From: a virus
Lineage: Duplodnaviria > Heunggongvirae > Uroviricota > Caudoviricetes
DNA length: 64,000 bases
Virus record (IMG/VR): IMGVR_UViG_3300001199_000001
Coordinates: 197,404-261,403 of that record
Direction: 5' to 3' (one strand)
Numbering within the stretch: position 1 is the stretch's first letter; each line of letters begins with the position of its first letter. Made by a program: the position numbers and the translations under genes. This document shows positions 1 through 64,000 of the stretch, piece after piece. Under the pieces are notes generated by a model. The model was not told the DNA's origin and ran no database searches. It saw only the letters and a list, made by a program, of their open reading frames with translations.

Positions 1-500
1 AGTCTGTCTCCTCTCAGGTGATAGGTAGTCGTATTTTGCAAGACAATCTTGTCGATATCTTCAGATAGCGACAGGACGCGTTTGATGCTCCGTAACGCGT
101 CAGTGTCTTGAGTCTTGTCGATCCCAAAATGCTTCAGGATGCTGGAGAGACTCGAAAAGCCGCCTACCTCTTCTAGGAAGATCAAAATCTGGCGCTCGAC
201 GGTATCCGTATATTTGACCCGCTTTGCATTCCCAGTGCCGAGCGTATAGACCCCCCGCGAACGTTTATGGATGGAGCCTCGTCGCTCTAGGTTGAGGAGG
301 GTGTTGGCTATAAGCTTACGATTTTCCGGGAGGCTCCAATTATCGTCCCCCCAATGGTCTATGATGAACTGCGCATCAGCACCGTCGTCTTCGGCGGCAG
401 CAACGGCATCGATCAGTTTCTGTCGAAACTGTTCTTGCGTGCAGGAAACCCCTTTGATCACTTTAGCGACCACCGGGCGAGCTTTACGTTGTGCGGTCAT
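1..500 (-). CDS. Hypothetical protein, probable winged-helix DNA-binding protein (partial, runs off window)
   Basis: ATG at 500 overlaps upstream stop (ATGA); open to window edge: MTAQRKARPVV...IANTLLNLERRGSIHKRSRGVYTLG (wHTH-like wing). Confidence 0.6.
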   Translation of the reverse strand, partial: MTAQRKARPVVAKVIKGVSCTQEQFRQKLIDAVAAAEDDGADAQFIIDHWGDDNWSLPENRKLIANTLLNLERRGSIHKRSRGVYTLGTGNAKRVKYTDTVERQILIFLEEVGGFSSLSSILKHFGIDKTQDTDALRSIKRVLSLSEDIDKIVLQNTTTYHLRGDR

Positions 501-1354
501 GCGATTCCCAGGGCGTTCAAGAGGAGGGCTTCAGCTTCAGTCGCGAAGGTTTTATCGAGCGGCATCCGGTCCATACCTTCGCTTTTAACCCACGCCATTT
601 GAGTCTCGATGAATTCGTCCATCACAGCAATGCGCTCGCCGAAACCGATCTCCCCCACCGACATCTTCCGGCGCAGTAGTTTGTCGACCTCGGCACGCAG
701 ATCAGCCGGGATGATGTCCTGACTAAGGAGATGCGGCATGGTCATCGGCGGGACCTCGTTGAATTCCCTGATCCAGCTAATCGCAATCGATCCCCGCAGC
801 GCGTAGAGATACTTCTTCAAATTGACATTCGTCAGGCCTTTAACGACCATGCCGGACTGCCGGTAGTTCTCCATTTCCACCGCCGTCGGGCGATTGCCGA
901 TTTCTCCAGCGTAGCACTTCTGGGTCAGACCGAAGTAGTGACGTGCAGAAGCTTGCGGCGTTGCATGTCTCTTGATCAGCGTCCGCAGTTTGGCGGCGAA
1001 GGGGCCTGACTCACGATAGATCAACGGGCTCGACAGCCACTCAGCCACGGTCGCGTTGCCTTTGACCAGTAGCTTGATCGCCTTACGCAGGTCCCAGCCG
1101 TTGACATCCCATAGGCCGTCGATGGGGCGCTCGATCACATCGCGAGGATCGTCAATGCCAAGATAGGTCGGCAGCGGGCGCACATAGAAGAACCGCACGT
1201 CATAGTCGGAATCAGGCGACGGGAAGCCCCACGCCCGCGAACCGCTTTCGACAGCAAACAGGATGGTGACTTCCTCACGCGCCTCGATCTGGCCAAGCCG
1301 GATATTGGCCTCGCCGTAGATATCAAGCGGGATGGTCGGTGCTGTGAAGCTCAT
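497..1354 (-). CDS. Predicted nucleotidyltransferase (RlaP/YcgL, Nuc-transf family)
   Basis: ESGSRAWGFPSPDSDYDVRF Pol-beta motif, WDLRKA..L..KGN...EWL.SP, KKYLYALR; ATG at 1354 coupled to upstream TGA. Confidence 0.9.
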   Translation of the reverse strand: MSFTAPTIPLDIYGEANIRLGQIEAREEVTILFAVESGSRAWGFPSPDSDYDVRFFYVRPLPTYLGIDDPRDVIERPIDGLWDVNGWDLRKAIKLLVKGNATVAEWLSSPLIYRESGPFAAKLRTLIKRHATPQASARHYFGLTQKCYAGEIGNRPTAVEMENYRQSGMVVKGLTNVNLKKYLYALRGSIAISWIREFNEVPPMTMPHLLSQDIIPADLRAEVDKLLRRKMSVGEIGFGERIAVMDEFIETQMAWVKSEGMDRMPLDKTFATEAEALLLNALGIA

Positions 1355-2139
1355 CAGACAAGGTCCCCGAAAATAAAACCCGGTGTGCGCACCAGCCAAT
1401 TATCATCACGCCCGGTGTGAAAGGTTTTCATCTCGTTACGAGTGATGATTGCGTCTTCTGGCGGCTGCTTAGACGCAGGAATTCGCAGGCGCTCATCAGC
1501 AGATAGTCGTCGTTTGACGGCCTCCTTACGGACCCAAGTGCCGCGCCGAAAAGCGTCGGGGTAGGCCTCGAAATCCACGTCCTTTTGAGCAAGCATATCG
1601 ATCATCGTCGGGACGTTTTTCTGATGCATTTCCTTAGCCGAGTGATGATGACGGCAAGCCATGCTGACGGCATTACGCTCAGCGTCGAGTACGCGCCAAA
1701 AGAACATGTTGGCGACTTCATACGGTTTAGGCAGTTGAAGAACACGCGCGTCAAAGGTCGGATAGCGGTCTTCAAATGGCTCCCAACCCCGGATGGCGCG
1801 GGTGAACGCAGCGGTCGCCATCGCCGCTAGGACGCTGGTCATCTTGGTGATCTTGCCGTCGAAGAAGATCGAGTCGGTGTAATCCTTCGCTAGCCACGTC
1901 AAGCTGATTTCGTCGGACTGGGTATAGCCGATGACGGCGTGGGTTTTATCGACAAGATATTTGGTAGTCTCGACCATGGCGGCCGACATCCGCGCATCGA
2001 AAGGCTTGTCCATGCCTTTCGTCAGCCGCGAGAAGCCCTTGCCGTCGATGCGAGCATAAACTGGCAGCATCGGCAGGAACAACCTGCCGGTTTCCTGCCG
2101 TTCATAAGCCTTCATGCGGTCGCCGAGATCATCCCTCAT
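1354..2139 (-). CDS. tRNA(His) guanylyltransferase Thg1-like protein (TLP)
   Basis: DRMKAYE, ARIDGKGFSRLT, YTQSDEISL, FDGKITK, FDARV, FFWR..DA.RNAVSM motifs. Confidence 0.93.
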   Translation of the reverse strand: MRDDLGDRMKAYERQETGRLFLPMLPVYARIDGKGFSRLTKGMDKPFDARMSAAMVETTKYLVDKTHAVIGYTQSDEISLTWLAKDYTDSIFFDGKITKMTSVLAAMATAAFTRAIRGWEPFEDRYPTFDARVLQLPKPYEVANMFFWRVLDAERNAVSMACRHHHSAKEMHQKNVPTMIDMLAQKDVDFEAYPDAFRRGTWVRKEAVKRRLSADERLRIPASKQPPEDAIITRNEMKTFHTGRDDNWLVRTPGFIFGDLV

Positions 2140-2314
2140 CTGCCCATTTTAAAAGGCGGCGTGTCACAAGTCAACACATGAGTGTTTGTCAAGCGAACAA
2201 TTCCTTAATCCCGCCACAAATCAGTGAGATGGTCTAGGCTCGGCGCGAAGGGGCGGGCGATTGGGGCGAGTCACTTTAAGTGTACTCGCCCCACTTTCAG
2301 TGGGAGTATCCATT

Positions 2315-5191
2315 TTGCCTTATTTTAAGTTCAACGGCACCACTGCGCCAGAAAGTGCGGCCGGAGCCAATATTTACAACATCACGACAGCCGTTAACGG
2401 TACAAACAGCGCAGAAAGCTTCTGGCTGAATGGTGGCGGATCGGCGGCCGGAGGCGGGGGCGATGATACCTATTACTTCCAAGGAGGCACGGGCGTCCTC
2501 GAACTAGCTGGCGGGGGTGTGGACACCATTTCCGCGTGGCAAAAAATCGATCTTTCGAAATATGCCTTCGTCGAGAACGGGTCTACGAACGAATGGATTC
2601 TTGGTAACGATCTGGATAACATCGTAAGCGGAGCCCAAGTCTACGGCGGTAAGGGTCAAGACGTGCTGGTCGGTAATTCCGGCAAGACGGTATTTATCGT
2701 TCACGCTGGCGAAGGTAACGACGCCATTTACAATTTCAACACGGCCGAAGATGTCGTCAGAATCAAATCCACAATCACGGATATTAGTCAGCTTACCCTA
2801 ACACAACAGGGCTCTGACACCGTTGTCGGTTTTGGATCGGACGCCTTCGTCCTCCGTGGCGTCACCGCCTCATCCCTCACCGCAGCAAACTTCAACCTTG
2901 CATTGGACTATAACAAGCTCGGGGCTTTGACGCTTAGCGAAGAGTTCAACACACTTAACCTCTGGAATCCGGACACGGATACCGGTCTGTGGAGCAAGAG
3001 TTTCGGCTATAGCGACAATGGCATTGAGTCGTTGATCGGTAACGGCGAGAAGCAAAATTACAACCGGGACGCGGATAACCTTACCCTAAACAGCGACGGC
3101 ACTTTAAGCCTGATCGCTCACAAGACGACCGACCCATTCTCACTCGCAAATGGTTATGAATACACCTCGGGTATGATCAGCAGCCGCGATTATGCGCCTT
3201 GGGTTGAGGGTAAACCGACCGGGTCGCCACAGTTTGTCCAGCAATACGGCTATTTTGAAATGCGGGCAGAAGTGCCGGTAGAAGCAGGAACATGGCCTGC
3301 CTTCTGGTTGATGCCTGCCGATTGGACTTGGCCGCCTGAACTGGACATCATGGAGATGGTTGGTTCTGATCCGGGAACGGTTCACACCAGCCAGCATACG
3401 AATGAAACCGGCGGTCATACAGGTGTCGGATTCGGGAATGCCATCCCTGGGATTGCTGCCGGTTTCCATACCTTCGGCGTGATGTGGACCGCCGAGACCT
3501 TGACCTTCTATGTCGATAGCATCGAGGTCTTTAAGACCCGTACGCCGGACGACATGCATAAACCTATGGGTATTATCGCCAACCTCGCCTTAGGCGGTGG
3601 TTGGGCTGGACCGGTTGATCTAGGCGCCGACGGCAAAGCGGAAATGAAGATCGACTATATCCGCGCTTACGCCCTGAAGGACGATACGAACCCGCCACCG
3701 CCGGTCGAGACGACCATCAGCCTCGGTACGGGTCAGACCGTCACGGAAGGCGATAGCGGTGATAAGATCATGACCTTTACCGTCTCTCGCTCTGGCGACC
3801 TCACGCACGCCTCCACGGTCAACTACGCTGTGACGGCGGGAACGGCGACAGTGGGTGACTACACGGCTTCACCCTCAGGCACGCTTTCCTTTGCCATTGG
3901 CGAGGCGTCGAAGACCATTCAGGTCACGGTCAAAGGTGACACCGTGGTCGAATCCGACGAGTCCTTCACGGTGAATCTTTCAGGCCCGACGGGCGGTAAG
4001 TTGGGTACGGCCAGTGCGACCGGAGTCATTTTAAATGATGACTCTGCTGCACCTCCTCCTCCCCCACCGCCACCTCCGCCTCCGGGTGATACGGTCATCA
4101 GCTTCGCTGCGGACCAAAGCATCACCGAAGGTGATAGCGGCGAGAAAGTCGTCACCGTTACGGTCAATCGGACGGGTGATTTGTCGGTCTACTCCATCGT
4201 CGATACATGGACAGACATCGGATGGAGCGGAGCTTCAGCAGACGACGTTGTTGGCTCGCCGGGAGGATCGGTCTATTTCCACGCCGGGGAAAGCACCAAG
4301 ACGCTCGATATTCGCATCAAGGGCGACACGGTGGTTGAAGGCGACGAAACCTTCCACATCTATATGAGCAATCCTCGTGATGCTGTGATCGGCGATGACC
4401 GGATGGCTATCACCATCCTAAACGACGACAGCGTTGCGCCCCCGCCACCGCCTCCTCCCGCTCCCGTGATTAATCTCGGTGGCGAACAGACGGTGACCGA
4501 AGGCAACAGCGGCTCGAAGATGATGACCTTCACGGCAACCCGTACGGGTGATCTGACAGGCGTGTCGTCGGTTAACTATTGGGCTCAGTTGGGTGCTTTG
4601 GTGACCAGCGATGACTTCGTAGGAGCACCGTCAGGAACCGTGTCGTTCGCGGCGGGTGAAGCTTCTAAGACGTTCCAGATCGCCGTCAAGGGGGATACGG
4701 TCGTTGAAGCTGACGAGACTTTCAATGTCTTCCTTGATACCGTTAATGGAGCCGTTCTCGGAACCGCAGCCTCAAAGGGTCACATCCTGAATGACGATGT
4801 GGCCGCGCCGCCTCCTCCCCCGCCGACTCCCGTTACCTTGATAGGCACTAAGGGGGCAAACACCCTCGTTGGCAAGGATGGTAACGATAACCTTTATGGC
4901 CTGGGCGGTAACGATAAGCTCGAAGGTGGCAAGGGTGATGACGTTCTGACCGGCGGTGCTGGTGATGACACCTTCATCTTCCGTCAGGGTTTTGGTGACG
5001 ACACCATCGTTGACTTCTATGCGGGTGGAAAGACAGATGAACTTCAGTTCATCGGCTTCGGCTCCACACGACCGACTTCCACGGTTCAGATGGGCGACAA
5101 CGTCCTGATTTCATTCGCCTCGGGGGACAGCATCACACTGCTGGACACCTACCTCGGCGATCTGAGGACCAGCGACTGGATTTGGGGTTAA
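2315..5191 (+). CDS. ExsH-like endo-beta-glycanase (GH16) with three Calx-beta domains and RTX Ca-binding repeats
   Basis: YGYFEMRA..P...G.WPAFWLMP..WPPELDIME (GH16 ExDxxE); N-terminal GGGGDDTYY/GVDTI..W as in ExsH; 3x EGDSG...GDTVVE.DE.F...ILNDD with poly-Pro linkers; C-terminal GGxGxD repeats; probable TTG start at 2315 after GGGAG. Confidence 0.88.
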   Translation: MPYFKFNGTTAPESAAGANIYNITTAVNGTNSAESFWLNGGGSAAGGGGDDTYYFQGGTGVLELAGGGVDTISAWQKIDLSKYAFVENGSTNEWILGNDLDNIVSGAQVYGGKGQDVLVGNSGKTVFIVHAGEGNDAIYNFNTAEDVVRIKSTITDISQLTLTQQGSDTVVGFGSDAFVLRGVTASSLTAANFNLALDYNKLGALTLSEEFNTLNLWNPDTDTGLWSKSFGYSDNGIESLIGNGEKQNYNRDADNLTLNSDGTLSLIAHKTTDPFSLANGYEYTSGMISSRDYAPWVEGKPTGSPQFVQQYGYFEMRAEVPVEAGTWPAFWLMPADWTWPPELDIMEMVGSDPGTVHTSQHTNETGGHTGVGFGNAIPGIAAGFHTFGVMWTAETLTFYVDSIEVFKTRTPDDMHKPMGIIANLALGGGWAGPVDLGADGKAEMKIDYIRAYALKDDTNPPPPVETTISLGTGQTVTEGDSGDKIMTFTVSRSGDLTHASTVNYAVTAGTATVGDYTASPSGTLSFAIGEASKTIQVTVKGDTVVESDESFTVNLSGPTGGKLGTASATGVILNDDSAAPPPPPPPPPPPGDTVISFAADQSITEGDSGEKVVTVTVNRTGDLSVYSIVDTWTDIGWSGASADDVVGSPGGSVYFHAGESTKTLDIRIKGDTVVEGDETFHIYMSNPRDAVIGDDRMAITILNDDSVAPPPPPPPAPVINLGGEQTVTEGNSGSKMMTFTATRTGDLTGVSSVNYWAQLGALVTSDDFVGAPSGTVSFAAGEASKTFQIAVKGDTVVEADETFNVFLDTVNGAVLGTAASKGHILNDDVAAPPPPPPTPVTLIGTKGANTLVGKDGNDNLYGLGGNDKLEGGKGDDVLTGGAGDDTFIFRQGFGDDTIVDFYAGGKTDELQFIGFGSTRPTSTVQMGDNVLISFASGDSITLLDTYLGDLRTSDWIWG

Positions 5192-5309
5192 AAGGGTCAT
5201 TCGTCCGCCTCGCTATCATCGCGTAAAAGCGCTTTAGCAGCACTCCAAAGGCAGAACAGTGCTAAGCCCGCGAACGCCAAGGCTTGCGGTAGAAGTACTA
5301 TGCTTACTT

Positions 5310-5747
5310 TCATACACGGCTCCCGTCAGGCCTTAAGCGTACCGGCTCTTGTTCCGGATTGCAGGGATGATGTCCCTGTTCGACAAAATATTTGTCGCGC
5401 TTAATCGCCTTTCCGTTTGGCAGGTAGAATGAAAATCGCCGGACGGCAGGCCCGGTTATCAGGAATGTCACAGTTCCAGGCATGACCTGCGTAACCTTGT
5501 GCCGATACTCGGCCCGGCGAAAACGCAGTGATCCCCATCTGAGGGTATCGCGCCCTGCTGGACTTTCGTCGACATAACCACCCCACAGCACAAGGGTCAA
5601 AAACCAGTGCTTATGGTCGTGAAAAGCACGCCTGTCGTCGTCGGCGAACCACCGATGAAATCGGATGGCGAAAGCGCCGAAATCGACCCCCAGCAGGTGG
5701 AAGTAGGGACATTCTGGCAACCCGCCGCGATGATTGAGAAACTTCAT
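5310..5747 (-). CDS. Cupin-like phage protein
   Basis: HDH.HWFLTLVLWGGYVDE...H motif typical of phage cupin-fold proteins. Confidence 0.65.
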   Translation of the reverse strand: MKFLNHRGGLPECPYFHLLGVDFGAFAIRFHRWFADDDRRAFHDHKHWFLTLVLWGGYVDESPAGRDTLRWGSLRFRRAEYRHKVTQVMPGTVTFLITGPAVRRFSFYLPNGKAIKRDKYFVEQGHHPCNPEQEPVRLRPDGSRV

Positions 5748-6235
5748 AGCTTGATGATCGAGGCGCTGACCGGCTTGCCTTGAAATTCAAAACGATCTTC
5801 GAGTCTGAATCGCTCGCCACCGTACACCGACTGCACGATGTCGGCTTGATCATCATGTAGAAGCGCGACAATCGCCGAGTACTGCTTGAACGCGCAGCGT
5901 GTTTTCGCCTGTTCGACGAATTTGAAACCCAATCCCAACGGCGGGTTCATCAAACAAACTGTGAAAAGCCTCTGGCCTGGAACCATAATAGGATCGCGAA
6001 GGAAGTCCGCGTGCCGGACATCGGCAAAATGCTGCCGCAAGAACGCGCAACGAGATGCATTCAACTCAATGCAGGTAACATCGGCCCCTGCTTCCTTGGC
6101 GAGAAACGCTAGGCTGCCACACCCGGCTCCGGGAACGAGGACCCGGTCGTAGAAGTCAAGTCCGCCCACTAGCCTCACCATCTGGAGCGCTATGTGGAGC
6201 GGCGTAGACGTAGCTTCAAAGACGACCTGTTCCAT
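5744..6235 (-). CDS. SAM-dependent methyltransferase-like protein
   Basis: RVLVPGAGCGSLA (motif I), VTCIELN, HADFL, MNPP. Confidence 0.75.
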   Translation of the reverse strand: MEQVVFEATSTPLHIALQMVRLVGGLDFYDRVLVPGAGCGSLAFLAKEAGADVTCIELNASRCAFLRQHFADVRHADFLRDPIMVPGQRLFTVCLMNPPLGLGFKFVEQAKTRCAFKQYSAIVALLHDDQADIVQSVYGGERFRLEDRFEFQGKPVSASIIKL

Positions 6236-6249
6236 ATCTTCCTATAAAA

Positions 6250-6493
6250 TGGTCCGAGGGGCGGGATTCGAACCGACGACCTCCGAGTCTTCATCCAGCA
6301 ACTTCAGGTATGTCTCATAGCGTTCTTATCCGTTCACAAGGTAGCGACCCTTGCTACTAGGTCCGGATATCTACGAGTTTTCGAGCCTCAAATCACCACA
6401 GTCAGGCTGAAGTGGGCCTAACCGTTACGTAATCCTACTCTCTTCCGTCTGTTTACGCTGGCCTCGGCGCTCTACCAACTGAGCTACCCCCGG
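6250..6493 (-). tRNA. tRNA-Phe(GAA)-like gene with 168-nt insertion in the anticodon arm
   Basis: CCGGGGG/CCCTCGG-A-CCA acceptor, TAGCTCAGTTGGTAGAGC D arm, CCGAG/CTCGG anticodon stem, TTCGAAT T loop; removing 6295-6462 leaves 76 nt with loop ATGAAGA. Confidence 0.8.
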
Positions 6494-6502
6494 CTGATTG
6501 TT

Positions 6503-6538
6503 AGATTAGTAGGAGTTGACGACGTTGTCAACTCCTAC
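6503..6538 (-). promoter_or_regulatory. Sigma70-type promoter embedded in a perfect 12-bp inverted repeat
   Basis: TTGACA-N17-TAATCT just upstream of the tRNA-like gene; GTAGGAGTTGAC-N6-GTCAACTCCTAC at 6509-6538. Confidence 0.7.
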
Positions 6539-6547
6539 GAACCAAAT

Positions 6548-6886
6548 TTAGGCTGCCTGCTTCATTTCGCCCAGTGGACGCAGATGGGCGAACCGCTGGC
6601 GAGCTTCACCTTGTAAGGGTTCAGTCGCCAGTGCGGTGTAGCCGGTGTCATAGTCCGGTTCGTGGAAGCAGTGGTAGCGAATGCCGTCCTTTTCGAGATC
6701 GCGCTTCAGCTTGATCAGGTCCCGTTCCGAATCGATCCCGAACAAGACGAAATTGGTCTTGCCGTTCGGGTAGTCGTCACGAGAAAGTTCAAGCCCAAGC
6801 TCGAACGTCGCATGGGCGGTCTGGATGACCTGAACCCGTGGGCTCAGGTCGGTTCGGATGAACAGGTAAAGGTAATGCTCGGGCAT
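6548..6886 (-). CDS. Peptidyl-tRNA hydrolase Pth2-like protein
   Basis: YLFIRTDLS....IQTAHA ... FHEPD...TALA pattern of short Pth2-fold proteins. Confidence 0.75.
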   Translation of the reverse strand: MPEHYLYLFIRTDLSPRVQVIQTAHATFELGLELSRDDYPNGKTNFVLFGIDSERDLIKLKRDLEKDGIRYHCFHEPDYDTGYTALATEPLQGEARQRFAHLRPLGEMKQAA

Positions 6887-7257
6887 TAGTCCTCCATCCT
6901 GATTTCATCGCAGAGGTAAGTCGCCAACGCCCTATAGCGCGAGGTCAGTTCGTTATCCGCTGTCGGCATGTTGAACGGCGTGCCGAAGTCCTTTGCCTGC
7001 TTAAGCCGCAGATAGAGGGTTCGTCGACCGTGCTGTTTTGACGGCGTGAAGGCTGCGCGGAGCTTGCGCAACGCCCATGCTTCGGCCTCATCCGATCCGA
7101 GCTTGTCGGTCAGATTGATGGACTGGGTGATGATGAACTGAATATAAGCCGAATCGCTGTTGAGCTTGGCATAAGCCAAGGTCTTCCAAGCAGTGCGATT
7201 GGCGCGGTAGGCGGCCTTTGTGTCGGCGGCCTCAAGGGTAGTCGTTTCCATTTTCAT
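6886..7257 (-). CDS. Hypothetical protein
   Basis: ORF with RBS AAAGG, translationally coupled (TAATG) to the Pth2-like gene. Confidence 0.7.
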   Translation of the reverse strand: MKMETTTLEAADTKAAYRANRTAWKTLAYAKLNSDSAYIQFIITQSINLTDKLGSDEAEAWALRKLRAAFTPSKQHGRRTLYLRLKQAKDFGTPFNMPTADNELTSRYRALATYLCDEIRMED

Positions 7258-7298
7258 GATCCTTTGCTGAATTGAATAGTCTTCGAGCGAAGGATCGA

Positions 7299-7340
7299 TC
7301 AGGGTGGTTCTAGCTTATACCGACATCAGTCGTACCTCTC
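7299..7340 (-). other. Putative translational leader: minigene MSV* with an overlapping +1 frame ending YKLEPP*
   Basis: GAGAGG-N8-ATG TCG GTA TAA; +1 frame TAT AAG CTA GAA CCA CCC TGA. Confidence 0.5.
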
Positions 7341-7347
7341 TTAAAGT

Positions 7348-7425
7348 TGGCGCCCGTGACAGGAGTCGAACCTGCAAACCTTTCTGGTGTATGCCCAGAC
7401 TGCTCCGCCGTTGAGCTACACAGGC
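7348..7425 (-). tRNA. tRNA-like RNA with non-canonical anticodon loop (undetermined isotype)
   Basis: GCCTGTG/CACGGGC-G-CCA, GCTC/GAGC D stem, GCAGG-TTCGACT-CCTGT T arm; loop GCATACA lacks U33; promoter TTGACA-N17-TATATT upstream. Confidence 0.78.
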
Positions 7426-7466
7426 TTAATGTGTGAGATGAATATAGACGCTTGGATTAACCCTGT

Positions 7467-7549
7467 CAAGGGTTTTTAGTCAACACCTCTAGAAGAAGGT
7501 CTTGACGCCAAGGGTTTTTAGTCAACACCTCTAGAAGAAGGTCTTGACG
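7467..7549. repeat. Tandem duplication, 41-bp unit (42-bp period)
   Basis: caagggtttttagtcaacacctctagaagaaggtcttgacg at 7467 and 7509. Confidence 0.9.
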
Positions 7550-7923
7550 ACATCATCGTACGGACAGCCTTCAGCGAAATGCTCTCCATTCATGTCGATG
7601 GGTCCGATCCCCAAAGCGGTGATGACCGCCGGATAATGGGGGCGAACGCGTTCCTTGACCAAAGCAACGCCGCAGATCGGCTTATAGTCCTCGTACAACT
7701 GGAGGAGAATTGCTTCAGGGGCTGTGTACATGTCCTTGATCATCGGTTTTCGTGAATACCGAAACACCTCCACTTCCTTTTTATCGAAGCGTAGTTCCGA
7801 ATCCCAATAGGCTCGCATCATCGCCTCAGAGGATGCTTGATGTAGGCCAAGCTTGCGGGCTCTCGCCGCTTTGATCGCTTCAGCAGAAAGTACGCAGATC
7901 ATTCTCGGTCTATACCCCGTCAT
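7531..7923 (-). CDS. Degenerate Pth2-like paralog
   Basis: Aligns by eye to 7924-8397 (MICVLSAEAIKAAR, AYWD, LYEDY, TALGIGP, PYDDVVKTFF) but lacks GK..AQ..HA and DRG.T motifs. Confidence 0.7.
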   Translation of the reverse strand: MTGYRPRMICVLSAEAIKAARARKLGLHQASSEAMMRAYWDSELRFDKKEVEVFRYSRKPMIKDMYTAPEAILLQLYEDYKPICGVALVKERVRPHYPAVITALGIGPIDMNGEHFAEGCPYDDVVKTFF

Positions 7924-8397
7924 TTAAATGAACATCTTGATCTGGTCGTAATACGGCTTGTTCGCCGCAAGCCGCTCGCCCTTCAGGTGCAGGGGGCCGA
8001 TACCGACGGCGGTCAAGGTCTCGCCGTCGAACACCGTCAGACCTCGGTCGACAACGCGGGTTATGCCGCCTTCGTTGACGTAGTCTTCATAGAGCATGTT
8101 GACGACCGTCTCAGGCGCGATCAGGGTAATCTTACCAGCCCCGCCCTTGGTGATGTCACGGTAAGCTTTCGCCGTCTTCGGGAAACGCTTCTCAGCGTCC
8201 CAGTAAGCATGCAGGAAGGCGTGTCCTGATTGGGCATGCATCTTGCCTCTGTTGCCCTTGGCGGCCTTCACAGCCGCTTCAGAGAAGATGCAGTACATTT
8301 TATAGTCAAGGACCCCTTTCGGGGGTGGCTCCTTGCCGGTCAGCTTATGCCAAATGTAGAGGATGATCGAAAGTATCCACCGTCCGGTCTCTTCCAT
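7924..8397 (-). CDS. Peptidyl-tRNA hydrolase Pth2 family
   Basis: RGKMHAQSGHA, KITL, VVDRGLTVF, TLTAVGIGP motifs. Confidence 0.88.
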   Translation of the reverse strand: MEETGRWILSIILYIWHKLTGKEPPPKGVLDYKMYCIFSEAAVKAAKGNRGKMHAQSGHAFLHAYWDAEKRFPKTAKAYRDITKGGAGKITLIAPETVVNMLYEDYVNEGGITRVVDRGLTVFDGETLTAVGIGPLHLKGERLAANKPYYDQIKMFI

Positions 8398-8753
8398 TAG
8401 AACCTCTCGTTCCAGAGAGCATCCCAGCCCTTCTCGGTAATTACGCCCTTAGTGTAGCGTAGGTCATATCCGAGTTTGATGTTTCGAGAGGCGTCGGGAT
8501 CGCGCGCCAATAGCCACCCCTTGGCGTAAGGCACTCGTACAGTCTTAACGTAGCCACGCATTAACAGCCATTGAACATCGGCGTCCTTCAACGCCATGCC
8601 GCCTTCGCTATGAAACCGAAGGCGGTCTTTGGCTGCGCGCATCAGGAGCTTAGCTCGACGCAGCCGCGCTGGTACGGAGAGTGCCCCGTACCAGCGTTTG
8701 TTATGGTCGTTTAGTTCTGCCCACGATAGGGCGTTGCCACCCCCGCTAGACAT
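8397..8753 (-). CDS. Hypothetical protein
   Basis: ORF coupled to both neighbours. Confidence 0.65.
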   Translation of the reverse strand: MSSGGGNALSWAELNDHNKRWYGALSVPARLRRAKLLMRAAKDRLRFHSEGGMALKDADVQWLLMRGYVKTVRVPYAKGWLLARDPDASRNIKLGYDLRYTKGVITEKGWDALWNERF

Positions 8754-9187
8754 TAGACACCCGCCTTGAGGATCGCCGAGACCTGCTGGCCAGTGACCCG
8801 GCCCGGATACATCTCATTGAGATAGGCCAAGATCGCCTTCATGTTCTTCATGGAACGATCTTCAAATGCCGCCGAGATCGATTTACGAACCTCGTCATCA
8901 CTGACCGCTTGCGGTAGATATTCCGCGAGGATGGCAGCTTCGTCTTTCGCCTTGTCGTCCTCAGGACGTGCCTTCAGTGTCTCGTCGAGATTCTTGACGA
9001 ACTTGCGGATCACCGCCGTGACTTCGTCATCCGTGGTCTCACGGCCTGCATCCTTACCTACACGCTCAGCTTCCGCGACCAGCGTGGTGAGCAGAGGCGA
9101 TTTAATGCGGGCGGTCTCATCGCCTTTGATAGCCAGCTTGCGGGCGGCCAATTGGTCGGATTTGATGCGTTGAAGTAGCGTTGACAT
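8753..9187 (-). CDS. GatB/YqeY domain protein
   Basis: LLQRIKSDQLAARK, DDEV..VIRK.VK, EAAIL.EYLPQ, MKNMKAIL..L...YPGR. Confidence 0.88.
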   Translation of the reverse strand: MSTLLQRIKSDQLAARKLAIKGDETARIKSPLLTTLVAEAERVGKDAGRETTDDEVTAVIRKFVKNLDETLKARPEDDKAKDEAAILAEYLPQAVSDDEVRKSISAAFEDRSMKNMKAILAYLNEMYPGRVTGQQVSAILKAGV

Positions 9188-9193
9188 GGGACG

Positions 9194-9222
9194 GTTGTAC
9201 CATCCGAAAAGTGCGTTGTCAA
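9194..9222 (-). promoter_or_regulatory. Sigma70-type promoter, leaderless (6 nt to ATG)
   Basis: TTGACA-N17-TACAAC-N6-ATG(9187). Confidence 0.7.
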
Positions 9223-9240
9223 CACAATGTGACCGTTTAT

Positions 9241-9432
9241 CTAGTCGCCGCAGGGAAGCGGATTACCCTGCCGATCAGTGGGTTGAACTGCCCCTGACGT
9301 GAACTGGAGATAGACCACGCCCTTGTAGCAGGTCTCCGTTCCGTTGCCGGTGATACCAGCAACGGCGCGGTCGATTCTACCGCAACCCGTCAAGCCGAGC
9401 GCGAAGATTATTACGAGCAGGGTGTTACGCAT
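9241..9432 (-). CDS. Small putative lipoprotein
   Basis: MRNTLLVIIFALGLTGC lipobox. Confidence 0.7.
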   Translation of the reverse strand: MRNTLLVIIFALGLTGCGRIDRAVAGITGNGTETCYKGVVYLQFTSGAVQPTDRQGNPLPCGD

Positions 9433-9483
9433 TGACGCGCTCCATCGACAGATGTCAATATCATACACACGCCGTGTCAAAGG

Positions 9484-9693
9484 TCAACCCTTTAGGTTCT
9501 TCTCCAGTTTCGCCGTCTCGGTAAGGCGGTTTTTCGATTCTTGCACCGTGCGTTCCGCAAGATCGCGGTCCAGCGTTGACGCCTCGTTGAATTGCTCCGG
9601 TTTCAGCCTATTGCCGAGCGCCGCCCTGATCAAAGTCAGTTCCCGGCTCGTGATCTTCAGCGTCCAGACGGGTTCGAGTTTCAGTTCAGCCAT
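9484..9693 (-). CDS. Hypothetical protein
   Basis: ATG 9693 after GAGG; MAELKLEPVW... Confidence 0.6.
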   Translation of the reverse strand: MAELKLEPVWTLKITSRELTLIRAALGNRLKPEQFNEASTLDRDLAERTVQESKNRLTETAKLEKNLKG

Positions 9694-9700
9694 ACCAGCC

Positions 9701-10516
9701 TCACAGACGCATGAAGCGGGCGTGGATTTCCGCTTCGAGTTGATGGAATTCAGGCGTGGTCTCGATACCTTGCCGCCACGCCAAGCCGCGCTCAACAAGG
9801 TCATAGGTCTCGACGATCCGGGCGCCGGGAATGCGCACGCCGTTGGCGTCGAACTCATGACCCAGGATCGAGATCGTATCGCAGACAGCAATGGCGGCGG
9901 CGATGTCGTGGGTGGTCAGCAGAATCGAATTCAGTTCATGCGCCGAAGCGACGCTCAGGATAAGATTCTGAACCGCAACCTTCATCTTGGGATCAAGGCC
10001 TGAGAACGGCTCATCCATAAACAAGAGGTGCCCGGCGCACATCATCTGTTGGATGATGGCGACGCGCTGCCGCTGCCCGCCTGACAGTGCGTGCGGATAA
10101 CTCTTCTCTTTATCAGCGAGGTCGAACCGCTTGAGGAGTTCACGGGCGGTCGCTTCGGGATCGGCGATCTTTTCCGCCTTCGCCGCCGTAAGAAGGTTGG
10201 CGATCACGGTCAGGTGGTCAAACAGTGGGTAGTTCTGCGCCACGACACCGACCATACCCGTCTTGGTAGGCTGACTGCCGTTTAGGATGACCTCACCGGA
10301 ATCCGGCGTCTGAAGTCCCGCGATGCAGCGTGAAAGCTGGGTCTTTCCGACACCGCTCAAGCCGAGAAGTCCGTGAACCTGTCCTTGATTGAGGCCGGGG
10401 CGGATGAAATTGCGAATGGTAAAGTCGACATCCCGCAGGATGGGACGGTCGTAAGCGACTGAGACCTTTTTGACCTCAAGAAGCGGCTCGCCGATTGAGT
10501 AAGCGAAATTCGACAT
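9701..10516 (-). CDS. ABC transporter ATP-binding protein (NitT/TauT/SsuB-like)
   Basis: Walker A GLSGVGKT, LSGGQRQR signature, Walker B LFMDEPFSGLD, TTHD. Confidence 0.95.
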   Translation of the reverse strand: MSNFAYSIGEPLLEVKKVSVAYDRPILRDVDFTIRNFIRPGLNQGQVHGLLGLSGVGKTQLSRCIAGLQTPDSGEVILNGSQPTKTGMVGVVAQNYPLFDHLTVIANLLTAAKAEKIADPEATARELLKRFDLADKEKSYPHALSGGQRQRVAIIQQMMCAGHLLFMDEPFSGLDPKMKVAVQNLILSVASAHELNSILLTTHDIAAAIAVCDTISILGHEFDANGVRIPGARIVETYDLVERGLAWRQGIETTPEFHQLEAEIHARFMRL

Positions 10517-11320
10517 TTATGAACGCCTCCGCACGGTATAGGGACAGGCCAGCGCCTTGATCGATTTGATGAGATAGTCCTGCCCGATACCGACGGCGAA
10601 GATCAGAAGCTGAATGGCCAGGAGAGCCGTGTAATTACCGCTACGCTGGAGGCTGATCAACAGCAGGCCAATACCGCCTTCAGCACGGGAGACGCCCTCG
10701 ACCATGGTCAGCATCATCCACGCGATGGCGGCGTTCATGCGCACGCTCTCGAATGCGTTGGCGAGAGTCCCCCGGATAACCACCTCGCGCAGCACGCCCC
10801 ACTTACTGAGGCCAAGCGTCCGAGCGTGGTCGAAACGACCCTGCGGGATGTCGTCAATGATCTGAAGCATGTCGTTCAGGAAGAAGGTCAAGATCGAGAA
10901 TGTGAGCGCCGCGACCTTTAGGGAATGGCCGACACCGAACACCCCCATGAACACCATCAGGACGCCAGTGAGGCTGAGGAACCGCAAACGTGCGATCCCT
11001 GCTGCCAAGGGACGAAAGAAGGGGATCGTGGCGAGATAGGCGAGCGACAGTCCAAGGACCGTGGCGACCCCGATGGCCTCCAAGCTGGTCGATAGACTGA
11101 TCATCAACTGGTAGGCGGCGCCTTGCTGCCACTCCTCTCCAAGAGCGTTAGCCGCTTCAAGTGGAGAAGGAACGGAGGGCGCCGCGCGTCCCGAAATATC
11201 TGCGCCGAATGTGATCGTCATCCAGAAGACGAGGATGAAAGCGATCCAGCCTGCGACCAACATCAAGGAGATGTTGCGCGGGATATGAGCGTTAGGCGTG
11301 AAGACCTGGGGAAGGGTCAA
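10517..11320 (-). CDS. ABC transporter permease (TauC/SsuC-like)
   Basis: Multiple TM segments, P.PLE, DHARTLG (EAA-like loop), VE...AEGGIG; TTG start after AGGAG. Confidence 0.9.
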   Translation of the reverse strand: MTLPQVFTPNAHIPRNISLMLVAGWIAFILVFWMTITFGADISGRAAPSVPSPLEAANALGEEWQQGAAYQLMISLSTSLEAIGVATVLGLSLAYLATIPFFRPLAAGIARLRFLSLTGVLMVFMGVFGVGHSLKVAALTFSILTFFLNDMLQIIDDIPQGRFDHARTLGLSKWGVLREVVIRGTLANAFESVRMNAAIAWMMLTMVEGVSRAEGGIGLLLISLQRSGNYTALLAIQLLIFAVGIGQDYLIKSIKALACPYTVRRRS

Positions 11321-11344
11321 AGTGAGGCTCCTGCATCTGTTCGG

Positions 11345-11375
11345 AAAGGAAAGGGGCGAGGATGTACCTCGCCCC
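11345..11375 (-). terminator. Intra-operon hairpin/terminator after the substrate-binding gene
   Basis: GGGGCGAGG-N5-CCTCGCCCC followed by TTTCCTTT on minus strand. Confidence 0.6.
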
Positions 11376-11382
11376 GCCCTAG

Positions 11383-13221
11383 TTACTGACCGAGAGCGAT
11401 CTCGACCCGACGGTTCTTAGTCCGTCCAGCTTCGGTGGCGTTGTCGCCAACCGGGCTGCTGTCACCGAAGCCTTGGACCTGCATACGTTCCTTGGGGAAG
11501 GTCTGCGGAGCCAGCGCATTCAGAGCATCAGCGATGGCTTGCGCTCGCGCCCGCGACAGAGCGAGGTTCGCGCCTGCATTGCCGGTGTTGTCGGTGTGAC
11601 CGGCGATCCGAATCCGTAGGCCCGTCATACCGGCTTGATTGGCGATATCATTCAGCGTGCGCATGCCTGCCGAAGTGATCTGCGCCGAGCCCGTGGCGAA
11701 CTCGACCGCATAGGCCCGTTCGGACACCGCCTGAGTGATCGACTTTTGTTCGAAGGCCTGCGCCGTCGAGCCGACATTCACCCCGCCAAGAGCAGCTTGC
11801 AGATAGGACGTGTTTACCACCTTGCCGTAGTCCGGGTAGCTCGGCACATCCTTCGGATAGAAGGCCTTGGCGTAGTTGCCGAAGGTCTCATATACGCCCT
11901 TGTAGGCGTTGAGCGTGCCAGCCGTCAGGCCGAAGTAGTCACGAACTTCCGCTGCGGTGACAGCCCGCGAGCCGCCGATGCGCACCGTGTTGCCTTGACC
12001 GTCGGTATAGTCATAGCCGGTATAACCCTTGGTCCAGAAGTCGGCGCGAGCTTCTTCGCCGCCAGCCGTCCCGAACACTGCCGCTTGCGTGCGGCCAAGG
12101 GCTTCAAGGCCCTGTCCACCGCTGCGGATTTGGAACGCACCCCGGTCGATGGCGCGGATCAGGCCGACCACGAACTGCTTGTTCTTGGCCATCCATTCGG
12201 CGTTTCCGACCAGAACGGCAGGCATCTGACGGTTATACTCGAAAGTCGAAGCCCAGGTCGTCAGGCCGCCCTTTTGAGTGACCACAACCCGGTCGCCGGG
12301 GAACCACGTGGCGACACCGTCGACACAGGCTTGCACCTTCTTGCCGGTCGGTCGACCATCGATCACTTCCGAACGCTCTTCACAAGCGCCAGAGATATAC
12401 TTTTCGTCGGCCTCGACGAAGCTGGTCGTGTCGGCGAAGTTGATGGCGTTCTTGTCGTAGGTGGCGTTGTTGACGTTTACCGGAATGTCGTTGTCTGACG
12501 CCCACTTCACGCAGGTGTTCCAGTCGCCGTCCCAAGGAACGGCGGCGATGACGCTGCCGCGTGCATTCTGCGGGTTGCCGTTGAGCGGCTTGCCCATGCA
12601 CTTGTCTTCGCCGTAGGAGAACCCCGAGACGGCGATGACTTCGGCGCGCTGGTCGATGCGGTCAAGTCGCTCCGACAGGCTGGCGAAATAGGCGGCGGCG
12701 GAATCGCCCATGAAGATCACGAAGGCCGCGCCTTGCGGGTTGGCTTCACCCTTAGAGACGCCTTCCGAGAACTTCACGAACTCGTCTTTTTGGACGTTGT
12801 AATCGTCCTGACGCTCGATCTGCACACAGCCGCCGGTATACTTAGCGACCAAGCTGCCGTTCGCCGTGCGCGCGCCGCCGTTGGCGACCGTCAAAGGCGC
12901 GACACCGTTCCACGCGATGGCGAGGATACGCGGACAGCCGTTGAAGTTATTGACCGGCTGCGCGGCGAGTTCATAGGAAGCCGGGACGCCGCCGATATCG
13001 GCGCCCGCAAGCGAGCCGGACTTTTCCGGGATCATCGCCTTCATCGAAGCGGGCATCGGCACAACGCCGCTGCGGACCGCTTGAGTGACGCCATAGAGAC
13101 CGATGCCGACCGCGAGGGCGAACGCCGCGATCTTGAACGGAGTCTTCAGACGCAGCTTTGCGGCGCCGAAGGCTAGACCCACCGCCAAGGCGATGAGGAA
13201 TAGAGGAAGAATGAAGGCCAT
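11383..13221 (-). CDS. Membrane-anchored periplasmic binding protein fused to C-terminal OmpA-like peptidoglycan-binding domain
   Basis: N-terminal TM helices, PBP2-like core (S.GEDK, DGDWN), C-terminal F.TGSA.I..GHTDNTG...N..LS..RA...GFG..P...N.T..GR..NRRVEI. Confidence 0.88.
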   Translation of the reverse strand: MAFILPLFLIALAVGLAFGAAKLRLKTPFKIAAFALAVGIGLYGVTQAVRSGVVPMPASMKAMIPEKSGSLAGADIGGVPASYELAAQPVNNFNGCPRILAIAWNGVAPLTVANGGARTANGSLVAKYTGGCVQIERQDDYNVQKDEFVKFSEGVSKGEANPQGAAFVIFMGDSAAAYFASLSERLDRIDQRAEVIAVSGFSYGEDKCMGKPLNGNPQNARGSVIAAVPWDGDWNTCVKWASDNDIPVNVNNATYDKNAINFADTTSFVEADEKYISGACEERSEVIDGRPTGKKVQACVDGVATWFPGDRVVVTQKGGLTTWASTFEYNRQMPAVLVGNAEWMAKNKQFVVGLIRAIDRGAFQIRSGGQGLEALGRTQAAVFGTAGGEEARADFWTKGYTGYDYTDGQGNTVRIGGSRAVTAAEVRDYFGLTAGTLNAYKGVYETFGNYAKAFYPKDVPSYPDYGKVVNTSYLQAALGGVNVGSTAQAFEQKSITQAVSERAYAVEFATGSAQITSAGMRTLNDIANQAGMTGLRIRIAGHTDNTGNAGANLALSRARAQAIADALNALAPQTFPKERMQVQGFGDSSPVGDNATEAGRTKNRRVEIALGQ

Positions 13222-13276
13222 TTTCTGTGTTCCTTTCTGTAAGGGACGAGGCCGGGTTAAAAGGATAAAGCGGTAC

Positions 13277-14293
13277 TTAGTAGAGGAGCTTCTTCAGGCC
13301 GGACGACTGGTCCTGCATGGCAGGAGCCGTCGGGCCTTCGATGAGTTTCGTCGACTCGCTCTCCCACTTGGAGAGAAGTTCGCTGCCCGCGCTCACCTTC
13401 TCAAGCTCGATGGTGTCGAGCAGCGGCTGGGTGGTCGTGGCGAGATTTTCGAGTAGCCCGAGTTGGTCGGCATACTTCACGTCGATCAGTTCCGCCGCCT
13501 GCGCCGCCAGTGCGGCCTTTTCGGTGCCCCTGAAGAGGGCGCGTCCAGCGGCGTTCACTTCTTCGAAGGCTTCCTTGGCGGCCCATTTGTCGCGGGCAAT
13601 CTTGATGTCGAGCGACAGGTTCTGGTCGACCATTTCAGCCGCCTCTACGGTCTGATGAAGCCGCTTACGGACAGGCTCGACGCGGGCAATGTAGCCCTCG
13701 AATTCCTGCGCTGTATCAAGACAACGCTGATAGGCGCGCGATTCGATGGTGAAGACGTTCTCGAAGCGTTGGTCGCTAACAGCCGCCGTCTTCGCACCCT
13801 TGGCCTTACGTTCGTGTTGCTTGGCGTCGGCATGATACTTATCAGCGGTTTCACGCCAGCGGGACATGATCCCATCAAGGCGGCCGACGGCGTCTTCGAA
13901 GCGAGACTTGTAGGCTCGCACCTCCTTCTGGCGTTCGAAGTAGGGCGACAGCGGATCGATGTTGAGCAGCGACCACGTCAACTTGTTGATAAAGCTGGCG
14001 TATTGCATGCTGATTAGCTTGTTGATCTTGCCGGTCGGCGAGAAAATCTCGTAGAGCAACCAGATGACTCCAGTCAGGACGGCTCCGGTGATCGCCAGAT
14101 GCGTCAGGCTGCTGGTCAGCTTGGTCAGGAGATCGACCGCATCGATCCACGTCGGTACGAACTTGATGACGACCAGGGAGACAACTGAGATGACCACAAG
14201 GGCGATAAGCCCGGTGATCGTGTAGCGCATGGCCTTAGCCTCTGGCGGCGACCAAGTGCTCGGCGTCGAAGATGAGGTGGGGACGAGTGACAT
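13277..14293 (-). CDS. Membrane-anchored coiled-coil protein, PspA/IM30-like
   Basis: Two N-terminal TM helices, then IDP motif and long helical coiled coil as in PspA-family proteins. Confidence 0.6.
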   Translation of the reverse strand: MSLVPTSSSTPSTWSPPEAKAMRYTITGLIALVVISVVSLVVIKFVPTWIDAVDLLTKLTSSLTHLAITGAVLTGVIWLLYEIFSPTGKINKLISMQYASFINKLTWSLLNIDPLSPYFERQKEVRAYKSRFEDAVGRLDGIMSRWRETADKYHADAKQHERKAKGAKTAAVSDQRFENVFTIESRAYQRCLDTAQEFEGYIARVEPVRKRLHQTVEAAEMVDQNLSLDIKIARDKWAAKEAFEEVNAAGRALFRGTEKAALAAQAAELIDVKYADQLGLLENLATTTQPLLDTIELEKVSAGSELLSKWESESTKLIEGPTAPAMQDQSSGLKKLLY

Positions 14294-14304
14294 GGGCGGG
14301 GCTC

Positions 14305-14994
14305 CTAGCGGGCGGCCGAAAGGGTTTGCTTCATCTGCGCGAGTTCGGCGCGAACCGCGTTCTCGGCATCTGAAGTGCGCTTGCGAGCGCGGGCGAGTTT
14401 GGCTTCGTGTTCAGCACGTTCAGTGGTGATCGTGCCGATGCGGGCATCGCGTTCCGCCGTCTCGCGAGTATGCCGTTCGATCTCAGCCTTCGCGTCGGCG
14501 TTCAGCTTGCGCAGATGCTCGACCTCTTTGTCGGACTGGCCCACGGTCCCGTCAGCGAGCGCCTTCATTTCACCTGAAGCGCGTTCAACGAAATTCGCGA
14601 GGAGTTGTTCGTGTTGGTCGATATCGGCGACGACGCTGGCGGGGGTGATCGAGGGGTCAGTGACCTTCAGGGCGTTGAGCGCCACGGCGGCGTTGCGCCC
14701 GACGGCCTCATACATTCGAAGGAAGGTGATGTAGCGTGACGGCCTGCCGGAAATCGTCTCAGCATAGACGCCTTCTCTGACGAATTTCAGAGCCTCGGAA
14801 TCGACAACGTCGCTGCCACTCTGGACGACGCTGCTCGTCACAGGTCCCGTGTAGGCTGGGGGGACTTGCGTCGCCGTCACCGCCGGGATGTGGGACAATG
14901 TCGGCGCCGTGGCGGCTTCCGCTGCCTCAGGTGACTCGTCGCTTTCAAGCATCGTGGACTTTAGAGTGTCCAGAAAAGACTTCTTCTTCGCCAT
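14305..14994 (-). CDS. Coiled-coil hypothetical protein (first gene of ABC/OmpA cassette)
   Basis: Amphipathic N-terminus, low-complexity linker, C-terminal coiled coil; promoter at ~15040-15066. Confidence 0.75.
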   Translation of the reverse strand: MAKKKSFLDTLKSTMLESDESPEAAEAATAPTLSHIPAVTATQVPPAYTGPVTSSVVQSGSDVVDSEALKFVREGVYAETISGRPSRYITFLRMYEAVGRNAAVALNALKVTDPSITPASVVADIDQHEQLLANFVERASGEMKALADGTVGQSDKEVEHLRKLNADAKAEIERHTRETAERDARIGTITTERAEHEAKLARARKRTSDAENAVRAELAQMKQTLSAAR

Positions 14995-15081
14995 TATCCG
15001 CTCGCTGTTCGCCTCGCTATGAGGCGGTATGGTTGAAGGATACAGACGCGATATTTCGTTGTCAACCCTTTAGAACCAATA

Positions 15082-15375
15082 TTAACGCGTAATCGGCTCG
15101 AAGCGCCCGTCAGTGATTTCCTCATGTCGCCTGACCCAGCCACGGCCATCCGCATCGACATAGAAGGTGACGTTGGCTCCGTCTTCCAGTGGTTCGTCGG
15201 TCTGTAAGGTGACCCCGTTCATCTCGACTTCGTAATCCGAACCGCGCTTCTTGTGCCGCATGGTCGGGGTAAAGCCGATTGCAGCGACAACATCGAGCGC
15301 CCAGTCGAATAGCACCTCGCGTTCCATGGAGGGTCGAAATTCTTGGCCTAGAGATTCGAGCTTCTTGCGGTTCAT
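15082..15375 (-). CDS. Hypothetical protein
   Basis: RHKKRGSDY...Y...DGRGWVR..E..DGRF (DUF1653-like pattern). Confidence 0.65.
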   Translation of the reverse strand: MNRKKLESLGQEFRPSMEREVLFDWALDVVAAIGFTPTMRHKKRGSDYEVEMNGVTLQTDEPLEDGANVTFYVDADGRGWVRRHEEITDGRFEPITR

Positions 15376-15905
15376 ATCAACAGCCCCTTGAGGTAGTCTT
15401 CGGTGTCGGCAATCAAATTTGTCAGCGTGCCCGGCTCCACGAAAATCGATTTTGTGGCCAAGGTGCGGTGGAACGTGTCGGCCGTCAAAGAGGTGACAAC
15501 ATCGAAATGCAGCGCCTCGTCTAAGAGCGTGATGCTTATGAAGATCACCTCCTCGGCGATATCATCCGCTTCCCAATGCTGGATCAGTTTGATCTTTTCG
15601 GCTTCTGAAGCATCAAGCCACACTTCTTCGGGCGAAATAGCGTACGACGTATCGGAATCATCGCGCACTGCTCTGTCGAATTGAAGCTGCTTCATCATCA
15701 GAGCGCCGTCGGCTTCAATCTTGTCACGCAGCGTGATCGGCATAGCGTGCTTAAGTTCAGCAAAACGAAAGCGCGTTTCGCCCCTCCAGCCGTTGTCCGT
15801 AGTCGTGGATTCGGTCTCTATACAACCCGGCCATTTACGCAGCACGGCAAGCAGAGAGTCCATCGCCAGTGCAATGCGGCGGTCTAGAAAAGGCGTCAGG
15901 GTCAT
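15372..15905 (-). CDS. Hypothetical protein
   Basis: Coupled ORF (ATGA overlaps). Confidence 0.65.
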   Translation of the reverse strand: MTLTPFLDRRIALAMDSLLAVLRKWPGCIETESTTTDNGWRGETRFRFAELKHAMPITLRDKIEADGALMMKQLQFDRAVRDDSDTSYAISPEEVWLDASEAEKIKLIQHWEADDIAEEVIFISITLLDEALHFDVVTSLTADTFHRTLATKSIFVEPGTLTNLIADTEDYLKGLLI

Positions 15906-16096
15906 GGGTCAACTAGGATAGAGAGAGCGACAACGATAAATCCGAAGGCAGCGACTAGGCCGATCCACTTCCATTCACGTTGGACATCGGGACGATGCCG
16001 AGTGATGAAATACATACCGAAACCCATCAACATACCAAAACCCAGTACGATGACCACGCTCAAGACCGGGTCCAAATCGTAGCTGGCGCTATACAT
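15902..16096 (-). CDS. Small membrane protein
   Basis: Two hydrophobic segments. Confidence 0.65.
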   Translation of the reverse strand: MYSASYDLDPVLSVVIVLGFGMLMGFGMYFITRHRPDVQREWKWIGLVAAFGFIVVALSILVDP

Positions 16097-16386
16097 TAGT
16101 TCTGGACGGCGCTTGGCGCCGGTAAGAAGTCGCCAACTCCGAAATCGAAATTCTCGATTCGATAGCCGATCACTTCAATGACACGATTTTCATCAGTGTT
16201 TTCAATCATTGAGCGCAGGATTTGCATGGCCTGGGCCTCATCGTCGCAAGTGAACTGGGCGACGAAATATTCCGGGTCGTCCTCGACCTCGACAACAACG
16301 GACAGGTTTGTACCCTGCCATCGATCTTCTTTGAAATATTTGGCGTTTGCCCGTGATGGAAGCTGCATCTTATTGGTCCCATCCAT
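16096..16386 (-). CDS. Hypothetical protein
   Basis: Coupled ORF (TAATG). Confidence 0.6.
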   Translation of the reverse strand: MDGTNKMQLPSRANAKYFKEDRWQGTNLSVVVEVEDDPEYFVAQFTCDDEAQAMQILRSMIENTDENRVIEVIGYRIENFDFGVGDFLPAPSAVQN

Positions 16387-16473
16387 GGATCGCGAACGTT
16401 TCGCCCGACCCTATGATTTCGATCATTTCACCCATACCTATATATTAACAGATTTGATTGCGTAGTCAACACA

Positions 16474-16896
16474 TTAACGCCAACGGGCTTTGAGCTTTTT
16501 GGTGCCGTAATTATAGTTCACAGGTAATCCAGCATTAGGGTGCATCAGTTCCAGCCGGTGCGCCTTGCCTACCACAGCGCCTTTCGACCGTTGCATAAGA
16601 TTACAGATCGCCAGCACATGAAGTCCCGCTGCATAATAATCGCGCAGGCGGATGATGTCGTCATCTGTCCACGGTTTTGAGGGGAAGTTGGGTGCAACGT
16701 CCTTACGACTGCGCTTTAAGCGCTTGCTCGCGCCGCGTTCCAGGCGAAGGTCGCGCGCCTTGCTCCAGATCGCGATCCGACTAACACCGAACTCTGCGGC
16801 GATGTCGTCGACATGTACGCCGTCGCGATACGACCGGCGTAGTTGCTCTATCTTTTGGATTGTCCAGAAACGCGGACGATTGCGCCAGTGGGCCAC
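16474..16896 (-). CDS. Tandem GcrA-like HTH protein
   Basis: Two copies of WT..I..LR..Y..G....I......S..A...KA..L.L; second copy WTDDDIIRLRDYYAAG...RSKGAVVGKAHRLEL matches GcrA N-terminus. Confidence 0.75.
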   Translation of the reverse strand: MAHWRNRPRFWTIQKIEQLRRSYRDGVHVDDIAAEFGVSRIAIWSKARDLRLERGASKRLKRSRKDVAPNFPSKPWTDDDIIRLRDYYAAGLHVLAICNLMQRSKGAVVGKAHRLELMHPNAGLPVNYNYGTKKLKARWR

Positions 16897-17112
16897 CTAG
16901 GACGCCTTGCGCACGTCCTCGCCGCTGGAGGTTTCAACGTACTTCAGGACGAGCTTGTAAGTCCTTTCACCGACCTCAACCCAGCCATCCGTTTCAATCG
17001 TTACGGGGACGCCGTCCGTAGCGACGAACGGCTTAACTATCGGAAGCGCCTTGGCGATTTTTGGTGCGAACAATCCGGCGAACAGGGAAGCAATGAGACC
17101 GCGTCGATTCAT
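16897..17112 (-). CDS. Small protein with Tat-like N-terminus
   Basis: MNRRGLIASLFAGLFAPKIAKA. Confidence 0.55.
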   Translation of the reverse strand: MNRRGLIASLFAGLFAPKIAKALPIVKPFVATDGVPVTIETDGWVEVGERTYKLVLKYVETSSGEDVRKAS

Positions 17113-17127
17113 AAGACCCTCTGGTAT

Positions 17128-17187
17128 TTTTTAACTTGACGGGAGACGCCTCTCCCAGTGGATTTTTAACTTGACGGGAGACGCCTC
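17128..17187. repeat. Direct repeat, 25-bp unit (35-bp period)
   Basis: tttttaacttgacgggagacgcctc at 17128 and 17163. Confidence 0.85.
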
Positions 17188-17190
17188 CCC

Positions 17191-17490
17191 CTACCGTTGC
17201 CGTACTCGATAGACGCCTTCAGCTTTCCGCATGCGCTCCAAAAAGGAGTCCATCTTCTCTTGTAGGCCAGGGTGGAGGGCATATTCAATCCGCTCCAGCA
17301 AATGAATTGCTTCGTCCCGCTCAAGACGGAAGCGGTCCCTCTGCGCTTGCAGTCCCGCCGGGTCGTGAAGCTCGGTCAAAGCGACCGCCGCCTCTCGCAG
17401 CAGACGACGGTCGTCATGATCGACGCCATTGATCTTCATCTTCACTCGCGAACGGCGGCTGGCGCGCAGGAGTTGATTGATCAAGGTCAT
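17191..17490 (-). CDS. Hypothetical protein
   Basis: Co-directional tiled ORF. Confidence 0.6.
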   Translation of the reverse strand: MTLINQLLRASRRSRVKMKINGVDHDDRRLLREAAVALTELHDPAGLQAQRDRFRLERDEAIHLLERIEYALHPGLQEKMDSFLERMRKAEGVYRVRQR

Positions 17491-17745
17491 CTAGAGCGCC
17501 GTGACCTTCGTCTTCCAGCGCTCAAAGACCCCTGCCGATACCTGAACACAGGCGTAGACATCCTCTTCGGTACGGCCATAGACAATGCGTCCGCCCACGT
17601 CGGCGCGGAACTTAGCGTCAGCCTCGACCCCTCCCAGCAAGGCAAGCGCTTCTGCGCGCTTTTGGCCTTCAGGAAGGTTGTTGATGAGGCGTAGAATCTC
17701 GTATGAAATTCTACCAACCTGTGTACCGCGAAAGGCTTGATTCAC
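17491..17745 (-). CDS. Hypothetical protein
   Basis: GTG start after AAGGAG, promoter at ~17765-17792. Confidence 0.65.
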   Translation of the reverse strand: MNQAFRGTQVGRISYEILRLINNLPEGQKRAEALALLGGVEADAKFRADVGGRIVYGRTEEDVYACVQVSAGVFERWKTKVTAL

Positions 17746-17798
17746 TTGTATCTCCTTGGATTGAAGGTACCAAGACCTTCGCGGTATGTCAACAGGGT

Positions 17799-18344
17799 TT
17801 AACCAGCTTTCTTGAGCTTCGGCGGCTTGGCGGGCTTCACCGACTCGTCGACGAGATAGTAGTGTGCGACCGGTTGGCTGACCAAGTTGAGGTAGACGGT
17901 CTCAATCGGATAGCCGCGCAGCTTCAAATAACTAACCGCCGCACGGACCTGAGCCGAGTTAAGACCAAGCTTCTTGCCGATCTGCGGCGATGAAGCGGGT
18001 TTCCCGGTCAAGGCCCGCAGAACACGAGCGTTGTCGCTATCGGCGCGGATCGGCTTGGGCTCATCGCTCGCGCGCGACCGCCACTTCTCAGATACGCGAG
18101 AATGTGCTTTGACTTCGTCTATGGGCTTGCCGGTGAGTCTGTGCTCATGGTAAGCATAACCACCGTTCTCCGGTAGCACCCGACGTGACTCGACGTGATT
18201 TGACTTGCGTAGCTGTAGCAAGGCCACGGCGATCTGCGGCGTGGTCAGGCCGGTCGATTGGCGAAGCGCTTCTGTCGACTGAAAGTCAGTCGTAAGGCCT
18301 TCGATGATCTTTTCGCGGTTACCGCGATACTCGTGTACGGGCAC
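17799..18344 (-). CDS. Tandem winged-helix DNA-binding protein
   Basis: Two HTH-like units (LRQSTGLTTPQIAVALLQL; IGKKLGLNSAQVRAAVSYLKLRGYPI). Confidence 0.7.
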   Translation of the reverse strand: MPVHEYRGNREKIIEGLTTDFQSTEALRQSTGLTTPQIAVALLQLRKSNHVESRRVLPENGGYAYHEHRLTGKPIDEVKAHSRVSEKWRSRASDEPKPIRADSDNARVLRALTGKPASSPQIGKKLGLNSAQVRAAVSYLKLRGYPIETVYLNLVSQPVAHYYLVDESVKPAKPPKLKKAG

Positions 18345-18460
18345 TTTAGTCCTTCCTAATTTCTCCCCGATAAGGGACCTGTTGCAAAGGTATAGACAAA
18401 TATCCAGTTTGTCAACACCTTTGTCCTTAATTTATTATGATCCGTTGTGGATAAATTCTA

Positions 18461-18673
18461 TCACTCTCGCAAAGCGTAATGGGCCGACTGAACACGTCCC
18501 TTGTAGGTCATGATACGGTAGGACGTGTTCAGATTGTTGGCCCGCAATAGCTGCTGAATGATGCCGCCGACCACGCTTTCGCTAAGGCCTGTCTTATCGG
18601 CAAGCTCCAACTTGGTGATGCCGTCCTTATGCTGCTCCATAAGACTGACGATAGCTTCGCGGTTCTGGCTCAA
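18461..18673 (-). CDS. Small HTH protein
   Basis: GITKLELADKTGLSESVVGGII. Confidence 0.65.
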   Translation of the reverse strand: MSQNREAIVSLMEQHKDGITKLELADKTGLSESVVGGIIQQLLRANNLNTSYRIMTYKGRVQSAHYALRE

Positions 18674-18685
18674 GATCGTTCCTCG

Positions 18686-18943
18686 CTAATGTTCTCTGAC
18701 GAGCATGTCGGAGTCGTCCCAATGAAAGCCCCGTATGTCGTTCACGAAGTGTTCCAATGTCGAGGATGCCATGATCGGTATACGGAATTCCTGCGACAGG
18801 CCCATAGCGTGATCGACCGCGTCGGAGAAATCCTTCACAGGGTCGTTGGTGGCGAAGCGTCTATCAAACGGACCGGGTCCCTGGACGCGGACGGCCTTGT
18901 ATTTTTGGCCATACTGAATGCTGAGCGTAATTACAGCGTGCAT
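18686..18943 (-). CDS. Hypothetical protein
   Basis: ATG 18943 coupled to upstream TAA. Confidence 0.6.
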   Translation of the reverse strand: MHAVITLSIQYGQKYKAVRVQGPGPFDRRFATNDPVKDFSDAVDHAMGLSQEFRIPIMASSTLEHFVNDIRGFHWDDSDMLVREH

Positions 18944-19626
18944 TAAAAGCTCCCGCTGCGGGCGTGGCGATGACGACACTTGATCTGCGCGCCTTTGTTG
19001 GCCTCTTCCTTGACACAGTACTTGAGGGCCGCCTGCGGGTTCTTCAACACCAGACCTTCATCGGCTGCGTTGTCCCGGACGGAATTGAACAGGCTTTTGA
19101 AACCGTCCATGAAATTGGCGAGGATGAAGGTATGGTCGTTGACCTTCAGTGAATCCTCAGTCTCGCCGATAATCGGGAAAGCATCCGTCAATCGGTCGTA
19201 GCGTTCCGCGTACACGGAACCGATCAGATAGGCTCCGTCGGCCACCAAACAGTCATGGAGGTAGTTGGTATCCTTAGGCCCGCCTTCGACCTTGGAGTGC
19301 AGTAGTTCGGAAACGAACACCCACCAGCCCTTGCCGGGTAGATTCTGAAACGCCCGCGACGAGGACGCGGTGGGAGCCCACATTGAGTGCGGCTCGCCGT
19401 CTCGTTTTGAGCAATGAAGCACCCGTTCGCCGCTGGCGTTGGGCGGGGCGACGGCGATCACATTGGAGGTGCCATTCTTCTTGACCTGCGCCACCCAGCC
19501 GCGCTTCTCGTAGAAGCCAAGCATGCTCGACGGAATCTTCGCGTCGGTCCCGGCGCGAACCGGATAGAGGAAGCGATAGTCGTCGTACCTCACCGAGGAG
19601 GTTTCAACTTCAAATGCTCGGGTCAC
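18943..19626 (-). CDS. ATP-dependent ligase/capping-enzyme-like nucleotidyltransferase (adenylation domain only)
   Basis: Motif I QVKKNG, III SELL, IIIa YLHD, IV DEGLVLK, V QIKCR; no OB domain. Confidence 0.75.
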   Translation of the reverse strand: MTRAFEVETSSVRYDDYRFLYPVRAGTDAKIPSSMLGFYEKRGWVAQVKKNGTSNVIAVAPPNASGERVLHCSKRDGEPHSMWAPTASSSRAFQNLPGKGWWVFVSELLHSKVEGGPKDTNYLHDCLVADGAYLIGSVYAERYDRLTDAFPIIGETEDSLKVNDHTFILANFMDGFKSLFNSVRDNAADEGLVLKNPQAALKYCVKEEANKGAQIKCRHRHARSGSF

Positions 19627-19827
19627 GTTGCCTCCTCTTCTCTAGCTAGGCGCGCAATCCGCGCGAAGCGAAACGGCTGTTAAAAGAATCCGCCAAACGC
19701 CGGGCTGTATCGCCCGATGGAGTCGGGATCAGTCCGCCGTCCGGATAGCGCACCACCCAGTCGGTGAAGACCGAGCGGCGCACATCCTTGGGCAGGTCGG
19801 CGCGCGGCAGCGCAACGGCCTTGATCA

Positions 19828-20511
19828 TCAGACGGCTACCGTCTCGTCGATCACCGCGTCGAGCAGTTCATCGACCACATCGAGGCAAGCCTCCAGCGAC
19901 TCGGTCGTGTCGACCTTGATCGCCTGAGTGGCGACCAGCGGCAGCAGAGTCTCGATGGTCGCCCGATCTGGCTTGCCGTCGAGCTTGCGCAGCTTGAAGA
20001 TGGCGTCGAGCGTTTCATCGCCCTTGGCGCAGACCTTCTTCTTCGACTGGTGCAGGAAGAGGTCTTCCGGGGCTCCGATCTTGGCGAGGGCCTTTTCGAG
20101 CTTGCCGAACAGCACGGCGTCTTCGGCGTACTTCGGGTTGATCACGAAGGTCTCGGCGATCTCATCGGTGACCAGCAGCGGAATGCCGTGGCGGTTGAGG
20201 ATTTCCTGCGCATCGACGGTCAGCGCCGAAGATAGATTCTTCAGTTGGATCGAAGCTGTGGCTTTGCCTTCAATGGCCTTGAAGTTGGCCGGGCGACCGC
20301 CCTTGCTGATGCCAGCGTTGATGAAGCGCTCCAGCGTGGCTTCCTTGAGACCGTTGCACAGGGTCTCGTGCAGGGTCTTCAGAGCCTTGACCACCGCATC
20401 GGTGGCGCCGAATTCGGCAAGGCCCTTGATCGGGACCATGTCGTCGGACGACGGCTTAGCCCGGCGAGGGGCGGGTTGAGCGATAGTCCGGTCTTTCGAG
20501 AGAAAAGCCAT
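19828..20511 (-). CDS. Hypothetical protein
   Basis: ATG 20511 after GGAGG, own promoter at ~20543-20571; strongly biased codon usage. Confidence 0.75.
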   Translation of the reverse strand: MAFLSKDRTIAQPAPRRAKPSSDDMVPIKGLAEFGATDAVVKALKTLHETLCNGLKEATLERFINAGISKGGRPANFKAIEGKATASIQLKNLSSALTVDAQEILNRHGIPLLVTDEIAETFVINPKYAEDAVLFGKLEKALAKIGAPEDLFLHQSKKKVCAKGDETLDAIFKLRKLDGKPDRATIETLLPLVATQAIKVDTTESLEACLDVVDELLDAVIDETVAV

Positions 20512-20585
20512 CCTGGCCTCCGTTGTTGTCGTCACTATGGAAGAATAGCCCACTGCGCCGTCGGTGTCAACACCCTTAATGCGAT

Positions 20586-20789
20586 TTATCTCCGTGGCGG
20601 CAGGGGCTTCACGTCCTCGACCGCCACCTCGTGATAATAACGTGCTTCCCAGCCCGCTTGCCACTCGTCGAATTTATCCGGAATGCTGTAGTAGGGGTTG
20701 CGGTCCTTGCCTCGTCCAATCGCGAAGAAACCCTCGCGCCAAGGACGCGAGCGAATCTTAATGCGGGTCTTGGTGTCGGTCAGTCCCAT
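20586..20789 (-). CDS. Rmf-like (ribosome modulation factor-like) small protein
   Basis: WREGF.A...G...NPY.......W.AGW pattern. Confidence 0.55.
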   Translation of the reverse strand: MGLTDTKTRIKIRSRPWREGFFAIGRGKDRNPYYSIPDKFDEWQAGWEARYYHEVAVEDVKPLPPRR

Positions 20790-21199
20790 TCCTCCGCACC
20801 CGCTCTCTCGGACGCAGCGAGGTAAAGCGCGATGCGTTGGTTCAGATTGAACGTCGGCCAGATTTTTTGGATGCCTTCGCTGACGTGATTGCGCCAGTCA
20901 TGAACCTTACCGGCTGCGCTCCACTTGGGATCGTCCAGATCGTCCGGGAGATCGTAATCGTCCGGGTCGAGCCGCAAGTCCTTACGCGTGTAACTATGAG
21001 AATCGCGCAGGTCGAGGACCAGCTTCGCAAGACGGATACCAGCGGTGCTGATCGCGGTCGCGTGGCCATGGATAAAAGAATCGACATCGAAACCAGCCGC
21101 AATGATGTGCTGATCGTCGAGCGGTTTGATATCGGAGAGTAAGGTTCCGATCCGTTTGCGGATTGCCTCGATGGTCAGGGCTTCGATTTGGTCGGTCAT
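20780..21199 (-). CDS. Hypothetical protein
   Basis: DPKWSAAGKVHDWRNHV...IW.TF phage-type motif. Confidence 0.65.
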   Translation of the reverse strand: MTDQIEALTIEAIRKRIGTLLSDIKPLDDQHIIAAGFDVDSFIHGHATAISTAGIRLAKLVLDLRDSHSYTRKDLRLDPDDYDLPDDLDDPKWSAAGKVHDWRNHVSEGIQKIWPTFNLNQRIALYLAASERAGAEEWD

Positions 21200-21344
21200 T
21201 TTGTAGTTTCCCGATGTTTCTTGCCCGCCGCCCAGGCTTCGCCGCGTCGCCCGGTATAAGGATTGGGCGACGCGGCGGTAGCTTCATAGCCTTCCGACCA
21301 TGCCGAACGTTCTTGGAACTTTTCCTCGCGGCGTTGGCTAGGAC

Positions 21345-21749
21345 TCACGTCGAAGCCTTCCGCCGCTTGTTGCCTGCGATGTTGCGGGCAACAATCTTGG
21401 CGTGGAAGTGGGTCGGGGCGGGGGCAAGGTAGGTCACCCCCAATTCCTCATCCATCTCGACCAAGTCCTTGGCCATCTTATAGAGCAAGGTCAGTTGCTT
21501 GCCGCGCTCCTTGGCGCCTTTGGCCATCCGCCAGCGGATGACTTGAGCGACGATAGCCGCGCCTTGGGTCTTGCGGTGGTTGTTGAATGCGTAGCGGCAC
21601 TCGTCGTTACAGAACTTGGCGCTGTTGCGGCGGCCTTCACCAATGGTCAGCGAGGCCTTGCACCAACGACAAGCTCCACGCGCCTTCTCGTAGATGGCGG
21701 GCTTGCGGGTGCTGGTCGAGGTTTCTTCACAGATCATATCGAAAGCCAT
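21345..21749 (-). CDS. Zinc-finger-containing hypothetical protein
   Basis: CRWC...KFCNDECR; RBS GGAGG and promoter upstream. Confidence 0.7.
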   Translation of the reverse strand: MAFDMICEETSTSTRKPAIYEKARGACRWCKASLTIGEGRRNSAKFCNDECRYAFNNHRKTQGAAIVAQVIRWRMAKGAKERGKQLTLLYKMAKDLVEMDEELGVTYLAPAPTHFHAKIVARNIAGNKRRKAST

Positions 21750-21820
21750 CCGGCCCTCCCGTTGAATGAATTCATCACTATGATAAGATAGCTGACAAAT
21801 CCCTCGTTGTCAACAGCTTT

Positions 21821-22120
21821 TTAGTAGTCTGGTGAGCCAAAGGCTTGATATTCGTGATCGGCGGCGGCGAGGTCATCCAGGCGATGTTCCATCGCCTCTT
21901 GAACGTACCAATAGTGAACAAGTTCGCGGGGATCGCGCAGGCCGGTGCGGTACGAGTTGGCGTAATCGCGACGGTACTGTGCACTATCGACCGGTTCCAT
22001 CGGCTCGTTAGCGCACTCGTTGGCGCGAGTGATGTCGGCGAGGAAGGCTTCCTCGGTCTTAGCGAGGTCGTAGACGGCGGCGATAGCGCGGGCTTCAGAA
22101 AGGGTGATGGGGTTGTGCAT
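21821..22120 (-). CDS. Hypothetical protein
   Basis: RBS GAGG; tiled ORF. Confidence 0.65.
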   Translation of the reverse strand: MHNPITLSEARAIAAVYDLAKTEEAFLADITRANECANEPMEPVDSAQYRRDYANSYRTGLRDPRELVHYWYVQEAMEHRLDDLAAADHEYQAFGSPDY

Positions 22121-22122
22121 CT

Positions 22123-22455
22123 TTAATCCTCTGCGGCTTCAAGGACGGCGCGGTCAAACCAACCAAGATCGGTGAGTTCGTGATCGACAACTTCGACTAC
22201 TTTCCAGCCGAAGGATTCCCAACGCTGGCTGGACATATGGAAACCGGCGCCGGAGGGGTCAAGGATGGTCGAAAGGCGCACGCGAACGCGTTTGCCGAGC
22301 GAGCCATAGTTGCCGGTTTCTTGCGCATGAAGAAGGGCGTGGATGATATCCGCGTCGACAGGGTAGCTCTGGCTGTAGCGCAGCATGTCGAGCGGAAAGC
22401 CGCCGTAGCGGGAGCCTTCGACATAATAGCCGTAGACGGTGGGACGTTTGGGCAT
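22123..22455 (-). CDS. Hypothetical protein
   Basis: ATG 22455 after GGAGG; FPLDMLRY...RWESFGWKV motif. Confidence 0.7.
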   Translation of the reverse strand: MPKRPTVYGYYVEGSRYGGFPLDMLRYSQSYPVDADIIHALLHAQETGNYGSLGKRVRVRLSTILDPSGAGFHMSSQRWESFGWKVVEVVDHELTDLGWFDRAVLEAAED

Positions 22456-22523
22456 CCGTGTTCCTCCAGTTGATGGGCGGAGAATAGCCCAGCGCGTCAG
22501 CCATGTCAACAGCTAATAATTGG

Positions 22524-22919
22524 TTAGAAGATATTAGCCGTTTTCAGGATGCCGTAGGCCACGGCGATACCCCGAATCTCATTGACTACGATCAGCAGGA
22601 TAACGACGGCTTTGGCGTGCCGGGCGAGAAACCCATAGATCGGCGCGCTGAGCCGATGGCTGCGAAACAGCCCGTCGAGCATCCCCAGTTGTCGGGCGAA
22701 CGGCTTACACAGCAGCTTCAGCGCGCCGACGATCAGCCCGTCGATAAACCTTATCGGAGCCAGGAGTACGCTAGCTAAGCTGGTGACGTAAGCGTGTACA
22801 CGGAAGCGCCTAGACGGATCGTAGGCGGCATTCTCAGAGCGAATGGGGCTCGGCTGCCCGGAACGCGTGGCGCGCTCCTGAGGGCCTTCTAGCGGGTGGC
22901 TTGATGGGGTCGGGTTTAT
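22524..22919 (-). CDS. Putative membrane protein with probable ATA start
   Basis: 132-codon frame after AAGGAG and a near-consensus promoter; in-frame TAA just upstream of RBS; hydrophobic C-terminus. Confidence 0.5.
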   Translation of the reverse strand: MNPTPSSHPLEGPQERATRSGQPSPIRSENAAYDPSRRFRVHAYVTSLASVLLAPIRFIDGLIVGALKLLCKPFARQLGMLDGLFRSHRLSAPIYGFLARHAKAVVILLIVVNEIRGIAVAYGILKTANIF

Positions 22920-22942
22920 AGCAGTATTCTCCTTGGTGATTT

Positions 22943-22970
22943 ATTATAAACCACGTTAGGAGAATGTCAA
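22943..22970 (-). promoter_or_regulatory. Near-consensus sigma70 promoter
   Basis: TTGACA-N16-TATAAT. Confidence 0.85.
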
Positions 22971-23199
22971 CACCATGAATATGGGTCCGGCGAGAGATCA
23001 GCCGTTACCGGTGTGCATGGGAGGGACCTAGGATTCAACACTCAATCCGGTTGCCTAGACGGGACCACCCAAGGCTTTATCCCGCTTTCTCGGCTTATCT
23101 CCCGGCCTAGGAACCCGGTACATCCGCCTGTCTTGTTGCCCATTTGGGCGAATTCGATGTGATGACGCTGCTATAGCCGTGCGCACAGCCTTGCATCAA

Positions 23200-23272
23200 G
23201 TCAGTCGAAGAGGATTCGAACCTCTGGCCTCATCCTCTACGGACGCGCTCTCCCACTGAGCTACCAACCGAC
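23200..23272 (-). ncRNA. Embedded tRNA-like domain without CCA and with 5-nt anticodon loop
   Basis: GTCGGTTGG-TA-GCTC AGTGGGA GAGC-G-CGTCC GTAGA GGATG-AGGCC-AGAGG TTCGAAT CCTCT-TCGACTGAC. Confidence 0.75.
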
Positions 23273-23326
23273 ACGTCATCACACTTTTCGGCCGGACTTT
23301 GCTAGCTCTATCGGGCCTACCTATGC

Positions 23327-23399
23327 GGGACTGCTCTACCCTCTGAGCTACGGTGCAACCTCTCGGCGGCCCGGTGGGGCTCGAACCCACGTCTTTCCC
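23327..23399 (-). ncRNA. Circularly permuted tRNA-like (YrlA-like) module
   Basis: GGGA-AAGAC-GTGGG TTCGAGC CCCAC-CGGGCCG-CC GAGA GG-TTGCACCG-TA-GCTC AGAGGGTA GAGC-AG-TCCC: T arm precedes D arm, acceptor capped by GAGA loop. Confidence 0.75.
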
Positions 23400-23704
23400 T
23401 ACTCGTTGCCCGTTCGGGCGAAACTTTGGGACGATCTACCGGTCCGGCTAGAAACCCCCACGTGTGAGGTAACCAATACCTTCGCGGCGGCGAGGCTAAC
23501 GTCCCTCGAAGCCTTCTACTCGCTTTCCCCGATCTTTCCCGTCCCTTGAAAAGCGCTTTTCGCAGGACGTTCTCACACCGGTTATTCGCCTACACCGTTT
23601 TTGATTCGGTTCGACTTGCCAGCGACCTTTTCAGTGAAGCTGACCAGAAACTTGAACTTACGCCAACGGACCGCCACCCAACCGGACGAATTGCACGTCA
23701 TCGC

Positions 23705-23785
23705 GGCCATGATGCTTCTACCTTTAGACCACCTCCCGGTGCCCGGTTGGTGGGCGGGGATCGAACCCGCTTTACAACGATGGCC
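23705..23785 (-). ncRNA. Circularly permuted tRNA-like (YrlA-like) module
   Basis: GGCCAT...GCGGG TTCGATC CCCGC CCACCA ACCGGGCACCG GGAGG TGGTCTAAAGGTAGAAG...ATGGCC. Confidence 0.65.
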
Positions 23786-24108
23786 CATCTTTGCTGGGCT
23801 GTACTATTCCAAGGCCTTTGGAACGCCTGTAGACGATCCGCTGGCGTAAGTTCAAACTACTTTCCAGAAGGCTCGCGGATGCTCATCCCGCGAATCAACG
23901 CCTTTCGGACTCCCCGCGCTCATAGGGTGTGTACACCACCCTACTCCCGACGGATCGGAGTGTCCGCACTGCGGTATCCACCCACGTCGCCCTAGTCGGC
24001 CGCTCTCTCGTTAACCCCGGCAGAGGTTGTAAGCGTTTGAGCTAGCCTTCTGGAAAACAGTTTTGACTGTCAAAGATCGAGGAGCCCGTTGCCGTTCTCC
24101 ATGGTCTT

Positions 24109-24137
24109 AAGATAGCAAAGGTTGGAGAGGATGTCAA
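24109..24137 (-). promoter_or_regulatory. Sigma70-type promoter of the large ncRNA
   Basis: TTGACA-N17-TATCTT, followed by boxA-like GATCTTTGACAG at 24067-24078. Confidence 0.8.
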
Positions 24138-24161
24138 CAGCTTATTACAACATGTTTTACA

Positions 24162-24268
24162 CCTTAGGAAAGACCGGAGGAGCCGCATTGCTTAGCCAGC
24201 GTCTGCGGCGATCCCGTCACGAGGAGTCTCAGAAGCGTGACCTTCCTACCCTCCGGCCTGTCCTAAGG
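24162..24268 (-). ncRNA. Putative ~107-nt structured small RNA
   Basis: Closing helix CCTTAGGA/TCCTAAGG and CCGGAGG/CCTCCGG, internal GTCACG/CGTGAC and GCCGCA/TGCGGC; TTGACG..TAGCTT upstream; no ORF. Confidence 0.6.
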
Positions 24269-24395
24269 CGGATACAGAAGCTACTCGGCTAATGTCAGCC
24301 GTCAACCATTTATTTTACCGAGCGGCGTTCCGGCGGGGAGCTTATCCGTCAACTCGGCGATGTCTTCGATAGCCTGCGCTCGCTTGATTATCGGT

Positions 24396-24605
24396 TTACT
24401 GAGCGTGGTTGTCATTGGCGCCGTAGCTCCTTTCGATGTAGGCCGTGATACGCGCCTGTTCAGTCTCGGTCCCCTTGATCTGACCAAGCTCCAGACGTAG
24501 TAAGCGCCCACGTGAGGACTCGGTGGGGTCAACGATATTGGCAGAAGCTTCGGCTTGGGTATGACCCCTCCGCAGCCGAGCCAGATGTAGCGGGTTCTGA
24601 TTCAC
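24396..24605 (-). CDS. XRE-type HTH-like protein
   Basis: LHLARLRRGHTQAEAS...RLELG; GTG after AGGAG. Confidence 0.55.
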   Translation of the reverse strand: MNQNPLHLARLRRGHTQAEASANIVDPTESSRGRLLRLELGQIKGTETEQARITAYIERSYGANDNHAQ

Positions 24606-24621
24606 TGAGAAAACTCCTGGG

Positions 24622-25062
24622 TCATTCGCCGAACTTCTTCTGGAGGCGAAGGTACTCGGCATATTCCGGGTCTTCCTCCCGCTCGACTTGCTCAGCGAAG
24701 GTTCCCCAATCCGGCGGCAAAGTCCGGGTCATTCCGTAGCGGTAGTAGTTCACCTGATCTTCGAGTTTGCTGGCGCCGCCGTCGTCCATACGCCCGCCGT
24801 AACCGGCGTCTTCTCGGACCTTGCGCGCCTCGGCGAGAACAGCGGCGATGACCTTTTCGATATCCATAGGTTTAGGCTTCTCCACTTTATCGCCGGGGCG
24901 TGACACCAGTGTAAGTTCGCTTTCGGCGACGTGAAATCCGTTGCCGCCAGCAAAGATGACAAAAACCTGGGGGTCTTCGAGCGGATATTGTTTCACATCG
25001 CGGACAACGCCTTCGCCAAACCCTAGGCAGCGCACGATGTCGCAGGCACGGAACTTAGCCAC
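24622..25062 (-). CDS. Hypothetical protein
   Basis: Tiled ORF; C-terminal DPEYAEYLRLQKKFG. Confidence 0.7.
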   Translation of the reverse strand: MAKFRACDIVRCLGFGEGVVRDVKQYPLEDPQVFVIFAGGNGFHVAESELTLVSRPGDKVEKPKPMDIEKVIAAVLAEARKVREDAGYGGRMDDGGASKLEDQVNYYRYGMTRTLPPDWGTFAEQVEREEDPEYAEYLRLQKKFGE

Positions 25063-25064
25063 GT

Positions 25065-25310
25065 CTAGAACTCCGTGTAGGCGCGGACGGCTTCCGGCTG
25101 GAAGACCTCTCGCAGGGTAACGCCACCGACGCGAACGACGCCGACGCCGTCGCTGCTGACAGCATAGCCGGTACCGAGATCGGCATGTTCGCCGACGCGC
25201 TGAAAAGCGGCTTTGCGCAGGCCTTTCAACGAGGCGTAGCGGGTCGTCTTCTGATACCCGTCAACCGACGAATAATAGAGAACGAAGGGTTTTGCTGCTG
25301 ATTTGCTCAT
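25065..25310 (-). CDS. Hypothetical protein
   Basis: ATG 25310 coupled (TAATG). Confidence 0.65.
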   Translation of the reverse strand: MSKSAAKPFVLYYSSVDGYQKTTRYASLKGLRKAAFQRVGEHADLGTGYAVSSDGVGVVRVGGVTLREVFQPEAVRAYTEF

Positions 25311-25714
25311 TACGATGCCCCCTTGGCGTATTTCGTCGCCCACTTGGCGCACTTGCGTTCTTGAATTGCGACCAGTTCCGCCTCCGTGATATTCGGGTTG
25401 ATCTGGTAGACCAGATCGATCAGGCAGTTGATCACGTCCATGGCTTCGCCAATGACGCCGTCTTCGCCGGACCTCAGTCCCGTAGCCTTCAAAGTGATTT
25501 CCAGATCGAGTTCCGCCATCTCACCTTCGGCATGCTTGAACGTGGAGCGCACGGTGCGTCCATTATCGATCTGCCGTGAATATTTGAGGATGGTTTCGAC
25601 CATCGTGGGTTGACCAGAAGCGACGGCAGCGTTGTATCCCTGCGCCCATCCTTCCGCTTCCTGATCGTTGAACCAAATCGGCGCGTCGTCGATGGTCTTT
25701 GGCTCGATAGTCAC
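25310..25714 (-). CDS. MazG-like all-alpha NTP pyrophosphatase-like protein
   Basis: KHAEGEMAEL..E ... GEAMDVI..LIDL ... KCAKW. Confidence 0.6.
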   Translation of the reverse strand: MTIEPKTIDDAPIWFNDQEAEGWAQGYNAAVASGQPTMVETILKYSRQIDNGRTVRSTFKHAEGEMAELDLEITLKATGLRSGEDGVIGEAMDVINCLIDLVYQINPNITEAELVAIQERKCAKWATKYAKGAS

Positions 25715-25785
25715 CGTGATTTCCTCCTTGTCGTCACAGTCAGCATATTAGCCGGACCGACTCGGATTGTCAACAGCTTTTATTC

Positions 25786-25986
25786 TCAGATGTAATGGTC
25801 GCCGCCGCTCAACGCCGGTCTGACGATGTACCCATGTTGGCCGGAGTCGTTGGTGGCCTCCTCAACGATATAGCGAACGTCCCTGGTGCTCAAAGCGCGG
25901 GCTTTGGCGCGGGCGTCGTGCACCGCATCGATCTCCTCGCCTATGGTCGAGCACGGGAAGAACAGGGGATCGGTTTGTTCAGTCAT
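25786..25986 (-). CDS. Hypothetical protein
   Basis: Tiled ORF. Confidence 0.55.
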   Translation of the reverse strand: MTEQTDPLFFPCSTIGEEIDAVHDARAKARALSTRDVRYIVEEATNDSGQHGYIVRPALSGGDHYI

Positions 25987-26668
25987 CTTGTTGTCCTTCC
26001 GGGGTGATCATGTCTTGCACCCATTGCGGAAGCAGGGCGATGCGGGCGGCGTTGAGGGCGACATAATCGTACGCGGCGTCCTCGGTATCACCGTGGTTCA
26101 GTAGCCACAGGAACGGGCGCTTCCTCCACTTAGGTAGAAAGGAGCCGTGCTTCTCCAGCGATTCCATCTTGAAGCGAAGCGCCTCGCGGGCGTCGTGGTC
26201 GCCGCAATAACAGATCAATTCGTTGTCAGGTCCGACCAGCCAGCTACCCGAACTCGTGTACCGATAATAGTCGTCTGTCGCCGGGACCCAGTTGTAATAG
26301 ACCTTACCGCCGTTGATACCCGGCTCTTCCTCGTGCTCCCAGGTGAAGGTATCGACGCTGAGGAGCAGCCCGTCTCGCCGGGCATAAATGAACTGTTTCT
26401 CCGGTTTCGCCCGCTTTTGAAAACTGAGTTCAAGGACCGGCTCAAAGCCCATCTCGCCGACGATCCGCTGATAGCGCTCGATGGTGTTATCCATGAGGGT
26501 GTCGTCGCGCTCGATCAACGCTGCTTCCTTGATCGACATATTATCGCGCATCAGCAACCATCCAGCCGCCGTCACCGCGTCGTAGTTCTCACCACCAAGG
26601 ATATCTTCAGCCGCAGCTAGGCCATCGAAATCAAGCAGCCGCTTCAGGCGAGCGTCAGAAACCGTCAT
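25979..26668 (-). CDS. Hypothetical protein
   Basis: 229-aa tiled ORF, RBS GGAGG. Confidence 0.75.
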   Translation of the reverse strand: MTVSDARLKRLLDFDGLAAAEDILGGENYDAVTAAGWLLMRDNMSIKEAALIERDDTLMDNTIERYQRIVGEMGFEPVLELSFQKRAKPEKQFIYARRDGLLLSVDTFTWEHEEEPGINGGKVYYNWVPATDDYYRYTSSGSWLVGPDNELICYCGDHDAREALRFKMESLEKHGSFLPKWRKRPFLWLLNHGDTEDAAYDYVALNAARIALLPQWVQDMITPEGQQDD

Positions 26669-27034
26669 TAATCCTCCGTCACGCGGATGGTGTCGCCATC
26701 GCTGAAAAGCCGATATCGTCGATCAGATCGAGCAAGGCCCGCTTCACCGCGAGGGTGTCGTCATCCTCCGGCGCCACGGTGACGACCTTGGTGTCCAGAA
26801 CACCGCTGCTGCCTGACAGGGTCAGGTGAAAAACACGATCTCGCATGGACATAGGCTAGCCTTTCTTTCTGGCTGTGTCAGCATCTTTGACAGGGGTTGT
26901 CACGATTTCGATCAACACCCCGCCTGTCGCGGTCTTGCCGCGAAACACGACGGTCGCGCCGAGCAGGTGCAGATCGGCGGCGAAGTTCTTCAAGGCGAGG
27001 TCGATCTCTTCGGAGCGGCTGAACTTTTTTCCCA

Positions 27035-27307
27035 TCAGGATTCGGCCTCGGTGTGAAGCGCTTCATGCAATTCAGCGATGTGCGCGGCAACCAGGGCGTC
27101 GAGTTGTTCTGACGTGAATTCAAAAGGCAACGGCTCGGTCACCCATTGGCCGTTCTTGCGGACGGCTTGGCCGAGCACCTTGATATCAACGTCCTCGAAC
27201 CAATCGCCAATGAGCCCGACATCCGGCTCGGCTGGTTGCAGGACGCCTGAGACCTCGACATCGATCTCAAGCGTGATGGTGGTCTTGGTGGTGGTTGTTC
27301 GGGTCAT
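27035..27307 (-). CDS. Hypothetical protein
   Basis: Coupled ORF. Confidence 0.6.
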   Translation of the reverse strand: MTRTTTTKTTITLEIDVEVSGVLQPAEPDVGLIGDWFEDVDIKVLGQAVRKNGQWVTEPLPFEFTSEQLDALVAAHIAELHEALHTEAES

Positions 27308-27648
27308 CAGTATTCGTTCCTGAAATTTTCGTACTGCTCCATGCGAGCGATCTCGTAGCGGTTCTCTTCGAGGTAGTCGCTGTAGTCGTCCTCGAAGAAC
27401 TCACGGACGCCTTCGATCCATTCCTCGGCTTCGTCAGCCTCTTCGAACTGACCAGCCTTTTCGATTTTGTTGTCGGGCCGGGCCGAGCCATCGGACTCGC
27501 GGTCATAACGGACCCACACTTCGTAGACGAAGTCGCCGGTCTCGGACAGATTGTCGAACTCGTCAGCCTCGGTGACGGCGACCGCTTTGACGTAATAGTT
27601 CTCGGTGGGGTTCTTGAACTCGCCTGCGTAGGTGTAGCGGGACATCAC
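27307..27648 (-). CDS. Acidic hypothetical protein
   Basis: RBS AAGGAGG, own promoter. Confidence 0.7.
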   Translation of the reverse strand: MMSRYTYAGEFKNPTENYYVKAVAVTEADEFDNLSETGDFVYEVWVRYDRESDGSARPDNKIEKAGQFEEADEAEEWIEGVREFFEDDYSDYLEENRYEIARMEQYENFRNEY

Positions 27649-27923
27649 GACCTCCTTGATTGAGGCTGTAGATTACCCGGCTATTTGAGTGATGTCAACA
27701 CCTAATTATCAGATTGATAGGCCTCGACCTGGGACCGGTGGACGAAGACCGTACGGGTCTCATCGATCTCCAGCAGGCAGGAATCGCCATCGACCGCCGT
27801 GACCTCGCCCATGAAGAGGAACAGCGGGTGATCGGACTGGGTGATGATCAGTTTGTCGCCAAGTTCCATCCTAAGCGCTCTCCCTCGCTAACCCATTCGG
27901 GCTTACAATGATCATCAAAACTA

Positions 27924-28502
27924 TCATGGGTGATCGATTTTAGAACGTCTCATTCTTTCAGCAGTCTCGCGAAAAGGTGCAAAAAGTTCATCGACGCAGT
28001 GAGGGCAACCAAGCCCTTGTTCTAGCCTCCTATTCACAGACTCAGAATATATATGCCCCTGAGTACAACGCCATTCGAGACGTATTCTAAATAGATTTGC
28101 ATTTCTTGTTGTCAATTCACGGGCTAGTTGCGAATTTTCCCTAATCCACCATGGGCATGAGGGACAGTTTCTGTCTTTGTAAGTACGGTTATAGACGGTC
28201 AATTCGTAAGTGTGTCCCAGTAGGCAGACCCACCTAATAGACTCGAATGAGTGTAGAAACGCTTTAGAAAATTGGATTTCATTATCCGGATGCCATTCCT
28301 CAAATAAATCCGGACGAGCATCTTTCAAAAGCGGGGCGGTTCCATCCTCTTCTGCACGAATAATCCTATCTATTTCAGATATGCGCTGGTCGTACACCGG
28401 GTCAGTAGGGAATAGCCTAAGGTGCGGAAATAAATCGCGGTTTCTCCGCTGATACCGCTTCGACGGTACTCCTCTTTTTTCCAGTTTTTTGCTGTAACTC
28501 AT
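27924..28502 (-). CDS. Treble-clef zinc-ribbon repeat protein (DUF4379-like)
   Basis: PDLFEEWHPDN, WVCLLGHTY...R....NCPSC, WRCTQGH...CPHC; AT-rich. Confidence 0.7.
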   Translation of the reverse strand: MSYSKKLEKRGVPSKRYQRRNRDLFPHLRLFPTDPVYDQRISEIDRIIRAEEDGTAPLLKDARPDLFEEWHPDNEIQFSKAFLHSFESIRWVCLLGHTYELTVYNRTYKDRNCPSCPWWIRENSQLARELTTRNANLFRIRLEWRCTQGHIYSESVNRRLEQGLGCPHCVDELFAPFRETAERMRRSKIDHP

Positions 28503-28559
28503 GTCTTAAAAGTAAGTCAGCCAAGACACAAATGATGTTTTGGCTGACTTAATTTCCTA

Positions 28560-29348
28560 CTAAATGGTGGCGGCGACGCAAGTCAGAATCTTCTTCTGAT
28601 CCTCGGCGTTCACTTTACACAGCGAGCCGTCTACAACGATGTAGAGGTACCCACTCTCCGGTGTCGCTATTACTTCTGCACGCCCGGCGAGATAACCAAG
28701 CGCCTTACCAGTCCGCGCGTCTTCAGCTTTTCGGTTCTCATCCACGACGTAATCGTCATAGGTCGCAAAACCCTTCGAGACCGCCAAGACCTCGCGTTGT
28801 TTCCGTTCGTGTTCTCGTAGGATTTGGGTGTTAGCCTCTTCCTGTTGGCGCTGTAACTGACGTTCGGCGCCCTTGCGGTACATGTGCGCCATGCCTAGGC
28901 CCTTGATGCCCTCACTACGCTCGATGACACCTAGAACGTCGGTCAGGGTAGGCGCAATCGGTGAAGTATAGGTATGGATAAGCTGATCCAGCGCCTGACA
29001 CATCTGTGCTTTGACGTTGCCGAACATCATGTCGATGTTCTCGCGGGTTGAGGGCTCGACCTTGGATAAGGCGTAGTTGAAGAGCTTAGCGCCGAAGATA
29101 TTCCCTTTCGCCTGCCCGACCTCGGCGGAATAGGTCTGATTTAGGCCGGGGGCGTCCATGGCATTGCGATTGATCAGGAAGAGGATGGCGACGATTTGCT
29201 CGGCATGGAGCGTGACATCCTTAATCCCCTTACTCAGGCCGTTCGCGGCTTCACGGAATTGTCCGTGAAGGGCGGTAATAAGACTAGCCATTTCGGGGTT
29301 GTTTGAGCCGGTGAAGCTCGGGGGTGGCGCATAAGCGACAGCGTTCAT
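28560..29348 (-). CDS. Hypothetical protein
   Basis: 262-aa ORF, RBS GAGG. Confidence 0.7.
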   Translation of the reverse strand: MNAVAYAPPPSFTGSNNPEMASLITALHGQFREAANGLSKGIKDVTLHAEQIVAILFLINRNAMDAPGLNQTYSAEVGQAKGNIFGAKLFNYALSKVEPSTRENIDMMFGNVKAQMCQALDQLIHTYTSPIAPTLTDVLGVIERSEGIKGLGMAHMYRKGAERQLQRQQEEANTQILREHERKQREVLAVSKGFATYDDYVVDENRKAEDARTGKALGYLAGRAEVIATPESGYLYIVVDGSLCKVNAEDQKKILTCVAATI

Positions 29349-29459
29349 TTCTGTACCTCGGCCAAGGATTCAGCACCTCCCTTCCACAATAGAGGGGATA
29401 TGTGTTCATTCCTATTGGCAACACATTGGTACCGATTCGTTAGAGGGCTGTCAACTGCT

Positions 29460-30275
29460 TCAAAGAATCTCGCAGACATAGGCGCGGAAAGGATCGAACA
29501 AACGCTCCACGCACTTCGGACAATGCAAACCCTTCCGTTCACGTTTAAATCGTGTCTGTTTAAAACTATGTCCGTCGCCACAGCGCCATTCAAGTGGCGT
29601 GTGGTATGCATTTACACCCAGTCCCCCTACTTCAACGTTCTCTGCTAGTTCCGAGATGAGGTGTGGAGCTTCTGCGGCCCAGGTCGGACACCTTGGACAG
29701 GTATATCTCTGATATGCTTTTTGGAGCACCGATGCAGTGTAAGTGTGGCCCTCCGGACAAACCCACTTATACCGCTCGGTCGACCCAGAATTTACCTCCT
29801 GAAGTTTTAGGGGATTATCGGGATGCCATTCACTGACGAGATGAGGGTAACGGACTGCGGTGTTTTCGCGGGCGGCAGCTTTGCATGGACGGCACCCACC
29901 GCCCCTATCCTGACTCTGGTAAACGCCGTGTAATTGGCATCTATGGGTCAAATGAGGCCAAGTTTTAGGCAGCGGATAACGCTCTGGACTAGAGGAAATC
30001 AACTCGACCGAAGAACCTGATCGCAGGTAGTGACCACCCTTGGGGTCAAGAGATTCGATAACCATGTCAATATAGGCGTAGAGAAACATGCTGGTTTGTG
30101 GTAATAGCTCGATCACGCGCCCTGTTGTTACCGTCTCGTTTTCATCCCGAAAACGCACGACATCACGTTGGTGAAATTCACAAAGAGTCTCACGTTTGTC
30201 CGGGTCCCATATTCCACTAGACTCGTATGTTCTAGTGCCAGCGTAGCGTAAGTTGATCGTGACTAGCCGTGTCAC
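29460..30275 (-). CDS. Treble-clef zinc-ribbon repeat protein (DUF4379-like)
   Basis: YPHLVSEWHPDN, WVCPEGHTY...CPRC, WRCGDGH...CPKC; paralog of 27924-28502. Confidence 0.7.
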   Translation of the reverse strand: MTRLVTINLRYAGTRTYESSGIWDPDKRETLCEFHQRDVVRFRDENETVTTGRVIELLPQTSMFLYAYIDMVIESLDPKGGHYLRSGSSVELISSSPERYPLPKTWPHLTHRCQLHGVYQSQDRGGGCRPCKAAARENTAVRYPHLVSEWHPDNPLKLQEVNSGSTERYKWVCPEGHTYTASVLQKAYQRYTCPRCPTWAAEAPHLISELAENVEVGGLGVNAYHTPLEWRCGDGHSFKQTRFKRERKGLHCPKCVERLFDPFRAYVCEIL

Positions 30276-30496
30276 AGGTCGTGCAGCGTCAAAGTGAACG
30301 AGCCATCGCCGTTGTCGTGCCAGTTGACCGACTTGGTCTCGGCGTCGAACTCGTGGGCGATCTCAAACGGGATGTACACGGCAGGGGCTCTGTCGTGTTC
30401 TACGATCCGCATGCTGTAGTCGGGGCCTTGGCGCATTATCTGTCCTCAAGTGTGGGGACAAAGATAACCGACTAGGCGTCAGTTGTCAACGCTTTG

Positions 30497-31345
30497 TTAC
30501 TGGTCTACCCCTCGACTGGCCTTCGCCGCCGCATCATACCGTTCCTTGTTCGCCCAGTAGAACGGTGCGAATAGCTCAGCCTCACGACGGAAGGGGATGT
30601 AGTCAAGCTCATCCTTGGATGCTTCCGCGACCAACCATTCGCTGTGGGCGTCTATCGCCGCCTGCCGGTCGCTCGCCGCCGCGATCTGGAACTCCAGCAT
30701 ATGGCGTTCGATCTCAGGATAGCGCTCCGACCACGTCAACGAATAGACCGCGTTCTGCTCGGCGAATCGCCTGATCCACTGTTCGGTGAAATCGAGTAGG
30801 TGTTCGGGCTTGCTGACCATCACGTCACGGCGCATCGCCCGGATGGTCTCGACTGCTACAGGCCGATTGACCTTCCAGAGCGCCTGCATCGTCGGGTCGT
30901 GCAGGAACCGGTCGGCATAGATCGGGTGTTGGAAAGACTGAGCGCGCAACTCGGGCATTTCGAAATACACCTGAATTTCCGACAGGACGCTCGCTTCCAA
31001 CTCGTTGCGCTGCATCTTCTCATCGAAAGCGGCTTTACCGATGTTGGGGATGTAGGGCATGTGCGCCGCGTGGTAGAATTCGTGCAGCAGATAAAGATCG
31101 TGGATGAAGGGATTGGTGTAGTCATCCCGCAAGGCAATCGCCCCCCACCACGTCGAGAAGTGTGCGCGCTCTAGGTAGTCGTGTGACGGCGTATAGAACA
31201 GGCGTGGCAACCAAGTGAATTGCTCGACCACCTTGCCGATGAAACCGCCTGCCGTGTGGGAGAGACGGAATTCATCCGTTTTCCACAGACTGTAAACGAA
31301 CGAATCTATCGCGTCGGCTGAGGTATAGGTACGGATATTATGCAT
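30497..31345 (-). CDS. Hypothetical protein with HExxH motif
   Basis: LLHEFYHAAH; overlaps stop of PLP-enzyme gene. Confidence 0.75.
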   Translation of the reverse strand: MHNIRTYTSADAIDSFVYSLWKTDEFRLSHTAGGFIGKVVEQFTWLPRLFYTPSHDYLERAHFSTWWGAIALRDDYTNPFIHDLYLLHEFYHAAHMPYIPNIGKAAFDEKMQRNELEASVLSEIQVYFEMPELRAQSFQHPIYADRFLHDPTMQALWKVNRPVAVETIRAMRRDVMVSKPEHLLDFTEQWIRRFAEQNAVYSLTWSERYPEIERHMLEFQIAAASDRQAAIDAHSEWLVAEASKDELDYIPFRREAELFAPFYWANKERYDAAAKASRGVDQ

Positions 31346-32375
31346 CAGCAAATCCCACACGTTGAGCCATGCCGGGCGTCAAGCAAAAACGAAGTTGCCC
31401 GGACTCAGCAGGCCGCCGAAGATAGGTGTCCAGGGCGGCATCGTTGCAGCCGGGCGCCGTCGCCAAGATATATACATCTGATGGATGTAAGGTGATGCCG
31501 AGTGTCCGCCCAACGCGCTGTGCATGCTGGCGTTGCGTGCTCTGATATTGGCTGGCCATGTAGAACACGCTCATGTCTTCCATCAAGGCCGTGCCGAGTT
31601 GCAGCGAGGTCAAGTTCTTGAACCATTTGTTACCAAACAGTCCAAGGTCTTCGGTACGACTGAACAGACCACCGATACGGTCGTAGTAAGCTCCAAAGGG
31701 TTTGGACAGGCTGAAGACGACATTGCGGATGCAGCCTACGGTCGCATTAATCTTGCCGACGGAGCCTGTTGAGGCGGTCGCGCCGACATAGGTCAAGTCC
31801 AGCACAACACTGGGGTAGCCGGTCGCCGCTGTGACTTGCTCCAGAAAATCGTTGCAGTCTCCCCAGATGTTGCCGTCGATAGCGGACGGTTGACTGAGGA
31901 AGAACAACCCCCCTTGCCGGGCCAAAACACTCGGAACATCACGCCATTGCTCACGCGGATGCTCTAAGACAAGCAGCCCCGCCGCTTCGGCGTAGGCTCT
32001 ATAACCTTCGTACTCGCCTGCAAAAACGTGGACGATCTTCGGTCCCGCCTTTTTCGTGGCGTAGTCGAAAATGATTTGTCGCAGGCCTTCGCTGGCGCCC
32101 GCCGTCGGATATTGAAACGGAAACCGATCTGGGTCGAAATCCACCATGTGAGACGACCACTTTATCCACGTCTTGAAGAAGCTGGTGTGCGCTGCGTCCT
32201 GCTTACCCGTCCACGCCTCATGGAACTGCGCGAAGTAAGCGGGAGACTGGAACAGAGAGCGCTTGATATCCTCGACGTAAGGATTGGTCAGGGCATAGAC
32301 CGTCTTCGATGCTCCAACCGAGAGGAGGAGGGCGTTGAGATCAACGTTGGGATTATATTGGGTCGCAGTCGACAC
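31338..32375 (-). CDS. PLP-dependent aminotransferase/decarboxylase-like protein (fold type I)
   Basis: TAGASEG, LSQPSAIDG, VLDLTY, FSLSKPFG...RIG, terminal R motif. Confidence 0.75.
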   Translation of the reverse strand: MSTATQYNPNVDLNALLLSVGASKTVYALTNPYVEDIKRSLFQSPAYFAQFHEAWTGKQDAAHTSFFKTWIKWSSHMVDFDPDRFPFQYPTAGASEGLRQIIFDYATKKAGPKIVHVFAGEYEGYRAYAEAAGLLVLEHPREQWRDVPSVLARQGGLFFLSQPSAIDGNIWGDCNDFLEQVTAATGYPSVVLDLTYVGATASTGSVGKINATVGCIRNVVFSLSKPFGAYYDRIGGLFSRTEDLGLFGNKWFKNLTSLQLGTALMEDMSVFYMASQYQSTQRQHAQRVGRTLGITLHPSDVYILATAPGCNDAALDTYLRRPAESGQLRFCLTPGMAQRVGFADA

Positions 32376-32442
32376 GCGCTCTCCGTCGAGATGGATTTCA
32401 ACAAGACTGGTATTATAGAGGCGTTGGTTTATATGTCAACAG

Positions 32443-32634
32443 CTATAAAAGCTTTCTCGCCAGCCTGAACACCACGCCGAACAGAAGGAAGCTCAACGCC
32501 GCGAGATAGTGCCAGACCGCCGAAGGCTGGTGGGCGACGACGAGCAGCAAGGTCGTCAGCACGGCGATGAAACCAGCAGCGCCGATGTTGACGGCCGACA
32601 TGACCGCAAGAAGTATATCAAGGAAGCGGTTCAT
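32443..32634 (-). CDS. Small membrane protein
   Basis: Two TM segments. Confidence 0.65.
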   Translation of the reverse strand: MNRFLDILLAVMSAVNIGAAGFIAVLTTLLLVVAHQPSAVWHYLAALSFLLFGVVFRLARKLL

Positions 32635-33308
32635 AAATTGTCCCTCAACACCTTCATCACCTTATCCAAGATCGATTGACCCAGAGGGTCGTTAGCGAAC
32701 GCAAAGCGCTCAGCGAGATATTCCAATTCCGGTTTATTGAACGCCGTGTGTCGCTCAGCCGTCCCCGCCGCCCATGCCTCTTTAGCCCGCTGCGCTGCTT
32801 CCTCGTTGCGGATACGGCAACGGTCGGCATAGGTCAGGTCGTTGATATGGGCCTTGGTATATTCCCGGCCAGCTTCGAACTCAAAACCCAGTGATTGCGG
32901 GTCTTTCCCTTCAGCGATCAGACGCTCGCGGATAGCTTGTTTTTCAACAGAAGCTGCGTAGCCGAACTTTAGGTGGATCGGCGTGTCGTCAACAATCTTG
33001 GGGAGCGGCTTGATCTGAAGATAGGCCATCTGCTTGTCGCCGTCTTGCAGGTAGCGCAGCGCCCATAAGGTCTTCGAGTGAAGTCTAGGTCCGATCAGGT
33101 TCGGCAGCGAAGCCGTAACCTTGAAGGGATCGTAGGGAGCCACCCAGTGCCACCGGCCGGGCGTGCGACCATTAAGTCCGAGCCTCGTCACCCGTCGTTC
33201 GGTCCAACCCAAAGCCTTGGCGACTTCTTCGTTCAGCGCCTTGTCGAACCCTTCACAGGTGCGAACGCGCTCGATCAGGTCGTCAAGTTTTTCGGAGGAT
33301 AAATCCAT
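32631..33308 (-). CDS. Hypothetical protein
   Basis: Leaderless: TTGACA-N17-TATCCT-N6-ATG. Confidence 0.7.
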   Translation of the reverse strand: MDLSSEKLDDLIERVRTCEGFDKALNEEVAKALGWTERRVTRLGLNGRTPGRWHWVAPYDPFKVTASLPNLIGPRLHSKTLWALRYLQDGDKQMAYLQIKPLPKIVDDTPIHLKFGYAASVEKQAIRERLIAEGKDPQSLGFEFEAGREYTKAHINDLTYADRCRIRNEEAAQRAKEAWAAGTAERHTAFNKPELEYLAERFAFANDPLGQSILDKVMKVLRDNL

Positions 33309-33910
33309 GGTTAGAGGATATCAATAACCACGGATAATGTCAACAACTTAGATTAAGATTATTCCGTCTCGGCCCGGCGAATGACATCAGGCAGCACTGA
33401 GCATAAAGCATCCAGTGAAGGATGAGCGACAAAGATCGGCTGATCATTCTCGCGCGTGGCGAACCACATCCCGGACGCGCCCTGACTTAGCCGTATGGCG
33501 CTATCACCATCAGACCGAGTACGATCCCCGTCAGGGCCAATCCCACGATCACCAATTCCGCAGCCATTGTCAGAAGATAGTTCATCAGCGTCCTCCATCA
33601 TGAGGACGCATTATCGCGCAGAAGTGTTGATTTTTCGTTAACGTGGACTTGCACCGGCTCTTTAGCGCGGTAGACGAGCCAGTTGACCCGGTCGAAGCGT
33701 TCGAGGGGGGTAAGGTCTGGCTCTATATGGCGGACGTTACGCGCCTCTTTGAAATAGGTCCAGCCGAGGCGGATGTCTTGAAAGAGGTTGGCGAGAGGTT
33801 TTCGCACGTCGTCATTTGTCCAGTGACAGAGGTGAAAAAACTACCTGACATTTACTAGTTTGTCAACAGTTCATTGCCGTGTACACGATATCACAGAGCC
33901 GTCGAGTGAG

Positions 33911-34162
33911 CTAGGCGTATTCCATCGGCGGTGTGGTGATGCGCCTCTTCTCGACAACGAAGCTGCGGGGCTCTACGGCGACCGCAACGAAGCGAGCTTC
34001 TTGGCAGACGTATGGGTGCACAGGACGGATATTGGACTGCCACTTCCCCGTCCGACTATCTAGGAACCGGCAGTCCTTACGGGCGTACTTCTCTCCCGGC
34101 GCGATCATGGTCTTGCAGTTGGCGCACGGCGTCGCCCGTTTCATAACCTTCAGCCTAGCCAT
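33911..34162 (-). CDS. Hypothetical zinc-binding protein
   Basis: CANC...H..C. Confidence 0.55.
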   Translation of the reverse strand: MARLKVMKRATPCANCKTMIAPGEKYARKDCRFLDSRTGKWQSNIRPVHPYVCQEARFVAVAVEPRSFVVEKRRITTPPMEYA

Positions 34163-34455
34163 GGATATCAGTGGCGCTTAGCTTCAGTCACTGACAAGGC
34201 TATGTAATTCAACGCCCTCTTGATCCGCTCGTTGATATCCGGATGAGGCGGGACCCGACTGAGAACGGCGTTGCGTTCATCAGGCCGCATCAAATTCCAC
34301 ACGCTGACCGCATAAGGGGACTGCGGTTGATCGTGGTTGGCGCCGTCGTAATTGAATCGAGTTCCGATCATGGTTCCACCCCGTGTCAGCATCATTAACG
34401 TTGCATGTTGGTCTATCGGAAATGGGTGCGTGTGACAAGGTCCCTGTGGCGCGAC

Positions 34456-34495
34456 AAAAAAGACGCCCCCGCCGCGAATGCAGCGGGGGCGTTTT
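34456..34495. terminator. Intrinsic (possibly bidirectional) terminator
   Basis: AAAAAAGACGCCCCC...GGGGGCGTTTT. Confidence 0.75.
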
Positions 34496-34583
34496 GAAAG
34501 TTTACGGAGCCAGACAAACCGGCTTCTGGTTCGTCGACATGATGTATATATGGAGGCGTTGATCTTATTGCAAGGAATGCGTT

Positions 34584-34769
34584 TTATTCATCCCAAGGAT
34601 CAAACCCCTTATCCGCGAGGAACTTCTTGAGGTCATCGCGGACGGACTCGATGATCCCCTTCATGCCTGCGATGTGGATATCTGGCGGTAGAGGAAGCTG
34701 TGTCGCCGCGACGGCGTTATCCAGCCTGTCGACCATACGGCCAAGAGTCTCGAAGTCGTCGTCGTCCAT
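34584..34769 (-). CDS. Hypothetical protein
   Basis: RBS AGGA; tiled ORF. Confidence 0.6.
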   Translation of the reverse strand: MDDDDFETLGRMVDRLDNAVAATQLPLPPDIHIAGMKGIIESVRDDLKKFLADKGFDPWDE

Positions 34770-34778
34770 GTCGTTGTC

Positions 34779-35261
34779 CTACAGATAGGGGTTGGTGCGT
34801 TTTAGAACCTTCGTCCCCCAGTAGACGCGCAGCTTGTTGACACTGCGTCGGAACTGATCACCGAACCATGACGGGACTCGCCGCCAGCGGACACGGAAAG
34901 TGCGCTTCATGGTCTCAAGATCGAGCCGATAACCCCACGGCGGCCCGTCGATGTTCGTAACCCGATAGCTGTAGTTGTCCGCCGCCCAGTTGAAGGCCAT
35001 GGTCGCCTTGGCGCGTTCCTCATAGGTCAGGGTTTCGGTACCGGGAGCCCAGGTACCGCCGCTGCCGCCGACCATGCCCTTTTCACACTGCTTGAGGATA
35101 TAGGCCCGCAGCGCCGTGACGTAGGGTCCGGTCTCGTTGTCCGGATAACCCATCCGACGAATGATCTTGGCGGCGGTTTCAGAAGGGGTAGACAAGGCCG
35201 GGACTCCTTTCGGCGATGAGGGCGCGGCAGACGGCGGCGATGATAGCGTGGGCGGCGACAA
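34779..35261 (-). CDS. Hypothetical protein (true start probably near 35198)
   Basis: Tiled ORF; AAGGAG upstream of TTG TCT ACC. Confidence 0.6.
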   Translation of the reverse strand: MSPPTLSSPPSAAPSSPKGVPALSTPSETAAKIIRRMGYPDNETGPYVTALRAYILKQCEKGMVGGSGGTWAPGTETLTYEERAKATMAFNWAADNYSYRVTNIDGPPWGYRLDLETMKRTFRVRWRRVPSWFGDQFRRSVNKLRVYWGTKVLKRTNPYL

Positions 35262-35562
35262 CCGAAGTTGCGTTCTCCCAAATTCCCCGGCCCTTTATCG
35301 AAGCGCGAGAAATCTCATTTGGCGCGGCGTTGAAAATCAATTCCAGATGCGGCGTCGCCTTGAGATGAAGCGCGAAAGCCGTATTCATGTCGCCCTGTAG
35401 AGCCGCGAGCAGCATGGCGTTTTCAGGAGCCTCGTACGGCCAGGGAGATCGATCAAGCAGCGTACGCGCGTTGACGTAACCCATCGGGGCTCTAGAGCCC
35501 TGAGTAGCCATGACCAAAAGGTCCAGCTTGGAGAGATTAAGCTCGGATTTTGTGACCACCAC
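35179..35562 (-). CDS. Hypothetical protein
   Basis: GTG after AGGAG. Confidence 0.6.
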   Translation of the reverse strand: MVVTKSELNLSKLDLLVMATQGSRAPMGYVNARTLLDRSPWPYEAPENAMLLAALQGDMNTAFALHLKATPHLELIFNAAPNEISRASIKGRGIWENATSVVAAHAIIAAVCRALIAERSPGLVYPF

Positions 35563-35573
35563 ATGACTCCTAC

Positions 35574-35614
35574 AAAAAGCAAATAGCCCGACGGGTTGCT
35601 TACCGCCGGGCTAT
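35574..35614 (-). terminator. Intrinsic terminator
   Basis: ATAGCCCGGCGG...CCGTCGGGCTAT-TTGCTTTTT. Confidence 0.7.
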
Positions 35615-35915
35615 CCGAGTTGCGCGCCGCAGCGCGCAACACCCAAAATGTCATTTTTCATCTGTGTGTTTCGTGAACCGTGATCATGCTGTCACATGGC
35701 CGTGATTCTCATCCTTCCGCTTTGGTTACAACCGCTATCGGTTTTCTTTGACGGTGTTCATACTAGCTCAGTCGAATTTCGCTGTCAACACTTTTTGCAA
35801 CTACACGAAATCGGCATTTGACCCTGGTGAGAAGGGGCCATAGGACTATCGAGGTGACCGGCGAGTCTTTGCCCTCCATCGCCCTGTCGGTCATGTATAG
35901 CTCCGAATGATGACG

Positions 35916-35943
35916 AACGCCCCGGCTTGCGACCGGGGCGTTT
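35916..35943. terminator. Hairpin/terminator
   Basis: AACGCCCCGG-N6-ACCGGGGCGTTT. Confidence 0.55.
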
Positions 35944-36075
35944 ATCATGCGGCGTCGATGAGCCAGCCGAGTAGTAGCGTAAACAATGGGATACCGATAA
36001 ACGGCAGTATTCCCATCCAGATGTCAACGTCGCGGTTTGAGGCCGGGGTGTCTCGCAGTCGTTTGAATAGGTTTT

Positions 36076-36429
36076 TCACGCAGCGTCCTGACGTTTACGC
36101 AGTGTGGCGACTGCCTTGTTGTAGGCATCCTGCGTAGTCTTGCGGTACTTGGCCGCCTCTCCCTTGAAATAGGCGTAAGGGGGTTCATATTCGTCCATAC
36201 CGCGCATAAGGCGGCTCAAGCTGTTGTTGATCGCCAGCGTTTCGGTGAGCCCGGTATTGCCATGCAGACGCTGCCGATAAACGCCCCACAAGCGGTCGAT
36301 GCCGTGGATCGCATGATAGGCCTCAGTCCACGCTGCGGCGGTACCGGCGTGGGCAGCTTCCATCTCCAAGGAATAGACGGCCTCGGCGAGAACACCCTCG
36401 CCGAACAGGAAGTCGGAATGTGATTTCAT
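36076..36429 (-). CDS. Hypothetical protein
   Basis: Leaderless: TTGACA-N17-TATGAT-N6-ATG(36429). Confidence 0.65.
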   Translation of the reverse strand: MKSHSDFLFGEGVLAEAVYSLEMEAAHAGTAAAWTEAYHAIHGIDRLWGVYRQRLHGNTGLTETLAINNSLSRLMRGMDEYEPPYAYFKGEAAKYRKTTQDAYNKAVATLRKRQDAA

Positions 36430-36475
36430 GGTGTGATCATAGGACAATGAAAACTAATTGTCAACACCTAATAAC

Positions 36476-36829
36476 CTATGACAGGGTTTCGATAAACACG
36501 TCTAGCATGGCGACAACATCGCCTTGGGTCTTGTGATTGTTGTATGCCCAGTCGTTGGCGTTGTCGGTCGTCCAGCCGCCTTTGATCGGCCGTGGGAGGC
36601 CTAGATATTCCCGCAGCATATCATAGGCGTGGATATCGGAGCAGCCGTCACAAGCGACATTAAACGCCCCCATGACAGACCATGAAACAGCGTCTGGATG
36701 CATGGCCCAGGTTAGCAGCTTACCGTCTTTGTCGGCGGCAGGCTCCCACCAACCCCGTGAGGGTTTGAAGGCTCCGGGCTGGCTGAGAATGTCACGCAGG
36801 CGCGTGAAGATTTGTTTCTTAGACACCAA
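36476..36829 (-). CDS. Hypothetical protein
   Basis: Tiled ORF (DAVSWSVMGA motif). Confidence 0.65.
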   Translation of the reverse strand: MVSKKQIFTRLRDILSQPGAFKPSRGWWEPAADKDGKLLTWAMHPDAVSWSVMGAFNVACDGCSDIHAYDMLREYLGLPRPIKGGWTTDNANDWAYNNHKTQGDVVAMLDVFIETLS

Positions 36830-37187
36830 ACACTAGCTGCTGGAGGCTGTCATCGCCTTTTGTGAAGTCGTGATCGTTCATTAGCTTGAGCTTAAGCGAC
36901 TGAAGCTCCCGTACACGCTCCTGGCCATTGAGAATTCTCTGGAGCGCGTAATCAAGCTCCTTGAGATCATGGATAGCGGCTGGGAGGGGTTTGGCGCCGC
37001 GATTACGGTCTTCGGCGTGGATGCGGGTGTCTATCGACGGTGGATAGGCCGACTCCCCGCTAAACGCCCTGTCTACCCGCCCCTCTAGGTGGCGCATCCA
37101 CATGATGACTTCCTCAACCTCGCGGTCGATTTGCAGGTTTAGAACCTTGAAGGCCTGCGAGTTAAGGATTTCTTCATCAGTAGGCAT
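36819..37187 (-). CDS. Hypothetical protein
   Basis: Leaderless: TTGACA-N17-TAAATT-N6-ATG. Confidence 0.65.
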   Translation of the reverse strand: MPTDEEILNSQAFKVLNLQIDREVEEVIMWMRHLEGRVDRAFSGESAYPPSIDTRIHAEDRNRGAKPLPAAIHDLKELDYALQRILNGQERVRELQSLKLKLMNDHDFTKGDDSLQQLVFGV

Positions 37188-37367
37188 GACGTTAATTTAT
37201 CCGATTTCGGAAATTTTGTCAACAGAGATAAACTGAGCCACCGTCGCTCCTTCCGGGCAATAGGGCAGGAAGAGCGGTGCGAGCGGCGGGTCTGGCCACA
37301 GGGCGGATGCGACGAGAACCGTCGCCACGAAGGTCACAAGGCCGATGAGCGCCAGCTTCCCTAACAT

Positions 37368-37667
37368 CTATCGCGTCCTCAATCTCCAGCCTTCGTCAGC
37401 ACCGTAGGCCGTCAGGCGTTTTATCGTCTCGTCGTGATTGCTCGTATAGATACGCACTTCTTGAAACGACCGGTTGCGGGCGATGCCAAGACAAAGCACC
37501 CCGCCCGACGCCGTGATCTTGACGCTGATGATGCCGCTGGCGCCGCGCTTGCGGTGGCTGATGACGCCGGGGCTTATCCCCGTCACCTCGGGCAAGGTCG
37601 TCAAGAACTGCCGGACAAGTTCCGCCGCTTCGGTGAAAGAGGCGTGCCGCCCGGCGAGTTTGGACAT
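37368..37667 (-). CDS. DUF2103-like protein
   Basis: KLAGRHAS...ISPGVI...L......SFQEVRIYT. Confidence 0.55.
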   Translation of the reverse strand: MSKLAGRHASFTEAAELVRQFLTTLPEVTGISPGVISHRKRGASGIISVKITASGGVLCLGIARNRSFQEVRIYTSNHDETIKRLTAYGADEGWRLRTR

Positions 37668-37695
37668 CAGCCCACAATCCACGCCACCCCGTCCA

Positions 37696-37926
37696 CTAAA
37701 GCTCAAAGCTCCAGAGCTTGATCGCCGTACCGCGATCAGCGCGCTCGGGCTCAGCCTCGGACGGCGAGCATTGCCAGACCTCGGCGAGCTTGCAGCCGCT
37801 GTCGGCGACCGACGTGCGGAAGAAATCCACGGCCTTGGCGTAGTCCTTGGTCGTGACATCCTCAAGCGGCTTGCCGCCGATCTTGGCGTACAGGCGGAAA
37901 TAGTCGTTCTGGTCGATGAAACGCAT
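37696..37926 (-). CDS. Hypothetical protein
   Basis: RBS GAGGA, promoter upstream. Confidence 0.6.
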   Translation of the reverse strand: MRFIDQNDYFRLYAKIGGKPLEDVTTKDYAKAVDFFRTSVADSGCKLAEVWQCSPSEAEPERADRGTAIKLWSFEL

Positions 37927-38070
37927 CGGTTCCTCAAGGTTCGTCGCGGGTCAGCCTATCCGACGTTTGGTAGCGTTGTCAACACATTTGCACAGTCAAA
38001 AAATGTCTTGCTTCCTTCATTAAGGCAGCTATATAGCTATCCATCGTTAACTTCCTAAGGAGCTAGACAT

Positions 38071-38433
38071 ATGACTATCCCAGCAAACACAGCCATGGAT
38101 TATGCCGACGCTAAGGCGGCCCTCAAAGCGATGGCGGCCGGAGTGACCAAACTCATGGACGGTATCAACAAGCTCAACAGCCTCCTCGATCCCCCCACAT
38201 CGAAGCTCCCCGTCGACCCTAAGGACCCCAGGAACTTTTACCCACTCGGGACCAAGTCGCACAAGCTGACCGAGCGCGGGGCAGAAGTTATCTATCGACT
38301 GTTCGACCTCGGTTTCACACCTCACGCCGCTGGGAAAGCGATGGGCATTAGTTTCATCGCCGCCCAAGGCCGTCAGGCGAAGTGGACGGCGGCAGGTGGT
38401 TTTTCCCGCAAACCCGCAGTGCTGGAAGACTAG
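38071..38433 (+). CDS. Hypothetical HTH-like protein (isolated plus-strand gene)
   Basis: RBS AAGGAG; KLTERGAEVIYRLFDLG.....AGKAMGIS. Confidence 0.7.
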   Translation: MTIPANTAMDYADAKAALKAMAAGVTKLMDGINKLNSLLDPPTSKLPVDPKDPRNFYPLGTKSHKLTERGAEVIYRLFDLGFTPHAAGKAMGISFIAAQGRQAKWTAAGGFSRKPAVLED

Positions 38434-38469
38434 GCGGCTAGGGCGCTGGTTAACCCCAGCGCCCATTTC

Positions 38470-39030
38470 CTAGAGGTAACAGTCGTCCGGCTCGCGCGTC
38501 AGGTAGCCTTCCTCATCGAAGGTATAGGTGTAGCCGTCATCGCCGCCGTATCCGGCAACATCGACGAACTGCGCAATCTCGTCGCGGTGCAGCGGCTTCA
38601 GATCGATGATCTTCTGATGAAACGCATTCCAAGCTTCGCCATCGGAGGGCGAAACTTCATCGCGGGGCTTTGCCGGAACTTCGTAATCGACGGCGTCGCT
38701 GTTATCAGCGTAGATCACTGATCCTCCGAAGATATCGACCAGCCGCGTCGCCAGGGCGCACCAGAAGGCCGTCGATTTGGGGTACAGCAGCCTGCCGCCG
38801 TACTCCGATTCGAAGAAGTACATGGCATGACGGTCACCGAACCGAATCATCACCATATCAGGTGAGGAATCAGCCGTGGCGGCGATCTTAACACCACGGA
38901 CCCTGGACCACCACGCCTTGTGGTCATAGTTGTACTTTTCGACAGGCAGACCGGCAAGGCGGCCGACGACCTTGGCGACATTCTTGACCTGCACGTTGTC
39001 AGGCAGTTGGATAACGCAATCGACGCCCAT
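38470..39030 (-). CDS. Hypothetical protein (MGVD N-terminus)
   Basis: RBS GAGGAG, own promoter. Confidence 0.75.
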   Translation of the reverse strand: MGVDCVIQLPDNVQVKNVAKVVGRLAGLPVEKYNYDHKAWWSRVRGVKIAATADSSPDMVMIRFGDRHAMYFFESEYGGRLLYPKSTAFWCALATRLVDIFGGSVIYADNSDAVDYEVPAKPRDEVSPSDGEAWNAFHQKIIDLKPLHRDEIAQFVDVAGYGGDDGYTYTFDEEGYLTREPDDCYL

Positions 39031-39094
39031 GTGGGTTCTCCTCTGAAGTTGTCTTAGATTAAGGTAACTTCAGAGGAATGTCAACACCTAATAT

Positions 39095-39748
39095 CTAGGC
39101 CTTGAGGGGATAAGGGATGCGGAAATCTTCCAGATCGATCAGCAGGATTTCACCCGACGCTTTCTGGACCTTCACCTTACCCCACTTTGTGCGAGCGGCC
39201 TTGACCGTAGGCGGCTTCACCGTGTGGTAGGACGAGGAGTAGCTATACTTCTCGACCACCGTCACAGGCTCGCCCTTATAGAAGCCTTGATCTGTCAGAA
39301 GCTGCTCTGCATAGGCCACCGAATAGCCCGTGCCGCCGTCGCCGTCATCGAACACGCTGTCGAGGTCGATGTACTCAACGAGGTCGATCTTCTGCACACG
39401 GGACGCGTAATCGAAGATGAAGGCGCGGAAACGGTCGACTGCCTCCTTAGAGACGAACTTGTAGTTCACGCCGTTTTTACGCGCCGTCTGATGGCCAAGC
39501 GCGAGGGGCTGGCCATCAAGATAGACAGCCCATGCACCGACCCATGAGTCGGTGCAAATCCACTTGATGACGTAGTAGCCTTTTAGCCGCGCTTCGAATT
39601 CCGCGCGGTCAGCTTCTTCGAGGTCGTAGGACCCGAATGTCATGCTTAGACCGACCTGTTCAATCAGGTCGGACTCGGTGAGATAGACTTCGCCAGCGGC
39701 CTCAAAGTCGAGGCGGTCGAAGATGTCGCGCACAGTGAGTTTTGTCAT
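39095..39748 (-). CDS. Hypothetical protein
   Basis: W.CTDSWVG...YLDG motif; leaderless promoter. Confidence 0.75.
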   Translation of the reverse strand: MTKLTVRDIFDRLDFEAAGEVYLTESDLIEQVGLSMTFGSYDLEEADRAEFEARLKGYYVIKWICTDSWVGAWAVYLDGQPLALGHQTARKNGVNYKFVSKEAVDRFRAFIFDYASRVQKIDLVEYIDLDSVFDDGDGGTGYSVAYAEQLLTDQGFYKGEPVTVVEKYSYSSSYHTVKPPTVKAARTKWGKVKVQKASGEILLIDLEDFRIPYPLKA

Positions 39749-39787
39749 GAGACGTAGATTAGCCTACGCCATAGTTTATGTCAACAG

Positions 39788-40075
39788 CTATAAACTACTG
39801 ATCCGGGTCGTGTCGTTAGGGGCGAATCGCTGGAGAAATTCATCCGCCAGTTCAGGCGAGGCGAATACAAACCCCGGAGGTCCCAGGCCGCCAACGTCGT
39901 AGAGGCCGCAATCCGGGTGATCCTTCAACCACTGCAACACGTCACGATGATAAACCGGCGGATCGACAGTCGACCAATGGTCGCTGCCTGTGTAGCCGTT
40001 CAATAAGGGGTTCTTGGCGATCTGGAGGAGGCCAAATTGAACATAACCCCTTCCCTCATGGACCCAGCGGATCAT
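39788..40075 (-). CDS. Hypothetical protein
   Basis: Coupled ORF. Confidence 0.6.
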   Translation of the reverse strand: MIRWVHEGRGYVQFGLLQIAKNPLLNGYTGSDHWSTVDPPVYHRDVLQWLKDHPDCGLYDVGGLGPPGFVFASPELADEFLQRFAPNDTTRISSL

Positions 40076-40353
40076 TCGCTCGCGAATTCTTGCGCAACGT
40101 CAGGGCAGACCGTGATCAATTTCTTCTTATTAACAGAGAACCACTGCTTCGGGCGTTGATCGGTCGGTAGATTGAAGGCCTCGACCTCGCGCGCGCTGAA
40201 GCCGATGGCAGCCGCTGTGAAGGCTCCGTTATCGACTAGACAAACGAAAGCGTCGGATGACGCGATATTGAAGTTCGGTCCGGGAATTGGGTAGCCATAA
40301 CGCGCCAACCACGCTTCCTTAGTCTCGCCGCGCGGGTTGATGTAATAGCCCAT
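40072..40353 (-). CDS. Hypothetical protein (MGYY N-terminus)
   Basis: RBS GGAGG; VCLVDNGAFTAAAI motif. Confidence 0.7.
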   Translation of the reverse strand: MGYYINPRGETKEAWLARYGYPIPGPNFNIASSDAFVCLVDNGAFTAAAIGFSAREVEAFNLPTDQRPKQWFSVNKKKLITVCPDVAQEFASE

Positions 40354-40560
40354 CTATTCCTCCTGATTATCGAAGTCGCCGCGATTGAGACGGATCGAAT
40401 AGAGCACGATACCTAGGATAGCCAAAAGCCCTCCAAAAGGCGCGAATGGCTTTGTGAGATAGCTGTTGAACAGTTCGCATACGCAGATCAGGAAAAACCA
40501 GTAGACGAAGAAGTTAACCAGCCGGTGGGCCGTCATCCATCTGAGGATGTCGTTAAACAT
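40354..40560 (-). CDS. Small membrane protein
   Basis: Two TM segments. Confidence 0.65.
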   Translation of the reverse strand: MFNDILRWMTAHRLVNFFVYWFFLICVCELFNSYLTKPFAPFGGLLAILGIVLYSIRLNRGDFDNQEE

Positions 40561-40807
40561 CGGCGCTCCTCATTGCCGGTCATATTGCATGATCTCGGCG
40601 ACAATTTCATCGACGGATGCATTGGGGTCGCAGACAAGTTCTGGGGCGCTCAGCAACAGAGCGCATCTCGCCCAGATACCGCGCCAGTCCATTTTCGGGT
40701 ACCGTTCTTTCAGCGCCACAGTCAGGGCGCAGGAAATTTCACGGACTTGTAAACTAGCCATTTATGGAGCCTAGCAGGTCACAATGTGTTGTCAACGGGA
40801 TTGATTG

Positions 40808-41119
40808 TCAGAAGCCGACCGGTCTTCCCCATTGCTGCGACCGCGCCGGACGCACCCCTGGTCCACCCGTAGCCGACCGAACCCCTGACCCACCCGTCGG
40901 CGGCTTCGCTCTCTCCGCTCTGATCCTCTCATCTAGGGCCTGCACGCCAGCATGCTTGCGACCGGTGGCGATCTCGGAGATGCGGCCTTGGTTGCAATCG
41001 TACAGCGCCGCTATGCGCTTGTGCTGGTGGCCTAGTTTCAGCAGCAGTTTGATCGTCGCGGCGTCGTCAGCGGTCAGGGTCTCTGAAGTCTGGCGGGGGT
41101 CAAAGGAGGGGCGAGACAA
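40808..41119 (-). CDS. HTH-containing hypothetical protein
   Basis: LTADDA..IK.LL..G..HKRIAALYDCNQGRISEIATG. Confidence 0.6.
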   Translation of the reverse strand: MSRPSFDPRQTSETLTADDAATIKLLLKLGHQHKRIAALYDCNQGRISEIATGRKHAGVQALDERIRAERAKPPTGGSGVRSATGGPGVRPARSQQWGRPVGF

Positions 41120-41122
41120 GGG

Positions 41123-41440
41123 TTACTTCCTGCTGAATTTAAAATACGCGCTATACGACTCATTATAGCCGGGCTTATCGTACTTAACGATCCAGCCTTT
41201 GGCTCGATAGACATCTTCGATGTTGAGATAACCTTTGGCGAAAATCGCATCTCTAGGATAGCCGATAGCCTCCAGCCTCGTGACGATATCGTCCTGCGGG
41301 ACCTCCGCTGAAATGCCAGAGAATTTCTCAAAGATAAGTGTGTTGATCACCGCATAGACATCACCAGGGATGGAGATGTCCTTGATCTTCACCACGTCAT
41401 TAGGGCTGATCGGTCCCGCCGTTATGTCGAATGTCGTCAT
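41123..41440 (-). CDS. Hypothetical protein
   Basis: LNIEDVYRAKGW.V.YDKPGYNESY phage-type motif. Confidence 0.7.
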   Translation of the reverse strand: MTTFDITAGPISPNDVVKIKDISIPGDVYAVINTLIFEKFSGISAEVPQDDIVTRLEAIGYPRDAIFAKGYLNIEDVYRAKGWIVKYDKPGYNESYSAYFKFSRK

Positions 41441-41468
41441 TCGTCCGCCTTTAGTAAATCAGCCTTGC

Positions 41469-41960
41469 TCACGCGTCGATCCTTTCAATCTTGGCGACCT
41501 CAAAATCACCGTTCAGGACATCCAGATCGTACATGTCCGTCCGACCATCCGTGAACACGGATGGATAATCATTGCGGCGGCGCAGGTGTTTGGCGAAAAA
41601 TTTGCGGGTGAACGGCACGCCGATGTAGTGCTCCGGCCCTCGGTCGTCGTTGATCGTCGGATCATGGATCGAGCCGTCCGGTAGCGTCACCCAGGCATGA
41701 TGCACCGGGATGACCGACAGGAAGTAGCCCTCGGTATAAAATCCATCCTGAACGTAGGAAGAAGCGAGAATCGCTGAATTGTAAAAGCACTGCTTCGGCT
41801 CTCCGATCCACGGGCTCGGCAGCTTGGCGCGAGGGACGATGCCGTGCTGCAAGACGACATCCTCCGGGCAGGCGTACTTCGGCGCATCAGCCGAGTTGCC
41901 GTACATCCGACGCCGCATCTCGATCATCGTCTTCAGAAACGAGCGAAGGCTATTAGACAC
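41469..41960 (-). CDS. Hypothetical protein, possible Cys-His papain/transglutaminase-like fold
   Basis: KQCFYNS...YTEGY...HHAWV...DPT. Confidence 0.6.
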   Translation of the reverse strand: MSNSLRSFLKTMIEMRRRMYGNSADAPKYACPEDVVLQHGIVPRAKLPSPWIGEPKQCFYNSAILASSYVQDGFYTEGYFLSVIPVHHAWVTLPDGSIHDPTINDDRGPEHYIGVPFTRKFFAKHLRRRNDYPSVFTDGRTDMYDLDVLNGDFEVAKIERIDA

Positions 41961-42162
41961 GGGCGTAGAAATCCTCGACCAACTCCTCGGGAGAGGGTAG
42001 GCCGCCGACGCCCAGGCCGTCCAGACTGAATAACAGGGTCTCGGCTTCGGTGATCATGGCCTCATGGTTATAGCCGACAAACTGACCACGGTCGTATTGC
42101 TTGCATTCTTCATCGAAAGCACGATTGAAGAAGATGTCAGATAGGTGAGCGTTGATCAGCAT

Positions 42163-42870
42163 TCAGTCCTCTCTAGAATCATCTTGCCGGTCCCCTAGTT
42201 GCAGGAGAGGAGCGGCGTTCTGGTCGGCAATGTGTTGCAGGCCCGCCGACATCACGACGCCGGTAACGTAGCCGTGGACCTCTGCCTTCGCCTTCTCGAC
42301 CGTCGTCTCCATATGCTCTTCGAAGCACTCGGCGAGATACGGCATGTTGGAGCTTAACTGCATCCGGGCGTTGCGGACACGCTCTTTCAACGCCTCAGCC
42401 TTGACCTTTGATAGACCGATAGCGTCAATCTCGGCAGAAAGTTGGTCCAGGCTGGCGAGGGTGTTCTTCAGCTTGGTCTTCATCTCGGCGCCGAATTGAT
42501 CTGATTGCCTCTTCGGCTCAGGTAGACCGGGCACTGGCTGACGGCTCATGCTTTTAATTGTACACGGCACCCCGTCGCCGACATTCGGACTAGAGACGAA
42601 GGTCGCCCACTGTGCCTCGGAGAGCGCCACTTCGATGATTTGCTCACGAGCGGAATGACGGTCGTGATACAGTGAGCGGTGAATTTCGCTGTGATGAATT
42701 CGTATACGCATTGCCGCGCCGTGGACGAAATCACTACCATTCAGAACATCGCCACCAGATACGCGATTCACGCCGATCATCCCGAACGCCGGGTGCGTGG
42801 TGACAATCTCCTTATCGCCGCCGGGGTGCGGGCGTTCAGTCGAGACGGGTTCTTCAACGGTGAAGGGCAT
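42163..42870 (-). CDS. Hypothetical protein
   Basis: HPAFGMI..NRVSG, EV.LSEAQWATFVSS.N.G.GVPCT motif. Confidence 0.75.
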   Translation of the reverse strand: MPFTVEEPVSTERPHPGGDKEIVTTHPAFGMIGVNRVSGGDVLNGSDFVHGAAMRIRIHHSEIHRSLYHDRHSAREQIIEVALSEAQWATFVSSPNVGDGVPCTIKSMSRQPVPGLPEPKRQSDQFGAEMKTKLKNTLASLDQLSAEIDAIGLSKVKAEALKERVRNARMQLSSNMPYLAECFEEHMETTVEKAKAEVHGYVTGVVMSAGLQHIADQNAAPLLQLGDRQDDSRED

Positions 42871-43274
42871 CAGGCGATCTCGTTTGCGGCGCGTACAGCG
42901 GCGTTGATGATGAGAGAGGGGAACTGCTCGAATTCGAGAGCAAAGCCTGTGCCCGCCGAAAGCTGATCGAAATCAATGAGGTGTTTATGCGGGTGGTCTA
43001 GTTCGGCCCAGCGTTCGTACAACTTCTTGCAGACATCATCGAACAGGCCATCGGACAGTAGGCTAATGTCGCGATTATAGTACATGTAGCTGGTCATCAG
43101 GTACCACGGCACGAGCATGTTCTGATCGGCGATAGCGGTCAGACATTGGTCGGCGATAGCGGTCAGACATTGGTCGGCGATAGCGGTCAGACATTGGTCG
43201 GCGATAGCGGTCAGACATTGGTCATCTAGCGTTAAGGGCTTCCTGACTTTTACCTTGCGGATCGCTGATGCCAT
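42870..43274 (-). CDS. NAD-ligase N-terminal (domain Ia)-like small protein with internal tandem repeat
   Basis: YLMTSYMYY.RD.SLLSD..FD.VCKKL; 4x DQCLTAIA. Confidence 0.65.
   Translation of the reverse strand: MASAIRKVKVRKPLTLDDQCLTAIADQCLTAIADQCLTAIADQCLTAIADQNMLVPWYLMTSYMYYNRDISLLSDGLFDDVCKKLYERWAELDHPHKHLIDFDQLSAGTGFALEFEQFPSLIINAAVRAANEIA
43126..43221. repeat. Perfect tandem repeat 4 x 24 bp
   Basis: tcggcgatagcggtcagacattgg at 43126, 43150, 43174, 43198. Confidence 0.95.
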
Positions 43275-43314
43275 GGGTGGAAATTAGCAGACAGTTTGTT
43301 AGCTGTCAACACAT

Positions 43315-43617
43315 TTAGCCAACGACAACCTCCTCCTGATCAATATACGCCACGGTCCGTGTTGTTCGAGTCGTGCGTCGGACGATCTTGAGTGTTCCAG
43401 GCGTGACGAACGGCTGTCCCTTAAGACTTTTCGCCAGTTTTATAGCGCGGTCGCGGTCAAGAATCCACGGACCTATGTCTCCACCATTGATCGCCCGAAA
43501 ATCAGATAAGGACAGCTTCGGATCAATTTCACTATTAACCCTTTCGAGCGACCACGACGTGTCCAAGGAAATGTGGTAGGTGTGTTTTTCCGTTACTTCG
43601 ATCATCGGATTGTTCAT
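43315..43617 (-). CDS. Hypothetical protein
   Basis: Coupled ORF. Confidence 0.6.
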   Translation of the reverse strand: MNNPMIEVTEKHTYHISLDTSWSLERVNSEIDPKLSLSDFRAINGGDIGPWILDRDRAIKLAKSLKGQPFVTPGTLKIVRRTTRTTRTVAYIDQEEVVVG

Positions 43618-44438
43618 TTTCGTAATATCTCCCTATGCCGCGTCAGTGATACGCCATGCGCCGCGTCTCCTCGCCAGTAGGGCGCGATCCAGCGTTGCTC
43701 CTCCTTAGGCTTGGCGTTCTTGCCCCAGATGTAGCCCGACACGAAGTGCAGCTTGCGCTTGGCGCCGGTCGCTTCATGGTCGCCGATGCTGTGGCGGGTC
43801 TCGCCGGGCAGTAGGATGCGTAGGATACGATGGTCGTACTCGCGCGTCTTGACCGGCTGTTTATTCTTCCACGGCTTGCCGGGAATGATCTCCACGTCGG
43901 CCTGCGCGGTCGCCAATGTGACGATGAATTGTCGGACGGAATGCAGCGGGCTATCGAAGGACTCAGCCCATGGCACCGGCTTGCGTCCCGGTGATAAGTC
44001 GATCACATGCGGTTCAGAGTGGAATGCATATTGGCGGTGACGGAGATTGAGCGGCAGCATTCCGGTCGGGTTGAGTTGTCGGTAGAGGCCTGCCTGAGGC
44101 TGCGGTTGCCCTTCAACTGAATAGACCAGTATCCTGTCGCCCTCCTCCTCGCAGTACCAGAAGTGACGGCCCTCGGGAGCGCCGACAGAGCGCAATAACG
44201 CGATGACGCTTTGATCCCACGGGTCTTCTATCCAGACGCTGGGAAACGGCAGATGGAACAGCCCTGCGTCGATCATCTCCTCGGAGGTGAGGTGTATCTG
44301 CTTGACCGTTTCACGCTCCAGATCGCCTTCGGACTTGAAGATGAACTTCTCGGAAGCCTCGAAGCGCGGACGCATCTCAGGCCAAATCTTCTCAGTCTCC
44401 ATGACATGGAGCATGTCGGGGAAGAGGAGATTGGTCAT
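43614..44438 (-). CDS. Hypothetical protein
   Basis: FHLPFPSVWIE ... KLHFVSG...RWIAPYWRGD pattern common in phage proteins. Confidence 0.75.
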   Translation of the reverse strand: MTNLLFPDMLHVMETEKIWPEMRPRFEASEKFIFKSEGDLERETVKQIHLTSEEMIDAGLFHLPFPSVWIEDPWDQSVIALLRSVGAPEGRHFWYCEEEGDRILVYSVEGQPQPQAGLYRQLNPTGMLPLNLRHRQYAFHSEPHVIDLSPGRKPVPWAESFDSPLHSVRQFIVTLATAQADVEIIPGKPWKNKQPVKTREYDHRILRILLPGETRHSIGDHEATGAKRKLHFVSGYIWGKNAKPKEEQRWIAPYWRGDAAHGVSLTRHREILRK

Positions 44439-44829
44439 GGCGCCTTATTCTTGATGAGACCCACGGCGACGCGGGCTGCCGCTGCCTTGGTCTTGAGGCC
44501 TTTGCGGGAGGTTGTCGAGCCCCGCGAAGTCGCCCAGAAGGTCCAGAAACCATCGTCCGTGCGCGTCATTCGGAACGAACTGCCGTCTGGAAAATCGCGA
44601 CCGATCATACCGAATTCCTGATCGTAGATCGGAATCGACTTCGGGGTGTCCCATCTACGGTGAAGGTTGAGATGTCGGATCATCGACTTCCTCCGCGTGT
44701 TTGCGCACCGCCGCCCGTATCTTAGCCGCCCTTGCCCAGGCGTTCTGGCGCCGAGTGGTTCTATAGCTCCAGCCGCATGTACAGGTGACTCGATAGTCTA
44801 TCGGCGAGGTGTAGGTTTCGACTAGGTGC

Positions 44830-45645
44830 TCAGGCATGTTTCATCACATAGGCGTTCACGTCGTCCATGATCCTCGCCACGTCGAGCGCATAGAGGCCCG
44901 CCGAGTTGAAGGTGTTGTATTCGATGACCTTGAACTCGTCTCCGACTTGCGCGATGTCGATGACATAGACCGGCGCCGGGGCGTAACGTTCATGCGCGGC
45001 GTAGATCAGCGCCTCGACTTCCGGCAGTATGTGACGCTGCGGCATAACCTTCTGATATTGCTTGTAAATACAGCAATCACTGATCTTGCCATCAACCACG
45101 ACCGTGCGCCACTCGACGCCGATATCTTTCGGTTCCGATATGGCAACCTCAAAATCATTATCAGTTAGATAGCCGATATCGATCATCCACTTGTACCAAC
45201 GGTCAAAACCGTCGGCGCTGATGACCGCGCCTGCAAATTCCTTGGTGTCAGAATCCGGTTTGATGAAGATATCTTGCCTGCCCTCGGGATGGGCCAGGAC
45301 CGTAGCCGCGAGAAAACGCTCGACCATGCTCATCTTCAGAAAGACTGCATCGCTGTTCAGGTATAGGTCTTTCAGAGAGTTGCAGACCATCCCTTCGCTG
45401 TGGATATCAGCGCCGCCGAACACGCCCGGCCTCCAGCCATGCGTCTTGGCCAGTTTCTGGATACCGATGGAGCCATAGACGACGCACGGGCCGTCGATCT
45501 GCGGAACAGGTCCATCAATTTCATGTGCAAACGGGATGACCCGGACGACATGATAGGGGATGCCTCTGGCCTCGGCATGCGCGACCATCCGGTCGAAGCA
45601 GGCTTCGTCAAAGACGTTGCTTTCGAGGACCCAGGTGACGGTCAT
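44830..45645 (-). CDS. ATP-grasp domain protein (DUF4343/R2K-like)
   Basis: VYGS, FIKP..D.K.F.G, EWRTVVVDGK, YVIDIA...KVIEYN.FNSAGLY. Confidence 0.8.
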   Translation of the reverse strand: MTVTWVLESNVFDEACFDRMVAHAEARGIPYHVVRVIPFAHEIDGPVPQIDGPCVVYGSIGIQKLAKTHGWRPGVFGGADIHSEGMVCNSLKDLYLNSDAVFLKMSMVERFLAATVLAHPEGRQDIFIKPDSDTKEFAGAVISADGFDRWYKWMIDIGYLTDNDFEVAISEPKDIGVEWRTVVVDGKISDCCIYKQYQKVMPQRHILPEVEALIYAAHERYAPAPVYVIDIAQVGDEFKVIEYNTFNSAGLYALDVARIMDDVNAYVMKHA

Positions 45646-46010
45646 GTCTTCTCTTTCAACCGTTCCCAATAAGCAGGCATGCCGTATTTCGGTCTACCGT
45701 CGCCGTCTTTAAGCTGCGCAACGCTGCGGCCGAAATCCCGCGCGCAAGCATCCTTGCAGAAGTCGTTTGCTATGTAGGACTCACCATCCCAGACATAGGC
45801 GCTCGTCACATAGCGTTTCTCGCCCTCGCCCCAGTATCGCACCGAAATGACCTGTCCATTGACCAAGCGCTGGACTTCCGCCCTGTTGCGGGGGACCTCG
45901 ACGTGGTTAGTACTGTAATCGTCAACGGCTCGGCGGCTCTGGTCAAAGATATGCCAAGCCGTCCGCTTCGGAATGTCCTTACCGCAGTTGCGGCAGATCG
46001 GGGCTGGCAT
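45642..46010 (-). CDS. Hypothetical zinc-binding protein
   Basis: CRNC ... FCKDACA. Confidence 0.65.
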   Translation of the reverse strand: MPAPICRNCGKDIPKRTAWHIFDQSRRAVDDYSTNHVEVPRNRAEVQRLVNGQVISVRYWGEGEKRYVTSAYVWDGESYIANDFCKDACARDFGRSVAQLKDGDGRPKYGMPAYWERLKEKT

Positions 46011-46176
46011 CAGCTTTTCACCTCAAGGCAAACATCCTCACCGAACGTCTCGGCGCAAGCAGCTATGCAGGCCTTGCGTGTCGCATAGCCGCCAATCGTC
46101 TGTCGCCCGCATACGCCTTGCTCTTGGGCGTACCACAGTTCGTCATCCTCCGATTGCCAGATGATCGCCGATGCGC

Positions 46177-46566
46177 TCACTGTTCCAGTCCATAATAAAT
46201 GGTCGGTTCTTTAGTCTCTTCGTACCGCGAATATCCGATCATAGTCTCTTCGCTGGCCTCAAGGTGTGGCCTGATCCAATCGATGAAAAGTTCGATCTCA
46301 TCGTCATAGTTCTTTATATCAGCGCGGGAAATTAACACCCAGTACTCGCCGATATCATCGTATTCAAAAAGGACCGTCGAGCGCGGTACGAAGTAGTAGC
46401 TGGCGGACGAGAACAACCACTTCCAACGCGGTGTGTTGAACAGCGGATGATCCGGCAATGGCGGCTGTGTCTCAAGCTGCCCCGCCATGAACTTCAGGAC
46501 GTTGATGACCTCCGGGTTGTCGTTCTTGACCCGCGCCGACATCATCAACTCTGTGTACATGCCCAT
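46177..46566 (-). CDS. Hypothetical protein (MGMYTE N-terminus)
   Basis: KNYDDEIELFIDWI.P...GYSRYEE motif. Confidence 0.75.
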   Translation of the reverse strand: MGMYTELMMSARVKNDNPEVINVLKFMAGQLETQPPLPDHPLFNTPRWKWLFSSASYYFVPRSTVLFEYDDIGEYWVLISRADIKNYDDEIELFIDWIRPHLEASEETMIGYSRYEETKEPTIYYGLEQ

Positions 46567-46578
46567 GGTGTGGCTTTC

Positions 46579-47277
46579 CTAGAAGAAGTCGGTCTTGGCG
46601 CCGTCGCCGTAATTGCGGATTTCATCAGGCCATTTGACCACGACGTTCGGCCAGATGGCGGTGACTTCGCCCTCGACCCTGACGTTGTTCGGATGCTGTC
46701 CGACCCAGCGTGACACCTTCTCACCTTCCCTGGCGAGCCTGCGCCAACCGCCGCCGATGTACCGGCCGCCGGTTTCGTGTTCGATCACACGGGCGACATC
46801 GTCGGTGATGTCGGTGAAGAGATCAGCCGCGCTGATGCCGCGTTCTTTCAGATATTCTCTGTCAAGGTCTTGGGCCTCCGTGCAGCGGCTGTAAATCTCG
46901 CTGAAGGCCAGATCGCCGGGCTTGCGCTTGCTTTCCGGCAGGTCGCCATCCTCGGCGTAATCACCGACGAGAACGACACGATCCCCGACCCAGCGGCCGA
47001 TGGTGCGGCGTGCGACTTCGTTGTAGTCTTCGACCACCGGGGCGCCCTCCATGCGGTGGCTGTCGACGGTTAGATCACGCTCGGGGCCGTAGTAGTTGGA
47101 ATCGAGATCAAAATCACCACCGCCGCGTCGCTCTGGCATCGCCGCCAAAAGGATGATCAGGGCCGAGCCGACGCCCTCGCCGTGGACCTGCTCGCCGAGC
47201 TTGAGGCCGCAGCCCAGCTTGTGCGGCATGATGAATTCACGTTTGTCGAGATTGACCGTCTTCCAGTACTGGCCCAT
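46579..47277 (-). CDS. Hypothetical protein (MGQY N-terminus)
   Basis: NLDKREF..PH...GLKL.E...GRWVGDRVVLVGDY; own promoter. Confidence 0.8.
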   Translation of the reverse strand: MGQYWKTVNLDKREFIMPHKLGCGLKLGEQVHGEGVGSALIILLAAMPERRGGGDFDLDSNYYGPERDLTVDSHRMEGAPVVEDYNEVARRTIGRWVGDRVVLVGDYAEDGDLPESKRKPGDLAFSEIYSRCTEAQDLDREYLKERGISAADLFTDITDDVARVIEHETGGRYIGGGWRRLAREGEKVSRWVGQHPNNVRVEGEVTAIWPNVVVKWPDEIRNYGDGAKTDFF

Positions 47278-47352
47278 GTGGGTAGCTCTCCGTGAGAAAT
47301 GATGTTGAGAGAAGATTATCCGGAATGGCGGTCTTTGTCAACAGCTTTTATT

Positions 47353-47634
47353 TTATTCGTCGAACGGAATGGAGCGGACGACGATGTCACCATCCGTCGT
47401 GTGCTTCGTCTCGAAATCCTGATCGTCAAGATCATCGATGATGTCGTAGACATCTGCGAGGGCTCGTATGCCTGAATACCTTACAAACGCTTTATAAATG
47501 GTAGTAGGCCGGACCCACGCTCCACGCCTTCCCCTGAGGTAGTTCTCAACCGCCATGCCAGCGGAGACTTTTTCAGACAGCCGCCGTAAATCTGAAAGCG
47601 AAGTGACACTACGGGTAGGACGGACTTGCGGCAT
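47353..47634 (-). CDS. Hypothetical protein
   Basis: Tiled ORF. Confidence 0.55.
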   Translation of the reverse strand: MPQVRPTRSVTSLSDLRRLSEKVSAGMAVENYLRGRRGAWVRPTTIYKAFVRYSGIRALADVYDIIDDLDDQDFETKHTTDGDIVVRSIPFDE

Positions 47635-47637
47635 GGT

Positions 47638-49566
47638 TCACCTTTCTTTGCTTAAGTTTGCGTAATAATCCTCAGCCGCCAGCATCAGCGGCGCCCATTG
47701 CAGATATTCCTGCCGCGTCCTCGGGTCGCGGAAAAACTGTTTGTAATCACCGGGCTTATAGGCCGAGACGTTGAATAGGCGCTCTACCGGAACCGCGATG
47801 CTTCTGGGCTTTGTCGGACTGTTGGAATTCCATGACTCAGTTTTCATGGTCCAGTGGAACACGGCCTTGCGGGCGCGCGGTTGCCACACCTTAATGGTCT
47901 CGATAAGGCCGGGGCCGGGGTTGCCGTACGGCTCCCAGTACTCGCCGAAGTCGCGGTGTCTATCGCCATAGCGATAGTCTTTTGCCACTCGCTCGTTCTC
48001 TCTTCGGGCACATTCCTCGCCCCAGTACCGGCGCTGACCTGTGACCACCGAGCCTTCGCCTAAGGTGGCGTTGAGCCGGTCACGATAAGCCTGGAAGTCC
48101 GGCTTTTCACCGTCATACAAGGCAGAGCCGCTGCCGTCATAGACAAGCTCAACAGCCCGCTCGAAACCGTGCTGCGTCCACATCTGGACGGGCGGGTGCG
48201 GGTGCAGGACCGGCGAGCGGTCGAACAGGCCTTGAATAATCAGACCGACGCGATTGTAGGCCTTGATCTGTTTGGCGACTTCAGCGCTGGCGTCATCGAA
48301 GTAGACGCTCGATGGGTCGAACGGCTCATACTTGTCATGGTCGAAGCTCGGGACATATGGCGCGTGCATCCAGTGCTTGTCTGGATTTTCCGCCGTCCAG
48401 GCTTCCGCTTTAGCCTTCGCCGTCTCGTACTCTTCCTTCAGGCTCTCGTATTCGCGACGCGGGATGAGTTTATCAATCCGCGAGCCGAACAGTTTGATGA
48501 CCAGTTCGCTGCTGAGGTCAGCGGCGCCTGCGTCCGGAAACAGTTTCGATCCGAAGTCGAAATCGGTATCGATCCGCCAAACCTGATCACCATTGCGGAT
48601 ATAGATGAAGGTCAGTTCGTCAGCCTTGGCCAATTCGAAATTGATAAAGGCGTCGATAATACGCGCTACGGACCTTTCCTTCTCCTTTCGACGGACCCGG
48701 AAGGCAGTGACGGTGCGGGGGAAGGGGAGTAGCCGGTCACGGTTCTCCGGCTTGGCGAGCCAAGCGTCGAACTGGCTGATCTGCTTGAATTCCATGCCGC
48801 CCGCCGAATAGTTCAGCAAGCATTCTTCGTCCATATAGAGACGGCGTTGCATGATGTGCAGCTTGTCGCCCATGCCCGCAGGTTCGCCATCCGCGCATTG
48901 CACGGCGTCTTCCGTCAGACCAGCGTAGAGGCTGACGTTGAAGATGGAATCGTTGATGCGCTCCAGGGCGCCTTTCATTGGACCGATCTTGGCCTGGAGG
49001 GGCAGAGCCCCAGCCGACATCCATTTGGCGAGATTGTTGTTGGCGTTCTCGACCTGTTTAAAGAGGTCGGGCAGGGTGGTTTCCTTGGCCTTTATAAGCT
49101 CTTGCTTATAGACATTGACATCGATCTGCGATGATAGGACCGCAAGCGCGCCTTGCCCGCCCGTGGCCATCGACTGGTCGGTTACGGCGGTTGTCGGTGC
49201 GACACCCAGCCGCGCGGTCAGGGCTTGGATTTCGCCTAGAAGCTGCTGAGTCTTCTTCTGATAAGTCTCGACGTTGTTGCGAATAATCTGCTCAGCATTA
49301 GGTTCGCGCCGCAGCGTGTCCCAGAACTCGTTGAAGTGAACCCGCTTCTGCGAACTGCCATAGCCGGGCTTTTGCGGGTGGGCCAACTCGACATAGTTCG
49401 AGCCGATGACCATGACGCAGCCCAGCCATTCGTAGACATCGCCCTTTTTCATCCCGTCGCGGTCGTAGGCGCAGGTTTCCTTGACCCAGTACCATTGCCC
49501 GATCTCAAGATCGGACTCGCTGGCCTGCACCGAGACCGGATCGTTCGGATTGATGATGTCGTTCAT
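47638..49566 (-). CDS. Large hypothetical protein with coiled-coil region
   Basis: 642-aa ORF, leaderless promoter TTGACA-N16-TATAAT-N7-ATG. Confidence 0.85.
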   Translation of the reverse strand: MNDIINPNDPVSVQASESDLEIGQWYWVKETCAYDRDGMKKGDVYEWLGCVMVIGSNYVELAHPQKPGYGSSQKRVHFNEFWDTLRREPNAEQIIRNNVETYQKKTQQLLGEIQALTARLGVAPTTAVTDQSMATGGQGALAVLSSQIDVNVYKQELIKAKETTLPDLFKQVENANNNLAKWMSAGALPLQAKIGPMKGALERINDSIFNVSLYAGLTEDAVQCADGEPAGMGDKLHIMQRRLYMDEECLLNYSAGGMEFKQISQFDAWLAKPENRDRLLPFPRTVTAFRVRRKEKERSVARIIDAFINFELAKADELTFIYIRNGDQVWRIDTDFDFGSKLFPDAGAADLSSELVIKLFGSRIDKLIPRREYESLKEEYETAKAKAEAWTAENPDKHWMHAPYVPSFDHDKYEPFDPSSVYFDDASAEVAKQIKAYNRVGLIIQGLFDRSPVLHPHPPVQMWTQHGFERAVELVYDGSGSALYDGEKPDFQAYRDRLNATLGEGSVVTGQRRYWGEECARRENERVAKDYRYGDRHRDFGEYWEPYGNPGPGLIETIKVWQPRARKAVFHWTMKTESWNSNSPTKPRSIAVPVERLFNVSAYKPGDYKQFFRDPRTRQEYLQWAPLMLAAEDYYANLSKER

Positions 49567-49613
49567 GGTGAGGATTATAGAGGGCTGGTGGGTTATGTCA
49601 ACAGGTTAAAACT

Positions 49614-49964
49614 TCAGGCATGGTTCAAGGTACCCAAAAGAGCATCCATCAGAGCGTTCGCGCTCTCCGGTGAATTCGCATCAAAGATCACTTCGCTGCC
49701 GGTCTTCGACAGCGTGCCGTCGAGCAAGAGGTCGCGGATCGCCTCGGCGTTACGAGCGATAGCTATCAGTCGGGGTAAGGCGGTAACAGCGGCGGCGGTA
49801 AGCGCGATCTCATGCATCTCGCCTTTCAGCGGGAACATGCCCTCTTGCCGCCCGTCCTCGATCAACGACAGCCCGTTGCTCAGGACGTGCCGACTGACGA
49901 ACCAAGGGGGCGGCGCGGCCTTGGCGAGCAAGGTTTCGAGTGTATCGAGTTCCGTATTATTCAT
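49614..49964 (-). CDS. Hypothetical protein (Ea22/ead-like N-terminus)
   Basis: LETLLAKAAPPPW ... IALTAAA...LPRLIA. Confidence 0.55.
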   Translation of the reverse strand: MNNTELDTLETLLAKAAPPPWFVSRHVLSNGLSLIEDGRQEGMFPLKGEMHEIALTAAAVTALPRLIAIARNAEAIRDLLLDGTLSKTGSEVIFDANSPESANALMDALLGTLNHA

Positions 49965-49997
49965 TGGACATCGAACGTTGATCGTATTCAGGATCGG

Positions 49998-50279
49998 TCA
50001 ATATCTCTCACCTTTCAAGAGATGGCCCTCCAGTTGGAGCACACCTAGTGCGTGCTCAAGACGGCAATAGGCTTCGTAACGCTCCGGCGGCAAATCATCC
50101 AGCGTTTCACCCATCAGGAAATCCGGGGCGGCCTCTTGGACCCGCTGATGCAGGTCCGCGTACTGGCGCGTGCAGGGCGTGAAACCCAGCATGTTCGGCC
50201 ATTCGATGGAGTCGTCGTGCACCAGTCCGACGGGCTGACGTTGCGCTTCAATCGCCTGATGGGCTTCGAGTTCGTTCAT
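49998..50279 (-). CDS. Hypothetical protein
   Basis: RBS AAGGAG; promoter upstream. Confidence 0.65.
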   Translation of the reverse strand: MNELEAHQAIEAQRQPVGLVHDDSIEWPNMLGFTPCTRQYADLHQRVQEAAPDFLMGETLDDLPPERYEAYCRLEHALGVLQLEGHLLKGERY

Positions 50280-50314
50280 CTGACTCTCCTTGACCTTGAC
50301 CTAATACCCACATA

Positions 50315-50896
50315 TTAGAGCACGGCTTCGGTCATGTCAACAGCTTTAATCCTTAGGTCTCGATTGAGGGCAGCGCGCTTCCGGCTGGCTTCACGACGCA
50401 AGGCGTCACGGGCCGCCCGACGACGCGAATCCTCCGCCAGGGTGCGGCTGATAACGTCCTCTCGATTGAGGGCATATTCGATGGCGGTGGCTTTGCCCCC
50501 CAGCCGAGCCGCCGTGTCTTTTCTGCTGAGACCTTCGTCGAAGAACAGCCGCCAAACATCCGGTGAATAGACGGAGCCTTTCCGGCGAAGCTCAACCCCG
50601 TTTTCACGGCAAATTTGAGTGACTTTATAAGGGTAGGTATCGACAAGAACGGCGATCTCGTTGCGGTCCTTGCCTTCCTTGGCGAGAGCGACGACCTCAC
50701 GTTGCAAGCGTTTCCAGGCCCCCGACGTGCGGTATTTACGTTCCGTTACCGGCCTCAGGTTGTTGATAGCGAGATGCACGGCGCTGACCGTTACGCCAAG
50801 TTCCTTGGCGATGGCGGTGTAGGTTATTTTCTCGGTTTCAAACCGGCGTAAGGCTGCTTCGTGATCGAATTTACGGCAGTGGAGGCGCTTAGTCAT
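50315..50896 (-). CDS. Multi-HTH protein
   Basis: TYTAIAKELGVTVSAV; RNEIAVLV; GLSRKDTAARLG. Confidence 0.7.
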   Translation of the reverse strand: MTKRLHCRKFDHEAALRRFETEKITYTAIAKELGVTVSAVHLAINNLRPVTERKYRTSGAWKRLQREVVALAKEGKDRNEIAVLVDTYPYKVTQICRENGVELRRKGSVYSPDVWRLFFDEGLSRKDTAARLGGKATAIEYALNREDVISRTLAEDSRRRAARDALRREASRKRAALNRDLRIKAVDMTEAVL

Positions 50897-51124
50897 TTTT
50901 ACTCATTCGTTGGTTAAAAGTTGCACGACTGATCATCTCTCCTCGGACGATCCACAGCATTTGAGCCCAGTTATCGTCGGCCCACGCCTGAGCTTGTTCG
51001 GGTGTGTCGCCGCATAAAAGTCCAGCTTGCACCGCCTTTTCGACACAACGTTTTTTCATCGCAGGTGATGTCGGTTCTTGCGATAAACCACGCCTTAGGA
51101 GTTCAGCTTCCCACGCGGACATCT

Positions 51125-51364
51125 CTAAGCCTGCACCGGCACTTCACTGCTGGCCCACATTTCCTCACGGCGGCGACACATGTCGGCAAGATCGAGCATG
51201 TGGTCGACGACAGTCGGGAAGAGGTCGTAGAGCATGGAGAGTTCTTTTTCGGTCTCCTTGGCGCCGCCGCTCTTGATCAATTCAGCCAGACGTACAGCCT
51301 CGCTAAGTTCGCCCTTGGCGATATCGTCATAGATGCTTTGGAGGTTCGGGCTAAGGTCGGTCAT
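51125..51364 (-). CDS. Hypothetical protein
   Basis: RBS GAGGAG. Confidence 0.6.
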   Translation of the reverse strand: MTDLSPNLQSIYDDIAKGELSEAVRLAELIKSGGAKETEKELSMLYDLFPTVVDHMLDLADMCRRREEMWASSEVPVQA

Positions 51365-51684
51365 GATTCTTCTCCTCTAGCGTGTACACGGTGACCTCTC
51401 CGACGCCCTCACAGGCCGGACAGTAGGTATCTTGGTAGTCAGGCGCACAGAGCAGACAAGGAGCCGTCAGGACGCGGCCCTGAGGACCGACGGTCTCGGC
51501 GTCCTCATATACCCCGTTGAAGGCGCTCATCGCTCTTCAAGGTCCCGGCACTCGCGCGGCGCCCCGACCGATCCGACGACCATCAAGCAATTCTGGCAGA
51601 TATAGCCGTACCCGGCGTCATAGTTGAAGAACGCCGTAGCGCCGCATGGCGTGGTGACTGGTGGGAAGCGCTCGCCCTCTTCCA

Positions 51685-51924
51685 TCATGTCTCAAGCGGC
51701 CCCCGCTCCGCACAGGCCGCCGTATAAGTCTCGGCGATCCATTCGGCGGTGATGCGCGCTTCTTCATCACCGCCAAGGCGTCCCGTGTGTAGTGTCAGCA
51801 CGGCGTCATGGACGGTATCAAGATTGCCCTCCATGCCAACATGCCATTGCCCGTTGATCTTGCGCGCGACCCAGCCGCCGCGATGCGAGGAAGGGTCGGG
51901 GAGTAAGTTTCTGGTTTCCATCAT
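51685..51924 (-). CDS. Hypothetical protein
   Basis: RBS GGAGG; coupled. Confidence 0.6.
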   Translation of the reverse strand: MMETRNLLPDPSSHRGGWVARKINGQWHVGMEGNLDTVHDAVLTLHTGRLGGDEEARITAEWIAETYTAACAERGPLET

Positions 51925-52141
51925 ATCGCCTCCAAAGACTCGACAGGAATTGTAAAGAAGGGGTAGCCGCCTTCGGGGTCCTTGGTCACGCTGATGTGCT
52001 CAATTCCCGTAAAGCGGGTGTCATCGTTCGCGCAGCCGTAGTCATAACCGGAGCAGCGGTAGACGATATCGCCGGACTTGGCGCTGAACTCCGTCCCGCC
52101 CCGCGAGATGCCCTTTATGACACGATAGGATTCTGGTTTCA

Positions 52142-52669
52142 TCAGTGGAAACACACTGCGCCATCGTCGGCTGCGGTCTCGAAAGCCGTCTTCCACTCAA
52201 GATAGCGTTCGAAGTAGCTAGCACCCGACGCGCCGTCGCTACGGGCTTCCTGTGCTTGCGGTAAGAAGTCTTTGAAGTCCTGCGCGAGCTTGGCGCAGAC
52301 TTCGGTTCCCAACGTACCTTCGCAGTCCGAGAAGTTCAGCAGTTCCCAGAATGGTCCGCCAGCCACCGAGATTGCCCCGGCCCAGTAATCGAAACCGCCG
52401 TAGCCGCCCTTCTTCGGCGTGTATCGCGCGAGGGCCGCGAGCCATTCACGAAAGTTGCTGTAGCCGCTGTAAGAACCCGCACGGAACCCGCCGGTCTCCC
52501 CTTCGACGCGATAGAACGCCTTGTGTTCTAGTGGACTTTCACGACCGGGAAAAGCTGGATTGGCGTAAATCTCGACGTAATCGTCATAGTCGATGAGTTC
52601 GCCGTCTTCATCGACCTCGGCGTCGGGGGCGTGGACGAGCTTGCTGTAATAAGAGATGTCGAGACCCAT
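52142..52669 (-). CDS. Hypothetical protein (MGLD N-terminus)
   Basis: FRAGSYSGYSNFREWLA...PFWELLNFSDCEG..G...KLA.DF. Confidence 0.8.
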   Translation of the reverse strand: MGLDISYYSKLVHAPDAEVDEDGELIDYDDYVEIYANPAFPGRESPLEHKAFYRVEGETGGFRAGSYSGYSNFREWLAALARYTPKKGGYGGFDYWAGAISVAGGPFWELLNFSDCEGTLGTEVCAKLAQDFKDFLPQAQEARSDGASGASYFERYLEWKTAFETAADDGAVCFH

Positions 52670-53373
52670 TTAGTCCTCTGAATTTGCGTCGAGCGCGATG
52701 AAGAGCATAGCCATATGCGCCGCCGCATAAGGCCCGTGATAAAGTTCGGTCCAGTGGTGCACGAACTGGGTGATACGAACGTATCCCAGCCGCACCTTAT
52801 CGATGTGAGACTCAGCGCCAATCATCGGAATTACGCATACGGTGGTCGAGCGCGGCTTGAGTGTATTTGCTCAGCGTTTCGCGCGAGACAAAACCGGCGC
52901 GTTTGCCGCAGGTGATGCACTCACCCCAGCAGCCGGTATCGTCCGATGCGAACTTGTATCCGCAGAGACTGAAGAAGCAGAGCGGCAGGCGCCAGAGGGG
53001 ATGTTTCATGTGATAACGAATCCCTCGCCCCGTTCAGTCAGGAGCTTTTTACGGATATCATCGGGAATTCCAGGGAGGCTGCGGATATAAGCCAACCCTT
53101 CCCGTCTGGTCATGCGATCCTTTTTGATTCCTTCTTCAGCACCGGGCATAGACCATGAGAAGGTCCCGTCTTTGTGACGGTACAGCATGCTATAAATCCT
53201 CCTTAGGAGGCGAGCCCGGCTGCCACACAGCGCCGTGGAGCCCCGTGGGGCGGCGGATGCGGTGACGGCTGGCCCAGGGGCTGCCCGGCGCGGCGTTAAG
53301 ATCGATCTGGGTCTCGTACGTTATATCGCCAAGCATCGCCGCCTCGATCCAATACGGTCGGATTTCCTCGTTA

Positions 53374-53874
53374 TCAACCACTGACGACAATGATCCCGCT
53401 GCGGTCGCCGAACGTTACGTTCTGCCGCGCCGACATGTCAGGGTAGTCGTAAGCGACGCCGGTTACAGCAGCATTCTTGGCGTGACCGAATTCCTCATCC
53501 GCCACCCAGTCCGGATCGGGGTTGAGAATTTTTACGGAGCGAACATAGAAGTAGGGCACTTGATCGATGAGGAAATCACCTTTGAAATCCGTGTAGTCAG
53601 ATTCCCGGTGGACCACGCCGACGCCGGGGACGAAGACATACGCATAATCAGTCGTGTCGCTGTCGTTCCACGGCCAGGGCCATCCCTTATGGGGACGCGT
53701 GGCGTCGTCGCGGTAGCTTAGGAACGTCTCCAGCGCAGCCTTGAAGTCAGCTTCACTTTCGGCGGCGAGAACAGCCTCATCGATCCCGCCAGGATAGCCA
53801 TCCCATGCGGTCGAGCCTAGCCAATCCAGGGACCCGTCCGCCAGTTGGACGTAATAGTCGGCGCGGGTTCCCAT
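53374..53874 (-). CDS. Hypothetical protein (MGTR N-terminus); first gene of leftward block
   Basis: WLGS.AWDGYP...GWPWPW.DS.TTDYAY; RBS GGAG. Confidence 0.8.
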   Translation of the reverse strand: MGTRADYYVQLADGSLDWLGSTAWDGYPGGIDEAVLAAESEADFKAALETFLSYRDDATRPHKGWPWPWNDSDTTDYAYVFVPGVGVVHRESDYTDFKGDFLIDQVPYFYVRSVKILNPDPDWVADEEFGHAKNAAVTGVAYDYPDMSARQNVTFGDRSGIIVVSG

Positions 53875-53899
53875 GGGCTCTCCGTTTTCAGCGATGACA

Positions 53900-53993
53900 C
53901 GACCCTAGTCGATCTCGCCGGGGTAGTCAATATGTGTTGCCAACGGAAATTTAAAATGCTAATGTTGACACATCGTCCCACAACCGAGGTCCC
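53900..53993. promoter_or_regulatory. Divergent promoter region (strand switch of the gene array)
   Basis: TTGACT on minus (~53924-53929) and TTGACA on plus (53965-53970), AT-rich spacer. Confidence 0.7.
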
Positions 53994-55157
53994 ATGAGCC
54001 ACTTCACCGTACTTGTCGTCTGCGATCACACCGAAGATCAATCCAAGCTGGCGGCGATGTTGCAGCCGTACCACGAGTACGAATGCACCGGGGTCGAGGA
54101 CGAATATGTCGTTGATGTCGACAAGACCGAAGAGGTCCGTGAGCAGTACCAAAAGGACACCACGCGGAAGCTGCGCGACGCAGCGGGGAATCTTTCCTGT
54201 CCTTATGACTACGCCAACTATCGCGAGCCCACGTCGGAAGAGAAGGCTGAAATGGGGCCGTTCGGCGGCAGCGGTTCAACCAAATCCGGGCTGTCCTATT
54301 TCAGCCGCGACTGGGGCGACGGGCAGGGTTATCGCCCGAAGATCAGGTTCATCCCCGAAGGGCTCGAAGAGGTCGAACTGCCTGTTAAGGAAGTCCAGAC
54401 TTTAGCAGAATGGGCGAGCGACTATTATGGTTGGCCCATCGTTCACACCATCGGCGACAAGACATTCGTCTATCCCGGCGCGGGCGACGACGATAGCGAT
54501 CCGCCGAACCCTAAGTACGGGCGTATCGAAGTCGATGAGAACGGCGAAGTCGTCCGCTGCATCGACCGCACGAATCCCAATGCCAAGTGGGACTGGTGGG
54601 TCGTCGGCGGACGCTATTCTGGCCGACTGGTCGACAAGCAGGGCCGTAAATATGATGTCTTGAAGGCGGGTGAATGGGACCTTGACGGTCAGATCGAGCG
54701 CTATACCGCCCGCTTCAACCGCTACTATGACGACATTCAAAACGCCATCGCCGGGCTGCCTTACCGGTCGTGGCAGGATATCACCGCCGAACTCGGTTAC
54801 GGCGATGTCGCCCGGACGTTCTACCATGAGCAAGAGAGCGTCAAGGCCGCCAAGGCGGTGAAGCGCTACGATGCTGCGCCGGGGGACGCCGAACAGCATC
54901 AGGACACCATCCTGGGGTATTTCTGGGATAATCTCAGCGACTGGACGGGGCCACGTGACAAGGTTGTCGCCGCCAAAGTCTGGGCCAACATCGGCAGCTT
55001 CGCCATTCTCGATAAGAACGGCTGGCATCAGAAGGGCGACATGGGCTGGTGGGCGTCGGTCTCGAACGAGGATGAAGACTGGCCTATCAAGGCGCTGGAA
55101 CTGGTGCGCAGCCTGCCGCCGGAACAGAACCTCTATATGGTCGACTGTCACATCTAA
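53994..55157 (+). CDS. Hypothetical protein (MSHF family)
   Basis: MSHFTVLV...L.PYHE, NPNAKWDWWVVGGRYSG, G.MGWW, VDCHI motifs. Confidence 0.85.
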   Translation: MSHFTVLVVCDHTEDQSKLAAMLQPYHEYECTGVEDEYVVDVDKTEEVREQYQKDTTRKLRDAAGNLSCPYDYANYREPTSEEKAEMGPFGGSGSTKSGLSYFSRDWGDGQGYRPKIRFIPEGLEEVELPVKEVQTLAEWASDYYGWPIVHTIGDKTFVYPGAGDDDSDPPNPKYGRIEVDENGEVVRCIDRTNPNAKWDWWVVGGRYSGRLVDKQGRKYDVLKAGEWDLDGQIERYTARFNRYYDDIQNAIAGLPYRSWQDITAELGYGDVARTFYHEQESVKAAKAVKRYDAAPGDAEQHQDTILGYFWDNLSDWTGPRDKVVAAKVWANIGSFAILDKNGWHQKGDMGWWASVSNEDEDWPIKALELVRSLPPEQNLYMVDCHI

Positions 55158-55357
55158 AGGGCGGCGATGAGCGAAGTCTATGACACAAATATCGGCGACG
55201 CTCGGTTCAAGGCCGCCATGCAGACGATGACGCCTGAGCAGATGTGGGCGATTCGGGTGATCTTCTCGGCTGAACGCTCCGTGCGTCATCAATACCCGGC
55301 GAGTGTGATCGATGATCCGGTCGGGGTGGCGTACGCCGTGGCCTGTCAGAAGATCAG

Positions 55358-55618
55358 ATGACCATGGACGAGCGCGGCGTACATCTCACGCACTGCAACC
55401 AGGGCGAATATCTGGGAGGCTGCAAGTACGGCGAGGACGCCACTTGCCCGGCGCTAGGCGGTCCTTGTCCGCCGCATCTCTTTGTCCCCGAAGACGCTGG
55501 GCTGAGCGACGGTTCATGTTGGATGGGAAGCGGCGTGCCGCTCCATTTCAATTCCTGCACGAAGTGCGGCGAGCGGCGCGGGCCGTTCATGGCGGCGGAC
55601 TACGGCGAAGGATATTAG
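55358..55618 (+). CDS. Cys-rich hypothetical protein
   Basis: HC...GCKYGEDATCP...CTKCG. Confidence 0.6.
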   Translation: MTMDERGVHLTHCNQGEYLGGCKYGEDATCPALGGPCPPHLFVPEDAGLSDGSCWMGSGVPLHFNSCTKCGERRGPFMAADYGEGY

Positions 55619-55677
55619 GTGTTGACAACATAGCGTTAGTCGATTATTTTGGTCTATCGAATTGCATCGGAGCCGTC

Positions 55678-55893
55678 ATGGCCGAATACGAAGTCAAGCT
55701 GCCGATCACCGGCTTCATCTACACCATGGTCGAGGCCGAGAGTGAGGAAGAGGCTATCAAGAAGGCAATTTGCGAAGGTAACTATACCTTTAACGACATC
55801 GAAGAGTGGGATGTCCGCGAGAAGGTTATCGAGGGGAATTTCTGGCATGGCGTCGGTAGTCCGCGCGCTTCGGCGACTGAGGTTTCTGAATGA
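55678..55893 (+). CDS. Hypothetical protein
   Basis: ATG after GGAG; VEAESEEEAIKKA. Confidence 0.65.
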   Translation: MAEYEVKLPITGFIYTMVEAESEEEAIKKAICEGNYTFNDIEEWDVREKVIEGNFWHGVGSPRASATEVSE

Positions 55894-57375
55894 TTGAAGC
55901 TTTGAAGCTTAGGGCAGCGGCATGACCGAATTTCTCACCCCGAACGTCAGCCTCCTTTGCAAGCTCGCGTCCGTCGCGGTGCACGCCGATGAATTCCTAT
56001 CATCGGACGGTCACGAATTCGACCGCGTTGCGCTGGACTCGGCCTTACGTGATCCGGAGGTCGCGCGATGGATTGAGCAGATGACGGAAGCGGCGTTGGC
56101 GCCGAGGAAGCGATGACCGAGCACGTCGACCTTATCGAAACACTGAAAGAGGCCGATGATGCCCTTCGCATCCTAGCTGACAGGCTGTTTCCGGTCTGAG
56201 GGAGTTGGCCGATGCTGAAGATGTTCTACGGGTATGAAGAGACCAAGGATTTTCGCAGAGGTGTGAAACTCAATGCGATGGATCGCGATATTCCCGGCTG
56301 GCGGGAGATGAAACACACCAACGGTGCACCGAAGTTCAGCCCGACCGGGACGCTGCTTGACGACAAGGGTAATCGGTCGATCTTCGATGACGTGGGTGAA
56401 TAGGGACGAAATGATCAAAAGCACTCCCCCGGCGCCCATATTCTGGCGATCTGTAAACCATCAAGGCTGGTCAGCGGGTGCGGTGTTCCGGCCCGTGGCC
56501 TTCCTCGTCGCCAAACACGACAACTGCGCTGGGGTCACAACGATGCGCGCGGACATGCGGCCAAGGTTTTAGGGAAGAAATCATGACCGGCGACGACGAA
56601 CTCCTGAAAGCCTTCTATTACGCGCCATGGGGCGCGGCTAAGGGCGCTGTCTGGGAGGATGTCTTCGGCGGTTACAGCGCCGTGGACTTCGATGCCTTCA
56701 TTCAGCGGCGCTGGAAGCTGACGGACGATGACCGGCAACTGATCAGAATTGTGACGGAGCGCTGATGACCGATCCACAGCTACAACTCCTCCAAGCCTGC
56801 GTCAAAGCCGACCGCGCCTATCGCTCGGCGCTGGCGGCGGGCGACCCGTGGACGAGCAACGATCATCGAGGCGTAGAGATTGGCGCCTTCACCGGTTTTT
56901 CTTCCCGAACCGCTGATGCTCTGGCGGCAGTAGGGTTGATCGAGTTGGTCAATCTCAGGGGAAAAAACAACTACGCTTTTTTAGGCGCCTACCATCCGGT
57001 TGATGAGGTTGAACTATGAACGATGTCCCGCCTGTCGTGCTTGTCGCCCGAAATGCGACTATTGCTGACTTGGTGCAGCAATGCGCCGAAGGAAAATTAC
57101 CGTTCTCTGGGCCGGATTCCCTACACTCCAAGGTCCATGCCATGGGCTACAAGACGACCAGTCTTTATGAGATGGTGATCGCGGCTGAGGCGGCGCTTAA
57201 AAATGACTGAACTAGCGTACGAGACCATCACCGAGGCAGGATCGTCAGTGACCGTTCAGAAAACCTCTCCTGACAGCTTTATGCTGATCGTCGATGGCGC
57301 CTATGGGACATCCTCCGTTTCCCTAGATCGCGCTGAGGTTAAGGAGATCATGCGCGCTTTGAGGGTGTTGCTGAA

Positions 57376-57810
57376 ATGAGCCTGACCTGTAAGACCTGCC
57401 ATCGCACAGATTGCAGCATGCTTTCAAACGGCGACTGCTATGACTGCTATCGGCCGAAACAAGAGGCGTGGCAGAAGAAACTCGCCGTCCGGCAGGACCC
57501 GGCGCAGTTTGATATCGGCAAAATCGTCAGGGTCTTGCTTCGCTTTGTCTGGCAGCACGAATGCGAAATCATCCGCGATTACATGCCGCCATTTCCGCAA
57601 AAAGACACCCGACCGACTTGCGTGGTTCGCTGGCGCAAGGATGAGAACGCTTCATACGACTACCTGCGTTACAGCAATGGCCCGGCGCAGGGGTTCTTTT
57701 GGGATGTCTACGGCGATGACATGCACTCGCCGGAGCTTGCCCTACTAGCGCTTTCGCAGGCTCCGCCGCCGACCCGAATTGACTACTGTATTCCAACGCA
57801 TGGGAATTGA
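57376..57810 (+). CDS. Hypothetical protein with N-terminal Cys motifs
   Basis: CKTC...CYDC. Confidence 0.65.
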   Translation: MSLTCKTCHRTDCSMLSNGDCYDCYRPKQEAWQKKLAVRQDPAQFDIGKIVRVLLRFVWQHECEIIRDYMPPFPQKDTRPTCVVRWRKDENASYDYLRYSNGPAQGFFWDVYGDDMHSPELALLALSQAPPPTRIDYCIPTHGN

Positions 57811-57811
57811 G

Positions 57812-58318
57812 ATGTCCGACCTATTAGACGAACTCAAGACCATCACCGCGCACAGCAAGCGTTCGATTTTGCGGGCCATGGTGACGAACTACGCAGAGGG
57901 CAACCGTTGGGACCATCTCGATGCTGAGGCCTGCACTAAGGCGGCTGACGAGATTGATGCTCTACATGTCTTCTCACTACGCCTGTTAGAACAGCCCTGG
58001 CGGGATATGGCCGAGGCTCCGAAGGATGAACCGATCCTCGCATGGTGCGTGCACGAAGCCGATCCATATCACCTTCCAAACGGCAATCTCACCCTCTACG
58101 GCGGCCATGTCGAGGGACTGTCGCACGTCGAGGACGGGCCAAACATCTTGGTCTGGGGCGGCGGGTGGAACGACCAGTCGTGGGAGCACGACGGCGGCTG
58201 GATGCCCGATTGGTGGTTTCAAAAGGGCAGCGAGTTCGAAATCGCCGCTTACCCGGTGGCGTGGATGCCAATTCCTAAGCCTCCGAAAAACATCGCCGTC
58301 GTGAAGGATGAGGCATGA
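57812..58318 (+). CDS. DUF551-like phage protein
   Basis: PWRDMAEAPKD ... PVAWMPIPKPP. Confidence 0.7.
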   Translation: MSDLLDELKTITAHSKRSILRAMVTNYAEGNRWDHLDAEACTKAADEIDALHVFSLRLLEQPWRDMAEAPKDEPILAWCVHEADPYHLPNGNLTLYGGHVEGLSHVEDGPNILVWGGGWNDQSWEHDGGWMPDWWFQKGSEFEIAAYPVAWMPIPKPPKNIAVVKDEA

Positions 58319-58575
58319 CCGATCAACAGGACCCCTACTCGCAATACGTCAATTTTCTAGAGCCCGGAGTTAGGATGCGTGGCCCGTGGTTTTATCTCAA
58401 CCTCCCCGTCGTCCAGCACACCGGAGCCGTGCATGAACACGGCGATAATGTGGTCATCGAAGATACGCTTGTTCGCCGTATCGTCATGCCAAAGGCGGCA
58501 TACCACGCCGCTATAGCCGAAAGAAAAGCCGCGTTCGGCGAGATGATGCAATCAAGGATGGGTGGGTAAAAGCTG

Positions 58576-58604
58576 TTGACATACATCGTCTGCCGGTGTA
58601 ATCT
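58576..58604 (+). promoter_or_regulatory. Sigma70-type promoter, leaderless
   Basis: TTGACA-N17-TAATCT-N7-ATG(58612). Confidence 0.75.
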
Positions 58605-58611
58605 TTAGCCC

Positions 58612-58836
58612 ATGAAAAAGCAAATCCTCGCCGTTCTCGCTCTCGTGATGCTCGCTGCGTGTGTCAAAGCCGACACTGTCGGCGTCACGGAGGTGCAGAA
58701 AGCCACGGCGCTAACCGATGATGTTTCGAAATTCTGTGACGAAGGACGGGTTATCTATACCCTGATCACCAGCACCGGCTCAGCCATCGCGGTCGTCACA
58801 AGAGACCACGTCTCCGACAAGGAGTGTCCGCAGTGA
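58612..58836 (+). CDS. Small putative lipoprotein
   Basis: MKKQILAVLALVMLAAC lipobox. Confidence 0.7.
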   Translation: MKKQILAVLALVMLAACVKADTVGVTEVQKATALTDDVSKFCDEGRVIYTLITSTGSAIAVVTRDHVSDKECPQ

Positions 58837-59185
58837 ATCTGGATGTTATCTTCGTCGTCGTCTGGATGGTGACGCTGTTGTGTACCTCAGTCGGGCTGTG
58901 GAATTTCGGTAAGAACCACACTACCCCCTGGTATTATTTTCTTTTGGCGTCGCTCGGCTGGGCGCTGCTGATCGTCTTCTGGTTCAACTGATGAAAATCA
59001 TCTCGAAGTTCAGGCATAGGAAGTGAGACTACGGACGGCCAACAACAGGCGGCGGCGGGCGCTTAGACGTGTCGCTCTTGTTAACGCCCGTTTGTATGAC
59101 GAGCAGCGTATTGAGCGTCTGATGAAAACAGGGCGGCACGATAAGCGTGCGAATAGCGGATACATCCGAAAGTGGAGGAAAAGGA

Positions 59186-59398
59186 ATGACCAACGACCAA
59201 ATCACCACCCTCGCCAACTACCTGACCGATAACACCCGTGTGGTGAAGCATTCGGTGGGCCTTTCGCTGAGCGGTATCGCAAGGTCAGAGGCGGGCGCCT
59301 TTTATGGTTTGCGGGCGGCGTTCGGCGTCAGCGGGTACGCGACGGCGGCGGAAGCTGAGGAAGCGATCCGCGCGACGAGCGAGGCGGTGGGAGCATGA
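59186..59398 (+). CDS. Hypothetical protein
   Basis: RBS GGAGG/AAGGA. Confidence 0.6.
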   Translation: MTNDQITTLANYLTDNTRVVKHSVGLSLSGIARSEAGAFYGLRAAFGVSGYATAAEAEEAIRATSEAVGA

Positions 59399-59607
59399 CC
59401 AGAGCAGAGCACCTAGCGTGGTCTAAAAAGCGCGCGCTCGAATATGTCGATAGAGGCGATCTGGCGCAGGCCCTGGCCTCGATGGTCTCCGACATGGGCA
59501 AGCACGACGAGTGCGGCTACCCGGATTTTCTGAATCAGCTTGGCTTGATGGAAGTGATGAACAGCAACCGAGACGGGATGCGTCGCTGGATCGAGGGGTT
59601 CAACTAA
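59395..59607 (+). CDS. Hypothetical protein
   Basis: RAEHLAWSKKRALEY...SM.SDM.KH...RWIEGFN phage-type motif. Confidence 0.7.
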   Translation: MTRAEHLAWSKKRALEYVDRGDLAQALASMVSDMGKHDECGYPDFLNQLGLMEVMNSNRDGMRRWIEGFN

Positions 59608-59652
59608 ATAAAACCTGTTGACATCTGTGGTAGGATTCTTTAAAGTCTCCCT

Positions 59653-60318
59653 ATGAACAACGGAGCGCAGATGACCCGACCGGCATTCGATGAGACCCTG
59701 TCCGATCTGGCGGACATCACCGCCACGGTGAACCGGACGGTTGCGCAGGCTTCCGCTGAGAATCCATCCATTGTGACCCTGACGATTGAGTCGGGTCTGC
59801 TTCAGCAAATCCTGACAGCGGCCTCGCTGCACATGTCGGACTTTCCGTTCGTGCCTAAGCCTGAGGTCGGCGAATACGCCGATATAATCGCTGAGAACAA
59901 CGTCGAAGCTCAGGATTGGCATTGGCGTATGCGCGATGCGATTGAAATTGTAGGCGCCCGCGCCAGTCAAGCGGCTCACCCAGATTCGGGGCGCGGCAGA
60001 CAGCGGGAACTGGGGCTTGCGACGGATCGTAAGCACCGCGCGCTGTTCGCCAAGATGGATGCTGAGCAGCGCGAAAAGGCTGAACAGACTGAACCGAACA
60101 CGGCGGAGGGCTTGAAGGCTCGTTGGGAGGCGTTGAATGTCTCACCTCTTGGAGACGCGAGCTTCGTCGACCTGATGGCTACCCTTTTGCAAAACACGAG
60201 TCCTCTGAGCCATGAGACGGCCTGCCGTCTTTTTGAGAAGGTCCGGAGAGAAGCCAGTCGCGCTAACAAGGCGGAGAAGCGTGTAGTGGCTGCCGTCACC
60301 GCGCTGCAAGGTATTTGA
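59653..60318 (+). CDS. Hypothetical protein
   Basis: Follows TTGACA promoter. Confidence 0.7.
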   Translation: MNNGAQMTRPAFDETLSDLADITATVNRTVAQASAENPSIVTLTIESGLLQQILTAASLHMSDFPFVPKPEVGEYADIIAENNVEAQDWHWRMRDAIEIVGARASQAAHPDSGRGRQRELGLATDRKHRALFAKMDAEQREKAEQTEPNTAEGLKARWEALNVSPLGDASFVDLMATLLQNTSPLSHETACRLFEKVRREASRANKAEKRVVAAVTALQGI

Positions 60319-60362
60319 TTAAACCTGTTGACATTGATCTATAGGCGGGGTATCTTAGCGGC

Positions 60363-60719
60363 ATGATCGACAACGCAGAATACTACGCCAAGGAACTGGA
60401 ATGGGTCGCCGGTCGGCTGCGAGACGGGCGTGCGGGCGAGCACGAGATTGCGGACCTAGTTAACGTCATACGGGTGATTCGCGCTGCAACGCCACCGACT
60501 TCCCCCGAAGGCGAGGTCATTCGGCAGTACACCGAAGCGAAGGAAGCTGAGACGATAGCGGCTGGCGCTGTGTCAGCGTATTTTAAACCGATAATCAAAA
60601 ACGCCGAGACGGAATCCGAGGCGAACGATATCCTTCTACGTATGCCGAGCATCGTTGAGAAGTCATTTGCTATCGACTACTTCGTCAACGTCTCCAAAAT
60701 CCTGCCGAGGAGAGCCTGA
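60363..60719 (+). CDS. Hypothetical protein
   Basis: Leaderless: TTGACA(60328)-N17-TATCTT-N6-ATG. Confidence 0.7.
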   Translation: MIDNAEYYAKELEWVAGRLRDGRAGEHEIADLVNVIRVIRAATPPTSPEGEVIRQYTEAKEAETIAAGAVSAYFKPIIKNAETESEANDILLRMPSIVEKSFAIDYFVNVSKILPRRA

Positions 60720-60973
60720 TGTTCACCGGCCTCGAAATCATCCAGATCGATATGATCGGCTGCCGCATCGCCATCGAGGAGCATCCCGATGACGCGCCGT
60801 GCGATGTTTGGTCGGAGGATATCGTCGCGAGAGCGATTAAGGAATATTTCTCCGACTGTGAAGAATGGTCGGACAACATGCTGCCGGGGGCCATGGCGTG
60901 GTACAAAGAGGCCAAGGCCGTTGACGATTTCGCGCGCGATCTGGCGTGCCTTATGGTGGGAGCGAGGCGATGA
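60719..60973 (+). CDS. Hypothetical protein
   Basis: Coupled (TGATG). Confidence 0.6.
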   Translation: MFTGLEIIQIDMIGCRIAIEEHPDDAPCDVWSEDIVARAIKEYFSDCEEWSDNMLPGAMAWYKEAKAVDDFARDLACLMVGARR

Positions 60974-61329
60974 CTGACACGGCCCCGAAAATGGCGTGGA
61001 ACCCTCCGAGCGAAGAACAACTCGTGGCGGATCAAATTGAGTTTCAGCAGATTTATAGGGACGCCCTGCGCTGGCGCGCGCTCATGCGCTGCCCGCAGAT
61101 CAAGATGCAAGGCTCGGCTGGCGTTGATCCGCATACCGGCGAGCGGACCGGCGGCAACGTTCATTTTGGCGCCGAGTTTTGGCCGGACCCGCAAGGCGAG
61201 GATTTCCGGGCAAACAACCCGAAAAGCGCCGAACATATGGACAAGTCGACGGCCTGGGGCCGGGCGTGTCTCGTGGCGCTCGCCGATGCGATTGTCGAGC
61301 AGGAGGCCAAGCGTGACAAGGAAGTTTAA
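60970..61329 (+). CDS. Hypothetical protein
   Basis: RDALRWRAL motif; ATG 60970 after GAGG. Confidence 0.65.
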   Translation: MTDTAPKMAWNPPSEEQLVADQIEFQQIYRDALRWRALMRCPQIKMQGSAGVDPHTGERTGGNVHFGAEFWPDPQGEDFRANNPKSAEHMDKSTAWGRACLVALADAIVEQEAKRDKEV

Positions 61330-61720
61330 GGAACTGGTTGACGACCTAGACAATGTGTTTGATGTCGAAATCAGAAACAGCCTCGCGTTCCGTGTGTTGA
61401 TCGCAACTGTGGCCGATCAAAACGACTTCGACGCGAAGGGTCAGCTAACCAGCAATCAAGAAACGATCTTAGCGCAGGCCGAATCTCTGTTTAAGATCAA
61501 GGTTTTATCGGCGTTGATCGCCTTGGAGGCTGATCGTGTCATATAAGCACGGCCTCCTCTCCGACGACGAGCTTAAAGCAAAGCTGAACAGCGCCTTTTT
61601 GGTGGCATCGATTTTCACCAAGAACGATCTCGTCAAGGGCGTGTGCCGCCGCAAGACGGAACAGGCGATCAAGAAGGCGTTGGTTCTGGAAGATGAAGCG
61701 GCCCGCCGTGGGTTGAAGCT

Positions 61721-62116
61721 ATGACCGCTACAGGAACGAGAATGACCCTGACATCCGCCGCTGTGGAAGAAACCTTCCTCGCCTGTCTGGCTGGCGCTGA
61801 TCCCGATTATGTCGCCGTCGAGGGCGTCGTCAGTAACTTCGGACTGAGCAAGACTAAGCTTGCCGAGAACCGCAGCAAGATCGAGGGCTGGATTGCTGAG
61901 CTTGCCGACGAGTTCCACACCACCAAGGGCGGCGGCATGTCGTTTCTACGGCTTTGCCTGACCCGCGACGGCGAGCAGTGGACCGGCCTACACCGTTCGC
62001 AGGAACAGCTTTACGTCCTCGCCGCCGGGCTTGGTCTGGCGAGGTTCGTACTGCCCCGCGAGATGTGGAGCGCGCTGCCGGGCGGCGTGCCGTATATCGC
62101 TTTTGATTCGCCGTGA
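61721..62116 (+). CDS. Hypothetical protein
   Basis: GGGMSFL..C...DGEQWTG.H...EQL...LPGGVPY. Confidence 0.75.
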   Translation: MTATGTRMTLTSAAVEETFLACLAGADPDYVAVEGVVSNFGLSKTKLAENRSKIEGWIAELADEFHTTKGGGMSFLRLCLTRDGEQWTGLHRSQEQLYVLAAGLGLARFVLPREMWSALPGGVPYIAFDSP

Positions 62117-62391
62117 AGTTACGCAACGTCTTTCTCGCCCTACGCCACCAACTCCCGCTAGGCCGGGCCTTCCGTAACTTCGTTATCACGCGCAACGCCT
62201 GGGGGATGTTCCACCAGAATTCGCATATCGCTCAAGGAAGCGGCAAGCCTAAGGTCGAGTATGGATCGCTGGCCAGCGCTGAGAAAGCTGCCGCGTCTAT
62301 GCAGAAGAAACACGGCGGCGCGTTTCGACCTTACAAATGCGTCTTCTGTGACGGCTATCACATTGGCAAGAACAAGACTGGCACTTTTTAA
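62113..62391 (+). CDS. Zinc-binding hypothetical protein
   Basis: KVEYGS..SAEKAA...YKCVFCDGYHIG. Confidence 0.7.
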   Translation: MKLRNVFLALRHQLPLGRAFRNFVITRNAWGMFHQNSHIAQGSGKPKVEYGSLASAEKAAASMQKKHGGAFRPYKCVFCDGYHIGKNKTGTF

Positions 62392-62452
62392 GCTGTTGAC
62401 ATATATCCCATAATGCTTTATTATTCAGGCATTAACGGATAGGGAGACAGAG

Positions 62453-63049
62453 ATGGCCGAACGCGACAGCCAACGTAAAAAGCTCTACACCGCCGAGCGT
62501 GTTGCGCTCGAACCGCTGGCCATTCCTCTGCTGACGACCGACGATGTCAAAGCCTACCTCGTCAAGCAGTTGAGCCGAGCCACGCTGCAACGGCGTTACG
62601 GCAATGTCGTCGACCTCAAGGAGTGGGGTCTGACGGTCGCCGATGGCCGTGGGACACGCCGGGCGCTGGCCTACGGGACGTACAAGATCAGCCTGCCGCT
62701 ATGGGCGCGGACCGATTGGGTGGCGCTGCATGAGGTCGCCCACGTCATCCACGACCGTCTGAGCAGCACGCGAGCGCGTCGCGGCGACCGGAACTGGGAA
62801 CTGCGGGGCGGCGCGGCGCACGGCTGGCAGTACGCCGCCATTTATCTCGATCTGGTCCGCTACATCAAAGGCAAGGAAGCGGGCGACGCCCTCAAGGCCG
62901 CGTTCAAGGCGCACAAGGTCCGGTTCCGGCCAAAGCAGAAGCGGGCGGTGTCCGTAACCCCGGAGGTCTTGGCGGCGCGTCTGGAGAAGGCGAGGACGGC
63001 TAAGGTGGCGAAGAAGATTCAAAATGAGGTGGTTAATGTATACGGCTGA
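62453..63049 (+). CDS. SprT-like HExxH metallopeptidase/metallohydrolase
   Basis: VALHEVAHVIH...AHGWQYAAIYLDLV. Confidence 0.75.
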   Translation: MAERDSQRKKLYTAERVALEPLAIPLLTTDDVKAYLVKQLSRATLQRRYGNVVDLKEWGLTVADGRGTRRALAYGTYKISLPLWARTDWVALHEVAHVIHDRLSSTRARRGDRNWELRGGAAHGWQYAAIYLDLVRYIKGKEAGDALKAAFKAHKVRFRPKQKRAVSVTPEVLAARLEKARTAKVAKKIQNEVVNVYG

Positions 63050-63322
63050 CGACGCCCGAAAGGGTAACATGGACGAGCTTGACGCGCGCATCGAGCGTGC
63101 GGTTCGGGAGGGTGGCGGTAACTTCGCTTACCTGCGCATCTACATCGAAGACTCGTTCGTGCATACGATCAAATACGAGCTTGAGCGGCGCGGCTTCAAG
63201 AACGTCGATGTGCCGGACATCATCATCAAAGGCGATGTCTATTTCGAGTGGGATTAGATTTAGACTGTTGACATCATCCTGACGGTTGGCTATAGTCCAT
63301 CATCATCGACGCAAGGGACGCC

Positions 63323-63748
63323 ATGAACGGTTATCTTCAAGCCCATTACGACCAGCAGCAAGCCGAGATCGCCAAATATCTTGAGGGCATTGTCGGCGTG
63401 GTCGAGGCGACCCGCTTCGAGAAGCACGCCTTGTGGCGCGAGTACCATTATCAGCCGCGTGAGGGTTTCGCGCGGTATGAATGGAAAGATACCGGCGGCG
63501 GCTATTTCATTACCGTCGGACACGTCGTTGAGAGTCCTGTCTGTATCTCAATTGAGACATCCACGGTTAATGGTCACAAACTGCTTTTTTGGCACGCGAC
63601 CAGTCAGATGGTTGATCACGTCATGATCGACAACTGGCTCAAGGACAACCTACCGCAGTCGGCAAGGCAGGCGCATAACCCGCAGTACCTGAACCAGTCC
63701 GACCCGACGAATTTCCACAATGTCTTCCCGCGCGAGGTGGCGGCATGA
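63323..63748 (+). CDS. Hypothetical protein
   Basis: Follows TTGACA promoter; VEATRFEKHALW...LFWHATSQMVDH. Confidence 0.7.
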   Translation: MNGYLQAHYDQQQAEIAKYLEGIVGVVEATRFEKHALWREYHYQPREGFARYEWKDTGGGYFITVGHVVESPVCISIETSTVNGHKLLFWHATSQMVDHVMIDNWLKDNLPQSARQAHNPQYLNQSDPTNFHNVFPREVAA

Positions 63749-64000
63749 TTCGCAAGTTCACAGCCGAGGGCCGTTTCGAGTGCGGTCTCGATGCGGTCGT
63801 TAAGAACAAGGTCTACGCTTTTGTCGCGGTCATAGGCCAACACAACCCGGCTGCGCTGGGCGTGGCTATCGCCAATGAGGCGGGCTATGTGCCGATCCCT
63901 GAGCACTGGTGCTACGGCGATGACTATCATGAGATGGAGGAATACGCTGACGAGTTGAACGCGGCGATGGACCTTACCCCGAAGGCCTCAACGATCATCG

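Follow-up and report, generated by a model that had tools for sequence, protein, structure and literature searches.

The window (the whole stretch of DNA analysed, 64,000 nt) carries, on its minus strand from position 6493 to 6250, a tRNA cloverleaf that is interrupted after nucleotide 31 by 168 nt. The question raised by this locus is whether the insert is an intron, and of what kind, or whether it belongs to an RNA that is used unspliced. To our knowledge, self-splicing group I introns are the one well-characterised class of tRNA intron in bacteria and their viruses. Other kinds of insert in phage tRNA genes are noted only as 'enigmatic' in the accessible part of one report (Devoto 2019, PMC6784885). 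The window comes from a virus record of 278,859 bp, the nearest named relative of which is Caulobacter phage CcrColossus. A search for sequencing data turned up one run, which is of DNA and is probably from the source sample.

The earlier note on this DNA had described an interrupted tRNA-Phe(GAA)-like gene at 6250..6493, and ARAGORN with the intron option (-i) returned exactly these coordinates, as tRNA-Phe(gaa) i(32,168) at genome c[203653,203896]; in the default mode, with introns off, the gene was not called. The 5' half of the gene reads, in order, the acceptor strand CCGGGGG, U8 A9, the D arm GCUC-AGUUGGUA-GAGC, G26 and the anticodon-stem strand CCGAG, and the 3' half reads AUGAAGA, CUCGG, AGGUC, the T arm GUCGG-UUCGAAU-CCCGC, CCCUCGG, A73 and CCA (Table 1). 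The acceptor stem is paired at 7/7 positions, including one G4.U69, with C1-G72 as the first pair; the D arm is canonical with its GG; and the 5-bp anticodon stem, CCGAG/CUCGG, is followed by a 7-nt loop with U33. The complete acceptor stem with A73-CCA, the D arm and the T arm that had been reported were all found, together with a single blemish that had gone unmentioned, the C51xC63 mismatch in the T stem GUCGG/CCCGC (T loop UUCGAAU). As had also been stated, deletion of 6295-6462 in silico gave a 76-nt tRNA with the loop ATGAAGA, which was called an ordinary tRNA-Phe by ARAGORN in its default mode. The exons have the features by which a tRNA is recognized as a cloverleaf (a 7-bp acceptor stem, the GG of the D arm, the T loop UUCGA and U33), and the unspliced gene gave no RF00005 match in Rfam and nothing above the gathering threshold at the locus.

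We estimated the background of the intron-type calls using shuffled sequences. Five shuffled copies of the 279-kb genome gave four such calls in total, so the background of ARAGORN -i is about one false call per genome, and none of the four had an AGCTCAG D arm with a GTTCGA T loop. The real genome gave three other intron-type calls, all of them poor cloverleaves. The gene in the window differs in kind from these background calls, and, with six homologues in three other phages, the interrupted tRNA-Phe gene is neither a product of chance nor, very probably, one of decay.

Table 1. Positions in the window of the interrupted tRNA-Phe gene, its insert and its neighbours
Feature	Position	Strand	Basis
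Exon 1, tRNA nt 1-31 (CCGGGGG, D arm, CCGAG)	6463..6493	-	ARAGORN -i and sequence
Exon 2, tRNA nt 32-76 including encoded CCA; C51xC63 in T stem	6250..6294	-	ARAGORN -i
Anticodon loop AUGAAGA (A32 U33 G34 A35 A36 G37 A38), contiguous with exon 2	6288..6294	-	
Insert of 168 nt (putative intron), between tRNA nt 31 and 32; one base later fits equally	6295..6462	-	ARAGORN -i
Closing helix H1, 5' strand CCAGCG (insert nt 2-7), after unpaired G 6462	6456..6461	-	pairs with 6295-6300
Closing helix H1, 3' strand UGCUGG (insert nt 163-168), abutting the 3' junction	6295..6300	-	MFE fold and comparison
CUUC-loop hairpin (insert nt 38-65); 8-nt loop CCACUUCA at 6408-6415	6398..6425	-	
Helix UAUCCG (insert nt 94-99)/CGGAUA (insert nt 131-136) around the CAAGG hairpin	6327..6369	-	MFE fold
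Hairpin CAAGG-GUCGCUA-CCUUG (insert nt 110-126)	6337..6353	-	
CUGAAGU (insert nt 156-162), just 5' of the H1 3' strand	6301..6307	-	sequence
Putative promoter: TTGACA (6531-6526), 17-nt spacer, TAATCT (6508-6503)	6503..6531	-	read from sequence
12-bp inverted repeat in the gap between upstream ORF and tRNA, overlapping the putative -35 and spacer	6509..6538	-	sequence
Small SAM methyltransferase, 163 aa, motifs VLVPGAGCGS and NPPL	5744..6235	-	
Cupin-type protein, 145 aa, at the end of the conserved module (relatives: 'cysteine dioxygenase')	5310..5747	-	

Homologues of the gene were found by two routes. A 45-nt blastn match in the T arm pointed to Brevundimonas phage Bajun, in which a 700-bp stretch without annotation, upstream of a 'DNA modification methylase' gene, contains two interrupted tRNA-like genes in tandem, and tblastn with the downstream methyltransferase ORF of the window led to CcrColossus and CcrPW, each of which has two interrupted genes in an unannotated gap of ~670 bp upstream of the methyltransferase. 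The family consists of seven interrupted genes in four related jumbo phages (the window virus, Bajun, CcrColossus and CcrPW), with inserts of 168 nt in the window, ~197 and ~185 nt in Bajun, 200 and 172 nt in CcrColossus, and 200 and 173 nt in CcrPW. The six homologues are unannotated in the phage-collection copies of the GenBank/RefSeq records. We found no description of this interrupted tRNA-Phe family in the main texts of the literature searched, and the part of the 2012 CcrColossus paper accessible to us reports ordinary tRNAs only (PMC3556154).

All seven genes have C1-G72, A73, an encoded CCA and the insertion after position 31, and their acceptor stems, which are of five different sequences, pair at 7/7 positions in every case. 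Except for Bajun copy 1, which has AUAGAAGA, the sequence AUGAAGA directly follows the insert, and these six genes, when spliced in silico, were called ordinary tRNA-Phe(GAA) by ARAGORN in the default mode; U33, the GAA triplet and the 7-nt length are maintained in the same 6/7. In Bajun copy 1, two unpaired bases remain after the end helix, and in silico splicing leaves an 8-nt loop with a four-base 'anticodon'. The two Caulobacter phages differ in opposite ways at their two copies: in the second gene, the CcrColossus and CcrPW sequences have 0/77 exon differences and differ at 38/173 insert columns, whereas in the first gene they have 6/200 differences in the insert and 7/76 in the exons. 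That the insert of copy 1 has changed less than the exons is consistent with the insert having its own function.

The 3'-half pattern was absent from the records of five other Dolichocephalovirinae (phiCbK, Rogue, BL10, Kabachok and Gurke), and it gave one chance match, with no tRNA, in 185,579 species genomes of bacteria and archaea. Queried by blastn against 50,697 phage records, the window gene and the gene pairs of Bajun and CcrColossus gave only self-matches and the 45-nt T-arm match. An exact 26-nt stretch from the 3' half had no match in IMG/VR, a search of IMG/VR for relatives with two flanking proteins found none, and the relatives reached through a Thg1-like protein (47% identity; L002-L007 and G001-G005) had no homologue near that gene by BLAST and ARAGORN.

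Folding energy alone is weak evidence for structure in the insert. The insert has an MFE of -52.3 kcal/mol with a z score of -2.22, 5 of 200 shuffles fold equally well, and the folding z score of the whole 244 nt is -0.79. Comparison among the seven genes, on the other hand, shows the insert to be a constrained RNA structure, in which the closing helix and the hairpin with the CUUC loop are kept through compensating changes. The pairings listed in the earlier note (CCAGC/GCUGG, ACUUCAG/CUGAAGU, UAUCCG/CGGAUA and CAAGG/CCUUG) are all present in the sequence of the window copy. A closing helix of 4-6 bp after one unpaired purine occurs in all seven members in differing sequences (CCAGCG/UGCUGG, CCGUGC/GCAUGG, CCGGG/CCUGG, CCGC/GCGG and GUCAC/GUGGU). 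At the junctions, the precursor has a helix, a 1 x 7 internal loop and a second helix.

The second element common to the family is a hairpin with CUUC in its loop (stem of at least 5 bp and loop of 6-9 nt), which was found in 7/7 inserts. Such a hairpin arises in 15-140 of 2000 dinucleotide shuffles per insert, and the product of these chances across five independent inserts is 9e-10. When the hairpins were aligned, all five inner stem pairs formed in every insert, 11 cells being changed on both sides, and the covariation score of the stem was 0.80 as compared with 0.26 in the shuffles, a value reached by 0/500 of them. The CUUC itself is invariant in the loop of all seven inserts. In four genes, the window copy and the first copies of Bajun, CcrColossus and CcrPW, this loop starts at insert nt 48. 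CUUC(A/G), which is CUUCA in the window, is complementary to U33-G37 of the AUGAAGA strand, and we infer a codon-anticodon-like pairing between this loop and the anticodon loop. The CUGAAGU of the window insert is complementary to ACUUCAG and could compete for the CUUC loop as a second partner; motifs containing GAAG recur in the inserts of the relatives. CcrColossus and CcrPW carry the loop GUCGCUA on another stem, CCGGG/CUCGG, in their second gene, and, as read from the sequences, two pairs of this stem are altered on both sides between the versions. No comparative support was found for the helix UAUCCG/CGGAUA. Between the second-gene inserts of CcrColossus and CcrPW, 8 of 72 predicted pairs show a compensatory change. 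The order of the shared motifs in the window copy differs from that in the second genes of CcrColossus, CcrPW and Bajun.

A comparison with uninterrupted alleles had been proposed in the earlier note, and it yielded a gene with the identical AUGAAGA loop. This is an uninterrupted 76-nt tRNA-Phe (c[177139,177214], with C1-G72, C2-G71 and A73) in a tRNA cluster of another jumbo-phage contig, G006, of which it is the only tRNA-Phe; the gene was also found in a 340-kb metagenome contig (L036). The latter was the one locus among 15 in a pattern scan of metagenomes that had a tRNA at the match, and the other 14 had none. No uninterrupted tRNA-Phe was found among the ARAGORN calls of CcrColossus (38 calls) and Bajun (32 calls). 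The genome of the window virus has an ordinary tRNA-Phe with the loop CUGAAAA in its main tRNA cluster (genome 88717-88792), so that its interrupted copy is not needed for decoding.

The surroundings of the interrupted genes are also conserved. The putative promoter ends 9 nt before the 5' end of the tRNA, and similar sites, TTGACG-N17-TAGATA and TTGACG-N17-TACATA, lie upstream of the CcrColossus and Bajun genes; a strict sigma-70 scan called none of these three promoter-like sites. The methyltransferase gene starts 14 nt after the CCA, from which the tRNA, methyltransferase and cupin genes are probably co-transcribed. The module of promoter, tRNA gene or genes, methyltransferase and cupin is kept in all lineages, and the other flanking genes vary. 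Upstream of the tRNA, a 112-aa ORF has a sub-threshold match to PTH2 (E 1e-3) and no match in PDB or NCBIfam, and it is not conserved beside the genes of the relatives. The cupin matches PHROG 4786 (E 2.1e-30) and shares 57% identity with its positional counterparts in CcrColossus and Bajun, and its alignment in IMG/VR consists of CcrColossus and CcrPW only.

The methyltransferase has a PHROG methyltransferase match (1.2e-8), weak matches to Erm37/KsgA and, among the look-alikes in the ESM Atlas, PF05175 MTS (TM 0.85); with its NPPL motif, it appears to resemble the MTS/N6 amino-methyltransferase class. The sequence search of PDB gave generic class I methyltransferases only (E at least 0.02), and a word-index protein search returned the query itself only. 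The AlphaFold model, made from a 3-row alignment, had a mean pLDDT of 41 and was left out of the fold searches. In Bajun, CcrColossus and CcrPW, a homologue is the gene immediately following the interrupted tRNAs. The search of G006 (~74% complete), which has the intron-less allele, yielded none. This strict linkage suggests that the methyltransferase may act on the RNA of the interrupted genes.

We compared the insert with the known classes of intron, ribozyme and tRNA-like RNA. Bacterial tRNA group I (IC3) introns, which are found in tRNA-Leu(UAA), fMet, Ile and Arg, are like the insert at most a few hundred nucleotides long and lie in the anticodon-loop region, and they share with the present family the last base G (6/7 genes) and the existence of intron-less alleles. 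They are common in bacteria, and 98.5% of the 5292 mapped cases have U(-1)/G(omega) (Williams 2020, bioRxiv 10.1101/2020.01.27.920355). A strongly reduced or divergent group I intron, self-splicing with guanosine at the edge of the anticodon loop, where the bacterial introns also sit, is nevertheless very improbable here. Intron_gpI (RF00028) had no match at E<=10 in positions 6000-6800 of the window, at the Bajun and CcrColossus loci or in five whole phage records, which agrees with the earlier note, where no clear group I R/S motifs had been seen and a match to a standard group I model had been named as the finding that would speak against a new class. That note had also recorded the final G and the lack of a U before the 5' junction; the base there is G in 6/7 genes and A in Bajun copy 1, rather than U or C, and, reasoning from the window sequence, no placement that keeps a 7-nt loop with U33 gives a U at -1. 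Moreover, the two ends of the insert pair with each other, which is foreign to the group I architecture, the site is at 31/32, and the genes are encoded by phages. At 168 nt, the insert is shorter than the group I introns known to us.

No cutting activity was identified, since there was no match to a known ribozyme or intron family, no EndA and no bulge-helix-bulge. The self-cleaving ribozymes in Rfam 15 (hammerhead, twister, pistol, hatchet, HDV-like and others) gave none at E<=10, nor did any Rfam family match the insert in the window at that threshold; an HDV-like ribozyme starting from the 5' junction was considered and dropped, as its P1 partner would be the very 3' end. In the protein-spliced tRNA introns of archaea and eukaryotes, the intron pairs with the anticodon to form the anticodon-intron helix. 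The present insert resembles these in that it can pair with the anticodon and that an RtcB ligase gene is encoded, but no bulge-helix-bulge could be drawn at its junctions on inspection, the splicing endonuclease EndA (PF01974) was found in 0/5 phage records (the positive control matched in 4 archaea), the site is 31/32 and not 37/38, and the host is a bacterium. RtcB is present in all four phages with interrupted genes, with E about 1e-123 (window copy: E 4e-123, genome 167807-168940). Because it is common in phages (550 records) and occurs also in phiCbK, Rogue, BL10, Kabachok and Gurke, where the pattern search did not find the element, its presence is permissive and not diagnostic, and RtcB was dropped as a specific partner of the insert.

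The topology of the gene, with tRNA-like ends flanking an internal structured domain, also recalls tmRNA, and the earlier note had offered an unspliced tRNA-like RNA with a cargo domain, of tmRNA-like architecture, as an alternative to a novel intron or ribozyme. A trans-translation RNA with an internal tag frame is effectively refuted. The short frame ...RPTSA(A)-stop found in both the window gene and the second Bajun gene was dropped as a tag, because it coincides with a conserved hairpin and is missing in the other five genes. Neither ARAGORN -m nor the Rfam tmRNA models call the gene, only an 11-nt T loop scoring (5.8 bits); the D arm and the anticodon stem are complete; and separate tmRNA genes are present in G006 and, in a permuted form, elsewhere in Bajun. 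As the note had observed for the window copy, the acceptor stem has G4.U69 and not G3.U70; the former occurs in no other copy and the latter in 0/7 genes. Of the two readings in that note, the novel intron or ribozyme is now the better supported, by the lack of a group I match, the covariation and the uninterrupted allele, and the tmRNA flavour of the other has fallen away. YrlA (RF02553) is likewise a tRNA-like module with a helical extension at the anticodon position, and related phages encode YrlA-like RNAs. However, YrlA is circularly permuted relative to tRNA; the match at the CcrColossus genes is below threshold (25.3 bits against a gathering score of 69) and spans the T and D arms of adjacent genes; and no Ro60/TROVE gene was found in the window genome. 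The YrlA-like RNAs of CcrColossus adjoin its Ro60 gene, 130 kb away from the interrupted tRNA genes. A permuted YrlA formed across the tandem genes was also rejected, as the acceptor halves of neighbouring genes mismatch and each gene's own halves pair.

The inverted repeats at the insert ends, the T-stem mismatch of the window copy and the normal tRNA-Phe elsewhere in its genome might be taken for a dead tRNA gene that received a small MITE-like mobile insertion and is now decaying. We regard this as hardly credible, for the site is identical in seven genes of four phages, the neighbouring proteins of which are only 34-57% identical, the end helix and the hairpin covary instead of being conserved in sequence, copy 2 has the same exons in CcrColossus as in CcrPW, and no further copy of the insert occurs in the 50,697 phage records. 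The earlier note had associated decay with an unconserved insert; in the relatives, the structure is conserved with covariation. A chimeric tRNA-like RNA that is not spliced at all, its anticodon arm extended by a structured domain and its AUGAAGA forming one side of a pseudoknot with the CUUC loop, is the main rival to an intron, a tentative reading that we consider somewhat improbable. As a decoy or sponge, such an RNA could divert a host nuclease that targets tRNAs; it could also serve the methyltransferase and the cupin as a platform, or act as a regulator. The conserved loops CUUC, GUCGCUA and GGAUUAC and the several copies of GAAG in the insert suggest that it has a job of its own, and the better conservation of the insert than of the exons in copy 1 of CcrColossus and CcrPW points the same way, as do the lack of excision machinery in the Rfam and EndA searches, the normal tRNA-Phe of the window genome and the other tRNA-like non-coding RNAs of these phages (the YrlA-like RNAs beside Ro60 in CcrColossus). 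An unspliced RNA, however, is at odds with the uninterrupted allele, in which the identical 7-nt loop belongs to the only tRNA-Phe of another phage, with the maintenance of U33, GAA and the 7-nt length in 6/7 genes, and with copy 2, where the insert drifts between invariant exons; CcrColossus and Bajun would, moreover, be left with no phage tRNA-Phe.

The explanation that we favour, and to which we give an even chance, is that the insert would be a new, non-group-I intron of tRNA-Phe(GAA), cut at the foot of the closing helix, with the exons predicted to be joined by RtcB. Transcription would start at the gene's own promoter and run on through the methyltransferase and cupin genes. The anticodon stem of the precursor would be intact, the closing helix would stack on it across the 1 x 7 internal loop, and the CUUC loop would hold the 7-nt anticodon strand against the insert, bringing the two junctions next to each other at the foot of the closing helix. 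Both junctions would then be cut, by the RNA itself or by a protein nuclease, and the insert released. RtcB joins 2',3'-cyclic-phosphate and 5'-OH ends, and here it would seal G31 to A32 to give a 76-nt tRNA-Phe with an unusual A32/G37 loop, which the neighbouring small amino-methyltransferase may modify after or before splicing. A further proposal, which we judge unlikely, is that the insert represents a new class of catalytic or guide intron, in which the loop would grip the anticodon in a codon-anticodon-like kissing helix and so set both splice sites at the foot of the closing helix, either for self-excision ahead of RtcB or for presentation to the co-transcribed methyltransferase and cupin before removal; if true, a bacterial virus would have a modification circuit that depends on an intron.

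The insert could thus be a new ribozyme class or, instead, part of an unspliced chimeric RNA. If spliced, the genes would represent a second tRNA splicing pathway (a new ribozyme, or an endonuclease with RtcB) in viruses that infect bacteria; if unspliced, a new kind of tRNA-like chimeric RNA. Either outcome would also assign a role to the conserved pair of methyltransferase and cupin genes and possibly a natural substrate to the phage RtcB. Apart from how it is processed, the family is a covarying, non-group-I insert at a fixed tRNA-Phe site in cultured phages of the model bacterium Caulobacter and of Brevundimonas. A close parallel is in the Lak megaphages, whose tRNA introns, called 'enigmatic' in the accessible part of their description, are likewise conserved, fit no known class and occur in some alleles but not in others (Devoto et al. 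2019, PMC6784885). The Lak inserts belong to another phage group with Prevotella as the host and lie in tRNAs Thr and Tyr; they are compared here by that description. Relative to what is described there, the present family has a defined closing helix, an anticodon-complementary hairpin, covariation, a fixed non-canonical site, a conserved neighbourhood and cultured phages.

In CcrColossus, the loop UAGCGA of a hairpin in the insert of the first interrupted tRNA-Phe gene (L016, the locus of this phage, ~2000-2015) is exactly complementary to the loop UCGCUA in the insert of the second gene (~2247-2263), and the same complementary hairpin loops are found in CcrPW (L017). Because of this complementarity, the two inserts, when co-transcribed, could kiss each other in CcrColossus and CcrPW. 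Of the two loops, the window copy has UCGCUA only.

When the insert was removed from the first interrupted gene of Brevundimonas phage Bajun, at L015 370-643, the anticodon loop was 8 nt long (AUAGAAGA), and ARAGORN read a four-base anticodon, AGAA, from it. Either this copy of the gene has decayed, or its product is a tRNA of the frameshift type.

The window region around the interrupted tRNA-Phe gene contains many tRNA-handling genes (see the table). The acceptor, D and T arms of a second odd tRNA-like gene in the window are all good; its anticodon loop, GCAUACA, is without U33, and ARAGORN called it 'Tyr(ata)'. On an IMG/VR contig of a related jumbo phage, reached via the Thg1-like protein, a tRNA-Thr(GGU) gene with a perfect cloverleaf carries an 87-nt insert after U33; this is another unexplained tRNA insert, since 87 nt is too short for a group I intron. 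Elsewhere in the genome containing the window, RtcB, a GcrA-like regulator and a PrkA/DUF444/SpoVR trio are encoded near the phage L11 and L1 genes.

Features in the window, elsewhere in its genome (G000) and in the related phage (G003)
Feature	Position	Strand	Remarks
Thg1-like tRNA-His guanylyltransferase	window 1354-2139	-	
976-aa protein	window 2261-5191	+	glycoside hydrolase 16, three Calx-beta, RTX calcium-binding repeats
112-aa ORF	window 6548-6886	-	just upstream of the interrupted tRNA gene; sub-threshold peptidyl-tRNA hydrolase PTH2 match, E 1e-3
Second tRNA-like gene	window 7348-7425	-	
Sigma-70 promoter TTGACA-17-TATATT	window 7441-7469		11/12 consensus; second tRNA-like gene directly behind
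Ribosomal proteins L11 and L1, full-length	G000 C1 171195-172306 (L106 11195-12306), outside window		Pfam E 3e-28, 2e-68
Interrupted tRNA-Thr(GGU)	L013 1873-2035		

Tandem YrlA-like RNAs adjoining the Ro60 gene of CcrColossus (108720-109456 of its record, W01) were miscalled as intron-bearing tRNAs (Ile, Gln) by ARAGORN -i, which calls for caution when phage genomes are scanned for tRNAs in intron mode.

Follow-up and report, generated by a model that had tools for sequence, protein, structure and literature searches.

The stretch of DNA analysed here (the window) is 64,000 nt long and corresponds to positions 197,404-261,403 of a phage record of 278,859 bp, which probably derives from a groundwater metagenome, the one public run that contains the region and in which no variants of it are seen. 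Coordinates refer to the window unless they are marked as record positions. The portal protein of this phage has its nearest relatives at 54-59% identity, with the Caulobacter phiCbK-like giant siphophages at 58-59%, and neither the phage collection nor IMG/VR yielded a closer portal than that of the phiCbK-like relatives.

Minus-strand genes whose codon bias is clear stop at 24622 and restart at 22682 or 22509. Between positions 22683 and 24395, no ORF of at least 40 aa carried a coding signal: the codon-bias scores lay between -0.40 and +0.14, and those of the flanking genes between +0.27 and +0.44. The 68-aa ORF at 23788-23582 scored weakly positive (0.14). A scan of all ORFs of at least 20 aa for upstream SD-like motifs yielded a 37-aa frame (24415-24302), which is the sole frame in the region with a good SD, and three weak cases. 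Pfam and PHROGs searches covered two plus-strand ORFs in the gap (149 and 91 aa) and returned no match; the gap also has minus-strand ORFs of 68, 64, and 43 aa. Taken together, the codon-bias and SD results delimit a gene-free stretch of ~1.6 kb, from about 24301 to 22683. The first-pass annotation had described ~1.1 kb with no credible ORF, and its account of the coding content was upheld by both scans, whereas the extent it gave was too short. The rest of the phage genome is closely tiled with genes, and the region ranks fourth among the gaps in the gene map, after a 2764-nt gap (record 66390-69153), one tRNA block, and the record ends.

A promoter, P1, reads into this stretch. It had been annotated from the sequence as a sigma70 promoter, and it is indeed present and carries the extended consensus of the phage (..GCTG TTGACA). 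The underlying pattern, TTGAC[AT]-N16-18-TAnnnT, has 71 copies in the genome compared with ~7 in 20 block shuffles. These copies are mostly intergenic (65/71), 45 of them lie no more than 60 nt upstream of a start on the same strand, and TG precedes the -10 element in 47. Members of the family also front tRNA blocks (record 77474 and 81273) and a lone tRNA-like gene (window position 7469). At the other end of the stretch, a second promoter of this family, P2, is followed by a further leader of ~260 nt, whose predicted fold is not significant (z -0.14), and then by a 52-aa ORF (22682-22524). Another strong promoter, at 22509, serves the downstream genes. No intrinsic terminator was predicted between the modules described below, nor before P2 and the downstream genes, and the modules are therefore probably co-transcribed. 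All features are summarized in Table 1.

Table 1. Features of the locus, with positions in the 64,000-nt window
Feature	Position	Strand	Description
D0	24160..24270	minus	19-bp helix (18 pairs including one G-U), three-way junction; inverted repeat I3
P1 promoter	24109..24137	minus	TTGACA-N17-TATCTT, TG before the -10 element, upstream GCTG of the phage family
D1	23849..24068	minus	25-bp closing helix with a 2-nt internal mismatch and two G-U; inverted repeat I1
D2	23652..23855	minus	22-bp closing helix with two G-U; inverted repeat I2
D3 (GTGTGAG/CTCACAC)	23462..23650	minus	Sequence present, structure unsupported
Hairpin motif, copy 1	23402..23422	minus	TTCGCCC-GAAC-GGGCAACGAG; direct repeat
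M3	23305..23416	minus	Circularly permuted tRNA-like module, predicted
D4	23158..23284	minus	11-13-bp stalk TGTGATGACG/CGTCATCACA, cloverleaf 23270-23200, and side hairpin
Hairpin motif, copy 2	23132..23152	minus	TTCGCCC-AAAT-GGGCAACAAG; direct repeat
3' domain (AGAT-AAGCCG/CGGCTG-ATCT)	22985..23131	minus	Sequence present, structure unsupported
P2 promoter	22943..22970	minus	TTGACA-N16-TATAAT, 12/12 matches

Clamped domains of the minus strand

Three domains, D0, D1, and D2, are closed by helices of 19-25 bp, which we call clamps; these three and the stalked D4 all outfold their shuffles by a wide margin. D0 was overlooked in the first-pass annotation and, next to D1, D2, and D4, constitutes a fourth clamped domain, located upstream of P1. 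Its MFE is -60.4 kcal/mol (z -5.1), and none of 200 shuffles folded as well. In D1, strands 24068-24044 and 23873-23849 close a multi-branched fold without tRNA parts (z -3.4, or -4.0 in an extended form). D2 has the strongest signal, with an MFE of -97.4 kcal/mol and a z of -6.2, and is closed by strands 23855-23834 and 23673-23652. Two small hairpins lie in its predicted interior, together with a T-arm (23770-23754), which is followed by a closed acceptor-like hairpin at 23753-23729 and a D-like hairpin at 23728-23717, and with one more hairpin; in its core, a rival pairing of 11-15 bp (I6) competes with the predicted fold. The D1 and D2 clamps overlap by 7 nt. Inverted repeats of this kind, with at least 18 matches and a spacer of more than 100 nt, are rare in this genome, with one other found outside the repeat block at 268.5-269.1 kb of the record.

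Compared with the plus strand, the minus strand gives folds of D0, D1, D2, and D4 that are more stable by 10-16 kcal/mol (10.5 kcal/mol for D0). Eight positions in the three long clamps depart from Watson-Crick pairing; read on the minus strand, five of them are G-U, with no A-C among the eight. Both this bias and the difference between the strands point to RNA helices, not DNA palindromes.

Other segments fold no better than their shuffles. D3 has a z of -0.5, with 58 of 200 shuffles as good, and its GTGTGAG/CTCACAC helix is absent from the MFE fold; the 3' domain has a z of -0.24. Together with the P2 leader, they make up the three of seven segments whose folds are at chance level. Five helix pairs had been listed at the locus from the sequence. 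All of them are in place, and the first two are longer than had been noted (25 and 22 bp), but two of the corresponding domains fold at chance. The 21-nt hairpin motif has only the two copies given in Table 1 within the 279-kb genome, and this repeat is the sole significant internal similarity in the region (z 4.2).

tRNA-derived modules and their likeness to known RNAs

Perfect T-arms are located at 23770, 23390, and 23225, all on the minus strand. Genome-wide, the T-arm motif occurs 42 times: 35 copies are in the tRNA array and seven are outside it, of which three are in this region and only two are stray. Two D-arms of the region are canonical, and a third, D-like hairpin is weak. Three domains had been credited with a T-loop and D-loop pair; the three T-arms are all perfect, while the third D-arm amounts to the weak hairpin.

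The M3 module starts with a bulged closing stem, followed by a 5-nt equivalent of the variable loop and the T-arm (23390-23374). Next come an acceptor-like hairpin of 23 nt (23373-23351) capped by GAGA, a GNRA loop, and a UA linker. The 3' part contains a canonical D-arm (23348-23333), an A, and a return strand that pairs upstream of the T-arm. The MFE fold is identical to the centroid and has an ensemble frequency of 0.21, with a weak z of -1.8. A rival cloverleaf in standard order (23446-23365) shares the M3 T-arm, but it is poorer and was seen only at a lowered ARAGORN threshold. As modelled, M3 would be a circularly permuted tRNA that is opened at the anticodon loop and closed at the acceptor end.

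The D4 module has an MFE fold made of the stalk and the cloverleaf (z -2.2; the bare cloverleaf has a z of -0.4). ARAGORN found the cloverleaf as well, and it passes the cut-off of the Rfam tRNA model (RF00005) with 46.2 bits at 23201-23270 against a cut-off of 29. Its anticodon loop reads CGUAGAG with G33, or has 5 nt in the Rfam alignment. The cloverleaf has no CCA, and there are three G-U pairs in the acceptor stem. With 71 nt, it is class I and its anticodon is UAG (Leu), whereas the tRNA-Leu(UAG) of the array has 85 nt. Measured against a working decoder (a 7-nt loop with U33, a 3' CCA, and class II for a Leu anticodon), the D4 cloverleaf falls short. The statement that none of these units is a usable tRNA thus needs qualification, because one of them passes the Rfam tRNA cut-off, although G33, the missing CCA, and the acceptor G-U pairs agree with it. 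Judging from the closed or CCA-less acceptors and the defective loop, decoding by the tRNA-derived modules is unlikely. ARAGORN in intron mode also called a tRNA-Tyr that spans D1 and D2 with an intron of 111 nt, which we judged spurious given its poor arms.

The view that the locus belongs to no known RNA family is borne out by an Rfam search of positions 22500-24500, which assigned it to none of GOLLD, ROOL, YrlA, tmRNA, RNase P, or the introns. The matches with E≤10 were tRNA, a sub-threshold YrlA, and TP73-AS1 and Metazoa_SRP (E 7.7-9.6), the last two of which we read as noise. ROOL, tmRNA, RNase P RNA, and group I/II introns (Rfam 15) had no match in the region at E≤10. A tmRNA reading was rejected, since neither Rfam nor ARAGORN (option -m) found a tmRNA in the region. 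We also set aside a retron (no reverse transcriptase or other Pfam match in the neighbour genes), a replication origin (no iterons found), and a MITE (D1 and D2 have dissimilar terminal repeats).

YrlA came closest. The model (RF02553) scored 26.2 bits (E 0.0076) at 23308-23413, which is within M3, against a cut-off of 69. On ordinary tandem-tRNA junctions of the same genome it scored 20-24 bits (maximum 23.9), and tandem tRNAs can mimic the YrlA model according to Chen et al. 2014 (PMC4201824). The predicted fold of M3 has the YrlA succession of T stem-loop, closed AS stem-loop, and D stem-loop with a long end stem. Like YrlA, M3 as predicted has the order of T-arm, closed acceptor hairpin, and D-arm and ends on the anticodon side in a longer stem, and its predicted length, ~110 nt, is within range; D2, whose core has a competing helix, may follow the same order less clearly. 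A further criterion was a Ro60/Rsr gene within ~4 kb on the same strand. No TROVE/Ro60 domain (PF05731) was matched at E≤1 across the 279-kb record, in a search whose controls responded. The motif GNCGAAN0-1G near the YrlA 5' end is a likely Ro60 contact (PMC4201824). It is absent from the 5' part of M3, which has GCCCGAACG, one base over length, and also from the second copy of the hairpin (CCCAAAUG) and the D2 5' strand. In contrast to YrlA, the phage modules stand in a multi-module array with clamps of 19-25 bp, and they come with neither a Ro60 gene nor the motif. We therefore rejected YrlA membership for M3 on the score, the missing TROVE gene, and the missing motif.

The second comparison is with GOLLD. 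Its 3' core (RF02032) had no match at E≤10 in 22500-24500, and a whole-genome search did not place it there either. A true GOLLD is encoded elsewhere in this phage (record 158303-158770, 163.6 bits), ~62 kb away, with an embedded CCA-less tRNA. GOLLD is also present in one of three relatives (171 bits). These occurrences show that the lineage uses large RNAs with embedded tRNA-like units, but they do not imply that our region is a member. The region resembles GOLLD in being a large phage non-coding region of similar size with a CCA-less tRNA-like unit. It differs in having no sequence or structure match, no definable conserved core, and no relatives found.

tRNA biology of the phage and the search for relatives

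The genome surrounding the locus is rich in tRNA functions. ARAGORN identified 43 tRNA genes, 39 with an encoded CCA and five without U33, and 39 genes form an array at 76-90 kb (record). A permuted tmRNA is encoded at record positions 159969-160352 (RF04321, 64.4 bits). The phage also encodes RtcB, an RlaP nucleotidyltransferase, a Thg1-like protein, PTH2, YqeY, and the ribosomal proteins L1 and L11, according to a Pfam scan that covered 120 of the 257 predicted proteins of at least 90 aa, mostly from beyond the first 146 kb. Among the five without U33 is a gene in the array that resembles tRNA-Gln(CUG); it carries C33, lacks a CCA, and has its acceptor helix lengthened to 22 perfect pairs. 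As a stalked unit it closely resembles D4 and is an analogue within the same genome.

The lineage maintains odd anticodon loops, as a tRNA-Ile(GAT) with C33 is kept in all three phiCbK-like relatives examined. A role in evading anticodon nucleases has been proposed for altered anticodon loops of phage tRNAs (van den Berg et al. 2023, PMC10264068). Our locus shares with those tRNA arrays the altered anticodon loops and a phage that carries tRNA repair enzymes. The arrays consist of working tRNAs, whereas the units described here have a closed or CCA-less acceptor and a defective loop.

We searched for homologues of the locus in several ways. A blastn search with 22500-24400 against 50,697 phage records gave no match, and short-query blastn with D2 and the cloverleaf returned just T-arm or generic tRNA similarity (E≥0.02). 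A match in a Streptomyces phage was rejected as a small acceptor-plus-T-arm element that is unrelated beyond the T-arm. In IMG/VR, the flanking proteins led to relatives at 29-48% identity, none with the element, and one metagenome scan gave two loci at 42-52% identity in which the element is absent. In three phiCbK-like genomes, searches by DNA sequence and by T-loop pattern did not detect the cluster elsewhere, and the equivalent place in one phiCbK-like phage is tiled with genes. Two exact stretches of 20-21 nt were found at five and zero loci in IMG/VR; these were tRNA ends or att-like fragments, with no homologue of the element. One of them is an anticodon-less tRNA-like unit in the array of another phage. 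With no homologue from any search, covariation supports none of the helices and conservation lends no support to a function.

Proposed processed small RNAs and competing explanations

Our analysis of the sequence supports a non-coding, promoter-driven region that consists partly of tRNA-derived modules. We propose that it encodes a cluster of small RNAs that are processed separately and of which some would be tRNA mimics, and we give this reading a probability of roughly 45%. P1 would drive transcription of a row of separately folding RNA modules from the gene-free stretch. The clamps of 19-25 bp would be processing sites for a double-strand RNase of the RNase III type, and the tRNA-like junctions would be sites for RNase P or RNase Z, so that several small stable RNAs are released. 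Given their closed or CCA-less acceptors, abnormal loops, and gene context, some of these RNAs might act as decoys or ligands. Candidate partners are tRNA-targeting nucleases, repair enzymes, and other factors that bind the tRNA elbow. The tRNA repertoire of the phage, with its 39 arrayed tRNAs, RtcB, RlaP, Thg1-like protein, PTH2, GOLLD, and tmRNA, makes such mimicry plausible.

Substrates of RNase III are helices of about two helical turns. As in the RNase III stems of rRNA operons and the T7 early region, helices of about that length bracket units in a multi-unit transcript here. The phage helices, whose cleavage is putative, differ in that they clamp small structured RNAs and not rRNAs or mRNAs.

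Several of our results count against a cluster of processed RNAs. Folding is at chance level for D3, the 3' domain, and the P2 leader and weak for M3 and for the bare cloverleaf, and both M3 and the D2 core face competing folds. No homologue was found, and the equivalent phiCbK-like place is occupied by genes. The YrlA model scores tandem-tRNA junctions almost as highly as M3.

Among the alternatives, the one that survives best is a second tRNA cluster in decay, whose pseudo-tRNAs and fragments would be left without present function as a lineage-specific remnant. We regard it as unlikely. It would account for the absence of the locus from the relatives searched, for the several unstructured segments, and for the degenerate parts, namely the orphan D-arm, the G33 cloverleaf with three G-U acceptor pairs, and the weak hairpin copy. 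It would not account for the clamps of 22 and 25 bp or for the whole of D0 and D1, which are not tRNA remnants. The retention of a consensus promoter and the neat closure of the M3 acceptor hairpin by a GNRA loop also argue against decay, and 1.6 kb of junk would be unusual in so closely tiled a genome.

The region might instead produce one large ornate RNA of at least ~1.1 kb that works as a whole, like GOLLD or ROOL, and presents its tRNA-like elbows on a scaffold. The probable co-transcription of the modules, in the absence of a predicted terminator between them, is consistent with this, as are the abutting domains, with 7 nt shared by the D1 and D2 clamps, and the GOLLD with its embedded CCA-less tRNA, which places such RNAs in the repertoire of this phage. 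However, no large-RNA family matched at E≤10, no homologue was found, and all of the well-supported helices are local. With D0 located upstream of P1, the modules look like local units instead of pieces of a single P1 transcript. D0 outside this transcript and the two domains at chance favour a cluster over a giant RNA, which we consider doubtful. The first-pass annotation had offered a single giant ornate RNA of ~1.1 kb as one of two options. With no homologue found, two of its five domains at chance, and D0 beyond its transcript boundary, that option is unsupported; the other, a polycistronic precursor cut at the long helices, fits better.

A long structured cis leader for the downstream operon, affecting mRNA ends, stability, or read-through, has precedents in the t-elements of plant mitochondria and in T7, whose early region contains RNase III sites. 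No terminator was predicted before P2 and the downstream genes, and P2 has its own 260-nt leader, both of which are in keeping with a cis role. The downstream genes have strong promoters of their own (P2 and the one at 22509), and 1.1 kb with three tRNA-like units far exceeds the need of any known cis element, which leaves this explanation improbable. Small protein genes, or an element that acts as DNA (an origin or a recombination site, for example), are very improbable: the 68-aa ORF has its weakly positive codon score and long inverted repeats can be DNA sites, but no ORF scores like the real genes, there are no iterons and no AT-rich tract, and RNA is indicated by folds that favour one strand, by the G-U bias, and by T-arms that all lie on that strand.

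Within the reading of a cluster of processed RNAs, a more specific possibility is a battery of tRNA mimics under one promoter, some permuted without Ro60 and one a stalked cloverleaf that does not decode, which double-strand RNases would release to absorb or divert tRNA-targeting defence nucleases of the host or readers of the tRNA elbow. We hold this version to be speculative and unlikely as it stands. If it were true, the locus would represent a hitherto undescribed type of RNA-only counter-defence.

The locus is a single orphan metagenome sequence, and its value is that of a lead. In one promoter-driven unit it unites a cloverleaf on a stalk, a permuted form whose acceptor is closed, and plain clamped domains. 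If the modules are expressed and bind partners, they would provide a compact system in which to study tRNA mimics and long RNA clamps during infection. Phage tRNA genes are now seen as weapons in a contest over the host tRNA pool, and tRNA-shaped RNAs that do not decode would add a second, RNA-only layer to that contest.

GOLLD and tmRNA outside the window

The phage carries a true GOLLD RNA, with a score against RF02032 above the cut-off (table below). A tRNA-Ser(UGA)-like unit without CCA (158631-158705) sits inside the variable linker of this RNA. Among the three phiCbK-like relatives, GOLLD was also found in G001 (102856-103342, 171 bits), with no match in the remaining two. The phage's permuted tmRNA is followed by a tRNA-Met (160995-161071), and ARAGORN places a permuted tmRNA at the corresponding position in G001.

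tRNA-like genes with unusual anticodon loops

Some of the phage's tRNA and tRNA-like genes have C at anticodon-loop position 33 (C33). The tRNA-Ile(GAT), which adjoins a normal U33 copy, is conserved in the phage and all three relatives. The tRNA-Gln(CUG)-like gene of the array has C33, lacks CCA and has an acceptor stem lengthened to 22 perfect base pairs by pairing between its leader and trailer; the tRNA-Gln(CUG) of the relatives has both U33 and CCA. Within the window, a lone tRNA-like gene with an encoded CCA lies under its own copy of the phage's family promoter (7469-7441), and its anticodon loop, GCAUACA, combines C33 with a pyrimidine at position 37. A direct repeat of about 39 nt is found immediately upstream of this gene. 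In the tRNA array of a different phage, an unannotated tRNA-like unit flanked by tRNA-Tyr and tRNA-His lacks an anticodon arm but has the acceptor stem and both the D-arm and the T-arm.

Features of the phage (G000), its relatives (L095-L097) and another phage's contig (L105)
Feature	Position	Strand	Details
GOLLD RNA (RF02032)	G000:C1:158303-158770 = L101:404-871, outside window	-	163.6 bits; cut-off 150
Permuted tmRNA (RF04321)	G000:C1:159969-160352 = L101:2070-2453	+	64.4 bits; alpha_tmRNA 34 bits
tRNA-Gln(CUG)-like, array	G000:C1:89224-89325	+	
tRNA-Ile(GAT), C33	G000:C1:88950-89024; L095:4417-4492; L096:3966-4041; L097:4021-4096		loop CCGAUAA
Lone tRNA-like gene	window 7348-7425	-	ARAGORN: tRNA-Tyr(AUA)
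tRNA-like unit, IMG/VR contig	L105:1400-1570	-	
RlaP, Thg1-like, PTH2, RtcB, L11, L1 (joint coordinates)	window 497-2139 (-), 7924-8397 (-); G000:C1:167663-168943, 171195-172306		
Block of ~30-nt repeats	G000:C1:268567-269135	both orientations	many near-perfect inverted pairs

Accessory genes and a repeat block

The genes for the nucleotidyltransferase RlaP and for a Thg1-like protein are adjacent in the phage, which also encodes PTH2, RtcB and ribosomal proteins L11 and L1. Further genes encode GcrA, a PrkA/DUF444/SpoVR trio, Sir2 and NAD-salvage enzymes. The repeat block, in a 1.35-kb gene-free gap close to the terminase gene, could serve as an origin, as a packaging site or as a regulatory array.
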